In this document: piece by piece, positions 1-64,000 of the stretch
Layout of the letters: each line of letters starts with the position of its first letter
How positions within the stretch are numbered: the stretch's first letter is position 1
Assembly (NCBI GenBank): GCA_015075075.1
Contig: JABTVA010000003.1
Location: forward strand, 38,619-102,618
Source: Deltaproteobacteria bacterium
GTDB lineage: Bacteria > Desulfobacterota > GWC2-55-46
Length of the DNA: 64,000 nucleotides
Reading direction: 5' to 3'
Translations under genes and position numbers: made by a program
Notes under the pieces: model-generated
The model's input: only the letters and a program-made list of their open reading frames with translations
Database searches by the model: none
What the model was told of the DNA's origin: nothing

Positions 1-80
1 GAGCGAAGCGAAGCAATCTTATCTTTTGGAAAATCAAGCACTTAGAGATTGCTTCGTAGCTTTAGCTCCTAAGCAATGAC
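1..80. repeat. Family-B long-hairpin repeat, cut by the window edge
   Basis: Ends in CTCCTAAGCAATGAC, the right arm of the GTCATT..GAG / CTC..AATGAC hairpin family. Other copies at 148-343, 17307-17390, 42056-42146, 43432-43522, 46255-46344, 48227-48312, 53551-53614. Confidence 0.6.
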
Positions 81-147
81 AACAGAAAACAGAATTAATC
101 AGACCTTCCCTAAAAATTAGAGAACCTCTGATTAATTCGCAGTCGTG

Positions 148-343
148 GTCATTCTGAGTGTGTGAGCTGAAGCTCCTGAGTGAAACGTGAAGGGGAAGAA
201 TCTCGTGGAGAAATCAGCAAGTTATGAGATTCTTATCTCGCGCCTGTCCTGGGTTCGACTGGGCTAATGTTCTTCGCCAGGAGTGCTCGGCATCCACTTT
301 TGCTGTCCTGTAAAATTGTCGTCGTTACGCTCCTCAGAATGAC
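148..343. repeat. Family-B hairpin repeat, expanded copy
   Basis: Starts GTCATTCTGAG and ends CTCAGAATGAC, with an enlarged interior compared with the ~85-90 bp copies. Confidence 0.55.
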
Positions 344-351
344 GAGAAAAC

Positions 352-490
352 GAGAATTAATCAGAGCTTCCTTTAGAGACTTTTTCCCGCTTTTTCTTGA
401 AGGCCGGGAATAAAAGCGGAGCATATATGACAGCGTGGAGCATTTTTATTCCACCAGCGCAGGGGCCGAAGATCAACTTTTAGAGGTTGC
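352..490. repeat. Family-A inverted-repeat element (left end degenerate)
   Basis: Core CGGGAATAAAAGCGGAGCATATATGACAG..GAGCATTTTTATTCC and right end ACTTTTAGAGGTTGC match the copies at 17408-17547 and 35436-35573. Confidence 0.6.
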
Positions 491-526
491 CAGGCTTCAG
501 GCCTTGAGCGAAAAGCTTGCGGAGCT

Positions 527-1539
527 TCACTCCTGTGCGCTCTCGACGTGTAGCCTGCCGTTATGCCCCTGGATAATGTGCTTTACGATCGCGAGGCCGA
601 GGCCTGTGCCGCCGAGCTCCCTGCTCCTGGCCTTGTCCACCCGGTAGAAGCGCTCGAATATCCTCGGTATGTCGGCGGCCGGTATGCTGATGCCGGTGTC
701 CACCTCCACCGGACGCTCTGGCCGTCGGAACCGGCGAAGACCGTGACCCGCCCGCCGGACGGGGTGTACTTTATGGCGTTATCGAGGAGGTTCACGAGCA
801 CCTGCTCAAGCCTGCTCCATCGCCGAGCGCTCTTTAGCCTCTTCTTCGGGATGCCGGTCGATACCGTTATGGATTTGTCCCTGGCCTGCTTCTCGAAGGC
901 TGGTATCATGGAGAGCACGAGTTCTTTTATGTCGACCGGTGCGGAGACTATCGTCATCTGGTGGGATTCGAGCCTGAAAGCGGTGGCGTTGGTGTCGTCT
1001 ATGAGCCTCGACATCCTTGTCGCGTGCCTGTCGATCACGCGGAGGAACTCCTTAAGCGTCTCGCCGTCCTCCATGCCGCCGTCAAGGAGGGTCTCGGAGT
1101 AGCCCTTTATGGAGGCGAGCGGGGTCCGGAGCTCGTGCGAGACGTTCGCAACGAAGTCCCTTTTTATGGTCTCGACCCGCTTCTCTTCGGTTATGTCCTG
1201 GAGGAAGAGGATGAGCGAGAAGTCCGCCTTCTCCTTTATAGGGACGAGCCTGGCGCTGTAGAAGACAGGCCCCTCGCCTATCTCCATGCTCTCGGGGATT
1301 GCCCGCCTCTTCTCGAGGAACCCGGCCACTGCCTTGAGGAGCGTGCTGGTCATGAAACCGAAACGTGCTTTCCTCGACCCTGCCTCCCTCGAATGGGAAC
1401 TGAAGAAAGGACGGGTTCGCGCAGAGCCGCCGAGCCGTCCCGATCGAGCACAAGGACGCCTATCCTCATCTCGCGGGCGATGGTCTCCAATATCAGGTAT
1501 TTGCCCACTACTCCTCCCTGAACCTGTATCCCGCGCCAC
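527..1539 (-). pseudogene. PhoR-like sensor histidine kinase (PAS end, HisKA, HATPase_c) with a broken reading frame
   Basis: ORF 583-1539 carries FVANVSHELRTPLASIKGYSETL (H-box) and [13 protein letters not shown] (N-box). The G-boxes ([22 protein letters not shown]) are in ORF 527-709 in another frame; the shift sits near 705-715 at a GG run. The N-terminal 60 codons look out of frame. Confidence 0.8.
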
Positions 1540-2212
1540 GCACCGTCTCTATAAAGTCGCCTGCCCTGCCGAGCTTCGACCGGAGCCTTCTCACATGGGT
1601 ATCGACGGTCCTCGGTATGACGAAACAGTCCCTGCCCCAGGCCCTGTCCAGGATGGCGTCCCTGCTCAAGACCCTTCCTCCTGCCTGCATGAGCGCGGAA
1701 AGGAGGCGGAACTCGGTGGTCGAAAGTTCTACGGGCTTACCCTCGACAGAGACCTTGTGTTTCGAGAGGTCGACTGTGAGACAGTTGAAGGTCATTACCC
1801 GGCCCTCTTCCCCGTCTCCCGGCCGCTCGGAAGTCCTCTTGAGGACCGCCTTGACCCTGAGTATCAGCTCCCTCGGGCTGAAGGGCTTCGTTATATAGTC
1901 CTCGGCCCCGAGCTCGAACCCGATCACCTTGTCGATTTCCTCGCCCTTGGCAGTGAGCATTATGACGGGTATGCCTTTTGTGGAATCAATGGACTTAAGA
2001 CGCCTCAAGACCTCGGTCCCGTCCATGTTGGGGAGCATTATGTCGAGTATGACGAGGTCGGGCCTGTTGGCCCTTGCGGACTCTATGGCCTCCGGGCCGT
2101 CCCTCGCAAGGAGTGTGCGGAACCCGGCCTTCTTGAGGTTGTACTCAAGCAGGTTCAGTATGTCGGATTCGTCGTCAACGACAAGTATCCGGGACCCGTT
2201 CGCATTCTGCAA
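1508..2212 (-). CDS. phoB: OmpR/PhoB-family response regulator
   Basis: Receiver domain ILVVDDE..DLVILDIMLP..; PhoB-like linker MLTAKGEEIDKVIGFELGAEDYITKPFSPRELILRVKAVLKR; winged-helix C-terminus. Sits directly upstream of the kinase. Confidence 0.75.
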   Translation of the reverse strand: MQNANGSRILVVDDESDILNLLEYNLKKAGFRTLLARDGPEAIESARANRPDLVILDIMLPNMDGTEVLRRLKSIDSTKGIPVIMLTAKGEEIDKVIGFELGAEDYITKPFSPRELILRVKAVLKRTSERPGDGEEGRVMTFNCLTVDLSKHKVSVEGKPVELSTTEFRLLSALMQAGGRVLSRDAILDRAWGRDCFVIPRTVDTHVRRLRSKLGRAGDFIETVRGAGYRFREE

Positions 2213-2603
2213 CGATAAGCTCCTTGACCCGTTTCTCTATGTCATTTCTTACCCGCTGCATGACGTCCCAGGGCCTTCCGAGCGGGTCCTCTATCTTCCA
2301 GTCGTATTTCCTGCCCTTGAACCAGTCCGGGCATATCTCGCCGGCAGGGGCCGAGCCCATCGTTACCACCACGTCCGCCCACCGGATGTGCTCGTCCGTA
2401 AGCTGGTCAGAAGACTGCCCTGAGATGTCCACGCCGGCCTCCTTCATGGCCTCGACGGTGCTCCTGTTGAGAAAACCGGACGCGCTTGTGCCGGCGCTAC
2501 GCACCTCCACCTTTTTCCCGCCGTGCCGCCTTGCGAAGCCCTCGGCCATCTGGCTCCGGCAGGTGTTGCCTACGCAGACGAATAATAATTTTATGGGCAT
2601 CAA
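2175..2603 (-). CDS. Low-molecular-weight phosphatase family protein, ArsC-like
   Basis: P-loop LFVCVGNTCRSQMAEGF (CX5R-S). Length 142 aa. The 3' end overlaps the regulator start by 38 nt. Confidence 0.75.
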   Translation of the reverse strand: MMPIKLLFVCVGNTCRSQMAEGFARRHGGKKVEVRSAGTSASGFLNRSTVEAMKEAGVDISGQSSDQLTDEHIRWADVVVTMGSAPAGEICPDWFKGRKYDWKIEDPLGRPWDVMQRVRNDIEKRVKELIVAECERVPDTCR

Positions 2604-2786
2604 AGCGCCTTTCTTCCGGATATCACTTTATTTTAACACTTGGATTGACCGGGAGGCAATAATAAATAACTGGCGGTCAGGCCCTGAGTAAATTTTAAAG
2701 GGTTTTCAGGAAGCGGGGTACGGTAGTTACAATTACCCGCAGCCGCATGCATAACCCGTAGATTAATAAGAGATTAATTTTTTAGC

Positions 2787-2815
2787 TTGACAATTTTAAT
2801 TTGTTTTAATAAACT
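2787..2815 (+). promoter_or_regulatory. Sigma70-type promoter candidate
   Basis: TTGACA (2787-2792), 17-nt AT-rich spacer, TAAACT (2810-2815). Confidence 0.45.
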
Positions 2816-2907
2816 GGGGCTACCGCTAAATAGAGAGGCATCAAGTGAGAAGAGAGGGTCACACAGAACCCCATCAGTTATTTTTCACGAAGGCACAAGG
2901 ACCTTTG

Positions 2908-2948
2908 CCTTTTCATGCGTTAAGACCGCATGAAAGGGCTTTTTTTTT
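2908..2948 (+). terminator. Rho-independent terminator candidate
   Basis: Hairpin CCTTTTCATGCG / CGCATGAAAGGG followed by a run of nine T. Confidence 0.55.
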
Positions 2949-3330
2949 GAAACCACACCTTCCGCTGTAAAAAAGAGAGTTTTCGAGGGGTTAGAAGCTT
3001 TACCCTTTAACGAGCTGATACACGGCCGGATGGAGCTCAAGGCGGGCTGCCCGGCTTTTTGAAGCCATGCATGTAGGCTTGCTTCCCCCTGAAGCAATGA
3101 CCTGACATTGCCGCTTAAACAATTACAGCCGGAGCCCATGAAGGGCTCGGGCGTCAAGGCCACGAATGCCTCGCAGTATCGCCGATTTCATATCGGCATG
3201 CTCAAGGCATTTTTTTTTGGGCCTTGGGCGGCCCGCTGCATGCGGGACCTGAGCAGGGTTCATGGAACGGCCCTGCGATGGTAGGGGCCTCGACGCCTCC
3301 TCATCCCATAATGACAAAAGGAGAACTTCC

Positions 3331-4222
3331 ATGAAAAGGTTCCTTATATTCGCAGTAGCAGCGGCTTCAGCAGGCTTCATGGCCCTCGGCACCGCCTCGG
3401 TCGCCAACGCGGTAGACATAGATGACTATCCGGCGAATGCTCCGGCGAACGGCATAGGCAAATCCAGGCACAACCTCGGTGCCCTGGGTATGCACAGGAT
3501 CGCCGACCAGATACCCGGCACCACCGAGATATGCGTGTTCTGCCATACGCCTCACCATACGAACGTGACCGGGTTCGCCGCCGGAGAGGCCGCGCCCCTC
3601 TGGAACAGGACCAACGCCACAGGCAGCTACACCCCCTACGGCCCGAACGGCGCAACTGTCGCCGGCACCACTGTAACCCAGGTCGGCGGAGCCACGCTCG
3701 CCTGCCTGAGCTGCCATGACGGCGTAACCACCTTCGACAACCTGGTGAACGCGCCCGGCAAGGGCCTCAACTCGCAGCCAGGGCTGGGACTTCAACGAGG
3801 ATCGGAAACCCGGTGGCCAACATCGGGGACCACCTCCCGCCTGAACATCGGCACGAACCTCGACGAACGACCACCCGGTCTCAATCGAGTACACGCCCCG
3901 AGGGCCAGCTTGAGGACACGTGACGACGTTCGATTCGATAGATTCCACTGGACGTCTTCTCGACGACCCACAGTTCCGTAACGAGCGGCGAAACCTGACC
4001 CAGAACGCTGGGCGGTCGCCGGTTTTATCTGCGAGGACTGCGCCATGAATCGCTCCTCAGGAACGGCAAGGTCGAGTGCTCGAGCTACGACCCGCACTTC
4101 GCCAACAAGTCCTGGGACGTGTCGACGCCACCTGGGGTAGCGAAGAGGACCGGACGGCATGTTCCTCAGAAGGGTCGGGGCAACACCGGCTCCGGCGTCT
4201 GCAAGACCTGCCACGCGAAGTA
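3331..4222 (+). pseudogene. Secreted multihaem c-type cytochrome (doubled-CXXCH type), reading frame broken several times
   Basis: RBS AAAGGAGA before ATG 3331; signal peptide MKRFLIFAVAAASAGFMALGTASVANA. CXXCH motifs CVFCH and CLSCH are in frame. NDHPVSIEY, CEDC.., ECSSYDPH and the final CKTCHAK-stop (4200-4222) are only readable after frame changes beyond about 3780. Confidence 0.7.
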
Positions 4223-4413
4223 AGCTTTTCGCTTTACCGTGCATCCGGAGCGGGCTGGTTTCCCGGCCCCGCCCCGGTTGCCATGGATCAAAAGACATCA
4301 TATGAAGCAGCCGGGACGAACTGAAACCATAAGAGCGGAAAATCGCACCGAAAGACATGCAAGCCGTTAGCGAACTCCGCCTGAAATAGACCGGCTAAGC
4401 CGGAACTCGAGGA

Positions 4414-4597
4414 GAAGCGGTCGTGAAAAGTAAAGGCTCATCGTAAACACCAAGGAATCACGGAAAAAGAGGCCTGCGACCTGCTTGAGAGCTTCTCGAC
4501 CGAACACAACAAGACCCTTATCGAAGCTGCGGAAATCATACTATTGGGAAACAGGCTGCTCACCGATTCCTCGGCGGAAAGCCAAAAGAAACAGTAG
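4414..4597 (+). pseudogene. Possible ANTAR-domain remnant
   Basis: Readable across two frames: EAVVKSKG / (H)QGITEKEACDLLESFSTEHNKTLIEAAEIILLGN. This resembles the ANTAR pattern (I)xxAKGxLM..gxsExEAyxxLxxxSxxxnxxLxEvAexI. Confidence 0.3.
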
Positions 4598-4798
4598 GAA
4601 GTTCGGGGCTGTCGAAAGCGGATTCAACCGGATGGCAGCGATTTCTGGGAAATGTAGGCCTCAAAATTCGAACAGGAGGATAATGAAATGGAGAACTGCA
4701 AACAGCATGGAATTATCCCCGCAGCATCTCGAGAGGATGCACTGCTTATGTTTTTCCCCATCGGAAGCCGCCGCCTAAGGGAAAAAATAGGCGAGAAA

Positions 4799-4936
4799 AT
4801 CCTGGTCATTAAGGCCAAAATGGACATTGGTCGAGCAGAAAGGACTGAGCGAGAAGGAGGCCTCGGCATTATGGTGAGGAAAAGCCGCAAGAAAAGGCAG
4901 AAGCTGGTCGAAACCGCGGCGCTGGTACTGACTGAA
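4799..4936 (+). pseudogene. Possible second ANTAR-like remnant
   Basis: ILVIKAK in one frame, then LVEQKGLSEKEASAL and MVRKSRKKRQKLVETAALVLTE in neighbouring frames. Confidence 0.25.
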
Positions 4937-5158
4937 AGGCAGTATAGGAAGGTTTTAAGAGCGCGCGGAAGCTCCGGAAGAGACCGGGGCGGGGCTGACT
5001 AGCTGCAAGCGATGGGCCTTTAAGCCCTGACAAAGCGTGGACCAGGCTGCCCGAATCAAAGGGCGGAATGAACTACCCGCCGCAATCTTTATAGCGTCAC
5101 TTCCCTTGAAGGGCAAAGACGCCAGGCGCGGCCACCGGGCGTCCAGGATTGCTTATAG

Positions 5159-6570
<1,412 letters not shown>

Positions 6571-6623
6571 CTCGACCTGCCCTTATATCATCGTGATGAA
6601 GCCAGCCTGGGAGGCTGTCGAGT

Positions 6624-6775
6624 CTTCGGAAATCTCTTCAGAAAGGTTTCCCCCGGACCCCCTTCAAAGACATTTAGTTCCTGAGAAAACCTCCAATAGG
6701 GGGTTTTCTCAGGAAGAACTGAAAGTTTTTGGAGAGAATTTGAGAGAAACTTTTTACAAAAAGGTTCTCTCAAAA
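6624..6775 (-). repeat. Family-F three-hairpin repeat (inverted relative to 35263-35408)
   Basis: Hairpins at 6680-6713 and 6742-6771. The linkers CAAATTCTCTCCAAAAACTTTCAGTTCTTC and AACTAAATGTCTTTGAAGGGG (reverse complement) match copy F2. Lies between the nfnA stop and the nfnB start. Confidence 0.7.
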
Positions 6776-6798
6776 AAAACTCTCACAATCCTCCCGGG

Positions 6799-7650
6799 CT
6801 ACTTCCTCTCGTAGCACTTCGCGCCTTCGTGGTAGGTGAGCTCTTCCATCGCGAGCTTCTCTTCCTTGATGTAGCTCCTGTTCCTTAATATCAGCTCTGC
6901 GAAGTCGACCTGGTGGCCGTCGAACTCCGGTCCGTCCACGCATACGAACTTGGTCTTTCCGCCTATCGTCACCCTGCATGCGCCGCACATGCCGGTGCCG
7001 TCGACCATTATGGGGTTGAGGCTGACGACGGTCGGGATGCCGTAGGGCTTGGTTACGTTGCTTACGGCCCTCATCATGGGCACCGGGCCTATGCCAACGA
7101 CGCAGCCTATCTTCATGCCTTCGTCGATGAGGTTCTGCAGCACCTGCGTTACGAACCCGTGGTGGCCGTAGCTCCCGTCGTCGGTCGTCACGTGGAGCTC
7201 GTCGCTTACCTCCCTCATCTCCTTTTCGAGTATGAGGAGCGGCTTGCTGCGCGCGCCTATTATGGATACGACCCTGTTCCCGGCCTCCTTCATGGCCTTG
7301 GCTATGGGATACACGGGCGCGGTGCCGATGCCCCCGCCCACGCACACGGCTATGCCGAAGTCCTCTATGTGTGTGGGTTTGCCGAGCGGTCCGACGACGT
7401 CGAGGATGTTGTCGCCGACTCCCATGTTCCCGAGCATGGCGGTCGATTTCCCGACCTCCTGGACGATTATGGTGATGGTCCCCTCGCGGGCATCGGAATC
7501 GACGATGGTGAGAGGTATGCGCTCGCCGTTTTCATTGAGCCGGAGGACCACGAACTGCCCGGCCTTCCGCTTGGCCGCTATCTTCGGGGCCTTTACCTTG
7601 AACTGGTATACGGTATGGGCCAGCTCTTTTTTGTCCGTTATCTCGAACAT
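6799..7650 (-). CDS. nfnA: NfnA/SudB-like FAD/[2Fe-2S] ferredoxin-NADP reductase small subunit
   Basis: 283 aa with an FNR-like fold; C-terminal 2Fe-2S motif MVDGTGMCGACRV..FVCVDGPEF. Adjacent to the GltD-like partner. Confidence 0.8.
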   Translation of the reverse strand: MFEITDKKELAHTVYQFKVKAPKIAAKRKAGQFVVLRLNENGERIPLTIVDSDAREGTITIIVQEVGKSTAMLGNMGVGDNILDVVGPLGKPTHIEDFGIAVCVGGGIGTAPVYPIAKAMKEAGNRVVSIIGARSKPLLILEKEMREVSDELHVTTDDGSYGHHGFVTQVLQNLIDEGMKIGCVVGIGPVPMMRAVSNVTKPYGIPTVVSLNPIMVDGTGMCGACRVTIGGKTKFVCVDGPEFDGHQVDFAELILRNRSYIKEEKLAMEELTYHEGAKCYERK

Positions 7651-7747
7651 CGTTGGACTCCTTGTGAGGTTACCCGTGAAGTTATCAGGGCGCCAAAAGC
7701 CGGAGAATGATACCAGAAGAGTTTCCGGGTTTCAATGAAATCAGCGA

Positions 7748-8500
7748 TCATGATTTTTCCAGCCGAATCCAGAACTCCCTGTTTCCCTTTGCCCCGGTTA
7801 TGGGGGACTCGCCTGTTGAAATGACCTTGTAGCCTATGCCCTCCGAGAACCGAGCTATCCTCTCGACGACTTCGGCATGCATGCGGGGGTCCCTCACGAC
7901 ACCGCCCTTCCCAACCTGCCCCTTACCCACCTCGAACTGGGGCTTTATGAGCGCCAGGACAGCCCCTTTTTCCTTAAGGAACTCCCTGACTTTTGGCAAG
8001 ACCTTTTCAAGGGATATGAACGAGACGTCTATGACCGCGAGGTCTACAGGTACGCCGACCTCGGAGGGGTCCAGATACCTTATGTTCCTTTCCTCAAGGA
8101 CGACTACCCTTGGGTCGGACCGGAGGCCCTGGTCTATGAGCCCCTTTCCGACGTCAACGGCATATACCTTTGCAGCGCCCCTTTTAAGGAGGCAGTCCGT
8201 GAAGCCGCCGGTCGAGGCTCCTATGTCAAGGGCCGTCATACCGGCCACGTCCAGGCCCGTCTGGTCGAGGAACGAGGCGAGCTTTACGCCTCCGCGCCCC
8301 ACGAACGGCAGGCCCTCTTTCAGCGATATCCCGGCCCCGGGGTCTACCTCCCTGCCCGGCTTATCTACAAGCTCGCCATCCACGAAGACCTTGCCGGCCA
8401 TTATAAGGGCCTGGGCCTTCTGGCGGCTCTGAACGAGCCCCTTTTCCACAAGGAGGCTGTCGATCCGCTCCTTTTTCCTTTTCTGCCCCGAGTCACCCAC
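7748..8500 (-). CDS. tlyA: TlyA-family rRNA 2'-O-methyltransferase (haemolysin A)
   Basis: S4 domain RIDSLLVEKGLVQSRQKAQALI; SAM motif ALDIGASTGGFTDCLLKRGAAKVYAVDVG. Confidence 0.85.
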   Translation of the reverse strand: MGDSGQKRKKERIDSLLVEKGLVQSRQKAQALIMAGKVFVDGELVDKPGREVDPGAGISLKEGLPFVGRGGVKLASFLDQTGLDVAGMTALDIGASTGGFTDCLLKRGAAKVYAVDVGKGLIDQGLRSDPRVVVLEERNIRYLDPSEVGVPVDLAVIDVSFISLEKVLPKVREFLKEKGAVLALIKPQFEVGKGQVGKGGVVRDPRMHAEVVERIARFSEGIGYKVISTGESPITGAKGNREFWIRLEKS

Positions 8501-8502
8501 CC

Positions 8503-10395
8503 TTAAAAGGCCATCTTGAGCTTGCCGGAGCCCGCGACAAGCGCCTTTGCCGCGGCCTCAATGCCCTCGGCGGTAAGGCCGAGCCTTGCCCGCAGTTCCT
8601 CCTGGCTCCCGTGCTCGATGAACTCGTCCGGCACTCCGAGCCTCTTTACAGGGACATGGACGCCGCGCTCTTCAAGCAGCTCCAGTACCGCGCTCCCGAA
8701 GCCGCCCTGGAGCGAGCTCTCCTCGACTGTCAAAAGCGCTCCTGCGGAGGAAGCGGCCTGGAGGATGCACTCTGCGTCAAGCGGCTTCGCGAACCGAGCG
8801 TTTATCACCCCGGCCTTTACGCCCGCCTTTTCAAGGCGCCCGGCCGCTTCGAGGGCGGGATGGACCATATTCCCGATCGCGAGTATCGCTGCGTCCTTGC
8901 CTTCCTTAAGCACCTCGGCCTTGCCGAGGGGTATCTGCCTCATGGGCCCGGAGGCGTCGACACCCGTGCAGGCGCCCCTCGGATACCTGAGCGCGACGGG
9001 CCTGCCGTACTGTACGGCCGAATAGAGGAGATGCCTCAGTTCGTCCTCGTCCCTGGGCGCGGCGACTATCATGTTCGGCAGGTGCCTGAGGTACGCGATA
9101 TCGAAGAGGCCGTGGTGTGTGGGGCCGTCCTGCCCCACTATTCCGGCCCTGTCCATCGCGATGACCACCGGCAGGTCCTGGAGGCAGACGTCGTGGAAGA
9201 CCTCGTCGTAGGCCCTCTGCAGGAAGGTCGAATAGATGGCCGTGACCGGGACAAAACCCTCTTTCGCAAGCCCGGCGGCAAAGGTAAGGGCGTGCTGCTC
9301 AGCTATGCCCACATCGAAAAACCTGTCCGGGTATCTTTCCGCGAATCTGGAGAGGCCCGTACCCTCGGGCATGGCGGCGGTTATGGCGACGACCCGCCTG
9401 TCCGAGGCGGCGATATCAAGGAGCGCGGAGCTGAATACGTTTGTATAGGAGGGCTTCGAGGGCTTCCTCGGTTTGCCGGTCTCCCTGATGAAGGGCCCCA
9501 CGCCGTGGAAGGCGGCCGGGTCGGATTCCGCCGGGAGATAGCCCTTGCCCTTCTTTGTAAGGACGTGCAGCAGTACCGGGCCTTCGACGGACGAGACGTC
9601 CTTGAGCGAGGCCACCAGGGCCTCGATATCGTGGCCGTCAACGGGGCCGACATAGTGGAACCCGAGCCCCTCGAAGAGCATCCCGGGCGTAAGTAGCGTT
9701 ATAATCGAGTCCTCCGCCCTCCTGGCGATATCGAGGAGGCGCGTCCCGAACCTGGGTATCGTCTTTATGAACCTCTCTATCTCCTTCTTGAGGTTCATCG
9801 CGAAGCGGCCGGTCAATTTTCTGCTTAAGAACTGCGAGAGGGCGCCGACGTTCTTCGAGATGGACATCTCGTTGTCGTTGAGGATGACTATCAGGTCCTT
9901 TTTAAGGTGCCCCGCCTGGTTGAGCCCCTCGAAGGCGAGCCCGGCCGTAAGCGAGCCGTCGCCGATTACGGCGACCACCTTTCTCGCGCTGCCCGCGAGG
10001 TCTCTGGCGGATGCCATGCCGAGGGCTGCGGATATGGATGTCGACGAGTGCCCGGCTACGAAGGCGTCGTATGGGCTCTCGGAGGGTTTCGGGAAGCCGC
10101 TTATGCCGCCGTACTGCCTGAGCGTCCTGAACTCGTCCTTTCTTCCGGTCAGTATCTTGTGCGCGTAGGCCTGGTGGCCCACGTCCCAGACGATCCTGTC
10201 ATGGGGGGTGTCGAGCACATGGTGGAGGGCTATCGCTATCTCGACCGCTCCGAGGCTCGAGGCGAGGTGGCCGCCCTTGTCGGAGACGGTCTCGATTATG
10301 AGTTCCCTCACCTCTGCGGCAAGGGTCGTGAGCTCATCCGGGCCGAGGGCCTTCAAGTCCGCCGGGGACTCGATTCTGTCAAGGACGCTCTTCAA
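8503..10395 (-). CDS. dxs: 1-deoxy-D-xylulose-5-phosphate synthase
   Basis: 630 aa: [47 protein letters not shown], and a transketolase-like C-terminus. Confidence 0.95.
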
Positions 10396-10401
10396 CGCGG
10401 C

Positions 10402-11292
10402 CTACCTTTTCCTCTCGACTATGTACCTTGCGATCTCCCGGAGCGGGTCGGCCTTCCCGTCCAGGCCGGATATGGAATGGAGCGCTATCTCGAGGAGCTC
10501 CGAGGCCCTTTTCTTCGACTCGTCAAGGCCGATGGCCGCAGGGTACGTCGCCTTGCCCTTCTTCTCGTCAGACCCGGCGTTCTTGCCCATCTCCAGCGGC
10601 GAGCCCTCGACGTCCAGTATGTCGTCGGCTATCTGGAAGGCAAGGCCGATGGACTTGCCGAACCTCGTAAGAGAATCGAGCTCCTTCTTTTTGGCGCCCC
10701 CGAGGACGGCCCCGCACTTTACGGCCGCTAACAGGAGCTCGCCCGTCTTGTGTATGTGTATGTATTCGAGGACCGGAAAGAGTATTTCCCTGCCCTCGGA
10801 TTCGATGTCTATCATCTGCCCGCCTATCATGCCGGTCGAGCCCGCGGCCTTCGCCATCTCGATGACGCACCTGGTTACAGCCGACCTCTTTCCGCCGCTC
10901 CTTGCGGCCATGTCGAAGGCGGCCGTGAGGAGCGCGTCACCCGCGAGTATGGCAGCGGCCTCGCCGAAGGCCTTATGGCAGGTGGGCCTGCCCCTCCTGA
11001 GGTCGTCGTTGTCTATTGCGGGCAGGTCGTCGTGGATGAGCGAGTAGGTGTGGATGCACTCGAAGGCGCAGGCTATGTTCAGGGCGCCCGAGGCCTCCCC
11101 CCCAGCTGCCTCGGCAGAGGCAAGGACCAGTATGGGCCTTATCCTCTTCCCTCCGGCAAACAGGCTGTAGTGCATGGCCCTGTGGAGCGTCTGAGGGTAT
11201 TCCTCCTCGCCCGGCAGGAGCTCCTTGAGCGTCCTGTTTATGAGCTCGGTCTTTTCTGAAAAATATTTATTAAGGTCCAAGGTCCCTCGCAA
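10402..11292 (-). CDS. ispA: (2E,6E)-farnesyl/geranylgeranyl diphosphate synthase
   Basis: Both Asp-rich motifs are present (LIHDDLPAIDNDDLRRG and FQIADDILD). Classical position upstream of dxs. Confidence 0.9.
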   Translation of the reverse strand: MRGTLDLNKYFSEKTELINRTLKELLPGEEEYPQTLHRAMHYSLFAGGKRIRPILVLASAEAAGGEASGALNIACAFECIHTYSLIHDDLPAIDNDDLRRGRPTCHKAFGEAAAILAGDALLTAAFDMAARSGGKRSAVTRCVIEMAKAAGSTGMIGGQMIDIESEGREILFPVLEYIHIHKTGELLLAAVKCGAVLGGAKKKELDSLTRFGKSIGLAFQIADDILDVEGSPLEMGKNAGSDEKKGKATYPAAIGLDESKKRASELLEIALHSISGLDGKADPLREIARYIVERKR

Positions 11293-11510
11293 TCGGTTCT
11301 TACGTATCCGGCCTGCCCAAGCGCTTTAAAACGTAAATAATGCCTTGAGCGGCTAATATATTATATTATCTGAACAAAAATTTAATTACAAGGGCATGGG
11401 GAGGGTGGGCGCGGGCAATGACGCAAGCCATAAAAAAACCGCAAATGCGTTCGCGGAATTTATGGAAAAAGAGGGCCTGGATGTCTTGAATAACCGTCGC
11501 CTCCGGGCGA

Positions 11511-11545
11511 AATTAAAACCCCTCCCCTGCCCGGGCGGGGAGGGA
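11511..11545 (-). terminator. Rho-independent terminator of the cold-shock gene
   Basis: On the minus strand: CCCTCCCCGCCCGGGCAGGGGAGGG hairpin followed by TTTTAATTT, about 50 nt after the stop. Confidence 0.6.
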
Positions 11546-11595
11546 GTGCAATTCAGAAACAAAGCCGTCCGCGGTTCAGACCGGCAGGGCCGGCC

Positions 11596-11799
11596 TTAAG
11601 CCACTTTCATTACGTTCGACGCCTGAGGCCCCTTGGGACCCTGGGTTATCTCGAATTCAACCTCTTCGCCTTCCTTAAGGGTCTTGAAACCCTCGCCGGT
11701 GATGGCCGTATAGTGCACGAATACGTCCTCGCCGGACTCCTGCTGGATGAACCCGAAACCCTTGGTGTCGTTGAACCACTTCACTCTGCCTCTTGCCAT
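11596..11799 (-). CDS. Cold-shock protein (CspA family)
   Basis: [33 protein letters not shown] (RNP1/RNP2 motifs). GGAGG RBS 7 nt upstream of ATG 11799. The longer ORF to 11910 is rejected. Confidence 0.92.
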
Positions 11800-11925
11800 T
11801 ACAGTGCCTCCTTGTTTTTCTGGTACCCTCTTGCAGCATAAAAAAACCGCGGAGTTACTGAGTCCCTCCACGGCCTGACTGGCAATAACCCCATCTGCAA
11901 AGAATCCCATGTATAATTTGACGCA

Positions 11926-11954
11926 ATACTACCAATATAAATTTTTGGTGTCAA
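11926..11954 (-). promoter_or_regulatory. Sigma70 promoter candidate for the cold-shock gene, leaving a ~115-nt 5' UTR
   Basis: Minus strand TTGACA (11949-11954), 17 nt, TAGTAT (11926-11931). Long leaders are typical of csp genes. Confidence 0.5.
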
Positions 11955-12033
11955 GGACTTTTTTATTAAAACTAAACTTTTAATTTTGCTGCCTTTTTCT
12001 GAGTATAGCACGGAAATGGGCCAAAGCCCGGCT

Positions 12034-12942
12034 TCACTCCGCAATTTCAGAAAGGCCCACTATCTCGACGCCTTCGAGCCCCGGGATGGCCTCTTTGAGC
12101 GCCCTTATGGTCTCGGGATAGGGATGTCCTATGGCGACAGCCTTGCCGCTCTTCCTCGCTATGCGGGCCGCTTCCATGAGCTGGCCCTTTATGTAGTCCA
12201 CGTCCCTCGTATTGTCCAGAAAGACGTTCCTTTCCGCGCTCCTTACCTTGAGTTTGCGCGCGAGAGAGCCTCCGACGGTCTCGGACGAGGTGCGGCTGTC
12301 GAGGAAGAGGAGCCCCCTCTCCCTGACGTCCTTCAGGACGATACTCATCTTCTCGGGGTCTTCGGTGAACCTCGAGCCCATGTGGTTATTGAGACCTATC
12401 GCGCCCGGCACGGACTTGAAGCCCTCATCCAGCAGGTGGGCTATTTCCTCGTCGGTCATGGCGACCAGGAGGGCGCCGTTCCCGGGGTTGTGCCCTTCCG
12501 TGTTCTTGGGCTCCATTGGCATGTGCACTATTACGTCAAGGCCGCCCGAGGCCGCCTCCCTGGACACCTCTTTCGAGAACCGCATCTTCGGCATCACGGC
12601 GATGGTGACGGGCTTATCGAGCGCAAGGAGCTCGCGGAGCTTATTGATGTCCGGGCCCATGTCGTCGATGACGACGGCAAGCCTGGGTAGCTTCGGAGGG
12701 GTTATCGCCTTCCCCGGCGCTGGCTCATCTTCTATAATGGGCGGAGGCGCTTCATACGGAGCTGGCCCCCTCTCGGGCTCGACCCTTGCAGGCGGGGGGA
12801 CGCTCACCCTGGGCCTCTCCGGAGGGGTCCTCTCGAAACCCATGTACTTGAGCCCCAGGACGGCGATGAGGGCGCCCGCTATAAACCCGAGCGCTATGAG
12901 CGCCAGGGTATAGCCCCCGGTCTTTCTCCTTTTCTTTCCCAT
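12034..12942 (-). CDS. Divergent polysaccharide deacetylase family protein (YibQ-like)
   Basis: N-terminal TM segment, Pro-rich linker, then LAVVIDDMG..VTIAVMP..HMPMEP..NHMGSRFT..LFLDSRTS. Confidence 0.8.
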   Translation of the reverse strand: MGKKRRKTGGYTLALIALGFIAGALIAVLGLKYMGFERTPPERPRVSVPPPARVEPERGPAPYEAPPPIIEDEPAPGKAITPPKLPRLAVVIDDMGPDINKLRELLALDKPVTIAVMPKMRFSKEVSREAASGGLDVIVHMPMEPKNTEGHNPGNGALLVAMTDEEIAHLLDEGFKSVPGAIGLNNHMGSRFTEDPEKMSIVLKDVRERGLLFLDSRTSSETVGGSLARKLKVRSAERNVFLDNTRDVDYIKGQLMEAARIARKSGKAVAIGHPYPETIRALKEAIPGLEGVEIVGLSEIAE

Positions 12943-13009
12943 TCAGGCCGCCTCCATAAGGCAAAGGCCCCTATCGGGGCCTTTGCCTTCATGCCTTCTA
13001 TCCAGGATT

Positions 13010-14332
13010 TCAGCTCGCCTTCGCAGTGGCCTTCTGCTGCATCTGCTTCTTAAGGTACTCGACCGCTTCCTTGAGCTGCATGTCCTCGGGCTCTTCGCCC
13101 GGCTTGGACGGCTCAGCCGGGGCCGCCTTTATCTTCTCTATTTCCGGCTTCTCGCCCTTTTCCTCTACGGCCGGCCCCTCGGGCGCGAGATGGCCCTCGA
13201 GGTCAGCTTCCTTGATATGCCCTTTCGGGGCCTCGCCAACCACTATGTCCGGCTCGATGCCCTTGGCCTGTATGGACCTGCCCGACGGCGTGTAATACTT
13301 GGAGGTCGTAAGCCTGACGGCCGAGCCGTCCGAGAGCGGGATTATGGTCTGGACAGAGCCCTTGCCGAAGGTGGCAACACCCATGACGACCGCCCTCTTG
13401 TGGTCCTGGAGGGCCCCGGCGACTATCTCGGAGGCCGAAGCGCTCCCGTTATTCACGAGCACTACCATCGGATAGTCCGGCTGGCTCCGTGCCTTGTCCG
13501 CGTTGAAGCTCATGTTCTGCCCGGGCGCCCTGCCCTTCGTATAGACTATGAGGCCGGAGTCGAGGAACTCGTTAGATACCGAGACCGCCTCCTGGAGGAG
13601 CCCTCCGGGGTTGTTCCTCAAATCCAGCACCAGCCCGGCAAGTCCGCCGTTAGTCTTGGAGGAGAGGTCCTTTAACGCCTTGTCGAGGTCCTCGGAGGTG
13701 CGCTCCTGGAACTGGTTTACCTTTACGTAGCCGATGCCTCCCTCGAGCATCCTGTATTTGACGCTTTTGACCTTTATGATGGCCCTGACGATCGTGAACG
13801 GCTTGGGCTCGTCGAAGCCTTCCCTCATTATGTGGATGGTCACCGGGGTCCCCTTGGGCCCCCTCATGAGCCCTATCGCGTCCTGAAGGCTCAAGTCCTT
13901 GGTGTGCTTGTCCCCTATCTTCACGATCCTGTCGCCCGCGAGGATGCCTGCCGTGAAGGCCGGCGTGTCCTCTATGGGGGCGACTACCGTAAGGGCGTTG
14001 TCCCGCATGCCTATCTCGATGCCGAGGCCGCCGAAGCTCCCCCTGGTGTCGACCTGCATCTCCTTGTACTCTTCGGGGGTCATGAAGCTCGAATGAGGGT
14101 CGAGCCCCTTGACCATGCCCTTTATGGAGTTGTAGATGACGTCTTTCGAGTCGATGTCCTCGGCATAGCTCTCCTGCACGATGCCCAGGACGTCGGTATA
14201 GAGCTTCAGGGTCTCGTAGGTGCCGTCCGGCACCGAAGCCGACTTCTGCACCCCCCAGGACGAGAATGAGAAGACCGCTATTATGGCCAAGGCCCCGGCC
14301 AGGAGCCTGGGGTCGAATATCTTCCTCATCAA
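13010..14332 (-). CDS. ctpA: Carboxy-terminal processing protease (S41, PDZ-containing)
   Basis: GLGIEIG..PIEDTPAFTAGILAGDRIVKI (PDZ); LDLRNNPGGLL..LVNNGSASASEIVAGALQD..GVATFGKGSVQ (catalytic Ser/Lys region). Confidence 0.9.
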   Translation of the reverse strand: MMRKIFDPRLLAGALAIIAVFSFSSWGVQKSASVPDGTYETLKLYTDVLGIVQESYAEDIDSKDVIYNSIKGMVKGLDPHSSFMTPEEYKEMQVDTRGSFGGLGIEIGMRDNALTVVAPIEDTPAFTAGILAGDRIVKIGDKHTKDLSLQDAIGLMRGPKGTPVTIHIMREGFDEPKPFTIVRAIIKVKSVKYRMLEGGIGYVKVNQFQERTSEDLDKALKDLSSKTNGGLAGLVLDLRNNPGGLLQEAVSVSNEFLDSGLIVYTKGRAPGQNMSFNADKARSQPDYPMVVLVNNGSASASEIVAGALQDHKRAVVMGVATFGKGSVQTIIPLSDGSAVRLTTSKYYTPSGRSIQAKGIEPDIVVGEAPKGHIKEADLEGHLAPEGPAVEEKGEKPEIEKIKAAPAEPSKPGEEPEDMQLKEAVEYLKKQMQQKATAKAS

Positions 14333-14435
14333 AATATTTTCCTCCTTTTCTGCGCTATGAAAGCCGAAACTGGCCGCAGTTCCAACATTATATCAAATGA
14401 TTAGCCGTCCTTAAAACACAAAAATCACATTTTTT

Positions 14436-15577
14436 TCACCGCGTTGAAAGCCAGGCCATCGGGTCCCTGGGGACCCCCTTCTGCCGTATCTCGAAATAAA
14501 GTCCGGGCCTGCCTTCAGGGCCGGAATCTCCTATCAGGCCGACCTCGGCCCCGGATTCGACCTCGTCCCCGGTATCCTTCAGGACCTTGCCGAGATGCGC
14601 GTAAAGGGTATAGAAGCCGCCTTTGTGGTCTATTATCATAACCTGCCCGTAGCCCTTGAGCCACCCGACATAAATCACCTTCCCGGCGTATACGTTCTTT
14701 ACCGGCTGCCCGAGCGGAGACTCTATGGTGATGCCGATATTGAAGGTTACCGTATTGACCTTCGGGTGCCTTACCTTGCTGTAGAACGGACGACCTTTCC
14801 GTTTACCGGCATGGCAGCCTCCCTTCATCAGAAGGGAAACGGCGTCCGACGGCGGCGCTTCGTCTTCAGCGGCCTTGAGCCTGTCTCCAGAGCTTGAAGC
14901 TCCGCAGCGGCCTCTTCGAGCTCGCCCATGCGCGCGCTCGCCTCGCCTTCTCTGCTGACGCCGGAAAGGAGCGCAGGCTTTTTCTCTGGATGGCTCGGCC
15001 TCCTTCTGCCTTTGAGAGGGCCTCTCTGGCTTTGCGCGAGCTCCGCGAGGAGCCGGCGTTCTTCTTCTCGGCCTCAAGGCTCACTATGGTCGTCGAGAAG
15101 TCACTTCTGAGCTCGGCGTCCATGTCCATCAGCATCGTGAGGTAGCTTGTGGCGCTTCCTTGAGGTTCCCGGCGTCTGACGAGAAGAGGACCTCCATCGC
15201 CTCGCGCTTTTCATCCTGTACATGGCCTGAGCCTTGCCTCGAGCTGTCCGCGAGCTTCCTTTTCCGCGCCTCGAGCCTCTCTATCTCGGCACCGACTTTC
15301 GCCGACTCCTTCCTTATCTTCTGGACCGAGGCCCTTACGGCCCTTAGCTCTTCCCTCTTGGCCTCGAGGTCCTTGCTTATCACCTCGAGCTCGCCGAGTA
15401 TGCCCGTCTCCTTCTCCACGGCCTCGGCAATCCCCTTCCTGTTCTCCCTTATCTGCCGCTTACGTCCTCCAGGCTTTTTCTTTTGGCTCCTGCTCTTGCG
15501 CTCTTCTCGGCGGCAAGGGCATTGCCCCAGCACGCCGCGATAAGGATCGGCAGGAGCGCAAGGGCCAGCCGCCTCAT
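14436..15577 (-). pseudogene. envC: EnvC-like murein hydrolase activator (coiled coil plus M23/LytM domain), frameshifted
   Basis: The M23 domain is intact (GKVIYVGWLKGYGQVMIIDHKGGFYTLYAHL..GLIGDSG). The coiled-coil part is in ORFs 14866-15135 and 15129-15533. Signal peptide MRRLALALLPILIAAC starts at ATG 15577, which overlaps the ftsX stop (ATGA). Confidence 0.75.
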
Positions 15578-15885
15578 ACCTTGAGGAACCTGTTCATGGA
15601 GATGAGGCTCCCGGCCACACCCATTACGACGCCCGATGCGGCGAGCACGATGATAAAGAGCGGGACCGGGTAGGGCATCTCAAGGGCGAACCGCAGGTAC
15701 GGAGGGACCTGGCCCATTATCGCGGCCCTGCCGGCAGCCAGTATGCCCATCGCGAGAAGGCCGCCGAGAACGCCCTGGATGACCCCTCTATTATGAAGGG
15801 CGCCTTCGTACGTGTCCGAGGGCGCCGACGAGCTTCATTATCTCAATCTCGTCCCGGCGCGCGTAGACCGCGACCTTATCGTATT
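15574..15885 (-). pseudogene. ftsX: ftsX 3' fragment (C-terminal ~100 codons only, one internal frameshift)
   Basis: Manual translation gives DKVAVYARRDEIEIMKLVGA, then (shift) SDTYEGALHNRGVIQGVLGGLLAMGILAAG..MGVAGSLISMNRFLKV-stop. No sequence for the N-terminal two thirds or for ftsE. Confidence 0.65.
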
Positions 15886-15890
15886 AGAGA

Positions 15891-17243
15891 TTATGAAGAG
15901 GTAATGCGCTGCGAGAAAGTCCGGATGACAGGCGGGTCCTCGGACTCTATGATCTTCCTGACCTTCTCCTTGATGTACTCGACGGCGACCGCCTCGCCGC
16001 CGTCCCCGGCTATGCCGTTGGAGAAGAAGTACTTCAATTCGAATATGCCCCTGGGGGTCTGGACGTACTTGTTCGAGGTGACCCTGCTCACCGTGGACTC
16101 GTGCATCCCTATCTCCACGGCCACGTCCTTCAGGACCAGGGGCTTAAGGTGCTTCAAGCCCTTGTCCAGGAACTCCCTCTGGAACTTCACTATGCACTCG
16201 ACCACCTTGTAGATGGTGCGCTGCCTCTGGTGGACGCTTTTTATGAGCCACATCGCGCTCCTGAGCTTGTCCTGTATGTACCCCTTGGCCTGGTCCGCCG
16301 AGGCCCCGCCGGCCTTAAGGAGTTCCCTGTAGTACGGGCTTATCTTGAGCTTCGGCATCCCGTCTTCGTTGAGCGATATGACGTACTCGTCCCCGACCTT
16401 GTGTATGTATATGTCCGGCAAGACCGCCCTGGACTCGTTCTCCCCGAAGCCCGAGCCTGGCATGGGGTTCAGGCACCTGCTTATGGTCCTTGCGGCCTCG
16501 AACACTTCCTCGACCTCCACCCCGAGCGCCTTTGCAATGGCCTTGAAGTTCTTTTTCGCGAGCTTGTCGAGATGGCCCGAGATGACCTCCTCCATGACGG
16601 TATCGCGGACCGGCAGGCTCCTGGCCTGAATAATGAGGCACTCCCTCAGGGTGCGCGAGCCTGCCCCGAGGGGGTCGAACTGCTGAATCGTCGCGAGCAC
16701 CCGGGAGGCGTCCTCAACGGGGGCCCCAGCAACCCTTGCGACCTCGGCGATAGTCGCGGCCTCGTACTCGTCGTCTTGCATCTGGCCGCGCTCGACGACC
16801 CTCAAATACCCGTCCTCGTCGATATTCCCTATAATGAACTCGCCTATCGCGAAATCAGTTTCCGGAAGCCCCAGCATCCTCAACTGCCACAAGAGGTGCT
16901 CGGAGAGGCTTCCGCCCGCCTCGGAGAGGTTCGAGACAAAGTCGTCCTCCTCGTCGCGTTCGCTGAAGTCAATGCCCCCGGACCTGTACTGGCTCTGCTC
17001 CTCTATATAGGCCTCCCAGTCCATCTCAGGCTTCTCGGGCTTTTCCGGCGGCGCTTCCTGCCCCCCGGCCTCCACCTCGGGGCCGGAAAGGTCCTCGAGG
17101 ACCGGGTTCGTCTCGACCTCCTCGCGCACCATCTCGACGAGCTCGAGCCTCGATAGCTGCAGAAGCTTAATCGCAAGCTGCAGCTGCGGGGTCATGACGA
17201 GGTTCTGTGTGAGCTTGAGCTCCTGTTTGAGTTCGTAAGCCAT
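15891..17243 (-). CDS. rpoN: RNA polymerase sigma-54 factor, apparently lacking the C-terminal RpoN box
   Basis: MAYELKQELKLTQNLVMTPQLQLAIKLLQLSRLEL (region I) and the core-binding and DNA-binding regions are present. The ORF ends ..ESEDPPVIRTFSQRITSS, before the expected ARRTVAKYR motif. Confidence 0.85.
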   Translation of the reverse strand: MAYELKQELKLTQNLVMTPQLQLAIKLLQLSRLELVEMVREEVETNPVLEDLSGPEVEAGGQEAPPEKPEKPEMDWEAYIEEQSQYRSGGIDFSERDEEDDFVSNLSEAGGSLSEHLLWQLRMLGLPETDFAIGEFIIGNIDEDGYLRVVERGQMQDDEYEAATIAEVARVAGAPVEDASRVLATIQQFDPLGAGSRTLRECLIIQARSLPVRDTVMEEVISGHLDKLAKKNFKAIAKALGVEVEEVFEAARTISRCLNPMPGSGFGENESRAVLPDIYIHKVGDEYVISLNEDGMPKLKISPYYRELLKAGGASADQAKGYIQDKLRSAMWLIKSVHQRQRTIYKVVECIVKFQREFLDKGLKHLKPLVLKDVAVEIGMHESTVSRVTSNKYVQTPRGIFELKYFFSNGIAGDGGEAVAVEYIKEKVRKIIESEDPPVIRTFSQRITSS

Positions 17244-17306
17244 TGGTGCGGGCCAGACCTCTCGAAGATGGTTTTTTTAGCAGACTGCCGAAAAAACTTT
17301 TTATCT

Positions 17307-17390
17307 GTCATTCTGAGCGCAGCGAAGAATCCCGGAGCTGAGCATAACGGAACACGAGATTCTTCGTCGCCTTCGGCTCCTAAGAATGAC
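17307..17390. repeat. Family-B hairpin repeat
   Basis: GTCATTCTGAGCGCAGCGAAGAATC ... GATTCTTCGTCGCCTTCGGCTCCTAAGAATGAC. Confidence 0.7.
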
Positions 17391-17407
17391 TTTTTTTACG
17401 ACTAACG

Positions 17408-17547
17408 GCAACCTCTAAAAATTAGAGATTTTTCCCGCAATCAAGGAAGGGCGGGAATAAAAAGCGGAGCATATATGTGAATATGTGAGCATTTTTATTC
17501 CCGCCCTGACGCAGAGTCCGGGGAAAATAGCAATTTTTAGAGGTTGC
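17408..17547. repeat. Family-A inverted-repeat element (full copy, 140 bp)
   Basis: Terminal inverted repeats GCAACCTCTAAAAATTAGAG / CAATTTTTAGAGGTTGC; inner palindrome GGGAATAAAAAGC..GCATTTTTATTCCC. Abuts the comA stop. Confidence 0.8.
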
Positions 17548-18387
17548 CTAAGGCTTGTATGTGACCACCCTCCCCCAAACGTCCTTCGTGCCCCATATGC
17601 CGGAGCGGAGGCTTTCGAGGAGCACTATCTGGCTGTGGTCCACGAAGAGGTTCACCTCCGGGCCGTAGTTCTTTACGTACCATGTGAAGACCTCGGGGTC
17701 GGCGGCCTCGAACATGACCCGGTCTAGCCCCAGCTCCCTGATGAACCCGCTTATCACGTCCGTCCGCCAGCTCGATACGCCTTCGGTTATGCCCTCGGAT
17801 TCGACCATTATCATCGAAGCTCCCGCGTCAAGGTGCCTCTTCGCCTGCTGGATGGCCCAACCGGGGTCCTGGACGCCTTCGGAGGCAAGCTCCCTCGGGG
17901 GGCTGCCCCCTCCGGCCCCGAACTGTATCCCGACCTCGGCCTTGGCCCTCAGGCCCGCGGCTACTATCTTCGAGGTCAGCCTTACCATGTCGTCCGCAGG
18001 GACGGAAATGAAACCCTTCGAGACCTCGATTATGTCGAACTCGAAGTCCTTGCACTCTTCAATGTATTTATCGACCGCGTCCGCGCCCCTCGTCAACACA
18101 TGCTCGATGAAGCCGCCGGTATCGACCTCCACGCCATAGGCGTGCGCAAGGTCGATGATGTCGCGGAGCGCCTCCGCCGGCATGAGGGAGAATGAGCCGC
18201 CGGCGAACTTCAATATGTCGACGTATTCGCCGAAGGTCTCGAATATGTCCTCGAGCTGCCTCTTGCCGACGGGCGTATAATAGGGGCCTCGTATTTCGGT
18301 AACTCCCCTCTGCCTGGGCTTGGCATCCCGCCTGTTAAGCCCCAGGAATGAAAAGGCGCGTCCCTCTTTCCCGGAAATCTCATCCAT
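17548..18387 (-). CDS. comA: Phosphosulfolactate synthase (ComA family)
   Basis: 279 aa: KPRQRGVTEIRGPYY..YVDILKFAGGSFSLMP..AHAYGVEVDTGGFIE, typical of the ComA/YitD family. Confidence 0.8.
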   Translation of the reverse strand: MDEISGKEGRAFSFLGLNRRDAKPRQRGVTEIRGPYYTPVGKRQLEDIFETFGEYVDILKFAGGSFSLMPAEALRDIIDLAHAYGVEVDTGGFIEHVLTRGADAVDKYIEECKDFEFDIIEVSKGFISVPADDMVRLTSKIVAAGLRAKAEVGIQFGAGGGSPPRELASEGVQDPGWAIQQAKRHLDAGASMIMVESEGITEGVSSWRTDVISGFIRELGLDRVMFEAADPEVFTWYVKNYGPEVNLFVDHSQIVLLESLRSGIWGTKDVWGRVVTYKP

Positions 18388-18476
18388 GACGGCCTCCCCG
18401 GTCGAGATTCATTAAGGATGAAACGGCCCTCCTCACGAAAACCCTGAAAACCGCAAAACGCAGGCCCGGCGCGGAA

Positions 18477-21218
18477 TCAGGCCCCGTGCCTTCCATGCCG
18501 GACCCCGGTCGTCCTCTGGCTGTTCCTGTCTATCAGGAATTTTTCCAGTTCCACGAGGACGAAGACCGTAAACGCGACCGCCGCTATCCTCAGCCAGTCC
18601 GACGCACTGATATCGGCCGTACCGAAGAGCGCCTGCAAGAACGGAACGTATGTGAACAGGAGCTGGAAGAAAACGACCAGGGCTATCGCGACAAGGGCGT
18701 ACCTGTTGCCGAAGAGCCCTTCGAGGGACACCACGGACCTCCTCAGGTACCTCGTGTTCATGAGATAGAAGACCTCGAACATGACGAGCGTATTCACGGC
18801 CACCGTCCTGGCCTCCTCTATCGGAGTGCCGTTCGTCTTCTCCCAGACGAAGAGCCCGAAAGTACCGATGATGATGATGCCCGAAACGAAAAGTATCCTC
18901 CAGATGAGAAAGGCAGAGAGTATCGGCTCCTTTGGGTCCCTCGGTGGACGCCTCATGATGTCCGCCTCGGGCGGCTCGAAGGCGAGCGATAGGGCCAGGG
19001 TCACGGCGGTTATCATGTTCACCCAAAGTATCTGGACAGGGGTTATGGGGAGCATCATCCCGGAGAATATGGCGGCAAGTATTATGCCCGCCTCGCCCCC
19101 GTTCGTGGGTAGTATGAACGTTATCGACTTTATTATGTTGTCGTAGACGGTCCTTCCCTCCTCGACCGCGTTCGAGATCGAGGCGAAGTTGTCGTCTGCA
19201 AGGACCATCTCCGAGGACTCCTTCGCGACCTCGGTACCCTTTATGCCCATAGCCACTCCTACGTCGGCCCTCTTGAGGGCCGGGGCGTCGTTTACGCCGT
19301 CGCCTGTCATGGCCGCTATCTCGCCGTTGTCCTGAAGCGCCTCGACGAGCTTCAGCTTGTGCTCCGGGCTTACGCGCGCGAAGACGTCGCAGTCGATAAC
19401 GGCCTCTTTCAGGCTGGCCGCGTCCATGGACTCGACCTCCTCGCCCGTTACGGCCTGCTTGTTCTCGCCTATGCCGATGGCAGCGCCTATGGCCCGGGCG
19501 GTGAGGGCGTGGTCGCCGGTTATCATCTTAACGCGTATCCCGGCGGACTTGCATAGCGCCACGGCGCTTATGGCCTCGGCCCTGGGCGGGTCGATTATGC
19601 CGAACATCCCGAGGAGCGTAAGGCCGCCTTCCACGTCTGAAAAGGAAAGCTCGCGCATCTCAGTCGATACCGGCTTGCAAGCGACCGCGATAAGCCTCTG
19701 CCCCTGGCTCGCGGTCTCAGTCACCTTGCCGTGCCACCAGGATGCATTAAGTGGCTCTTCGCCCCCTCCTGAAGTCCTCTGGCTGCCGCACATCCTCAAG
19801 ACCCGTTCAGGCGCGCCCTTTAGAAATACGAAGGCGTGCCCCTCGTGGTCGTGGTTGAGGGTCGCCATGAACCGGTGCTCGGACTCAAACGGTATCGCGT
19901 CCTCCCTCGGTAGCATCTCGTTAAGGAGCGCGTGTTCCAGCCCGGCCTTGAGCGCGACCGTTACAAGCGCGCCCTCGGTAGGGTCGCCTTGTACCCGCCA
20001 CCCCTCCTCGTCCTTGCCGAGGCTTGCGTCGTTACAGAGGAGGCCCGCCTTCACAACTTCCATGAGCACGGGGTGCTCCTCGGGGACCACGTCCCTGCCG
20101 TCGAGGAGAAACCCTCCGTGCGGGTCGTAGCCCACGCCGCTCACGGCGAAGGTCTTGCCCGGGGTTATTACCGTCTGGACGGTCATCTCGTTCCGGGTAA
20201 GGGTGCCGGTCTTGTCCGAGCATATGACGGTCACGGAGCCGAGTGTTTCGACCGCCGGGAGGCGCCTTATTATCGCGTTCCGCCTCGCCATTCTCTGGAC
20301 GCCTATGGCGAGCGTTATCGTTATTATGGCTGGCAGCCCCTCGGGTATGGCCGCGACCGCGAGGCCTATGCCCGCGAGGAACATCTCTCCTGCCGAATAA
20401 TCCCTTACGAGTATGCCGAAGAAGAACGTCGCGGCGGCAAGGGCGATTATCGCGGCGGAGAGCCACCTTGCGAACTGGGCCATGCTGAGAAGGAGTCGCG
20501 TAGTAAGCGGCTCTACCTCCGAAAGGAGAGAGCTTATCCGTCCTATCTCGGTCGAATCGCCGGTCGCAACGACGACCCCGCTCGCCTGGCCGTAAGTGAC
20601 GAGCGTGCCGGAAAAGGCGAGCGAACTCCTGTCGCCGACCGTCGCGTGCTCCGGCGCGGGCTCGGTCCTCTTCTCGACCGGCACCGACTCGCCGGTGAGC
20701 GCCGCCTCGTCTATCCTCAGGCTCTTGATTGAAACCAGCCTCAAGTCCGCCGGCACCTTGTCCCCGGACTGAAGGTACACCATGTCGCCCGGGACGAGCT
20801 TCTCGGCGGGGACGGTCGTTTTCACGATGTCCCGGAGGACGAGGGCGTTTAGCGAGAGCATCTTCTTTATCGCGTCCAGGGCCTTCTCGGCCTTCCCCTC
20901 CTGTATGAACCCGATGAGCGCGTTCACGGGGACTACCCATGATGACCCCGGAGTCCACCCAGTGCTCAGGAGCGCTGTAACGACCGAAGCGATGAGGAGC
21001 ACGTAGATGAGGACGTTGTGGAACTGCGAGAAGAACCTGGCGAGCGGCCCCGCTTTCTGAGGGTGGGGCGGTTTGGGGCCGAACTCCTTGAGCCTCCGGG
21101 CCGCCTCCGGCGCGGTAATACCCTTTGGCCCTGAATCGAGCGCCTCCAAGGCCTCCTTTACGCCGAGCGAGTGCCATTTCACTTCAGTCAACCTCTCCTT
21201 CATCGAACCCCCCTGCAA
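18477..21218 (-). CDS. Cation-transporting P-type ATPase (type II, Ca/Mg-like)
   Basis: 913 aa: [14 protein letters not shown] phosphorylation site, [28 protein letters not shown], and 10 TM-like segments. A short segment near 20925-20985 looks doubly frameshifted (see findings). Confidence 0.9.
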
Positions 21219-21443
21219 AAAATCCGGGCCAGCCGGCCCGGAGGACTATTCATAGCTGCGTTCAATTACCTGCTACTTCCAAGGATGACAACAGAACTAC
21301 CGGTTTGATAAATCTATCAAAGTCTATCAGATTACAAAATAACATCAAATATGGACCCCCGGAAGCGGAATCGGGTTTTTACAACTTAGGACGCGGGCTT
21401 GAATTGATTTGGGCTTGAGTTATTTTTATGTTAAAAAAACCAT

Positions 21444-24012
21444 ATGGTAAGGGACTTTTCAAGTCTCGTCAGGGACACGGGCCTGCCGGTGAACGAGGTG
21501 ATTGCGGAGCTCCTTCTTGCGCTGAGGGAAGGTCGGAACGCGGTCCTCGAGGCCCCTCCTGGCGCGGGAAAGACCACGATGGTCCCGCTGGCTATCCTCG
21601 GAGAAGGCCGTGGCAATGGATGGCTCGCAAAAAAGCGCATCCTGATGCTCGAACCGAGGAGGCTCGCGGCAAGGGCCGCGGCATCGAGGATGGCCGAGCT
21701 CCTCGGCGAAAGGGCCGGCGAGACCGTCGGCTACAGGACAAGGCTCGACAGCGCCGTCGGCCCGCGGACGAGGATAGAGGTAGTTACGGAAGGGATACTC
21801 ACGCGCCTCATACAGGACGACCCCTCGCTCGAAGGGACCGGTATCGTCGTCTTCGACGAATTCCATGAAAGGAGCGTGCACGCGGACCTCGGGCTGGCCC
21901 TGACGCTCGAATGCCAGTCGGCATTAAGGGAAGACCTCCGGGTACTCGTCATGTCGGCGACACTCGACGGCAAAGAGATAGCCTTACTCCTCGGAGGGGC
22001 GCCGGTCATAAAGAGCTTCGGTAGCTCGTATCCGGTGGACTTAAGGTATCTGCCCGGCGCATCGAGGCCCGAGAGGGCCGATACCGAGACCGGCCCGGAT
22101 TTCGTAAGAAAGGTCGCTTCCGCGGTCCTTTCGGCCTTGAGTGAGGAGGCCGGGAGCGTCCTGGTCTTTCTTCCCGGTACCGGCGAGATAAAGCGGGTGG
22201 AAGGCGCGCTCAGGGAAAAGGCCCTTACGCCGGACGTGGACATAGTCCCGCTCTATGGAGGCCTCTCCAGGGAGGCGCAGGACCTGGCTATAAGGCCCTC
22301 TCCTTTGGGGAGGAGAAAGGTAGTGCTCGCGACCTCCATAGCGGAGACGAGCCTCACGATAGACGGTATAAGGGTGGTCATAGATTCAGGGCTTAAGCGC
22401 GTGCCGCGCTTTTCCCCGGCAACGGGCTTGAGCAGGCTTGAGACGGTCAGGGTAACAAGAGACTCCGCGGCCCAGAGATGCGGCAGGGCCGGGAGGGTCG
22501 CCCCGGGCGTTTGCCTGAGATTATGGCCCGAGCACATGAACGCGGCCCTTAAGGAGCGCGCATCGCCCGAGATACTGGAAGCCGACCTCCTGCCCCTGGC
22601 CCTTGAGCTTTCGGTCTGGGGGGCCGCAGACCCGGAGAAACTCAAGTGGCTCGACCCGCCGCCCAAAGGGGCGCTCTCCCAGGCAAGGGAGCTTCTCATA
22701 CGGCTCGGGGCCGTCAACCACGACGGAGCCGCGACCGCCCACGGAAGGGAGATGGCTGGGCTTCCCCTTCACCCGCGCCTTGCGCACATGGTCATAAGGG
22801 GGAATTCAATAGGCCTAGGCGCGCTCGCATGCGGTATCGCCGCCTTCCTTACTGAGCGGGACTTCCTCAAGAATGAAAGAGACCCGGACCTGAGGCACAG
22901 GCTGGAGCTACTCTCCGGCAACGCCAGCGGCGGGGATGCCGCCCATCCCCCGCATCCCATTGACAGGCACGCCTTTGAAAGGGTGAAGTCAGCCGCCCGG
23001 CAGATCGAGAAAGCGCTCGGCATAAAGGGGCGGCCAGGGGACCCGGACAAGGCAGGGCTCCTCCTTGCCTTCGCGTACCCGGACAGGATCGGAAAAAGAA
23101 GGGGCAGCGCGCAAGACGGACGCTATCTGCTCGCAAACGGCAGGGGCGCGCTCCTTCAGGCCTCGACCGCAAGCGCGGAGTACATAGTAGCCGCAAGCCT
23201 CGAAGGCGGAGAAAGGGAGTCCCGCGTCTTCCTTGCGGCCCCTCTCCTCGGATCATGGCTTGAGGAGTATTTCACTGACCAGATAGAGACAATAGACGTC
23301 GTCGATTGGGACCAGCAGGAGAGATGCGTCATCGCCAGGACCGAACGGAGGTTCTCTGCACTGGTCCTATCCGAGAGGCCGATAAAGGACCCGGACAAGG
23401 ATATGGTGCTTGCGGCACCTCAAGGGGATAAGGCAGAACGGCATAGGGCGCTCCCCTGGGATAGGAACTCGGAGAACCTGCGTGCGCGCATAAACTTTTT
23501 AAGCCGCGCAACCGACCTTACAGGTGTTGCCTTCCCAGTCCTTTCGGACGAAAAGCTCCTCGGCTCGCTTGAAGAATGGCTCAGGCCGTTCGCGTCCGGC
23601 ATGACCAGCGAGCACCCAAAGGGATCGACATGAAAGGCCGCCGTGCTCAGCTTGCTCTCGTGGGATGAGCGCGAATCGCTCGAGCTGCCCGTCCCACATC
23701 ATGGTGCGAGCGGCTCCAGGATAACCATAGACTATTGGCAGAGCGCCCTGTGCCGCCGTAAGGCTCCAGGAATGTTCGGCCTCGCCTCGACCCCAGCCAT
23801 TGCGGAGGGAAAAGTAAAGCTCCTCCTCCACCTCCTTTCCCTGCGGGCCGACCGATACGGGTAACCGACGACCTTGCCGGGTTCTGGGCCTCAAGCTACC
23901 AGCTCGTCAAAGGGCTCGGGGAAGTCCGAAGCACCACTGGCCGGACGACCCCCATGGTCGCCAGGCTAAGAGGCGCAAAAGGAAGAAAATAAAAAGCCGG
24001 AGGATTGCGTGA
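21444..24012 (+). pseudogene. hrpB: ATP-dependent RNA helicase HrpB, last ~130 codons frameshifted
   Basis: 729 aa intact (APPGAGKTT, VVFDEFHERS, SATLD, TSIAETSLTIDG, QRCGRAGR). The C-terminal HrpB domain (PSGSRITIDY.., HLLSP.., DLAGFWASSYQLVK.., SPKHHWPDDP) is readable only across three frames to TGA 24010-24012. Confidence 0.85.
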
Positions 24013-25145
24013 AAATACGGCAGGTAATCCAGGACCGGGACGATTCGGTCAAATGGGATACCACCAGATGAAGGGCGAGGTGGATGAGATGATACCGATG
24101 TCCATAGCCGACATGGACTTCCCCGGACTTCGTTGTCGAGGCGATAATCGGAAGAGCTGGCACGGCATCTTCGGATATACGGTAGTGCCTGAGGCTATTA
24201 TTCCTCCCTTTCAAAATGGCTCTTGATGAGGTCGGGCTGGGAGGTGAGGAAGGAATGGATACGGCCCACCCCCGGGGTAATCCCGGCCCTGGCGTTTGCG
24301 GTAGAGGCCTTTACCGAGCCAGGGGACGGTATCATAATACAGCCGCGTCTACCACCGTTCAGGGCCGTAATCGCCGATAACGGCAGGGCCGTCGTAAACA
24401 ACCCGCTCAAATGCGAAGCAACGCGTACTCGATGGATATCGAAGGGCTTAAGCGCGCAGTCGATTCAGGACAAAGGTAATCATCATCTCAACACATAACC
24501 CTGTCGGCAGGGTCTGGCGTCAGGAAGAGCTTGAGCTGGCGGAAGTCTGCCTCGAAAACGCGTATAATCATATCCGACGAGATTTCGCGGGACCTCGTAA
24601 TGCCCGGCTGCACGCACACGCCCACGGCGATGCTCTCGGACGAGGTATCGGATAACCGTCACTTGCACCTCGCCGAGCAAGACCTTCAACCTTGCCGAGC
24701 TTCACGTTGCAAACGCCATAATACCGGACAAGGGGCTCTATGAAAGGTTCGACCTGGCGCTGACCAGGGCGGGGCTCAAGAGGCCGAACGTGCTCGGCAT
24801 GGCCGCCCTGGAAGCCGCCTACGCAAACGGCGACGGATGGGTCAGCGAGCTCATTACCTATCTCAACGGGAACTACAACTACGCGGGGACTTTTTTCTGG
24901 AAAAACTCCCGGAGGTAAGGGTATCGGCAATGGAGGGGACCTATCTCGGGTGGCTCGATTTCAGGGGGCTCGGCCTTCCGGAGGCCGCGGTGGATGAAAG
25001 GCTCCTTTTGAAGGCGCGGGTGGACATGACGCCCGGGCGCATATTCGGCCCGGGCGGGGAAGGCTTTTACAGGATGAACCTGGCCTGCCCGAGAGCGGTG
25101 CTTGAAAGGGCGCTCACGCGGATACGCGGGGCATTCAGGGAATAG
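24009..25145 (+). pseudogene. PatB/MalY-type PLP-dependent C-S lyase (aminotransferase class I/II), heavily frameshifted
   Basis: Fragments across frames: DDSVKWD, MIPMSIADMDFP, PGVIPALAFAVEAFTEPGDGIIIQP, HNPVGRVW-like, IISDEI..DLVMPG, SPSKTFNLAELH-like. The last 102 aa are intact (MEGTYLGWLDF..FGPGGEGFYRMNLACPR). Confidence 0.7.
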
Positions 25146-25199
25146 CTTCGCCTCTTTCTGTTATACTCCTTATAACGACGAAGGCAGGGTGATAGGCAT

Positions 25200-25589
25200 T
25201 TGCTTATTGCCGTTATCATGATTGCGCTTGGGGCAGCGCCTGCGCTATCACAGCAGAAAGGCGATGCATACGAGGCAAAAACCGGTCCGGACGGCGTACG
25301 GGGGCTGCGTTGGCCGCAGGGAGCTATTACTTCAGGCCAAATCATATCGTCAGGCGGGGCGCCTGTCGAGCTTGAGTTGAGATCCGAGGCGCTCATAGTA
25401 CCGCACGATTTTATCATAGACGCCCCTGAAGCGGGTATCGAGGATCTCGGAGGGGCTTGCAGGGAAGCCGGTCTTCATAGGTTCACGCCGGGAAAGGCAG
25501 GGATATACCGGTTCTACTGCGGGAAGGGCTTCCCTCTTCAAGGAGCCACAGGGAAAGGGGATGGAAGAACGCTTGAGGTAGTGCCTTGA
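25200..25589 (+). pseudogene. Cupredoxin-domain protein (EfeO/plastocyanin-like), probably frameshifted
   Basis: Signal-like N-terminus; VELELRSEALIVPHDFIID..FTPGKAGIYRFYC. The expected ..SHRE.GMEGTLEV copper-ligand tail and a GSYYFRPNHIV strand are readable only in other frames. Confidence 0.5.
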
Positions 25590-25616
25590 CGGTATTCATC
25601 TGATAAGAACGAATTT

Positions 25617-25645
25617 GGCGGCTGTCCCGCTTCGGGACAGCCGCC
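25617..25645. other. Perfect 12-bp stem hairpin between convergent genes
   Basis: GGCGGCTGTCCC-GCTTC-GGGACAGCCGCC. No clear U-tract on either strand. Confidence 0.4.
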
Positions 25646-25680
25646 TGAGGATTGCCCCCTGCTTTCTTTTCTTCTCCGTC

Positions 25681-25993
25681 TACTTCCAGTCCCTGTCCTC
25701 CATCACCTTCCTGTTGACGGGTTTTCCCTAGGTGCTCCTTTTGTGATGGCCGCGCGTCTGCCGGGGCCAGGTCCAGAAGACGTTGTCAGGGAATACGGCT
25801 GCGATAGGGCCCTCGAAACAGGGCCCCATGCAGCCGGTCTGCACGAGCGCGAACCTGCCGAAGAGGTCCTGCTGCTCGAATTCCTTTGCAAAGGCCATGA
25901 GCACCTCGTGACCGCCCCTCAGCGTGCTTGAGCCCTTAGGGTGCCCTTCAGGCCTCGTTCACGCATACGAGACGAACTTTCCGGTTTTGCCAT
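25681..25993 (-). pseudogene. Thioredoxin-like [2Fe-2S] ferredoxin, frameshifted
   Basis: Manual translation: MAKP..FVSYA / RPEGHPKGS / RGGHEVLMAFAKEFEQQDLFGRFALVQTGCMGPCFEGPIAAVFPDNVFW ... VMEDRDWK-stop, spread over frames. Confidence 0.55.
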
Positions 25994-26236
25994 GTATCCA
26001 TCCCCTCGCAGGAAATCTAAGGCTTGCTGAAAACTTAGTTTCTGGGCTGCTCAAAAAGCTCAGATGCGAGGCCCTTGGAACAGGTGGGCGAGGAATAGAG
26101 GCGTACTTTGTGTACGCCGCAGTGACAAACGACGAACGCTTCGACGCAGATGGACTTTTTCGGCAGCCTGCCGATTTGCAGCCCCACTGGTAGACCAATA
26201 GATTATATCGGGAAATCGATTTCGCGGCAGGTTGCC

Positions 26237-26276
26237 AAAATAAAAAGCCCTGAAACTCTGTACACAGAGTTCAGGA
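26237..26276 (-). terminator. Rho-independent terminator after the tRNA pair
   Basis: Minus strand CCTGAACTCTGTGTACAGAGTTTCAGG followed by GCTTTTTATTTT. Confidence 0.6.
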
Positions 26277-26286
26277 CTCTCGTGTC

Positions 26287-26358
26287 TGGCGGGGCCGACG
26301 GGACTCGAACCGCCCTCTGGCGACAGGCCAGCGTTATAAACGACTTAACTACGGCCCC
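26287..26358 (-). tRNA. tRNA-Asp(GUC)-like, with a shortened anticodon loop
   Basis: Acceptor GGGGCCG/CGGCCCC plus G-CCA; D stem GTTA/TAAC; T loop TTCGAGT. The anticodon arm reads CTGGC-CTGTC-GCCAG, a 5-nt loop containing GTC, about 2 nt short of a normal loop. Val-Asp order is classical. Confidence 0.6.
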
Positions 26359-26411
26359 GTTTTTACGCTAAGCCCACCCTCTTTATTATAGCAGGTTGCG
26401 ACTGTATTTCA

Positions 26412-26487
26412 TGGTAGGCGGAACAGGGTTCGAACCTGTGACCCCAGCCTTGTAAGGGCTGTGCTCTACCGACTGAGCTATCCGCCC
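26412..26487 (-). tRNA. tRNA-Val(UAC)
   Basis: GGGCGGATAGCTCAGTCGGTAGAGCACAGCCCTTACAAGGCTGGGGTCACAGGTTCGAACCCTGTTCCGCCTACCA. Anticodon arm CAGCC-CTTACAA-GGCTG. Confidence 0.9.
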
Positions 26488-26628
26488 TCTGAAACCGGCG
26501 CGGCATCCGGGCTTTTATAGCGCCCAATTCAAAAGAACTGCCTGGCCTCTCAAGTTGAATCCCCCGCCTTTCTGTGGGGGATTTGTTTTTATATCAGTTC
26601 CGACTCACCCTGTCAAGGAGATTCAGAC

Positions 26629-29079
26629 TCAGTGCCTTACGAGGTCACCTGCCACCGGCGCGGGCGGCTCGACAGGAGCATCAGAGACGACCGCCTTCTC
26701 TACGGCCTTGACCTTGAATATCTCCTCCCTGGTCTTCGCGTCCAGCGCCTTAAGGAGCACCTCGTCCATGTGCTCGACGAGCTCGGTCTTGACCTTCTTA
26801 AGTATCTGCTGCGGTATCTCCTTGAGGTCCTTCTCGTTCTCCGCCGGGATGAGCACCTTGGGTATGCCCGCCCTGTGCGCCGCCAGGAGCTTCTCCTTCA
26901 GGCCGCCGATGGGAAGGACCTTGCCGCGTAGCGTTATCTCGCCGGTCATTGCCACGTCTTTCCTGACGGGTATCTTCGTAAGCGCGGATACGAGCGCCGT
27001 TGCCATTGTGATGCCCGCGGACGGCCCGTCCTTGGGGATCGCGCCCTCGGGTACGTGGATGTGCGTATCGAGCTTCTGGTAGAAGTCCCTCTCAAGGCCG
27101 AGCTCGGTTGCGCGGCTACGGACGTAGGTCATGGCGGCCTGCGCGGACTCCTGCATGACCTCTCCGAGCTTCCCGGTTATCGTGAGCTTCCCCTTTCCGG
27201 GGACGAGCGCCACCTCTATTACGAGGAGCTCGCCGCCGACCTCCGTCCAGGCAAGGCCCGTGGCCATGCCGACCTCGTTCGTCTTGTCCACCGTGCCGTA
27301 GCGGTAGGGCGGCACCCCCAGATACTTGGCGAGCGACCTGGCCGTTACCGTCACCTTCGCGCTCAGGCCCTTCTTCAGTATCTCCTTGGCCGCCTTCCTG
27401 CATATGGCCGCGACTTGGCGCTCGAGGTTCCTTACACCCGCCTCTTTCGTGTATCTCCTTATGACCATGAGGATGGTGGATTTCCCCATGTCCAGGTTCG
27501 CCGCGGTAAGGCCGTGCATCTTGAGCTGCTTCGGAAGCAGGAACCGCTCCACTATATGGAGCTTCTCAAGCTCTGTATACCCGGGTATCCTTATAAGCTC
27601 CATCCTGTCGAGGAGCGGATAGGGGATGCCCTGCACCGAGTTGGCGGTAGTTATGAACATTATCTTCGAGAGGTCGTAGTCGCAGTCGAGGTAATGGTCG
27701 CTGAACGTATGGTTCTGCTCAGGGTCCAATACCTCAAGGAGCGCGCTCGCCGGGTCCCCCCTGAAGTCGTGGCTCATCTTGTCCACCTCGTCCAGGAGGA
27801 ATACGGGGTTGTTGGAGCCCGCCTTCTTAAGAGACTGCACGATCTTGCCAGGCATGGAGCCTATGTATGTCCTCCTGTGCCCGCGTATCTCGGCCTCGTC
27901 CTTCACTCCGCCCAGCGATAGCCTTACGAAGTTCCTGCCCGTGGCCCTTGCGATGGACTTCGCAAGCGAGGTCTTCCCGACGCCCGGAGGGCCGACGAGG
28001 CAGAGTATCGGGCCCTTCATCTCGTCCACGAGGCCCCTTACGGCCAGGTACTCGATTATCCTTTCCTTCACGGCCTTTAGCCCGTAGTGGTCTTCGTCCA
28101 GGACCTTCTCGGCCTCGGTTATATCCTTCTTTTCGTCCGTGACGTTCTCCCAGGGGAGCGAGAGGAGCCAGTCTATGTAGTTCCTGGAGACCGTGGCCTC
28201 CGCTGACATGGGCGACATGAGGCGGAGCTTCTTCAATTCCTGCTTGGCCTTCCTGGTCGCCTCCTTGGACATCTTCCTGGTCTTGAGCTTTTCCTCGAAC
28301 TCCTGTATCTCGCCCTTAAGGTCGTCCTTCTCGCCGAGCTCCTTCTGTATGGCCTTCATCTGCTCGGAGAGGTAGTACTCCTTCTGGGTCTTCTCCATCT
28401 GGCGCTTCACTCTCTGGCGGATCTTCTGCTCCACCTCGAGTATCTCGATCTCGCTCTCCATGATGGAGTAGAGCCTCTCGAGCCTCTTCGTGGGGCTCGG
28501 GAGAGCAAGGAGCGCCTGCTTGTCCTCTATCTTGATGGTCAGGTGCGAGCAGATGGTGTCCGCGAGCCTGCCCGGGTCCTCTATCGAAGATACGCTCATG
28601 AGCATCTCGGGCGGGACCCTCTTGTTGAACTTCACGTAGGACTCGAAGGACTTTACGACCGACCTCGTCAGGGCCTCGGTCTCGACGGTCTCGTCCATGA
28701 CCTCATCGACCTCCTCGACCGCGACCATGAAGCAGTCGTCCTCGGAGACGTACTCCTTTATCTTGGCCCTCTTCTTGCCCTCGACCAGCACCTTGACCGT
28801 CCCGTCCGGGAGCCTCAGGAGCTGGAGGATGGTGCCGAGCGTGCCGACCTCGTAGATGTCGTCCTGGCCCGGCTCCTCGGTCTTGGCCTTCTTCTGGGCC
28901 GCGAGCAGTATGGACTTGTCCGAGCCCATCGCGAGCTCGAGGGCCTTGATGGACTTCTCCCTTCCCACGAAGAGGGGCACTACCATGTATGGAAATATTA
29001 TTATGTCCCTTAACGGTATGAGCGGGACTATCATCCTGTCTCTCTTCAAATCCCTTCCTCCCTTTATGAAGGACAGCAT
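26629..29079 (-). CDS. lon: ATP-dependent Lon protease
   Basis: LON N-domain ([20 protein letters not shown]), Walker [10 protein letters not shown], protease site [17 protein letters not shown]. Start chosen at MLSFIKGG; MIVPL at 29034 is an alternative. The 60-codon upstream extension is rejected. Confidence 0.93.
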
Positions 29080-29180
29080 CTCTGAAACCCTCCGGGCCGC
29101 GCCGGCGTCAGGCCCTGGCGCTTGGCGCCGCTCGCCTGCCCGTTGTCCGAAAAACCTGAATACGCCGGTCCAGGCGGGTT

Positions 29181-30437
29181 TCAGGCCGTCTCGGCCCTGT
29201 TGCCGTACACGATTATGGGCTTGGCCTTGTCGAAGATAACGTCCTCGTTGATTATGCACTCCTTTATGTTGGTCTGCGAGGGGAGCTCGTACATCGTATC
29301 GAGCATCACGTTCTCGAGGATCGCGCGGAGGCCCCTTGCCCCTGCCTTCCTCCTCATCGACTCCTTCGCGACCGCCGCAAGCGCGCTATCGGTGAATTTT
29401 AGCTTCACGTTCTCGAACTCGAAAAGCTTCTGGTACTGCTTTATGAGGGCGTTCCTGGGCTCGGTGAGTATCCTCACCAGGTCCTTCTCGTTCAATTCGT
29501 CGAGGACGGCCGTCACCGGGAGCCTGCCCATGAACTCGGGTATGAGCCCGTACTTGAGGAAATCCCCTGGCTCGGCCTGGTGCATGAGCTTCGTGTAGCT
29601 CGTGTCCACGTCCTTCTGCTTCGATTCGTCCGTGCTGAAGCCCACGGCCCTTTTCCCCACCCTCTGGGCCACAATGGAATCCAGGCCCGAGAAGGCCCCG
29701 CCGCAGATGAAGAGTATGTTGGTGGTGTCCACCTGCAGGAACTCCTGCTGCGGGTGCTTGCGGCCGCCCTTGGGCGGCACGTTGGCGACCGTTCCCTCGA
29801 TTATCTTCAGGAGCGCCTGCTGCACGCCCTCTCCGGAGACGTCCCTTGTTATCGAGGGGCTGTCGCTCTTCCTCGATATCTTGTCTATCTCGTCTATGTA
29901 GACTATGCCCTTCTGGCACCTCTCGATGTCGTACTCCGAGTTCTGCAGAAGGGAGAGTATTATGTTCTCCACGTCCTCGCCGACGTACCCGGCCTCGGTC
30001 AGGGTGGTGGCGTCGGCTATGGTGAAGGGCACGGTCAGTATCTTCGCGAGGGTCTGCGCAAGGAGGGTCTTCCCGGAGCCGGTCGGGCCGACGAGGAGTA
30101 TGTTGGACTTCTGGAGCTCGACGTTCCCGAGGGACACCTTGGACTCGATCCGCTTGTAGTGGTTGTGGACCGCGACCGAAAGGACCCTCTTAGCGTGCTC
30201 CTGCCCTATGACGTACTCGTCGAGGATGTTCTTTATCTCCGCGGGCTTGGGGATGGCATGCTCCCTCTTCTTGAACTCCTCTTTCTCGTACTCCTCGGCT
30301 ATGATGTCATTGCAGAGCTCGATGCACTCGTCGCAGATGTACACCATCGGCCCGGCTACGAGCTTCCTTACCTCATCCTGCCCCTTGCTGCAAAACGAGC
30401 AGGTCAGGTAGCTGCCGCTTTTCTTGTTGATCGACAT
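29181..30437 (-). CDS. clpX: ATP-dependent Clp protease ATP-binding subunit ClpX
   Basis: Zinc-binding [16 protein letters not shown]; Walker [16 protein letters not shown]; IGF-like loop region. Confidence 0.95.
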
Positions 30438-30483
30438 CTTCTCCTCCGACCATTCCTTTGGCCGAAACCCGCGTTTTTAATCC

Positions 30484-31089
30484 CTATTTCGGCTTGGCTT
30501 CAGTTGCGATCCTCTTCTCTATGACCTTGTCAATTATACCATACTCGACCGCCTGCTGCCCAGTCATAAAAAAGTCGCGCTCGGTGTCCCTGTGTATCCT
30601 GTCGAGCGGCTGTCCGGTATGCCGGGCCAGTATGGTGGTCAGCTCTTCCCTTACACGCAGTATCTCCTTGGCCTGTATGTCTATGTCGGTCGCCTGCCCC
30701 TGCGCGCCCCCGAGCGGCTGGTGTATGAGTATCCTCGAATGCGGGAGCGCATAGCGCTTGCCCGGCGCGCCGCCGGCCAGAAGGAGCGCCCCCATCGACG
30801 CCGCCTGCCCGATGCAGATCGTCGAGACGTCGGGCTTCACATACTGCATGGTGTCGTAGATCGCGAGTCCGGCGGTCACGAGCCCGCCGGGGGAGTTCAC
30901 GTAGATATGGATGTCCTTCTCGGGGTCTTCGGATTCGAGGAAAAGGAGCTGGGCGACTATCAGGTTCGCGATATTGTCGTCCACGCCGCTCCCCAGGAAG
31001 ATTATCCTGTCCTTGAGGAGCCTTGAATATATGTCGTACGACCGCTCTCCCCTGCCAGTCTGCTCGACTACTATAGGGACAAGATTCAT
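30484..31089 (-). CDS. clpP: ATP-dependent Clp protease proteolytic subunit
   Basis: 201 aa: catalytic [14 protein letters not shown] and HQPLGG. Confidence 0.95.
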
Positions 31090-31154
31090 ATCCCCTCCCG
31101 TTTATTGGCAACATCCGAAAAGATCTTTTCCCCGGACTTGCGTCATGCCGTGAT

Positions 31155-31186
31155 TGGGAAAAATTCTCTATTTTTAGACGTTGCCT
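31155..31186. repeat. Family-A right-end fragment
   Basis: GGGAAAAATTCTCTATTTTTAGACGTTGCC resembles CGGGGAAAAGATCAATTTTTAGAGGTTGC. Confidence 0.4.
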
Positions 31187-31204
31187 GTTTTATTGCCGGA
31201 ATCC

Positions 31205-32491
31205 CTAAGGCGCCGGCTTGCTCGCCTCTATGATGATATCGAATACCTTCTCGTGCCTGAGCCCGTCCCTTATGACCCCGAGGGCGCCTTCCCTCTCTAT
31301 CCTGGCCATGAGCGACTCGTAGGAAACGCCCCTCTGGGCCGCTATGTTCCTTACGGCGTCCTCCACCTCGAGGGCGCTCGCGTCCACCTGCTCCTTCGCG
31401 GATATGTGGTCGAGGACGATGTCTTCCTTGACCGACCTGACGGCCGCGGGCGTGTACTTCTCCTTGAGCTTCTCTATGTCCAGGCCCTTGTCGTCGGGCG
31501 CGATTATGCCGGCGTTCATGTTCTCGACCACCTTGCCGAGTATGATGCCCAGGTACCTGTTGACGAGCGCCTGTGGCACCTCGAACTGGTGCTTCTCTAT
31601 GAGCTTCGTGAGTATTTCGGTCTTCAGGCGCTCCTTGGCGTCGGCTTTCTTGTGCTTCTCTATTTCCTCCCTGACCTTTGCGCGAAGCGCCTCGACGTTC
31701 TCAAGGCCCAGCTCCTTGGCGAACTCGTCGTTCACCTCGGGTGTCCCCTTCTCCTTCACGGACTTTACGACCACCTTGAAAAGCCCGGTCTTGCCGGCAA
31801 GGCCTGTTTCGCTGTAGTTCTCGGGGAACTTGATGTCAAATTCCCTTTTCTCTCCCTTTTTTGCGCCCTTGAGCGCCTCGTCAAATCCGGGCAGGAGCGT
31901 CTTCTCACCTATTATACACCCGTAATCCGAGCTTTTTCCGTTCTTTATCGGCTCCCCGCCAAGGAACGCCTCGAAGTCCACGACGACCATGTCGCCTGCG
32001 TCCGCGCTCCTCTCGGCCTCGACCCATTCGCCGGCGGCCTTGCAGAGGTTATTCAAGCCCCTTTCGATATCTTCCTCGGTGACCGTGACCTCCTCCTTTT
32101 TAAGCTCCATGCCCTTGTAGCCGTCGATCTCGACGCTCGGCTGGACCTCTACCGTCACGGAGTATGAGAAGTCGCTGTCCTCGCTTATCTGCTCGGTCTT
32201 GAGCTCAAAGCTCGGGGCCTCGACGGGCATGAGCTTTTTCTCCCCCAGCGCATGGGGGTAGGTCGACTCTATAAGCTTCCTCGTCACGACCTCCTGGACA
32301 TGGCTGGCGAACCTGGCCTTCAAAATATTGATCGGGACCGAGCCCTTCCTGAACCCGGCGACGTTAGCCGTGGACTTTATAGAGCGGTACGCCGCGTCTA
32401 TCTCCTTCCTTACAGTCTCGGCGGGCACCGAGATATCGAGCTTCTTCTTTACCGGGGTCAAATCCTCGACTTCGACTCTGATGTTCTGCAT
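31205..32491 (-). CDS. tig: Trigger factor
   Basis: 428 aa: N-terminal ribosome-binding GFRKGSVP, central FKBP-type PPIase, C-terminal arms. Classical tig-clpP-clpX-lon order. Confidence 0.93.
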   Translation of the reverse strand: MQNIRVEVEDLTPVKKKLDISVPAETVRKEIDAAYRSIKSTANVAGFRKGSVPINILKARFASHVQEVVTRKLIESTYPHALGEKKLMPVEAPSFELKTEQISEDSDFSYSVTVEVQPSVEIDGYKGMELKKEEVTVTEEDIERGLNNLCKAAGEWVEAERSADAGDMVVVDFEAFLGGEPIKNGKSSDYGCIIGEKTLLPGFDEALKGAKKGEKREFDIKFPENYSETGLAGKTGLFKVVVKSVKEKGTPEVNDEFAKELGLENVEALRAKVREEIEKHKKADAKERLKTEILTKLIEKHQFEVPQALVNRYLGIILGKVVENMNAGIIAPDDKGLDIEKLKEKYTPAAVRSVKEDIVLDHISAKEQVDASALEVEDAVRNIAAQRGVSYESLMARIEREGALGVIRDGLRHEKVFDIIIEASKPAP

Positions 32492-32526
32492 CTTACCCTT
32501 CCCTCTATTCTATATGAGATTTCTAT

Positions 32527-32568
32527 CAGGCTGCAGCCTGAACATGCTTTGAGTCTTTCAACAACCTG
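32527..32568. repeat. Family-D repeat, right half only
   Basis: CAGGCTGCAGCCTGAACATGCTTTGAGTCTTTCAACAACCTG matches the right half of 40391-40540. Confidence 0.55.
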
Positions 32569-32584
32569 CGAGACACTGAGAAAC

Positions 32585-32667
32585 TGGTGCGAGAGGGGGG
32601 AGTTGAACCCCCACGGTTGCCCACCAGATCCTAAGTCTGGCGCGTCTGCCGATTCCGCCACTCTCGC
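32585..32667 (-). tRNA. tRNA-Leu(UAG)
   Basis: Acceptor GCGAGAG/CTCTCGC plus A-CCA; anticodon arm CCAGA-CTTAGGA-TCTGG; long variable arm; T arm GGGGG-TTCAACT-CCCCC. Confidence 0.9.
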
Positions 32668-32831
32668 AAGGGACTTTTCCTTCCGGGCCCGCAGATCACG
32701 CCCATTCCCATGTTAAGGAGCAATGCCGCCAGCTGAGAAGCTTTCAAAAAACAAGGCAGGTTTGCTTAGGCCGGAGCCCTTTAAAGGGGCTTTGCAGCGC
32801 AAAAAGGCGTCTGTTATAGCAAACTTAGGGT

Positions 32832-32860
32832 ATTATAAGGTATCAAATCCCCCCTTGCAA
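32832..32860 (-). promoter_or_regulatory. Near-consensus sigma70 promoter upstream of tRNA-Leu/tig
   Basis: Minus strand TTGCAA (32855-32860), 17 nt, TATAAT (32832-32837). Confidence 0.55.
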
Positions 32861-32914
32861 GCCCTTTTAAGGCCAGAAGGCCCCGGTTTCAGGCCGTTTA
32901 ACCCCGGTCCCAGC

Positions 32915-35137
32915 CTATTTGAGCTTGAACCTCTTTACCCGCTCGGTCATCTCGCGGTCGAGCCTGGCAAGCTCCTCGACCGCCCTGTCCGCGGCTACCG
33001 CCCTCTCTATGTTCTCGAACGAGACCTTACGGACGGCGTCCAGGGCCTCTAAGACCTTGGTGGTATTCCTGCTCTGCTCCCTGATGACGTCGTTTATGTA
33101 GGCGACCATCCTGTTTACGTCGCCTATGGTGGATGTTATCTGGCGAGTTGACTCGGCCTGAGACTTGGTGGTGGACTTGACCCTGTAGGTTATGTCGGAC
33201 ATGCGCTCGGTCGCCTTGTTTATGAGCTCGCTCCCCCTGGCGTGCTCGTGTGTGGCGTTCACGATCCTCCTCGTCATTTCCGCGAGCTTCTCGGTCGTCT
33301 CGGCGACCATCCTGCTCTCCCTGGCCTGGAGCTCGGACGCCGCGGCTATCTGCCTTACGCTCGTCGTCGACCGCTGGGCGCTCCCGAGAATCTTCTCGAG
33401 CCCCTCCCCGGCCTTCATCGAGAGCCTTACGCCCTCCTCGACGCTCAGGTAGCCGCGCTCCATTGACTTTACCGCCCTGTCGGACTCGAGCTCCACGGCG
33501 TGGATTATCTCGGAGACCTCCTTTGCGGAGGTAGAGGCCCTTTCGGCCAGGTCCTTTATCTCGTTCGCCACGACCGAGAAGCTTTTCCCGTGGTCGCCGG
33601 TCTGGGCCGCGATTATGGCGGCGTTAAGGGCCAGGAGGTTCGTCTCCTCGGCCACCTCCTGTATCACATCGAGTATTTTCCCGATTTCTTTAATCCTTTC
33701 AGAGAGGCTGTTTGCGATGTGGGTCGACCCCTGTTATCTCCTTGGCCTTGGCATGCCGTCTATGGTCGACTCGACCGGTCTCCATGCCGGGCCTTGGCGT
33801 CCTTTATGACTCTCTTCCGCGAACATCGAGGCCTCCGCGGCGTTAGCCTCGACCTCCCTTATGCTCGCGCTTATGTGGGAGATCGACGACGAGACCTGCG
33901 TTACGGCGGAAGAGAGGCTCTCAATGCTCTCGGATACGTCCTTTATCGAGAAGGACATGTCCCTCGTCGAGGCCGAGGTCTCGTCCACGCTCATTGATAG
34001 CGCCTCCATGCTGTCCACGACCTCGTTTATGCTCGCCCCGAGCTCGAGCACCGAAATGGAGCCCTTTTCGAGCGACTTCGCAAGGACCTCGGTGTAGTTG
34101 GCTATGCCGGATATGGAGGCGTTGATACCGCCCATGTTGGCGCCTATGGAATCGAGGGCCGCGCCCTGGGCGTTCGAGCCCTCGAGGACGGAACTGCTCA
34201 TCTCGGCGACCCTCTTCGAGATTCCCGTGGCCTCGTCCGAGGTCCTCCTCATGTCCTCTATCATCCTGTGGAGGTTCCTTACGACGTCGTTCATCTGGAC
34301 CCCGAGGTCGCCTATCTCGTCGTTCGAGTCAACCTCGGCCTTGCCAGTGAGGTCGCCGGAGGCGAGGTGCCTTGTCGTCTCGACCAGCGACAGTATGGGC
34401 GATGTGACGACCTTTCTGATGAAGGCCAGGCCTACGAGGCCCATTGCCAGTACCACCACGAAACCGAAGCCTATGGAGCGCCATATGTCGTTCATGGCCG
34501 CCGCAAGCTCGTTCTCTATGGGGATTATGACCTCGAGCCCGCCGGTAACGTCCCCTATCCTGTAGTCCTTCTTCGGGCTTGCCGCATGATTGTTGTGGCA
34601 GTCGACGCAGGTCTGGGAAGTGGCCACGTCCGGCAGCATGTATCTTATGGACCTCTTCCCCTTGTAGTCCTCGAACCTGTAGAACTCGGCTGAGGCGCCC
34701 TTGTCGAACCTGCCGAGGGCCTCCCTCTGGAAGTCATCCTTCGGGAGGTTGGCCCGGTTTACCGGGCGGAGGCTAACGAGCTCCATGTGGAAATAGCCCT
34801 CTGAGCCGAGGCCCTGGGAGGCCTCCTTGAGGAATGTCAAATGGAGAGGTATGGCCCGTTCCTCATCGAGATAGGAGCTCGACACGGTAAGGCCGGAATC
34901 AAGGGCCTTCCTTACGACCGTCGAGGTATAGTACTGGCGCCCGGCGGCGAGCTCCCTCGTAAGATAGCTCGCGGTCATGTGGGCCATCCTCTGGGTCTGG
35001 GCGATCCTCTCGTTGTATATGTATACGCTATAGATGCCGAAGATAACGGCCCAGACAAGGGCGGCGAAGATGAGGAGCTTGACCCTGATACCTATTCTCA
35101 TTAAACCCCTCTGAAAGGCTGGCGTTCGCGCGGGCAA
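32915..35137 (-). pseudogene. Methyl-accepting chemotaxis protein with a haem-c-type (DUF3365-like) periplasmic sensor; two shifts near 33670-33735
   Basis: N-terminal TM; sensor with TSQTCVDCHNNHAASPKKDYRIGDVTGGLEVIIP (CXXCH); second TM; HAMP (LASGDLTGKAEV); signalling domain [35 protein letters not shown] in ORF 32915-33667. Confidence 0.8.
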
Positions 35138-35262
35138 GCGCCGGAGCGCAATGGTACGGAACTGGCGTAACCACCCCGTATTATAACCTAAAATGCCATT
35201 TTACAAAGGAATTTCTGCAAGGCGGGATGGAAAGGGTACGGAGCGACAAGGCTGGAATGCTA

Positions 35263-35408
35263 TTGAGAGGACCTTTTTTGTAAAAAAGGTCCTCTCAAAC
35301 TCTCTCCCAAAAACTTTCAGTTCTTCCGGTGAGGGTCCCCTAAATGGGGGCCCTCACCGGAACTAAAAGTCTTTGAAGGGGTGGGGAACTTTCTATGAAA
35401 GTTCCCCC
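35263..35408 (+). repeat. Family-F three-hairpin repeat
   Basis: Hairpins at 35265-35296 (GAGAGGACCTTTTTT/AAAAAAGGTCCTCTC), 35326-35360 (CCGGTGAGGGTCCCC/GGGGGCCCTCACCGG) and 35383-35407 (GGGGAACTTT/AAAGTTCCCC). Confidence 0.75.
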
Positions 35409-35435
35409 CGATTAGCTTTCAACTTTATTATTAAT

Positions 35436-35573
35436 GCAACCTCTAAAAATTAGAGATTTTTCCCGCTTTTCCTGGAAGGCCGAATAAAAAGCGGAGCATA
35501 TATGACAATATGTGAGCATTTTTATTCCGTAACTACCCAGAGTCCGGGGAAAAGATCAATTTTTAGAGGTTGC
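35436..35573. repeat. Family-A inverted-repeat element (full copy, 138 bp)
   Basis: GCAACCTCTAAAAATTAGAGATTTTTCCCGC ... CGGGGAAAAGATCAATTTTTAGAGGTTGC. Confidence 0.8.
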
Positions 35574-35584
35574 AGGCCCCCTGG

Positions 35585-36250
35585 CTAATCCAGGGCAAGG
35601 TTTCCCGCTTTATCGCTGAACCAGATGACTTTCACGTCGCCCGGGGCTACTTCGACAGTCTTTTCAATGGCATAGGCGGATTTGTCTTTTGTGCCGGCGT
35701 TATACATGAGCGCCTTTATCCTCCGCTCGCCGGGCTTGAGGCTTAATTCGCTATAGACATATGAAGCCATGTCTTTCTTGAGGCCCGTGGGCGCGTAGGA
35801 TCTATCAAGCGCCTTTTCGCCGTCTATGTATACCTCGACCATTACGGGGTGCCTCTCGCGCGAGCACTTGGCGAGCCTCGCGATGTCCATCTGTACCCTT
35901 CTCGCGTCCTTAAGCTCTCCCCTGTACCTCTCGCCCTCCTGCCTAATGAGGCCGCCTTCGTCGCAGTCCTCTACCCTTTGCCCGGACTGCTTGAAGGCGA
36001 CCTTGAGGAGCGAATCATCCGGGTTGTAATGGGCGTACGGCGGGTCGGATATGAAATAGACCGGGGCGAGTAGTATGAGGAGGGCGAAGGTCGCCCTTAA
36101 GACCCCCCATATCGGCACAGGCTCCTTTTTTTTCGGGGCAATGCCTTCCCTGGCATCCTTTTCCCTGCCCTTCCTCCATTCCCTCCACAGCACGAACGCG
36201 ACCGGGATGAGGAACGCGAACAGGGTCGCTAAAATTATCGCCATTTTCAT
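35585..36250 (-). CDS. Membrane-anchored protein of unknown function
   Basis: 221 aa with two N-terminal hydrophobic segments. The start abuts the stop of the upstream fusion gene (36250/36251), which suggests co-translation. No motif recognised. Confidence 0.6.
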   Translation of the reverse strand: MKMAIILATLFAFLIPVAFVLWREWRKGREKDAREGIAPKKKEPVPIWGVLRATFALLILLAPVYFISDPPYAHYNPDDSLLKVAFKQSGQRVEDCDEGGLIRQEGERYRGELKDARRVQMDIARLAKCSRERHPVMVEVYIDGEKALDRSYAPTGLKKDMASYVYSELSLKPGERRIKALMYNAGTKDKSAYAIEKTVEVAPGDVKVIWFSDKAGNLALD

Positions 36251-37856
36251 TTATTCCCTCCTGTCAGCGAGCGAGGAGCGGAACTCGTCCAGAAGCTTAA
36301 AGAACTCGCCCTCCTCGGCTGATGACAGATACACGGTCCGTATCCTGGACCTGTCGATTGATTTCCTCACGAGCGGCGGCCTGTACCCGTGGAGCCTTCC
36401 GGTGAACCACTCGTCCCCTTTCCTGTACTGGCAGTCGCCCTGGCGGCAGCTCGAGACGAAAACTCCGTCGAGGCCTATGGACTTCTCGAACGGTATGGAG
36501 AGCATCGAGGGCTGGAGCATGCCTATGCACGGGAGCGATACCACCCCGGCCCATTCGCGTCCCTTGAGCCTTCCGTCCGGGCCAGTGAAGCCGTCGAGCC
36601 TTGCGCCCTTGGCGCACGCGAATACGAGCACCCCGGGGCCTTCCCCTTCTTCCTTAAGCTCCTTTGAAAGGGCCCTTATCCGGGCCTTTACGTCCGCCTC
36701 GGTCATGTCCGGGAGGTCAAGGGCGTTGTAGTCGCAGGAACCCATGCATATGCCGCAGCTTGCGCACCGCTTCGGCACAATGACCGCCTCAAGAGGGTAA
36801 GGCATGCCGTCGGTCCTTTTTCTCATGTATATGGCCTGGTAAGGGCAGTCCTCCATGCAGAGCTCGCACCCCGTGCAGTTTTCGAGCGTAAGCCGGACCG
36901 CCGGGCCGCGCCTTGAGCGCGTAAGCCACGGCACCGACGCGGCGATTAGGGTCGCGGCGACCAAAAGCCCCAGAGCTGGTGGGCGCTCATGTATCCGAGG
37001 AGCGGGTATATGAACATGTAGAACCAGTCGAACGGGACCGCCTCGACGAGCCTGCCGAGCTCGGCCTGCGGCGCGCTCGTGGCGGGCCTTATGAACGAGA
37101 CCGCGAAGAGGGCGGCCATGACCGCGTAGGCCAGGACCCTCGGCGGGTTTATGACGGCCCTCGTCACCCTGACTATGTGGACGAGGAGCAGTATGAAGAG
37201 GAAGAATATGGACGAGAAGTGGATGAAGAGTATTATGTAGAAGAACTGGTCGGTCAGGTGCTCGGCCCTCGCGAAATTGAGGCTCAGGGGTATGCCGAAT
37301 ATGGGTATGTTCTCGAGCATGTGCGCCGAGAGCGTGGCTATGAGCTGCGCCCTCTGGTCCCATACCATCCAGTAGCCGAAAATGCCCGCCGCTACTATGA
37401 CCCAGGCTATGCCAATCCCGCTGACCACGCCACCCACCTCCAGTGGGCGTACCTGTCGAGCATGTAGCACCTTACGGCGTGGAGCAGCATGACGAGCACG
37501 AGAGCATCGGATGCGTACCTGTGGAGGCTCCTCATGACCCCGCCGAGGTACCACTGGTTGACGGTCAGGTCCTGGACGGAAAGCCACGCGCCCTTTACGC
37601 TTATGCTGTAGAAGAGGAAGAGGTATACGCCGGAGACGAGTATGACCCAGAGGAAGAATATGCCGAGCGCGCCGAGGTAGTAGAAGGGGTTATAGGCAGG
37701 GGTGGTCAGGCGGCTCACCCGGGCTTCCATCCGGAGCCACAACCTCTGGAGAGCGCCGCCCGAGAACTCCCGTTTCGCTCCAGGCGCGCCGCTCTCCGAC
37801 GCTTCCGCGCCTTTCGCTATTTCCTTTTCATCCATCTGCCTATCCTTCTCCCCCAT
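36251..37856 (-). pseudogene. Fusion protein: dihaem cytochrome b, 2x[4Fe-4S] ferredoxin and MvhD/FlpD-like domain (two frameshifts)
   Basis: Cyt b helix B (SLHRYASDALVLVMLLHAV) and helix D (IHFSSIFFLFILLLVHI) each have His-13-His spacing. Then CTGCELCMEDCP..CASCGICMGSCD, then VLVFACAKGA..VSLPCIGML..GLDGVFVSSCRQGDCQYRKG. Read across ORFs 37407-37856, 36946-37587 and 36251-37363. Confidence 0.7.
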
Positions 37857-38623
37857 ACCGCGTATACTATGGCCCCTATTATGACCGCCTGGAGCGCAAT
37901 GCTGACGAATACAGGGTAGTCGAGCACGTATTTGCCGGACTGCGGGTCGTACCTGTAGCAGAAGAACTTTATCCTGTCCACCAACGTGAGCGAGTCCGAG
38001 ACCGCGGCCTTGCCGGCAATGAGCTCGTCAAGGCGCATGGCCAGGTTCTGCGGCTGGGAACGGAGGCTGAAGACCTGCCTGTAAACCGTGCCGTCCGGCT
38101 TTATCATAGTCGCCATGTCCATGTGGTCGAAGCTACCGTCGTCCTGCCTGAAATTGAAAAACCCGGCGTCGGCAAGGAGCTTCTCTATGGTCTCCGCATC
38201 GCCGCTGGCGAACCTGAAGCCCTCGAAGCTGTCGGTGTAGCTCGCTCCGTACCTCTTAAGGCGCTCCGGGGTGTCGTTCGCCGCGTCAAAGCCTATGGTA
38301 AGGACCTCGAACCTGTCCCCGAACTTCTCCCTTGCGCCGTCTACCGCCCTCTTGAGCTCCATCGTAATCGTGGGGCAGACCTCCGGGCAGCTCGTGTAGA
38401 TGTAGCTCAACACCAGCGGCTTCCCCTTCCCGAAATACTCGCTCAGCATGAAGCGGTCCCCGTCCTGGTCAAAGAGGGCGTAGTCGCCGAGCTTGCGGCC
38501 CTCGGCCTTCAGCGAATTGTCCACCGCTGCCTTCAGGACCACGGGGTCGAGCTGCTGTAGTGCGAAAGAAGGCGCGGGAAAGACGTGCAGGAATAGGAAC
38601 AGCAAGGCCAGGTATACGGGCAT
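37817..38623 (-). CDS. SCO1/SenC-family copper chaperone with a C-terminal TM extension
   Basis: Signal or TM segment; thioredoxin-fold motif LSYIYTSCPEVCP and downstream His (SFDHMDM); C-terminal hydrophobic helix. Confidence 0.8.
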   Translation of the reverse strand: MPVYLALLFLFLHVFPAPSFALQQLDPVVLKAAVDNSLKAEGRKLGDYALFDQDGDRFMLSEYFGKGKPLVLSYIYTSCPEVCPTITMELKRAVDGAREKFGDRFEVLTIGFDAANDTPERLKRYGASYTDSFEGFRFASGDAETIEKLLADAGFFNFRQDDGSFDHMDMATMIKPDGTVYRQVFSLRSQPQNLAMRLDELIAGKAAVSDSLTLVDRIKFFCYRYDPQSGKYVLDYPVFVSIALQAVIIGAIVYAVWGRRIGRWMKRK

Positions 38624-38763
38624 TTTATAAGAACCCTCCGGGGCGTAATCTCATGACAATGGTAACAGCCGGCGGCCACACCTTTATATGACCTTTATCA
38701 GTAGCGTAATCCATTGAAAATTATATCATTTCACGGCAGGGAAATACAGCGGACAGGGCCCAT

Positions 38764-38796
38764 AAAAAAAGCGGGGCCGCCAGAAACGGCCCGCTT
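38764..38796 (-). terminator. Rho-independent terminator after oxidase subunit I
   Basis: Minus strand GCGGGCCGTTTCTGGCGGCCCCGC followed by TTTTTTT, 11 nt after the stop. Confidence 0.65.
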
Positions 38797-38806
38797 GCCT
38801 AGTGCG

Positions 38807-40357
38807 TTAAGTAGAGCGCAGTCCCCTGCGCTCCCATCCGGTCAGCCCTCTATCCTTTCCCCAGATAATGGAGCCGAAAGAGAGCGCTAATGTAGAGCGC
38901 CCTCCAGTGACCGCGAGCAAGCCCCGACGCCCATCATGGAGAGGAAGAGGTCTATCGACGGGTCGAAGGAGAATGAGAAGGGCGCGCCCGAGAAGGTAAT
39001 GTCGTAGTGCCTCCTGGGTACGCCGAACGAGCCAGCCGACATCATGCCTATGGAGAGGAGCGCGACCCCCACGCCGTAGATGTACGGCTGGATGCTCGCG
39101 AAGCCCTTCCAGATGAGCTCCCTCCTGAAAACGTAAGGCACGAGGAGGTAAGTGAAGCCCATGAAGGCCACGGTCGTGCCCGCGACGACCGTGCCGTGGA
39201 AGTGGCCGGTTATGGCTATCGTGTTGTGGCGGATGATGTTGAACTGCTCGGTCCCGAAGATTACGCCGGTTATGCCGCCGAGGAAACCGAAGAGGAGTAT
39301 CGAGATGGCTATGGACGAGAAGGCCGGGTTGCCCCAGGGCGCCTTCTTCAGCCACTCGAAAAGCCCCCTCGTGTGCCCCTGGTGCCTCAAGGCCACTTCC
39401 ATCGAGGCCGGGACCGCGAAGGCGTGTATCATGCTGGCGAGGACCGCGAGGTGCATCATGCAAAGCTCGTGTTCACGATCTTGTGCCAGTTCGAGAGCGC
39501 CGGTCCACGAGCAGGTGGTGCTCGGAGGCGACGTCATTGATGAAGAGGATGTAGAGGACGAACGCCGTCCCGAGAGCTTCTCGTTAAGGGGCTTCCCGCC
39601 GATGACGAAGTACGAGTCGAGGGCATGCCACCACACTGCGACCATCGCGCTCACGTTTATCAGGCCTTGCGAGGTGGCCGAGGCCCCAGAATACGAGCCT
39701 GTACGCCGCCGGGTCGATGTAGCTCATGAGAGGTCCATCGACCAGAGGAGCGTGGGTATGCGCGATGGCCGCGCCGTGGGCGAGCGTGAGGATGCCTATG
39801 ATGCCCGCGGCCAGCATGCCGAATGAGCCGAGCGGCAGCGTCCTTGTACCCGCCGTCCCTTTTCGATAGCGCCACGTTGATGAAGAAGATGATGAAGCCG
39901 AGAGCGCGCCCACAGCGAAGAGATGACCCTGAGGTAATAGAGCGGGTCGCCCCTTCAATGGCACGTATGAGGTGAACATCACGTCGGCCCCGCCCATGAG
40001 GACGATTATGTTTATGACCGCCCCGCCTATGAGCATGAGCGCGAATGCCACCCAGCCGAGCCACGGCACGTAAGAGCGCGTGCCGAGGAGCGCCGCGGAG
40101 GTGAAGTGCACGAGCGCGACCTCGAAGAAGATTATCCACGCCAGCAGCGCGTCTATGCCGTGAAGGGTAAGGAACCTGTAATAGTAATCGAGCGGCAGGA
40201 GATGCACGCTCGGCCACCTGGTGAGGACGACGAGGAGCTCCCAGAAGGCCGCCTACCGCGAAGGTCGCGAGGCGGCGATCACGTTCCACCTTACCAGGTG
40301 CTCGGTCTGCGAATCTATCTTGAGCCCTGAGAGCGGGTCCGTCCTGAAAATAGCCAT
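38807..40357 (-). pseudogene. Haem-copper oxidase superfamily subunit I (B-type-like), at least 6 frameshifts
   Basis: Fragments: MAIFRTDPLSGLKIDSQTEHLVRWNVIAAS, LPLDYYYRFLTLHGIDALLAWIIFFEV, FWGLGH, ASEHHLLVD, ITGHFHGTVVAGTTVAFMG, SFGVPRRHYD. Several shifts sit in short homopolymers. Confidence 0.8.
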
Positions 40358-40390
40358 ATTATGTCAAGCACCTCCCGTTCTGATTTTAAT

Positions 40391-40540
40391 CAGGTTGCTG
40401 AAAAAGCCCAATCTGCCGCGTCGTCTTTAAAATCCGTCACTGCGACGTATTATAAAAGTACGCCTCATCCCCTCATTTTCGACTCCTTGCATCTTGAGCT
40501 TTTGAGCAGCCTGAACGTGCTTTGAGTTTTCAACAACCTG
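40391..40540. repeat. Family-D inverted-repeat element (150 bp) inside the oxidase operon
   Basis: Ends CAGGTTGCTGAAAAAGC / GTTTTCAACAACCTG. Right half repeated at 32527-32568. Confidence 0.65.
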
Positions 40541-40571
40541 TCAGAACCCTGCGTCCGGGCAGCCCCGGATG

Positions 40572-40706
40572 CTACTGAACCCCCCAGACGTCCGTGAGCC
40601 ATTTGAGGTGCACGAACCATATCACGATGAAAACGGCGAGGAATATGAGGGCGAGGACGAAGACACCCGGCGCCTCGACAATGTCCCTGTGGTCCTGCTT
40701 AGGCAT
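40572..40706 (-). CDS. Single-TM peptide, oxidase subunit IIa-like (44 aa)
   Basis: Manually translated MPKQDHRDIVEAPGVFVLALIFLAVFIVIWFVHLKWLTDVWGVQ. RBS AAAGGAGG 7 nt upstream. Below the ORF-track size cutoff. Confidence 0.55.
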   Translation of the reverse strand: MPKQDHRDIVEAPGVFVLALIFLAVFIVIWFVHLKWLTDVWGVQ

Positions 40707-40790
40707 TTCAGACCTCCTTTGGTTGAGCCTTGATAACTCCGAGCCTTCCCTTGTCTATTCCGAGACTGAGCTGAAAAACTTTTTTCAGAG

Positions 40791-40911
40791 GTAGGGTGCG
40801 CTATGCGCACCATGCTCCGGCGGGCACAGCCCGCCCTACAATTGCTTTCAGGGTGCGCATAGCGCACCCTACAATATAATCTCCCCTGCCCCTCTTTATA
40901 AAAGAGGGGGC
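40791..40911. repeat. Family-C multi-hairpin repeat (GGTGCGC..GCGCACC modules plus CCCCTCTTT..AAAGAGGGG module)
   Basis: GTAGGGTGCGCTATGCGCACC ... GGGTGCGCATAGCGCACCCTAC ... TAATCTCCCCTGCCCCTCTTTATAAAAGAGGGGG. Confidence 0.7.
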
Positions 40912-40917
40912 TATGGT

Positions 40918-41454
40918 TCAGGCCTCCGGCTCCCTCACGTACATCTTGCCCACCATCAGGTGGTGGCCCAGGCCGCAGTACTCGTTGCAGACTATGTGGA
41001 ACTCGCCTGAAGTCGTCGGCGTTAGCGTAAGCACATAGTCATAGTCCGGGAGCACCATGAAGTTCATGTTTATGGGCAGTATGGAGAACCCGTGCTGGAT
41101 GTCCGCTGACGAGAGGTGGAGCTTGTAGGTCCTACCCTTCTCAAGCTCGACTATGGGGTACCACTGCCACATCGACGCCCTTATGTATACCGGCTCGTCG
41201 GGGTTGGGGCGGAAGACCGGGAAGCCGGCCTCCTCGCCCACCTGGTATTTCTCAACCATGCCGTCGACGAGCCTGTCGAAGTCCTCGGCTGAGACCCTGT
41301 ACGTCTCGGAAGGCGGGTTCTGCGCGCCCACGAGGTGGTATACCGGCATAAAGACGAACGAGACGAGCATCCAGATAAGGGCCAGCGCCACCCATATCCT
41401 CTCGTCCTTGCTCAAGGGGTTCCACCATACTCTTTCGGGTTCGTGTATCGCCAT
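40918..41454 (-). CDS. Haem-copper oxidase subunit II (single TM plus cupredoxin with CuA site)
   Basis: 178 aa. CuA ligands DIQHGFS and CNEYCGLGHHLM. Confidence 0.85.
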   Translation of the reverse strand: MAIHEPERVWWNPLSKDERIWVALALIWMLVSFVFMPVYHLVGAQNPPSETYRVSAEDFDRLVDGMVEKYQVGEEAGFPVFRPNPDEPVYIRASMWQWYPIVELEKGRTYKLHLSSADIQHGFSILPINMNFMVLPDYDYVLTLTPTTSGEFHIVCNEYCGLGHHLMVGKMYVREPEA

Positions 41455-41465
41455 TTCCTACCTCC

Positions 41466-41624
41466 TTAAGGGGCCACGGGGAGCTGCGGCACCATTACTA
41501 TCTCTATGAGCCCCCATACCGTGTAGACCACAGTCGGCAGAACGACGCCGAGTATCAGAAGAAGCCAGATGTTGTCGTAAAAGACCTGCCAGGCCGGAAC
41601 CGGCCCATCCGCTTTTTCAGCCAT
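41466..41624 (-). CDS. Small single-TM protein (52 aa) at the head of the oxidase operon
   Basis: Manually translated MAEKADGPVPAWQVFYDNIWLLLILGVVLPTVVYTVWGLIEIVMVPQLPVAP. RBS AGGAGGAG. Ends 11 nt before the subunit II start. Confidence 0.5.
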   Translation of the reverse strand: MAEKADGPVPAWQVFYDNIWLLLILGVVLPTVVYTVWGLIEIVMVPQLPVAP

Positions 41625-41959
41625 TTACTCCTCCTTTTTTTGCGTCTGCCGCCGGCACGAAGGTGCACCTGTGCCGTTTTCAGGTAAGTTCCGGGACACT
41701 ATATAAGGATGCCGCCGGGAGAGAAAATGACATTTGTCATATTTCCTGAACTTATAATAATTTCGAGAAAAGATGGAATTCCAACTGCCGTAAGCGTTTT
41801 TTAACGCTTTTCCCGGCCCGGTGGCCGGTTCATACGGCTTTTGAAACATGGAAGAAAAAGCCTGATGAGTCGACGGGCATACCCGTCCGCGGACAACTTC
41901 AGCTTACCTCGCAGAATTTATATCAATTCCGGGTATTTGTCAATAATTGAACCTGACAG

Positions 41960-42022
41960 CCTCCCCTCCCCTTTGTTAATCAGGCGGGAGGGGATAAAGG
42001 GGGAGGGTGATGCTTAAATCAC
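41960..42022. repeat. Family-E G/C-rich palindromic repeat
   Basis: CCTCCCCTCCCCTTTGTTAATCAGGCGGGAGGGGATAAAGGGGGAGGGTGATGCTTAAATCAC. Near-identical copy at 46157-46220; shorter relatives at 52489-52535 and 53425-53470. Confidence 0.65.
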
Positions 42023-42055
42023 TAATGACGCGCGGAGCTATTTCGCGGCACTGCC

Positions 42056-42146
42056 GTCATTGCGAGGGACTTTAGTCCCGAAGCAATCTCATGCACTTTA
42101 CGGAAATATGTGAGATTGCCGCGGCGCTGAAGCGCCTCGCAATGAC
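42056..42146. repeat. Family-B hairpin repeat
   Basis: GTCATTGCGAGGGACTTTAGTCCCGAAGCAATCTCATGC...GAGATTGCCGCGGCGCTGAAGCGCCTCGCAATGAC. Confidence 0.75.
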
Positions 42147-42182
42147 TGCAATCGGTTAATCTCCCCTGCCCCCTTGTATAAT

Positions 42183-42367
42183 GCTTGAGTAACGCCTTAC
42201 GTTAATAGATATTGATATCCATACGCAACAGGATGTGACAGCCCGTCTTCCCTGGTCGCAGGAGGCCGTTAAAGAGCGTGTGGCGTCGCATCCATTCCTT
42301 AATGAGCCTGAACAGTTGTCAGGGCCAAAGCCCGCATCAGCAAGGCCGGGACAGAAAAGGAGGAACT
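42183..42367 (+). ncRNA. Candidate IS110-type guide (bridge/seek-like) RNA in the left non-coding arm
   Basis: Non-coding, downstream of TATAAT 42177-42182. Stems by eye: 42190-42194/42200-42204, 42231-42239/42285-42293, 42251-42254/42259-42262, 42307-42311/42319-42323. Loop motifs match the target and the element end (see findings). Confidence 0.45.
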
Positions 42368-43309
<942 letters not shown>

Positions 43310-43324
43310 CACCGAACACAGTTG

Positions 43325-43420
43325 CTCTTTAGGAAAGAGGGGGAACCCATTTAATTCCTGCTTGCCTTCAATCTCCCCCTTTCCTAAAGGGGGATGAAGG
43401 GGATTATAAATGAATGCGTT
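43325..43420. repeat. Family-C repeat (right half of the IS-interrupted hairpin plus CCCCCTTTCCTAAAGGGGG module)
   Basis: CTCTTTAGGAAAGAGGGGG...TCCCCCTTTCCTAAAGGGGGATGAAGGGGATTATAAATGAATGCG. Confidence 0.65.
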
Positions 43421-43431
43421 ATGATACTGCC

Positions 43432-43522
43432 GTCATTGCGAGGGACTTTAGTCCCGAAGCAATCTCATGCACTTTACGGAAATATGTGAGATTGCCACGG
43501 CGCTGAAGCGCCTCGCAATGAC
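43432..43522. repeat. Family-B hairpin repeat
   Basis: Differs from 42056-42146 at one position (GCCACGG vs GCCGCGG). Confidence 0.75.
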
Positions 43523-43550
43523 TGCAATCGGTTAATCTCCCCTTTCCCCT

Positions 43551-44703
<1,153 letters not shown>

Positions 44704-44830
44704 CTCTTTAAAAAAGAGGGGGACCCCCATAATCTCCACCTTAGAAAAGGCCGGGACCAGGAATTTCCCCCTTTGGAAAAGGGGGATGAAGGGGGATTAT
44801 ATTAATGATGCGCGGAGCGCACCCTGAATT
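44704..44830. repeat. Family-C multi-hairpin repeat
   Basis: CTCTTTAAAAAAGAGGGGG...CCCCCTTTGGAAAAGGGGGATGAAGGGGGATTATATTAATGATGCGCGGAGCGCACC. Confidence 0.65.
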
Positions 44831-44850
44831 CCTGCCTTGCCGTCCGTATG

Positions 44851-45861
44851 CTACTGGCAGGAATCCGTGTCCCACTCCTGAATCCCGGAATCGTATTCAT
44901 ATACGGCGTCACCGTCCGTGTCTGCTTCAATGCGGTATTGCGTCTCCGACAGCACCGTAAGCCGCGCTTTCGTAGGCCCGCTTCCCGCATCCGCCCCGGT
45001 AAAGACGAGGACGCCGTTCGACGGCCAGTCGCTTCCGTTATTGAATCTGAGGGCGACCTGGGTGGAAAAGGTAATATAACCGTAGTCGGGATGATAGAAA
45101 CGCCCTCCGGTGATGGATTCTTCTATATAAGTATCGTAATCCCTGAAAGTCATGTTAAGGTCTTCCAGCCAGTAAACTGCCGTGCTGCCGGTTTCCTTGA
45201 TGAGCAGGGTCATCTCGACCGGGGCCGGGACAACCGAGAAATCATAGGAAATGTCGCCTGAAACCGTCTGCGAATCGCCGCATGGGGTGGTGAGGACGAC
45301 ATTACGGAGAGTGAAGCCCAGGTTTATGATCTCGAAGAGATAGTTCAGCTGCCCGGAGAAGCTTGCATTACCCGAATATGTGTATCCGTCATAGCAATAA
45401 TTGACGAAGGATATGGTCCCGTAATAGCTCCCGTCGAGGGTGTTGATATTCTCGTAAAAAACCGCGTATCCGGGGTCCTCCGGGCAATTGCCGGGAGTGG
45501 AAGTAGTATAGGAGTAAATGGCCCTGGAGTCCCCGGCCGCAGGAGACGCCTCATGATCCCGCGCCATCTCCTCCAGCATCCTGGACACCATCAGATACAG
45601 CTGCTGCCCGGACTGTTTATTGGCCCCATCCGCGCTCAGTGACGCTACCCCGCCAAGCGTGCTTGGGCCGCTCCCCTGCATGGCCCCCGAGGAAAGCTCG
45701 CCGGAATTGGATTCCGTGATGCTCGCCTCGGTGGTAAGCCCGGCGTATGTAATGGAAGGCCCCTCGGCGGTGTCGCCGCCGCCCCCGCACGAGGCCAGGA
45801 TAAAGATACAGAATATAAGGAAGCTTACCGATGCGCTTGTCCCTCTGGCGAATCCCCTCAT
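44851..45861 (-). CDS. Lipoprotein of unknown function
   Basis: Lipobox FILASCGGG after a hydrophobic signal. 336 aa, Ser/Gly/Thr/Tyr-rich, probably beta-rich. No motif recognised. Confidence 0.65.
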   Translation of the reverse strand: MRGFARGTSASVSFLIFCIFILASCGGGGDTAEGPSITYAGLTTEASITESNSGELSSGAMQGSGPSTLGGVASLSADGANKQSGQQLYLMVSRMLEEMARDHEASPAAGDSRAIYSYTTSTPGNCPEDPGYAVFYENINTLDGSYYGTISFVNYCYDGYTYSGNASFSGQLNYLFEIINLGFTLRNVVLTTPCGDSQTVSGDISYDFSVVPAPVEMTLLIKETGSTAVYWLEDLNMTFRDYDTYIEESITGGRFYHPDYGYITFSTQVALRFNNGSDWPSNGVLVFTGADAGSGPTKARLTVLSETQYRIEADTDGDAVYEYDSGIQEWDTDSCQ

Positions 45862-45985
45862 GTCTTCCTCCCCGGTGAAAAGAATCTGGCTGCGCTGGCT
45901 AAACCCGCTTACAGATATATCAGTTCAGGCTGGTTGTCAACAGGATATATTGAGGCCGGATATTCAGGGAAGGGCCTGATCAATC

Positions 45986-46105
45986 TGATGGTGCGCACAG
46001 CGCACCCTACGCGACTCTTTTAAGAAAAAGGGGCAACTATTTTCCCCCTTTTCTAAAGGGGGACGTAGGGGGATTAGATTAATGATGCGCGGAGCGCACA
46101 CTACT
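45986..46105. repeat. Family-C multi-hairpin repeat
   Basis: GGTGCGCACAGCGCACCCTAC ... TCCCCCTTTTCTAAAGGGGGACGTAGGGGGATTAGATTAATGATGCGCGGAGCGCAC. Confidence 0.65.
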
Positions 46106-46156
46106 ACTGCTTACGCCCCCTCACCCCTGCCCTCTCCCGCAAGGGGAGAGGGTAAA

Positions 46157-46220
46157 CCTCCCCTCTCCATTGTTTAATCAGGCGGGAGGGGATAAAGGGG
46201 GAGGGTGATGCTTCAATCAC
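46157..46220. repeat. Family-E repeat
   Basis: Near-identical to 41960-42022. Confidence 0.65.
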
Positions 46221-46254
46221 TACCACGCACTGGAAGTTATCGCCTGGCGCTACC

Positions 46255-46392
46255 GCCATCGCGAGGGACTTCAGTCCCGAAGCGATCTCATGCGCTTACG
46301 GAAGCATGTGAGATTGCCACGGCGCTAAAGCGCCTCGCAATGACGGCAATCGGGTAATCTCCCCTGCCCCCTCTTAGGAAAGAGGGGCAGGA
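46255..46392. repeat. Family-B hairpin followed by an intact (unoccupied) family-C target hairpin
   Basis: GCCATCGCGAGGGACTTCAGTCCC...CCTCGCAATGACGGCAATCGGGTAATCTCCCCTGCCCCCTCTTAGGAAAGAGGGGCAGG. Same architecture as the flanks of both IS copies, but without an IS. Confidence 0.7.
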
Positions 46393-46452
46393 AACAAAAA
46401 ATCGGGGCAGGCTTATTAGCCTGCCCCCTTTGTGCTTGTTTCAGACTGCGGA

Positions 46453-47802
46453 TTAGAACTTGGCTGTTACCTGGAGATATGCCCAGTCCTGGTCCTCGTT
46501 GTTGGCTCCTGCACCGGCCTCAACGAAGTCGCCGACAAAGAACCTGGAAAGGCCGGCCTCGATGGCTACATTGTTGTTGTACTTGTAGGTGGCCACGAGG
46601 TCTACTTCACTGCCGACCTTCTTTGAGCCACTGGTGTTCAGAGTGGCATTGCGAACCGGGTCAGCAGCTGGGCCAGCAGCGGCCGGGGCATTATTCCACT
46701 GACCTGCGCTGTACCAGTGGTCAGTAGTTTCAGCACGCCTGAAATCCCAGTACGCAGCATAGACCCTGAGCTTCTCGGAGACATCCGCCGAGAGGTTGAG
46801 GTTCCACGCGCTCACGTTCCTCCAGCCCTGGAGGTCCATATAGCCGAGCTTGTTATGGTTGGTGGGGAAGAGGTTCGAGAAGGTCTCGCTGTCGCTGCCA
46901 GCGGTGGTGTCGTCATCGCCGGTGGCATAGTTATACTCTGCGCCGAGCCTGAGGTTCATGGGAGCGCCAGGGATGGTGTAGCCGGCCTTGGCGGCAAGGG
47001 CCCAAGCCTGTATGTCAGTATTGCCTATCTCGCCGAACTGGTAGGGGAGCTCGACGGTGTAGTCGAGGCCTGCGGCAGAGCCCGCGAGCCTGGCGCCGAT
47101 TGTGTAGAGCTTCTGTGATCCCGTGATTGTGCCAAAGGTGCTGTTATTGGCTATCATGGCTGTGGTGTGCAAGCCATCCCTCAGGAGAAGAAGATAGAGG
47201 TCGAGGGTGTTGTTCGGCACTGCCTTGGTGGTGGCGTAGATGCCGTAGAAGTCCTGGTCATTGTCAACCGTGCCGCCAGCGGGATTGCTCTCACGTATCT
47301 TCGAGGCGAATATGTCCACATTGGCGAGGTCGGTGGTGACCATTGCTTTCACGGCGTCAAAAGACCTGCCGTTGTTCGACCAGCCGAAGGTGCCTATGAG
47401 CCTCTCGTCGCCATAGGAGAGTTCCTGGCGGCCTATCCTCAGGGAGACGGGCGACTCAAGAAGGTTGGTGATATTAACATAAGACTCGTGCAGGTCGAGG
47501 GTGTTATCACCGCTGTCGGTGAGGTTCGGCCCACCGGCAGCTGCCTGAGCCGCGCCCCAGTTCCTGGTGTCCTGGAGGGTTACTTTGAACGAAATGTCGT
47601 CGCTGGCCTGGGCATTCGCGGTAAGCCTGACCCTCTGGCCGATGAAGCTCTGCGTCGAGGTGTTATCCACGAAAGTCACATTGTCTCTCCACTCGCCCCT
47701 GACCCTTACTTCTCCGCCAAATGTCACATCAGCCGCACTCGCGGGAACCGTCCATGCCACGGCCACCGCAGCCGCAAATACAGACAACAAGATTCTCTTC
47801 AT
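46453..47802 (-). CDS. Outer-membrane beta-barrel porin, alginate-export (AlgE-like) family
   Basis: Signal MKRILLSVFAAAVAVAWTVPASA; VRVRGEW..RVRL..LQDTRNWG..LDLHESYV..LRIGRQELSYGDERLIGTFGWSNNGRSFDA; C-terminal ..LQVTAKF. Start moved to ATG 47802. Confidence 0.75.
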   Translation of the reverse strand: MKRILLSVFAAAVAVAWTVPASAADVTFGGEVRVRGEWRDNVTFVDNTSTQSFIGQRVRLTANAQASDDISFKVTLQDTRNWGAAQAAAGGPNLTDSGDNTLDLHESYVNITNLLESPVSLRIGRQELSYGDERLIGTFGWSNNGRSFDAVKAMVTTDLANVDIFASKIRESNPAGGTVDNDQDFYGIYATTKAVPNNTLDLYLLLLRDGLHTTAMIANNSTFGTITGSQKLYTIGARLAGSAAGLDYTVELPYQFGEIGNTDIQAWALAAKAGYTIPGAPMNLRLGAEYNYATGDDDTTAGSDSETFSNLFPTNHNKLGYMDLQGWRNVSAWNLNLSADVSEKLRVYAAYWDFRRAETTDHWYSAGQWNNAPAAAGPAADPVRNATLNTSGSKKVGSEVDLVATYKYNNNVAIEAGLSRFFVGDFVEAGAGANNEDQDWAYLQVTAKF

Positions 47803-48226
47803 CCGTCTCTTCCTCCTTCTTCTGTGTGAGTTAGTACTGCACTCTGCGTTATAAACGCATGCTCGCATGCGTTAGGGCTCAGCATCAACGGTGCGCGAAG
47901 ATTCCTAAAGAGACTCTTGCCTTGCTATCCGTCGGTGCGCGCGGCGCACCGGCTTATCTTTTTTGCGTTTTCTTTTTTTTCGGGAGCCGCTTGCAGTTTC
48001 GTCATTCGTGTTGACACCAACTTCAGCTTCGCTACGGTACGGCTTAGTCAGACTTGACTGAGACTGGACTTCGGGAACTCCTCGCCTAAATCGGCAAGGC
48101 CTGGTCGGATTTTGGCTTATTTTTGACGACGTTATACAACACCCGGAATATGCTGTCAAGCATTTTAGTTAAAAAATCTTGAAAAAATCATTAAATCGTA
48201 AAAATGAGAACCTGCCGGTATCTTAT

Positions 48227-48312
48227 GTCACTGCAAGGGACGCATCTCCCGAAGCGATCTCAGGCTTTTATTTGCAAGAGATTGCCACGGCGCTTAAGCT
48301 CCTCGCAATGAC
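48227..48312. repeat. Family-B hairpin repeat
   Basis: GTCACTGCAAGGGACGCATCTCCCGAAGCGATCTCAGG...GAGATTGCCACGGCGCTTAAGCTCCTCGCAATGAC. Confidence 0.7.
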
Positions 48313-48314
48313 AG

Positions 48315-48535
48315 CATCGGATAATCTCCCCTGCCCCCTCTTTAAAAAAGAGGGGGGTTTCCCCCTTTTCTAAAGGGGGATGAAGGGGGATTATATAAGT
48401 GGTGCGCACAGCGCACCCTACGATTCCTAAATCGAGATTGCTCTCCCTGTCCTCTTTAAAAGAGGGGGTTTCTTCAAAGGGGATGAAGGAGGATTATATA
48501 AGTGGTGCGCACAGCGCACCCTACTATTCCTAAAA
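48315..48535. repeat. Two tandem family-C units (each about 110 bp)
   Basis: Each unit has a CCCTCTTT(A)nAGAGGGG hairpin, a CCCC(T)nC..AAAGGGG hairpin, GATGAAGG(G)GGATTATATAAGT, and GGTGCGCACAGCGCACCCTAC. Confidence 0.7.
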
Positions 48536-48625
48536 CGAGATTGCTTCGTCGTTTCACTCCTCGCAATGACGGCAAAAAGAGAAGCAATCTGGGCTTCCCC
48601 CAGGCAATAACGAAAATGCGCGCGC

Positions 48626-49591
48626 CTAAACAACTCCCGCCTTCAGGAGGTCGTGCATGTGGACGACGCCGATGGTGGCGCCGTCCTCGCCCGTGACGAA
48701 TAGCGAAGTTATGGAGTGCTCCTCCATCATGCGGAGCGCGGCCTCGGCGAGAGAGTCGCCCGGAATGGTCTTGGGGCTCCCGTGCATCACCTCTCCGGCT
48801 GAAAGGCCCATTATGTCCGCGCCCTTCTCAAGCGCCCTCCGTAGGTCTCCGTCGGTTATGACGCCCGCGAGCCTCTCGCCCTCGAAGACGCCCGTAAGGC
48901 CCATGCGCTTCGCGGTCATCTCGAATATCGCGTCCTTCATCGACGCGCCGGGGCCGACTTTAGGCATGGCCGCGCCGCTGTGCATGAGCTCGGAGACCTT
49001 CTGGAGCTTCCTCCCGAGGCTCCCTGCAGGGTGGAGCCCGGCAAAGTCCTCGACCCTGAACCCCTTCTTCTCTATGAGGGCCACCGCGAGCGCGTCGCCC
49101 ATCGCGAGCGTGGCGGTAGTGGAGGCGGTCGGCGCAAGCCCGAGCGGGCAGGCCTCCTCAGCCACTCCCACGTCGAGGACCGCGTCGCCGTGGCGGGCAA
49201 GGGTTGAGTCCTTCCGCCCGGTCATGGCTATCATCTTAAGCCCCATCCTCTTTACGATGGGTATTATCTTTATAAGCTCTTCGGTTTCGCCGGAATTCGA
49301 GATGGCTATGAGGACGTCGGTCTTCATGAGCATCCCGAGGTCTCCGTGGACGCCCTCTGCGGGGTGGAGGAAAAAGGAGGGCGTGCCGGTTGACGCGAGC
49401 GTGGAGGCTATCTTCTGCCCTATGATGCCGGATTTGCCCATGCCGCATACCACGACCTTGCCCGAAGCGGCGCAGATGATGTCAACGGCCCTTGCGAAGT
49501 CCGCATCGAGCCTCTCTATGAGCGCCCTCACGGCCTCGGCCTCGATGGCGAGCACCCTTTTCGCGGTCTCTATGGCGTCTTTGGTCAGCAT
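48626..49591 (-). CDS. kdsD: Arabinose-5-phosphate isomerase (SIS plus 2xCBS)
   Basis: GKVVVCGMGKSGIIGQKIASTLASTGTPSFFLHPAEGVHGDLGM; C-terminal CBS pair. Start set at MLTKDAIE, because the upstream 44 codons run through a repeat. Confidence 0.88.
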   Translation of the reverse strand: MLTKDAIETAKRVLAIEAEAVRALIERLDADFARAVDIICAASGKVVVCGMGKSGIIGQKIASTLASTGTPSFFLHPAEGVHGDLGMLMKTDVLIAISNSGETEELIKIIPIVKRMGLKMIAMTGRKDSTLARHGDAVLDVGVAEEACPLGLAPTASTTATLAMGDALAVALIEKKGFRVEDFAGLHPAGSLGRKLQKVSELMHSGAAMPKVGPGASMKDAIFEMTAKRMGLTGVFEGERLAGVITDGDLRRALEKGADIMGLSAGEVMHGSPKTIPGDSLAEAALRMMEEHSITSLFVTGEDGATIGVVHMHDLLKAGVV

Positions 49592-49628
49592 ACGGATCTG
49601 CCGCCTTTTCCAAAACAGGATTTCAACA

Positions 49629-49732
49629 TAATCTCCCCTGCCCCTCTTTAAAAAAGAGAGGGAGTTTCCCCCTTTTCTAAAGGGGGACATAGGGGGATTA
49701 TATGAATGGTGCGCACAGCGCACCCTACTACG
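49629..49732. repeat. Family-C multi-hairpin repeat between kdsA and kdsD
   Basis: TAATCTCCCCTGCCCCTCTTTAAAAAAGAGAGGG..CCCCCTTTTCTAAAGGGGGACATAGGGGGATTATATGAATGGTGCGCACAGCGCACCCTAC. Confidence 0.7.
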
Positions 49733-49789
49733 ACACTCATTCTAATGGAGCGAGCGGATTTTAAAATGATAAAAAGCAGGTTTTCAGGA

Positions 49790-52352
<2,563 letters not shown>

Positions 52353-52627
52353 CTATAACCTGAAACCGCCCCTGATTTGAACTACTTTTTACGGCTTACT
52401 CTCATTTATTTTGTCATGTACCCCCGGCAAAACCGTGGGCTTGAAAATACGCCCCTCAAAGGAGCTAAATACTGACTGCAAGACTTCCCCTCCCTTGATG
52501 GGAGGGGATTGAGGGGAGGGTGAAAATCATTCAGCCCTCCACAAGCCAGGCATGAGATTTTGCAAATACGACCACAGCTATTCCCGGAACTGGAAAAATT
52601 TGCGAGTCTCCGGGCAGAGCCGGGGGA

Positions 52628-53362
52628 TTACCCGTGATTAATTAACGCCCGCACCCTCTCCAGGTCTTCGGGGGTGTCCACGGAAATGGGATTATAATCC
52701 ACCTCCGCCACCTTTATCCTGAACCCGTTCTCAAGGGCGCGGAGCTGCTCAAGCATCTCGGTATTCTCAAGTGGCGCGGGCTTAAGCCGCGTGAACTCGA
52801 AGAGCGCGTCCCGCCTGTAAACGTAAAGACCTATGTGCTTGAAGGGCGGGGAATGAAGCTCTTTAAAAGTAGTGCGGCCCGCCGGGATGGGGCTCCGGGA
52901 AAAATAGAGGGCGTTCCCGTCCCTGTCCGTCACCACCTTTACCGCGTTCGGGTTCCGGTACTCTTCTTCCGTGGTTATCCTTGTCTTGAGCGTGGAGATG
53001 CGGACTTCAGGGTCGTCGAGCATGGGGCGGATGGCGGCGTCTATGCAGCTGGGGTCTATAAGGGGCTCGTCCCCCTGGAGGTTTACGATAATTTCGGCGT
53101 CGGTTGAAAGGGCGGCCTCTGCAACCCTGTCGGTGCCGGATGCGTGCGAGGCCGAGGTCATGACAGCCCTGCCGCCCAGGGAATGGACCGCCTTCAAGAT
53201 CCGCTCGTCGTCTGTAGCAACGGAAACCTCATTCGGGAGGCCCGCCGCCTTCGCCCTCTCGTATACCCGCCAGACCATCGGCTTTCCGTTTATGTCGGCA
53301 AGGGGCTTTCCTTCCAGGCGGGTGGATGCGTGCCTGGCCGGGATTATGACGGCGATTTTCAT
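52628..53362 (-). CDS. kdsB: 3-deoxy-manno-octulosonate cytidylyltransferase
   Basis: [47 protein letters not shown]. Confidence 0.92.
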
Positions 53363-53550
53363 TCACGCCAATATATCAAAACGGGTTTTGAAGTCAATAG
53401 GGCAGGACTGGGGTTTTGGGGGATTTTCCCCTCCCCCTCGATGAGGGAGGCCGGGCGGGGGTGAAGGACAATTCCCCTTCTGCCCGGGTGTGGGGGTGAA
53501 GAAAAACATTCTTTGCGGGACCTGCTCGGGGCAGACTGCGCATATCGGTC

Positions 53551-53614
53551 GTCATTGCGAGGGACTTTAGTCCCGAAGCAATCTCAGGTATCTTCCGAGT
53601 CGAGTTGCTTGAGC
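53551..53614. repeat. Family-B hairpin repeat, left arm with a degenerate right part
   Basis: GTCATTGCGAGGGACTTTAGTCCCGAAGCAATCTCAGG... Confidence 0.55.
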
Positions 53615-53712
53615 CCCCATCATTATATATAGGTGAGCGCCGGGGTTCCCTGGGCCGCCCTGCACCCGGACATTCGCGTTGACACTAAACAGGCGCTGTG
53701 ATATTTTTTTAA

Positions 53713-53786
53713 GGAAACTTCTAAAATTTAGAGATTTTTCTCGCAATCGAGGAAGGCCGGGGAGAAGATCAATTTTTAGAGGTTGC
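53713..53786. repeat. Family-A element with an internal deletion (74 bp)
   Basis: GGAAACTTCTAAAATTTAGAGATTTTTCTCGC..GGAAGGCCGGGGAGAAGATCAATTTTTAGAGGTTGC. Lacks the inner AATAAAAAGCGGAGCATATATG core. Confidence 0.65.
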
Positions 53787-53820
53787 CTGAAGTGCACTTC
53801 CTTTCAATCCGACCTCCAAA

Positions 53821-53908
53821 GCCGGAGTGGTGAAACTGGCAGACGCGCGGGACTCAAAATCCCGTGGGGTATCCCCCCGTGCGGGTTCGACCCCCGCCTC
53901 CGGCACCA
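53821..53908 (+). tRNA. tRNA-Leu(CAA)
   Basis: Acceptor GCCGGAG/CTCCGGC plus A-CCA; anticodon arm CGGGA-CTCAAAA-TCCCG; long variable arm; T arm GCGGG-TTCGACC-CCCGC. Confidence 0.9.
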
Positions 53909-53987
53909 GATTACTTTCTTTCTAAAAAATGGTGGGTACAGACTATCCCACAATACTGGTTGTTCTGCACTAGTGAGAAAAAAACAA

Positions 53988-55253
53988 ATGAAATCTGAAT
54001 TGAATCAAATCGATAAAAAAAAGTATAAGATGAACATTAAGCAACTACTCGAACCCAAACCAGGGATGGTCAATAAGGCAAAAAGATTTCTTAAAGAAAT
54101 TATTGCTATAAGTTTCTGGATCTATGTCTTTGTAAAGTTATTTGTTTTTGACCTTGATGTTTTCCTAGTAAATAGGTTCGCGCCCGAGTATATTTGGCTG
54201 ACAAATCTTAAGTTTTTTATAATATTAGCAGTTCTGGCCATAATTTGGCTAGTTTCAAAAAATAAAAATATATTTTTTTGGAGTATGTATATTATTTTTT
54301 ATCCTGCAATATTATTTTTCTGGAAATTTTTTTTTTATTTTTTAAACAAAAAGCTGGTCTTTGCATTCGCCTCTATAAACGCGTTAATATCTTTCTTTAT
54401 ATCAATAAAATACAATTTTATAATAATTGCAACTTTCATAATTTCCTTGGCAATTATTTTTTATTTTTCCAATGTGATAATTATATGGTGTGCTATTTTT
54501 GCGCTTTCAATGCTTTTGTTTGTCATATATGTCCATAGATTGCTTTTAATTTTTAAACCAGCGGCAATATTCCAATTATATTCAAAAATATTTTCTGCGA
54601 TGCGCGAGCATGCACAATCTTCATTTGTCTTAGATGAAAATATGAAAGCACAGCCAATTGAGAAATTAGATCAAAAACAATTAGAAAAATGGACAGCCAA
54701 TCTTCAGACTGCAGTTCTTTTTAATCGGATATGCCTTTTCGTTGCTAAAAAATTAAAAAATTATCAAAATAGTGGCCTAAATATTATTTCATATGTTTTA
54801 ACACTTTTACTATTGGTAATTTTTACAACAATTTCGTTCACATTTATCAATTACGGATTATATAAAATCAATAATAATTTTTTTGATATTTCTATTTCTA
54901 ACACACCTTCTCTTTTCATTTTTTTCTATTACAGCTTCAACAATCTACTATTCAACTCTATTCAGGAAATCCAACCAATAGTGCCTATAACACAAACTGT
55001 TTTCATGCTTGAGTCATTTTTTGCTCTATTCCTTATTGTCATCTTTGTCTCACTATTATTGACAGTGAAAAGCAAGAGGCATTCTGATGAGCTTGATAAG
55101 ACTATAGGGAAAATTAACGAGGAAGGAAATTCTTTGGAAAAACTTATTGCTGCTGAATATAATTTGGATATCGAATCTGCAATAAGGGAGCTTGATCGAC
55201 TGAAAGCAGGGTTGGTGGCTTTCATTTATAAACTTTCTAAGAACATTCAATAA
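53988..55253 (+). CDS. Orphan multi-pass membrane protein in an AT-rich islet
   Basis: Start moved to ATG 53988 (MKSELNQ); the track ORF runs back through the tRNA. At least 8 hydrophobic segments, a central soluble stretch and a C-terminal helical tail. AT-rich codon usage unlike the rest of the window. Confidence 0.65.
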   Translation: MKSELNQIDKKKYKMNIKQLLEPKPGMVNKAKRFLKEIIAISFWIYVFVKLFVFDLDVFLVNRFAPEYIWLTNLKFFIILAVLAIIWLVSKNKNIFFWSMYIIFYPAILFFWKFFFYFLNKKLVFAFASINALISFFISIKYNFIIIATFIISLAIIFYFSNVIIIWCAIFALSMLLFVIYVHRLLLIFKPAAIFQLYSKIFSAMREHAQSSFVLDENMKAQPIEKLDQKQLEKWTANLQTAVLFNRICLFVAKKLKNYQNSGLNIISYVLTLLLLVIFTTISFTFINYGLYKINNNFFDISISNTPSLFIFFYYSFNNLLFNSIQEIQPIVPITQTVFMLESFFALFLIVIFVSLLLTVKSKRHSDELDKTIGKINEEGNSLEKLIAAEYNLDIESAIRELDRLKAGLVAFIYKLSKNIQ

Positions 55254-55315
55254 CGAAATCAAAAAGAGAACATTTTATAGTCTCTTGTACATCGGCTTAG
55301 CGAAGCGTACCGCGC

Positions 55316-55350
55316 AAAAAAGGGGGCAGCCAATTGGCTGCCCCCTTTTT
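55316..55350. terminator. Bidirectional rho-independent terminator
   Basis: AAAAAA-GGGGGCAGCC-AATT-GGCTGCCCCC-TTTTT, between the convergent islet ORF and the BON gene. Confidence 0.7.
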
Positions 55351-55398
55351 CATTCTATCCACATTAAAAAACCTAAGCGCCCGCCCGATCCTTAACCC

Positions 55399-55728
55399 CT
55401 ATCCCCTCGGCGGTGGCGGCGTTTGCAGGTTGTTCTGCACCGAGGCCACGCCCGGGGTTTCCCTTGCTATCTCAGCCGCCCTCCTGGCGTCTTCACTGGT
55501 GTTCACAAACCCGTTCAACTGGACAACGCCCCTGTATGTGTCCACGTCTATCTGGAGCGCCCGCAACGCCTCGTCCTGCAGGAGGTTGGCCTTTACTCGC
55601 GACGTTATGGTCGCGTCGTCTACGGTCTCTCCCGCGGTCCTCGTCGTCTCGGTCGCGGCGCAGGCGCTCAGCACGGCTGCAAGAATAAAAGCTGCAACGA
55701 ACCTTGATACGGTATGATATCTGGCCAT
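55399..55728 (-). CDS. BON-domain lipoprotein (OsmY-like)
   Basis: Lipobox AAVLSAC; DDATITSRVKANLLQDEALRALQIDVDTYRGVVQLNGFV is typical of a BON domain. Confidence 0.8.
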   Translation of the reverse strand: MARYHTVSRFVAAFILAAVLSACAATETTRTAGETVDDATITSRVKANLLQDEALRALQIDVDTYRGVVQLNGFVNTSEDARRAAEIARETPGVASVQNNLQTPPPPRG

Positions 55729-55830
55729 GATCGCGCTCCTTTTCTGTTTGAAATCCCCCTACAGAAAAGGATAAACCAGAATGAACGCCTGTCAAATCCA
55801 GCTCTGGTTTTCAAGCCGGCGGCCAGACGC

Positions 55831-56454
55831 TCAGCCGATGGACTCCATCGCCTTTTGCACCTTCCCGATATAGGCGTCACCGCTTACGGGAAGGGTCCCG
55901 CGGTAATACCTGGCTATCCCCTCCTCGAACCCGTAGCGGTTGATATAATGGGCAAGGATATGAGAGCCGGCCCCTATGTTCGTGTCGATATCGAAAAGCG
56001 TGCCCTCGATGCCCAGCTCTTTTTTCCAGAACGGCATCACCTGCATGAGCCCCTCCGCCCCCTTGGGGCTCACGGCGGAGACCCTGCCGCTCGATTCGAC
56101 CTTGATGACGGCCACGATGAGCCTTGGCGAAAGCCCGTATTCGCCGCTGTATTTCAAAACGGCCCGTCCGATATCATCCGCCTCGGTGCTCGTAAGGGAC
56201 GGGTTAATTGCCCCGATCACGCTTGCCCAATATATCTCCTCCATGTTCTGCCTGTTCAGCGCCGCAGTTTCTACCACTGAGGCGTCATCCGTCAACGCCT
56301 CCTTTATCATCAGCCTGGCGGCGGACCCCTCCAGGGCATATGCGAACACGGCAGCGACCAGAACAAAGAGCAGGACGGCGACCCGCCTCCCCCTGGGAAT
56401 GTGCCGTGGGCGCCCAAGCGCGGCAGCTTTTAAAATAAATTTCCTCGTCGTCAT
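55831..56454 (-). CDS. Lytic transglycosylase (SLT domain)
   Basis: N-terminal TM; catalytic region AVIKVESSGRVSAVSPKGAEGLMQVMP. Confidence 0.85.
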   Translation of the reverse strand: MTTRKFILKAAALGRPRHIPRGRRVAVLLFVLVAAVFAYALEGSAARLMIKEALTDDASVVETAALNRQNMEEIYWASVIGAINPSLTSTEADDIGRAVLKYSGEYGLSPRLIVAVIKVESSGRVSAVSPKGAEGLMQVMPFWKKELGIEGTLFDIDTNIGAGSHILAHYINRYGFEEGIARYYRGTLPVSGDAYIGKVQKAMESIG

Positions 56455-56695
56455 TTTTCACCTCCGCACATTCTCGGCCCACTGTCTTCGCAAACACCTT
56501 GCCAAACCTTTCCGGTCCGTTCCTAAGTGTCTGTTTTCATGAAAATTCGGATAATCACGCGTGAACCGGCCTGCATAAACTGTAAAGAATATGGACACCG
56601 TAAATCGCCTGTCGAGGGGGCTATTCGAGAGTGAATAATCTTATAAATCGGAAGGTTACAGGGCAAATCCCCCTGCCTTAGCCATGCTTTGGGGC

Positions 56696-56728
56696 GAAAT
56701 AAAAAAGGCTTGGGCGCGTCCCAAGCCT
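56696..56728 (-). terminator. Rho-independent terminator candidate
   Basis: Minus strand AGGCTTGGG-ACGCG-CCCAAGCCT followed by TTTTTTATTT. Confidence 0.55.
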
Positions 56729-56850
56729 AATTCCCCCTTTTTATGTACGAATTTAATTCATCGCAGCGCTTCAGGGGCACGCGCTACTGTCGGATTACTT
56801 TACACTCTCCCCGGCCGGTTGCGGCCCGGCATAAGAAGGTTATCCGGTAA

Positions 56851-56884
56851 AAGCGGGCAGCCAAATGGCTGCCCCGTTCCGCTT
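56851..56884. terminator. Hairpin terminator just after the TPR gene stop
   Basis: GCGGGCAGCC-AAAT-GGCTGCCCCG, with A/T-rich flanks on both sides. The stem is nearly identical to the one at 55322-55345. Confidence 0.5.
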
Positions 56885-56907
56885 TATATATATATATTGG
56901 CCCTGCC

Positions 56908-57552
56908 CTAACCTGACCAGGCAGCTTTTACCCACCTCCATGCCGCTGAAAACCCCGGCCCTGCAAGGAACATGGCAGAGCGGACCTTCCTTGACTCCCT
57001 GCCCTTAACGCGCGAGGAGAGCCCTTCCAGAAGGCCCATCGCTTCAACCGGGTCTATCTTCCTCAAGAGCTTCGAAAGCTCCATCGTGACCTCGAAGTTC
57101 CAGGGATCGAGCTCAAAGGCCTTCCTGAGCATGTTTATCGCCTTCCCCTTCTCGGGCCCGTTCCTGAAGAAGCGGTGCCCGTTGAAAAGGGTGTGCATGG
57201 CCTCGGCCCTTCTGCCCTGCATTACATAGACATGGGCCATAGTCTCCCATACCTCCGGGTTCCTCGGCATGAACTTGGCCGCCTGCGAATACATGCTTAT
57301 CGCCTTCTGGCTGAAACCTGCGGCGAGGTATCTTGAACCGGCTATCTTGAAGCTCATCCAGGCCTCCTCGAACTTACTTGTGCGCGCAAGGAGCGGCGCG
57401 ACCTTGGCGTGCACGAGGTAATCGTCTGGGTCCGCCTCGAGGACCCTCCTGTAATGGCCGATGGCCTTTTTAAGCCTTCCCCCGGCCTGCGCCTTTGCGG
57501 CGTCCGCAAGGCACCTCTCCCTGTCATAGGACTTTTCGCGCCAAAAAAGCAT
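56908..57552 (-). CDS. TPR-repeat protein
   Basis: 214 aa of tandem 34-residue helical repeats (..AIGHYRRVLEADPDDYLVHAKVA.., ..AISMYSQAAKFMPRNPEVWETMA..). Confidence 0.7.
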   Translation of the reverse strand: MLFWREKSYDRERCLADAAKAQAGGRLKKAIGHYRRVLEADPDDYLVHAKVAPLLARTSKFEEAWMSFKIAGSRYLAAGFSQKAISMYSQAAKFMPRNPEVWETMAHVYVMQGRRAEAMHTLFNGHRFFRNGPEKGKAINMLRKAFELDPWNFEVTMELSKLLRKIDPVEAMGLLEGLSSRVKGRESRKVRSAMFLAGPGFSAAWRWVKAAWSG

Positions 57553-57726
57553 GTGTCTCCCTGCCCGCGGGTCATTTCCTGACCAGCCCCATCACATTCT
57601 TCTACAATCGTTCCTCTTTTTATGTGACTTTTGGCACCTTCCGGCACATGCGGCCCGCCGGGTTTGACAAAAGGATACTTCGAATTATATTCAATACATG
57701 GGGTTATACCAAAAAGGAGGGGGCAA

Positions 57727-58032
57727 ATGGCAAAGCCGATAAATTCATGCACCGACATGCCTAAGGTAAAGGCCTGCGACGTGACCGAGTGCGCCTACAA
57801 CGTCGACAGGAACTGCCATGCCATAGCCATAACAGTCGGCAATTCGGAGGCGGCAAGGTGCGACACCTTTTACAGGCATAAAAAAGGCGGCATAAGGAGC
57901 CTCACCGGCGGTGTTGGCGCCTGCAAGATGGATGATTGCAAGTTCAACACCGACCTTGAGTGCTACGCTGACGGCATAAACGTCGCGACCAACGGGGGCG
58001 AGGCAATCTGCAAGACCTTCTCGAGGAGATAG
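57727..58032 (+). CDS. DUF1540-type Cys-rich protein (two repeats)
   Basis: RBS AAAAAGGAGGGGG before ATG 57727. Two copies of the pattern C.V..C.YN....C.A..I.V......C.TF. Confidence 0.7.
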   Translation: MAKPINSCTDMPKVKACDVTECAYNVDRNCHAIAITVGNSEAARCDTFYRHKKGGIRSLTGGVGACKMDDCKFNTDLECYADGINVATNGGEAICKTFSRR

Positions 58033-58110
58033 GATTCTAAGAATGAAGGACGGCACGGGTGTCTTTCGCTCCGACACCCGGCCGCGGTCTTTTGTCCGGA
58101 GGTTCAGGTT

Positions 58111-60162
58111 TCAGAGCTTGTGGATTATCCTTGCGTACAGCTCCGGGAGCTTTTTTGCGAGCATGTCAACGCCGGGGAGGACCGCGTAGTTCCCTCGCCC
58201 GAAGACCCTCGGCAGGTAGTCGGCAGCTCCCGTGTCCACGGTAAGGCAGAAAGGCGTGATGCCTTCCTTCTCGGCTTCCTTTATCGCCATCCTCGTATCC
58301 TCGAGGCCGTACCTGCCCTCGTATACGTCCACGTCGTTCGGCTTGCCGTCCGAGAGGATAAATAGGAGCTTTGTCCAGGCCTTCTCGGTTGCGAGTATCG
58401 AGATCGCGTGCCTTACTGCCGGCCCCATCCGGGTATAGTAATAGGGTATGAGCCCGCCTATCCTCTTTTTAACCGCCTCTCCGTAGCTTTCTTTAAAGCC
58501 CTTTACTCGGAAGAAGCGGCAGCCCTTCCGGGACTTGCCGGAGATGCCGTATATGGCGTACCTGTCGCGGAGCTTCTTCATGGCCTCGCAGAGTATGACG
58601 AGCGATTCCTTTTCATGGTCTATTATCTTTAATCCTCCGGCCCACCCGTCGGTCGACATGCTCAAGTCCACCAGGAATAGGGCCGAGATATCTCGCTCGG
58701 TCTTTACATACGCGGAGTAGAGCCTGTCCTCGGGCGTGCGGCCCGCCTCAAGGTCCGCCATCGCGTCCACGGCAGCGTTTAAGTCTATGGACGTCCCCTC
58801 GGCCTGGCGGCCCATGAGCCTTACCGAGGGAGATACCATCTCGAAGCTCCTCGTCACCTCCCTTATGAGCCCGCGCTTCTCCTTGAGCACCTTTTCCGAA
58901 AAACCGGCGTCCTCTCCTTCGGCAGGGGCTTCCACGAGGCGGGAGTAATCGGGCCTGTAGGCGCGCCTCTTGTAGTCCCATTCAGGGTAGTGGAAAGACT
59001 CTTCGGCCTGTTCCGCTTCCTCCTCGGCCCCGGAGTACCCGTCAGCTTTTTCAAGCTCGGCGTTAAAGGTGTTTACGGTCGTCCTTTCAAGGGAAGCTGT
59101 CGAGAGCTCTTCGCACTCGTCGGCCTTTTTACCGGGGTCGTCCTCTGGGTCGTCGTCAAAGGGCCTTCTGACGTTCACGAACTCGGCCCAGGTGATTATC
59201 TTGTCGTAGATATTGAGCGTGAGGCCGTTCTCGTTCTCCTTCTCATCGACCTTTTCGGTCCGCGCCGCGTATCTTGAGCCCTTCCGGGGCCCTTCCTTTT
59301 CAGGGGCAAATTCGTCCCCTGCCGGTGCCGGGGCGGCGCTCGCAATCTTACCCGCCTGAAAAGATGGCGGGCCGCCGTCCTTTATCCTCTCGGGGATGAG
59401 CTTCCCCCAGGGGAAAAACGGGACGATAGCCCTGTACCGCGCCGTCTTTATCTTTTCGGCGTTCCATTTTTCCTTTATCCCGATAGCGAGCCGGAGGCTC
59501 TCCCCGGCGCTCCTGGAATTGAAACCGGCGGCGGCTGAATCCGGGAAAGTCGATTCGAGCGCCTCCTTGAGGAACTCCTCGACCTTTTCCTCGGCCTTGT
59601 TAAGGTACTTGGCTGGAGGCCTTCTTTCAAGGAGATGGCCAGCAAGCCCTGCCCATTCCCTCAATACCCCCGGATACTCGGCCAATATCTCACGGCAAAG
59701 CCTCGCGTTTTCGATAATCCAGAAAAGGTCGGCTGCGAGGCGGTCGGTTGAGAGGAAGGACCGGTTTTTGAAAGCGACGGCGAGCGTACCCCTGCTCGCC
59801 TGGAATGAAAGGAAAAATAGGAGCGCCCTTGCCATCCCCACCCTCGCGGCTTCGTCGGGCATCTCGACTATTGAGACCGGAAAAAAAAGCGTCTCACCAT
59901 CGGTCCAGCCGAACCCGTGCTCGGGGAGGAGCGCCGGGTGCGCCGTCTTATAGAGGACCGGCCAGTAGGGGCGCGGGGGCGTGTCTCCCCTTATGTCCGA
60001 GACCTCGATCTCGCGCCCCGCTATCATCGAGGCGACAGCCGAAAACCTACGGCGGTTGCCCTCCGTGAAAAAAGGCGCGCCCTCGCCCTTCCAGGCCTCC
60101 ATGCGCCTCCGGTGGAAGAGCTGAATAGCCTTGTCCACGCCTTTTCCGATTAGATGTTCCAT
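58111..60162 (-). CDS. norD: NorD-type von Willebrand factor A protein
   Basis: 683 aa. C-terminal VWA domain with MIDAS-like DLSMSTDG..SDGKPND. Follows norQ. Confidence 0.8.
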   Translation of the reverse strand: MEHLIGKGVDKAIQLFHRRRMEAWKGEGAPFFTEGNRRRFSAVASMIAGREIEVSDIRGDTPPRPYWPVLYKTAHPALLPEHGFGWTDGETLFFPVSIVEMPDEAARVGMARALLFFLSFQASRGTLAVAFKNRSFLSTDRLAADLFWIIENARLCREILAEYPGVLREWAGLAGHLLERRPPAKYLNKAEEKVEEFLKEALESTFPDSAAAGFNSRSAGESLRLAIGIKEKWNAEKIKTARYRAIVPFFPWGKLIPERIKDGGPPSFQAGKIASAAPAPAGDEFAPEKEGPRKGSRYAARTEKVDEKENENGLTLNIYDKIITWAEFVNVRRPFDDDPEDDPGKKADECEELSTASLERTTVNTFNAELEKADGYSGAEEEAEQAEESFHYPEWDYKRRAYRPDYSRLVEAPAEGEDAGFSEKVLKEKRGLIREVTRSFEMVSPSVRLMGRQAEGTSIDLNAAVDAMADLEAGRTPEDRLYSAYVKTERDISALFLVDLSMSTDGWAGGLKIIDHEKESLVILCEAMKKLRDRYAIYGISGKSRKGCRFFRVKGFKESYGEAVKKRIGGLIPYYYTRMGPAVRHAISILATEKAWTKLLFILSDGKPNDVDVYEGRYGLEDTRMAIKEAEKEGITPFCLTVDTGAADYLPRVFGRGNYAVLPGVDMLAKKLPELYARIIHKL

Positions 60163-60183
60163 AAATGACCTGTTTCCGGCGCG

Positions 60184-61004
60184 TTAGAAGGAGGCGTTGA
60201 GTATGTCCATCATGGCCTTATGGAGCTCTGGGTCGTCGGTCACAGGCCTCACGACCGCCGCCTCAAAAGCCTCCTCTGGCGAAAGCCCCTTGTTTACAAG
60301 GGCCGCCGCGTGCACCAGAAGCCTCGTGCCGGGAGGCGACTCGAGCCCCGAGTCCACGAGCTTCCTCATCCTCCGCCCGGCGCGGACGAGCCTGCCTGCA
60401 AGGTCTGAGTCGAGCCCGCCCTCCCTCGCGACTATCTCTGATTCCATCTCCTCGGGCGGGTAATCGAACTCGAGTGAGATGAACCTCTGGCGCGTGGACG
60501 GCTTCAGGTCCTTCAGTATATGCTGGTATCCGGGGTTATAGGATATGACCAGCATGAAGTTATCCGGGGCATGTAGCTCCTCGCCGGTCTTTTCGACCGA
60601 AAGGATGCGCCTGTCGTCAGAAAGGGGATGGAGTATTACGGTAGTGTCCTTACGGGCCTCCACCACCTCGTCAAGGTAGCAGATGCCGCCGCCCCGGACG
60701 GCGGTGGTAAGCGGGCCGTCCATCCATACGGTCTCGCGCCCTTTTATGAGGTAGCGCCCGACGAGGTCCGAGCTCGTGAGGTCGTCATGGCAGGCGACGG
60801 TATGGACGGGAAGCCCGAGCCTCCACGCCATGTGAGAGACGAAACGGGTCTTTCCGCACCCGGTCGGCCCCTTGAGAAGCACGGCCATCCTCGACTGGTA
60901 TGCGGCCTCGAATATCTCTATTTCCCGGCCAAGGGGCCTGTAGTACGGCTCTTTGGAGGAGGCGCTGGCCAGGGCCAGCGCCTCCTTCGCTCCAGATTGC
61001 TCAT
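60184..61004 (-). pseudogene. norQ: NorQ/CbbQ/NirQ-type MoxR AAA+ ATPase; the start region needs one frame change
   Basis: EPYYRPLGREIEIFEAAYQSRMAVLLKGPTGCGKTRFV (Walker A), ICYLDEVVEA (Walker B). The only upstream ATG (61004) is in a different frame. Confidence 0.8.
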
Positions 61005-61017
61005 TCCTTGCTCCCGC

Positions 61018-62358
61018 TTATGCCACGTTAAGGGACTTGGACCTTCCCGGGAAGAAAAAATCATATAGGTAAACCACGAGCCCTATGGCAAAGGTCACCC
61101 CGAAGAAGAGCCTGATGCCGTAAAAGAGGCCCATGTACGCCTGCGTCTCCATATAGGAGATGCCGAGCACCCTCTGTAGATACACCTGGACTATGCCGGC
61201 CCCTGTAAGCGCAAGGGCTATGAAGACCATCGAAACGGCCATTGTCCAGAAGGCGAAGACTTCCTGCTTCTGGTGGGTGATTATGCCCGTGGCCTTCCTA
61301 AGGTTCGGGACCGCGTAGCTCGCCATCGCAAGGACGATGACCGCGTATGCGCCGTAGAAGGCGAGATGTCCGTGGCTCGCGGTTATCTGCGTGCCGTGCG
61401 TGTAGAAGTTGACCTTAGGCAGCGTGTGCATGAAGCCCCAAGCCCCGGCGCCGAGGAAGCTCAGCACTGCCGCGCCCACTGTCCAGAGTACGGCAGCGCG
61501 GTTCGGGTGCTGGCGGGCGCGCTTGCCGACCATCTTGAAGCTGAAGGCCACCATCGCGGCGAAGGGAAGCACCTCTATCGCCGAGAACCACGCGCCCCAG
61601 GTCTGCCAGAAGGCCGGGGTGCCTATCCAGTAATAGTGGTGGCCGGTTCCTATGATGCCGGTAAGGAAGGTGAGCCCGACTATTACATACAGCCACTTCT
61701 CGGCGACCTCGCGGTCTATGCCGGTGAGCTTTATAAGGAGGAACGAGAGGAAAGCGGCCATGATAAGCTCCCATACGCCTTCCACCCAGAGATGGACCAC
61801 CCACCACCAGTAGTACTTGTCCACGGTCATGTTCGCGGGCTTATAGAAGGCGAAGAGATAGAAGACCGCAAGCCCGAGGAACCCGATGAGGAGGACTATA
61901 GAGATGCTCGTCCTCCGCCTTCCCTTTATCATGGTCATTATCATGTTGTAGATGAACATCAGGACCACTATGACTATGCCTATCTTTATGAGGGTAGGCT
62001 GCTCAAGGAACTCCCTGCCGTCGTGCCACCTGAAAAGGTAGCCCACGATTGCGGCAGCGCCGCCCGCGAGGAAGAGCCAGAACTGGACCATCGCCAGTTT
62101 GGGGCTGTATATCTCGCCCTCGACCTCCTCGGGCAGAAGGTAATAGGCCGCGCCCATGAAGCCGAATATGAGCCATACGACGAGCAGGTTTATGTGTATC
62201 ATCCTGCCGATATTGAAGGGGATGGCCGGGAAGAGAAGGTCCGGCCAGAGGTACTGCGCGCCTATAAGGAGCCCGAAGATAATCTGGGCGCCGAAGAGCA
62301 GCATGGCGGCTACGAAATAAGGGTAGCTGAGCCGTTGCGATTCGTACTGGTATTTCAT
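61018..62358 (-). CDS. norB: Nitric oxide reductase large subunit (cNOR NorB)
   Basis: Start at MKYQYESQRL (RBS GAAGGAGA). WWVVHLWVEGVWE, GTGHHYYW, HGHLAFYGAY, 12 TM helices. Confidence 0.92.
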   Translation of the reverse strand: MKYQYESQRLSYPYFVAAMLLFGAQIIFGLLIGAQYLWPDLLFPAIPFNIGRMIHINLLVVWLIFGFMGAAYYLLPEEVEGEIYSPKLAMVQFWLFLAGGAAAIVGYLFRWHDGREFLEQPTLIKIGIVIVVLMFIYNMIMTMIKGRRRTSISIVLLIGFLGLAVFYLFAFYKPANMTVDKYYWWWVVHLWVEGVWELIMAAFLSFLLIKLTGIDREVAEKWLYVIVGLTFLTGIIGTGHHYYWIGTPAFWQTWGAWFSAIEVLPFAAMVAFSFKMVGKRARQHPNRAAVLWTVGAAVLSFLGAGAWGFMHTLPKVNFYTHGTQITASHGHLAFYGAYAVIVLAMASYAVPNLRKATGIITHQKQEVFAFWTMAVSMVFIALALTGAGIVQVYLQRVLGISYMETQAYMGLFYGIRLFFGVTFAIGLVVYLYDFFFPGRSKSLNVA

Positions 62359-62411
62359 CAACTCGTCTCCTTCTATGTTTTTCCTGCTCGGTTGCCGGAG
62401 TCCGCCAGGTG

Positions 62412-62828
62412 TTACCCTTCCTTGTTCGGGGGCCAGTTGTGCGTGTCTACCCGGTCCATCCATTTGAAGAACTCGACAAGCGCGTCTATGTCCGCCTCTG
62501 AGAGGTCGAAGCGCGGCATCCTCCTCGTCCCGCCCCAGCCCTCGACTGCCGTGGTCTCAAGCACTGTGCGGAGAAATGCCTCGCCGCGCCTGTCGATTAC
62601 GTTTCCGAGCTCGGGCGCGTAATATGCCCCCTCCCCGAGGAGCGTGTGGCAATTTATGCACGCGTGCTTCTCCCAGACCTCCTTGCCGTGCGCCACCTGG
62701 GGGGTAATGTCCTCGGGGTTCGTCATGGCGGTGAAGGCCACGTGGGACAGGTAGGTGAGGTAGAGGAATACAGCCGTCACTACGACAGTCGCCACGATGA
62801 ACATGTTTCTTGCCGACATCTTGGTCAT
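62412..62828 (-). CDS. norC: Nitric oxide reductase cytochrome c subunit
   Basis: N-terminal TM, haem motif CINCHTLLGEG, C-terminal ..RRMPRF.. Confidence 0.9.
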   Translation of the reverse strand: MTKMSARNMFIVATVVVTAVFLYLTYLSHVAFTAMTNPEDITPQVAHGKEVWEKHACINCHTLLGEGAYYAPELGNVIDRRGEAFLRTVLETTAVEGWGGTRRMPRFDLSEADIDALVEFFKWMDRVDTHNWPPNKEG

Positions 62829-62882
62829 TATCGTTCCCTTCTCCTTATCTTAATGGCCGCTCAAGGGATTGTGCGGGGGCAT

Positions 62883-62898
62883 GGCGTCCCATGTGCCC
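62883..62898 (-). promoter_or_regulatory. Sigma-54 (-24/-12) promoter candidate upstream of norC
   Basis: Minus strand GGGCACATGGGACGCC. GG and GC elements have the canonical 10-nt separation. Lies 55-70 nt upstream of the norC ATG. Confidence 0.4.
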
Positions 62899-62946
62899 GG
62901 AAACCCCTCTCCCGGCCCCTTTTCAGGCGCACCTCGGGCCTGGCAG

Positions 62947-62967
62947 GCGCGAAATCACGTTTCGCGC
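62947..62967. promoter_or_regulatory. Perfect 8-5-8 palindrome, candidate activator/repressor site upstream of nor
   Basis: GCGCGAAA-TCACG-TTTCGCGC, about 50-70 nt upstream of the -24 element. Confidence 0.35.
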
Positions 62968-63331
62968 GCCCATTACGAAACACCTCCGTTACTTTTTCTG
63001 TTTTTTTCCTACACCGGATGGCAGGGTGGCCTGTCCCTGGGGACCGGCTCTGGCGCGTTTTTTCCCAAAATCTTCTCTCCCAAAAGGATAGAGCGCCAGA
63101 AGACAGCTCCGATTTTAACAGGGCGAGCTGAAAACAAAATGATTTATATCAGCACATTAAAAACAAAATGCCTCCGCTTCCTGCAGGGGCTTGTTCCTCT
63201 CTAATACGGGCCAGGGTGCGGCGGCAGCCCCCTCTTCTTGACCATCGACAGCGGCCCTGTGATACTTAATAGAGGACCATAACGAATCGTTTGGCCGCGG
63301 TCTTCAAAAACCGCAGCCGGGGAGGTGTGAT

Positions 63332-63790
63332 ATGGAAGCAAGAAAGTTCAATATCGAAGAGATTGAAGAAGAGAACCTTTCGAAGTTCGACGATCTGGAT
63401 TACAACGTCTTTTCCGGCCAGAAGTGGGACCAGTTCAAGAGGAGCCACCATAACGACATAGTCGTGCACTGGCCCGACGGCCGCGAGACCAGGGGCCTTG
63501 ACGTGCACATAAATGACCTCAAGGAGATGTTCGTATACGCGCCGGACACGCGCATAAAGGAGCACCCCATAAGGATAGCCCGGGGCGAATGGACTGCGGT
63601 GACGGGCGTAATGGAAGGCACCTTCTCGAAGCCCATGCCGGTCGGGAACGGCCAGACCATCCAGCCGACCGGCAAATCCTTCAGGCTGACAATGGCCACA
63701 ATCGGGCGCTGGCAGGACGGCGTGATGGTGGAAGAGTGGCTCTTCTGGGACAACAAGGCCTTCATGAGGCAGATAGGTCTTCTGGAGTAG
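63332..63790 (+). CDS. SnoaL-like / ester cyclase family protein
   Basis: 152 aa. RBS GGGGAGG. Motifs ..VVHWPDGRETRGLD..EHPIRIARGEWTAVTGVMEGTF..GKSFRLTMATIGRWQDGVMVEEWLFWDN are typical of this alpha+beta barrel family. Confidence 0.7.
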   Translation: MEARKFNIEEIEEENLSKFDDLDYNVFSGQKWDQFKRSHHNDIVVHWPDGRETRGLDVHINDLKEMFVYAPDTRIKEHPIRIARGEWTAVTGVMEGTFSKPMPVGNGQTIQPTGKSFRLTMATIGRWQDGVMVEEWLFWDNKAFMRQIGLLE

Positions 63791-64000
63791 GCGCGAGGGC
63801 GGGCTTTCCATGGCGCGCCCACCAGGTGCCCTGGACAGGGCGCGTTGACGCGGCCTACGGAAAGAGGGCCTTCTCATCCGTGGCGGAGCGGGTCGCTTTC
63901 CTCTTAGCAGGGTGTTGAAAACACCCTGCTAAGCAATCCACGGATGGATTGCAAAATTGTGAAGACTATCCAAGTCGAGCAATTTGTAAGGCTTGGACGG

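What the first reader, a model, noticed from the sequence alone, without database searches (positions are those of the whole stretch)
42183..42367. Candidate bridge/seek-type guide RNA in the IS left arm, with loops matching target and donor
IS110-group elements encode, in the long left arm, a structured RNA whose two internal loops base-pair with target and donor DNA (IS621 bridge RNA work, 2024). This arm has the right size and position.

By eye it folds into these structures:
- A stem GGATGTGAC/GTCGCATCC (42231-42239 / 42285-42293) that closes an internal loop split by the small hairpin CCTG-GTCG-CAGG.
- The 3' side of that loop contains TAAAGAG (42270-42276). This is the exact reverse complement of CT-CTTTA, the core plus right target flank at both insertion sites.
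- The 5' side has CAGCCCGTCTTC, loosely resembling the left flank CTGCCCC-CT.
- A second hairpin CCTGA-ACAGTTG-TCAGG (42307-42323) displays in its loop the same 7 nt as the element's right terminus (ACAGTTG).

Copy 2 differs at about 4 positions, including one in that stem. If correct, this is a new natural guide-RNA/recombinase pair with a readable target code.
Basis: inference. Interest (0 to 1): 0.8.

Follow-up and report, generated by a model that had tools for sequence, protein, structure and literature searches.

The report
Bridge RNA gene of an IS110 element
The flagged stretch is a typical "bridge RNA" gene in the left arm of an IS110-family jumping gene, whose two loops spell out the insertion site and the element's own ends; this is a correct but ordinary example of a system described in 2024.

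Summary
Confirmed in substance, corrected in detail. Window 42175-43324 and 43551-44703 are two copies of a ~1.15-kb IS110-group insertion sequence. Each sits in a REP-like host repeat with a duplicated CT core; empty sites in the same window fix the boundaries.

The left arm (about 42189-42357) encodes an IS621-type bridge RNA.
- A covariance model built only from 36 relatives (57-69% aa identity) hits both window copies at 94 and 101 bits.
- The same model hits the experimentally validated E. coli IS621 bridge RNA end to end (27 bits, E~1e-5).
- The stems covary: 93% paired, 17 pairs with compensatory changes.
- Across 38 distinct guide pairs, the loop segments track each element's own flanks: RTG 4.5/5 against 1.6/5 in shuffles, LTG 4.4/7 against 2.4/7, 0 of 10,000 shuffles as high.

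Here RTG = UAAAGAG (7/7), LTG = UCUUCCCCU (7/9), LDG = ACAGUUG, RDG = AU..GCAAG.

ACAGUUG lies on the 5' side of an internal loop, not in a hairpin loop. The window carries homopolymer deletions, probably assembly errors, that distort the LTG and frameshift the transposase.

This is a new member of a known kind. Expression and activity are untested.

The parts
42175..43324 (+). IS copy 1 (IS110 group, about 1150 bp). TGTATAATG... to ...ACAGTTG, flanked by the CT core at 42173-42174 and 43325-43326.
   Evidence: Empty target sites in the window fix the junctions. Relatives share LE start CT|TGTAT and RE end ACAGTTG|CT.
43551..44703 (+). IS copy 2, flanked by the CT core at 43549-43550 and 44704-44705.
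   Evidence: Alignment of the two copies. Same junctions.
42189..42357 (+). Predicted bridge RNA of copy 1. The 5' end is inferred by analogy with IS621 (LE position 15). The 3' end is taken from the end of the CM match, just before the Shine-Dalgarno GGAGG.
   Evidence: CM R1 hit at 42228-42357, 93.8 bits, E 1.9e-22. The TSS is inferred from the -10 box position. No transcript data.
43565..43735 (+). Predicted bridge RNA of copy 2.
   Evidence: CM R1 hit at 43604-43735, 100.8 bits, E 3.2e-24.
42231..42293 (+). Target-binding loop module. Outer stem 42231-39 / 42285-93, closing pairs GCC 42241-43 / GGC 42282-84, inner hairpin GGUC 42254-57 / GGCC 42264-67.
   Evidence: Consensus structure with compensatory changes in 11 of 13 outer-helix pairs.
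42246..42253 (+). Left target guide (LTG). It reads TCTTCCCT in the window and TCTTCCCCT in the intact copy L001. It has the same sense as LT+core CCTGCCCCT (7/9, plus one rU:dG wobble).
   Evidence: It lies 26 nt upstream of the RTG, as in relatives. L001 sequence. Homopolymer deletion in the window.
42270..42276 (+). Right target guide (RTG) TAAAGAG, the reverse complement of core+RT CTCTTTA (7/7). The following C42277 is a candidate handshake guide for donor G7.
   Evidence: The handshake concept is from PMC11208158; its application here is inference.
42307..42350 (+). Donor-binding loop module. Outer stem CC(U/C)G 42307-10 / CGGG 42347-50, inner hairpin GGGC 42322-25 / GCCC 42330-33.
   Evidence: T42309 (U-G wobble) is C (C-G pair) in copy 2 and L001.
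42312..42320 (+). Left donor guide (LDG) ACAGTTGTC. It has the same sense as RE end+core ACAGTTGCT (7/9, plus one wobble).
   Evidence: It aligns with the IS621 LDG ACAGUAUCA.
42336..42344 (+). Right donor guide (RDG) ATCAGCAAG. It pairs discontiguously with core+LE start CTTGTAT (AU..GCAAG), as IS621 AUUUGCAAG does.
   Evidence: The discontiguous 9-on-7 pairing is described in PMC11208160.
42177..42182 (+). -10 box TATAAT at LE positions 3-8. This is half of the circle-junction promoter.
   Evidence: Sequence. Junction TTGACA-17-TATAAT.
43306..43311 (+). -35 box TTGACA in the RE, overlapping the transposase stop codon. It lies 17 nt from the -10 only when RE and LE are joined through the CT core.
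   Evidence: TTGAC[A/T] lies at the same spacing in 37 of 44 relatives' junctions.
42371..43310 (+). Transposase/recombinase gene of copy 1 (DEDD RuvC-like domain plus Tnp domain). It is frameshifted in the window as assembled.
   Evidence: Pfam PF01548 + PF02371. A 99%-identical intact 315-aa protein P0001 exists. The indels are homopolymer deletions.

Best explanation
The interval is the bridge-RNA gene of an IS110-group insertion sequence (IS621-type architecture).

Proposed mechanism:
- After excision, the circular element joins RE and LE through the CT core. This creates a consensus sigma-70 promoter (TTGACA-17-TATAAT).
- That promoter transcribes a ~170-nt RNA and then the recombinase gene.
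- The RNA folds into two stem-loops, each with an internal loop.
[quoted passage not shown] - In the donor-binding loop, ACAGUUG(UC) and AU..GCAAG pair in the same way with the RE-CT-LE junction (ACAGTTG CT TGTAT).
- The DEDD/Ser recombinase bound to this RNA brings the two duplexes together and exchanges strands at the CT core. This inserts the element into the REP-like site CCTGCCC|CT|CTTTA.

Shown here: the sequence and structure homology, stem covariation, guide-flank covariation, and the boundaries.

Inferred from the IS621 experiments: transcription, RNA-protein binding and recombination chemistry.
For: - IS110-group element. Pfam DEDD_Tnp_IS110 + Transposase_20. 34% identity to the IS621 recombinase, with D11/E60/D102/D105/S241 equivalents conserved (residues from PMC11208158). 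Long LE (196 nt) and 14-nt RE.
- Boundaries and CT core are fixed by empty sites.
- A CM built from 36 relatives, without the window sequence, hits 42228-42357 (93.8 bits) and 43604-43735 (100.8 bits). It also hits the validated IS621 bridge RNA full-length, with LTG, RTG, LDG and RDG in register (27.3 bits, E 1.4e-5). The IS621 sequence was verified next to an annotated IS621 transposase.
- Structure: 93.2% of cells paired against 85.5% in shuffles. 17 pairs have double changes. 0 of 500 shuffles reach the observed values, and slid controls give 28-49%. Frequent G-U pairs make the fold strand-specific for the + strand.
- Guides: RTG matches its own flank at 4.47/5 against 1.56/5. LTG matches at 4.37/7 against 2.39/7. 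27 of 38 RTGs are perfect against 1.3 expected. 0 of 10,000 permutations are as high.
- The closest relatives (71-75% aa) have nearly the same scaffold but different guides that match their own flanks.
- The junction promoter is conserved in 37 of 44 relatives.
Against: - There are no transcript data, and no recombination assay for this element.
- No Rfam family matches; the only overlapping hit is a weak sX15 hit on the opposite strand, far below threshold.
- Single-sequence folding energy is no better than shuffles.
- The LTG matches the observed left flanks only 7/9 (5/9 for copy 1 as assembled).
- The LDG and LTG core positions are imperfect (UC instead of CU in the LDG).
- Both window copies have frameshifted recombinase genes and a shortened LTG as assembled. 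If those indels are real, these two copies are dead.
Confidence: 0.9

Rival explanations
1. The region is only a 5' UTR/promoter leader of the transposase gene. The 7-nt matches to flank and terminus are chance, or are remnants of target-site and terminal repeats.
For: MFE z-scores are insignificant. No Rfam hit. A single 7-mer match in about 190 nt has roughly 1% chance probability, which is not overwhelming alone.
Against: Across 38 independent guide pairs, the same two positions match each element's own flanks (0 of 10,000 permutations). Stems covary. The CM links the region to the validated IS621 bridge RNA.
Confidence: 0.02
2. The conserved segments act at the DNA level as subterminal recombinase-binding sites or as pairing sites in single-stranded DNA. 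The guide function is not carried by an RNA.
For: No transcript evidence exists for this element. The LDG is a direct DNA repeat of the RE end. IS110-group elements have short subterminal repeats (PMC11208160).
Against: Protein-binding sites would not need to track the host flanks on both sides. The conserved fold uses many G-U pairs that would be A-C mismatches on the other strand. The homologous IS621 RNA is experimentally necessary and sufficient in trans (PMC11208160).
Confidence: 0.03
3. These are decayed relics. The two window copies are pseudogenised IS whose bridge-RNA gene is still recognisable but no longer functional.
For: Both copies have several frameshifts in the recombinase ORF and a 1-2 nt shortened LTG.
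Against: For copy 2, all nine differences from the intact copy L001 apart from one substitution are 1-nt deletions in runs of two or more identical bases, which is typical of long-read consensus error. Copy 1 also has 2-3-nt indels, a 2-nt insertion and stretches of clustered substitutions, so it is less clean. Other ORFs in the window also look frameshifted. An intact 99%-identical gene exists in a short-read assembly.
Confidence: 0.2

Closest known systems
IS621 bridge RNA / bridge recombinase (E. coli; Durrant et al. 2024, PMC11208160; Hiraizumi et al. 2024, PMC11208158)
   Same: - The RNA is encoded in the LE, upstream of a DEDD+Ser recombinase.
- It has two internal loops.
- The LTG has the same sense as LT+core, and the RTG is the reverse complement of core+RT.
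- The LDG and RDG follow the same rule for the RE-LE junction.
- The core is CT.
- The termini are nearly the same (ACAGT..|CT|TGTAT).
- The RDG has the same 9-on-7 pattern (AU..GCAAG).
- The promoter is reconstituted on the circle junction.
- The CM built from this clade aligns full-length to the IS621 RNA.
   Different: - The recombinase is only 34% identical.
- The RNA sequence is too diverged for more than 27 bits.
- The natural RTG is 7 nt, longer than the 4-nt RTG ascribed to IS621, whose RTG-RT pairing can also extend to 7 bp.
- In many clade members the last core position of the LTG is not U (CCG or CCA).
- The target is a different REP-like repeat, in a Deltaproteobacteria-type MAG.
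- Nothing has been tested experimentally.
seekRNA of IS1111/IS110 elements (Siddiquee et al. 2024, PMC11187229)
   Same: It uses the same principle: a non-coding RNA of the element carries short segments that match the target and the IS ends.
   Different: In IS1111-type elements the RNA lies in the long RE downstream of the transposase, and the elements have long subterminal inverted repeats. Here the RE is 14 nt and the RNA lies in the LE, which is the IS110-group arrangement.
REP-targeting IS110 elements of Pseudomonas (ISPpu9, ISPpu10, ISPa11; PMC12288879, bioRxiv 10.64898/2026.03.19.712850)
   Same: Insertion is into one arm of a repetitive extragenic palindrome present in many copies. 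Several copies lie close together.
   Different: The host, the repeat and the guides differ. Whether hairpin structure of the target contributes to recognition was not examined here.

Membership tests
IS110-group bridge RNA (IS621 type) | Encoded in the long left non-coding end of an element whose ORF is a DEDD (RuvC-like) + Tnp-domain recombinase | tested here: met
   Pfam PF01548 + PF02371. LE is 196 nt and RE is 14 nt. The catalytic D, E, D, D, S positions align with IS621.
IS110-group bridge RNA (IS621 type) | Two consecutive stem-loops, each with an internal loop interrupted by a small hairpin, conserved with covariation | tested here: met
   RNAalifold consensus. 93% of cells paired, 17 pairs with compensatory change, 0 of 500 shuffles as high.
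IS110-group bridge RNA (IS621 type) | 5' side of loop 1 matches LT+core in the same sense, and 3' side is the reverse complement of core+RT | tested here: met
   This element: LTG 7/9 and RTG 7/7. Clade: permutation test, 0 of 10,000.
IS110-group bridge RNA (IS621 type) | Loop 2 matches the RE-core-LE donor junction by the same rule | tested here: met
   ACAGTTG 7/7 with the RE end. AU..GCAAG pairs with CTTGTAT. Relatives with RE ACAGTCG or ACAGCTG carry the same change in the LDG.
IS110-group bridge RNA (IS621 type) | Dinucleotide core (usually CT) present on both sides of the integrated element and once in the empty site | tested here: met
IS110-group bridge RNA (IS621 type) | Sequence/structure similarity to the experimentally defined IS621 bridge RNA | tested here: met
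   CM R1 aligns to the IS621 RNA over model positions 1-137, 27.3 bits, E 1.4e-5 (rough calibration), with guides in register. The published CMs themselves were not available.
IS110-group bridge RNA (IS621 type) | Promoter reconstituted across the RE-LE junction of the circular form | tested here: met
   TTGACA-17-TATAAT across the junction. Conserved in 37 of 44 relatives. No comparable promoter lies upstream in the integrated state.
IS110-group bridge RNA (IS621 type) | The RNA is expressed, binds the recombinase and directs recombination | not testable with these tools
   No transcriptome or biochemical data for this element.
IS1111-group seekRNA | Guide RNA in a long RE downstream of the transposase, with long subterminal inverted repeats | tested here: not met
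   The RE is 14 nt after the stop codon. The CM hits lie only in the LE.
Rfam families (release 15) | Match at or near the gathering score | tested here: not met
   The best overlapping hit is sX15 on the minus strand, 18 bits against a gathering score of 55.

The most novel reading that the evidence does not exclude
This element and its relatives form a compact IS110 subclade, about 1.14-1.2 kb, in Nitrospirota, Dehalococcoidia, NC10/Rokubacteria, Gemmatimonadales and Deltaproteobacteria MAGs. The subclade has a short bridge RNA: some members have an LE of only 162-171 nt, with the target loop starting about 15 nt from the IS end and so no room for an IS621-like 5' stem-loop. It has a natural 7-nt RTG, and an LTG whose last core position is often unpaired. 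If active, it would be a naturally more specific and smaller bridge-recombinase scaffold, with slightly different core-recognition rules from IS621.
Probability: 0.3. Interest if true: 0.4.

Novelty: new member of a known kind. Interest (0 to 1): 0.25.

Why it matters
The result gives a correct, fully readable annotation of an uncharacterised IS: boundaries, core, target motif CCTGCCC|CT|CTTTA, all four guides and the junction promoter. It also documents a well-populated clade of IS621-like bridge systems in environmental lineages, where the guides are visibly reprogrammed between close relatives.

It does not change the understanding of the mechanism. Bridge RNAs are already predicted for most IS110 elements. 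Practical value is limited to adding candidate orthologues for engineering. The case also warns that homopolymer errors in the assembly distort both the guide and the ORF.

Tried and rejected
- Rfam 15 at E<=10 gave no relevant family. The only overlapping hit was a weak sX15 hit on the opposite strand.
- Single-sequence MFE folding of both copies gave z-scores of -0.4 and -1.0, which is uninformative.
They were 58% paired, equal to shuffles, and were rejected in favour of GGUC/GGCC and the internal-loop DBL.
The register conserved in relatives places the LTG 26 nt upstream of the RTG, at TCTTCCCCT.
- An exact-pattern scan of the JGI metagenome contigs for this IS's LE start, meant to collect more insertion sites, found 0 hits.
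- The idea that the large upstream hairpin (42052-42150) belongs to the IS was rejected. It also occurs next to empty sites.
- A sigma-70 promoter scan of the integrated element found nothing upstream of the LE. The promoter exists only across the circle junction.

Full report
**What is in the sequence.** The window contains two copies of a ~1.15-kb element, at 42175-43324 and 43551-44703. Their start-to-start spacing is about 1377 bp. Each begins TGTATAATG and ends ACAGTTG, and each is flanked on both sides by CT.
- Unoccupied copies of the same host repeat occur in the window. They read ...AATCTCCCCTGCCC(C)|CT|CTTTAaaaaagagggg at about 48330, 40885 and 49637, with a variant at about 46366.
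- The large hairpin just upstream (42052-42150) belongs to the host repeat, not to the element.

**The ORF.** The ORF is broken by frameshifts in both copies.
- A reconstruction hits Pfam DEDD_Tnp_IS110 and Transposase_20.
- It is 99% identical to an intact 315-aa protein, P0001, named 'IS110 family transposase' from a Deltaproteobacteria MAG.
- A short-read contig carrying that intact gene (L001) is the same IS in another site.
- For copy 2, all nine differences from L001 apart from one substitution are 1-nt deletions in runs of two or more identical bases. Copy 1 has more differences, including 2-3-nt indels and stretches of clustered substitutions.
- The frameshifts are therefore most likely assembly errors. 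One of them shortens the very guide the finding is about: CCCC becomes CCC, and in copy 1 TT also becomes T, at 42250-42253.

**Relatives and boundaries.** A scan of GTDB genomes returned 80 loci encoding relatives at 57-69% identity. They come from Nitrospirota, Dehalococcoidia, Methylomirabilota, Gemmatimonadales and others. Nearly all have the same termini, CT|TGTAT at the left and ACAGTTG|CT at the right, with very different flanks.

**Conserved structure.** I aligned 36 non-redundant left arms, with no window sequence included (A1). RNAalifold gives two modules:
- a 9-bp outer stem plus 3-4 closing pairs around an internal loop that is split by a 4-bp hairpin;
- a 5-bp stem around a second internal loop that is split by a GGGC/GCCC hairpin.

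On this structure 93.2% of cells are paired, against 85.5% in column shuffles and 28-49% when partners are slid. 17 of 26 pairs show changes on both sides, and 0 of 500 shuffles reach the observed values. Many pairs alternate between G-C and G-U, so the fold is specific to the + strand.

They are 58% paired, the same as shuffles.

**Link to the known system.** A covariance model built from A1 (R1) finds exactly two places in the 64-kb window: 42228-42357 (93.8 bits) and 43604-43735 (100.8 bits). It finds L001 at 106 bits.
- R1 also matches the E. coli IS621 bridge RNA over its whole length (27.3 bits, E 1.4e-5). The IS621 LTG AUCGGGCCU, RTG UGCGUAG, LDG ACAGUAUCA and RDG AUUUGCAAG all fall on the corresponding model positions.
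- I had recalled the IS621 RNA sequence from memory. I verified that it occurs at 100% identity directly upstream of an annotated IS621 transposase.
- P0001 is 34% identical to the IS621 recombinase. It has identities at D11, E60, D102, D105 and S241 (residues from PMC11208158).

**Guide code.** According to Durrant et al. (PMC11208160):
- the 3' side pairs with the top strand, so it is the reverse complement of core plus right half.

In the relatives, the 7-mer at the RTG position equals the reverse complement of the element's own core+RT in most cases. The 9-mer 26 nt upstream resembles the element's own LT+core.

| Measure, over 38 distinct guide pairs | Observed | Shuffled pairings |
|---|---|---|
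| RTG matches per 5 | 4.47 | 1.56 |
| LTG matches per 7 | 4.37 | 2.39 |
| Perfect RTGs | 27 | 1.3 |

None of 10,000 permutations reached the observed values.

The closest relatives (71-75% aa; L083-L086) share an almost identical scaffold, including TGTATAATGCTTGAGTA and the GGATGTGAC stem. They carry other guides: GAATGAG with flank CTCATTC, and GATTGAG with flank CTCAATA.

**Guides of this element:**
- RTG UAAAGAG (42270-42276), 7/7 against CTCTTTA.
- LTG UCUUCCCCU (42246-42253 in the truncated window form). Against CCTGCCCCT (L001 and two empty sites) it is 7/9 with one additional rU:dG wobble. Against CTTTCCCCT (copy 2) it is 7/9.
- LDG ACAGUUGUC (42312-42320), against ACAGTTGCT.
- RDG AUCAGCAAG (42336-42344), against CTTGTAT, with the same 2-nt bulge pattern as IS621.

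T42309 is C in copy 2 and L001.

**Expression.** In the integrated state no sigma-70-like promoter precedes the LE. Joining RE to LE through one CT gives TTGACA (43306-43311) - 17 nt - TATAAT (42177-42182), a perfect consensus promoter. TTGAC[A/T] at that spacing is found in 37 of 44 distinct junctions of relatives. This is the circle-junction promoter described for IS110 elements (PMC11208160). By analogy with IS621, the transcript would start near 42189 and run to about 42357, just before the Shine-Dalgarno sequence. Transcription itself is inferred, not shown.

**Assessment.**
- Three details needed correction: the LTG position, the inner hairpin, and the donor-loop topology.
- Rfam has no matching family, and single-sequence thermodynamics are uninformative.
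- A scan of metagenome contigs for more copies of this exact IS found none.
- The element is a new, unnamed member of a class for which bridge RNAs are already predicted in 85.7% of the IS110-group elements in ISfinder. It falls inside the orthologue range (at least 20% identity to IS621) that Durrant et al. analysed.
- It is therefore a sound annotation of modest interest.

Noticed in passing
window 42050-42174, 43426-43550, 46250-46390, 48220-48345, 48440-48570, 53551-53585: This is a family of composite REP-like repeats. Each has a ~100-nt imperfect hairpin (GTCATTGCGAGGGACTT..AAGCGCCTCGCAATGAC) followed by AATCTCCCCTGCCCCCTCTTTaaaaAGAGGGGG hairpins. The IS inserts into the 5' arm of the small hairpin. 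The 125 nt upstream of the two IS copies are 98-99% identical, while other copies of the repeat are more diverged. The [repeat+IS] unit may therefore have been duplicated in tandem, or mis-assembled, rather than hit twice.
   Followed up: partly
window 42175-44703, and ORFs at 39584-40330: The assembly seems to carry many 1-nt deletions in homopolymer runs. For copy 2, all nine differences from a short-read copy of the same IS apart from one substitution are of this type. Neighbouring genes show overlapping long ORFs in different frames. ORF calls in this window should be treated with caution.
   Followed up: partly
L082 1488-1640 (E. coli NZ_CP024240.1, 4748182-4748334): Upstream of IS621, the first 72 nt of the LE (TGTATTATCC...CCGTATCGGGCCT) are duplicated head to tail, and the repeat ends exactly at the LTG. 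It looks as if IS621 had inserted into the LTG-coding segment of another IS621, since the LTG mimics the left half of the target. The same 249-nt span was seen in four of the five top hits (H2-H5) among E. coli genomes.
   Followed up: no
A1 columns 32-41 (relatives L005, L006, L007, L020, L031, L084): In many clade members the LTG ends in CCG or CCA instead of CCU. The second core position is therefore not matched by the LTG, although the core is CT. The base immediately 3' of the RTG is an invariant C that could pair with the invariant G7 of the donor (ACAGTTG), as expected for a handshake guide.
   Followed up: no
L011, L017, L018, L022, L025, L029, L034, L038 (LE 162-171 nt): Some relatives have left arms so short that the target-binding stem starts about 15 nt from the IS end. 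This leaves no room for a 5' stem-loop like that of IS621.
   Followed up: no
window 53810-53905: The sequence downstream of another copy of the repeat (ggagtggtgaaactggcagacgcgcgggactcaaaatcccgt...ggttcgacccccgcctccggcacca) looks like a tRNA gene. It was not checked with ARAGORN.
   Followed up: no
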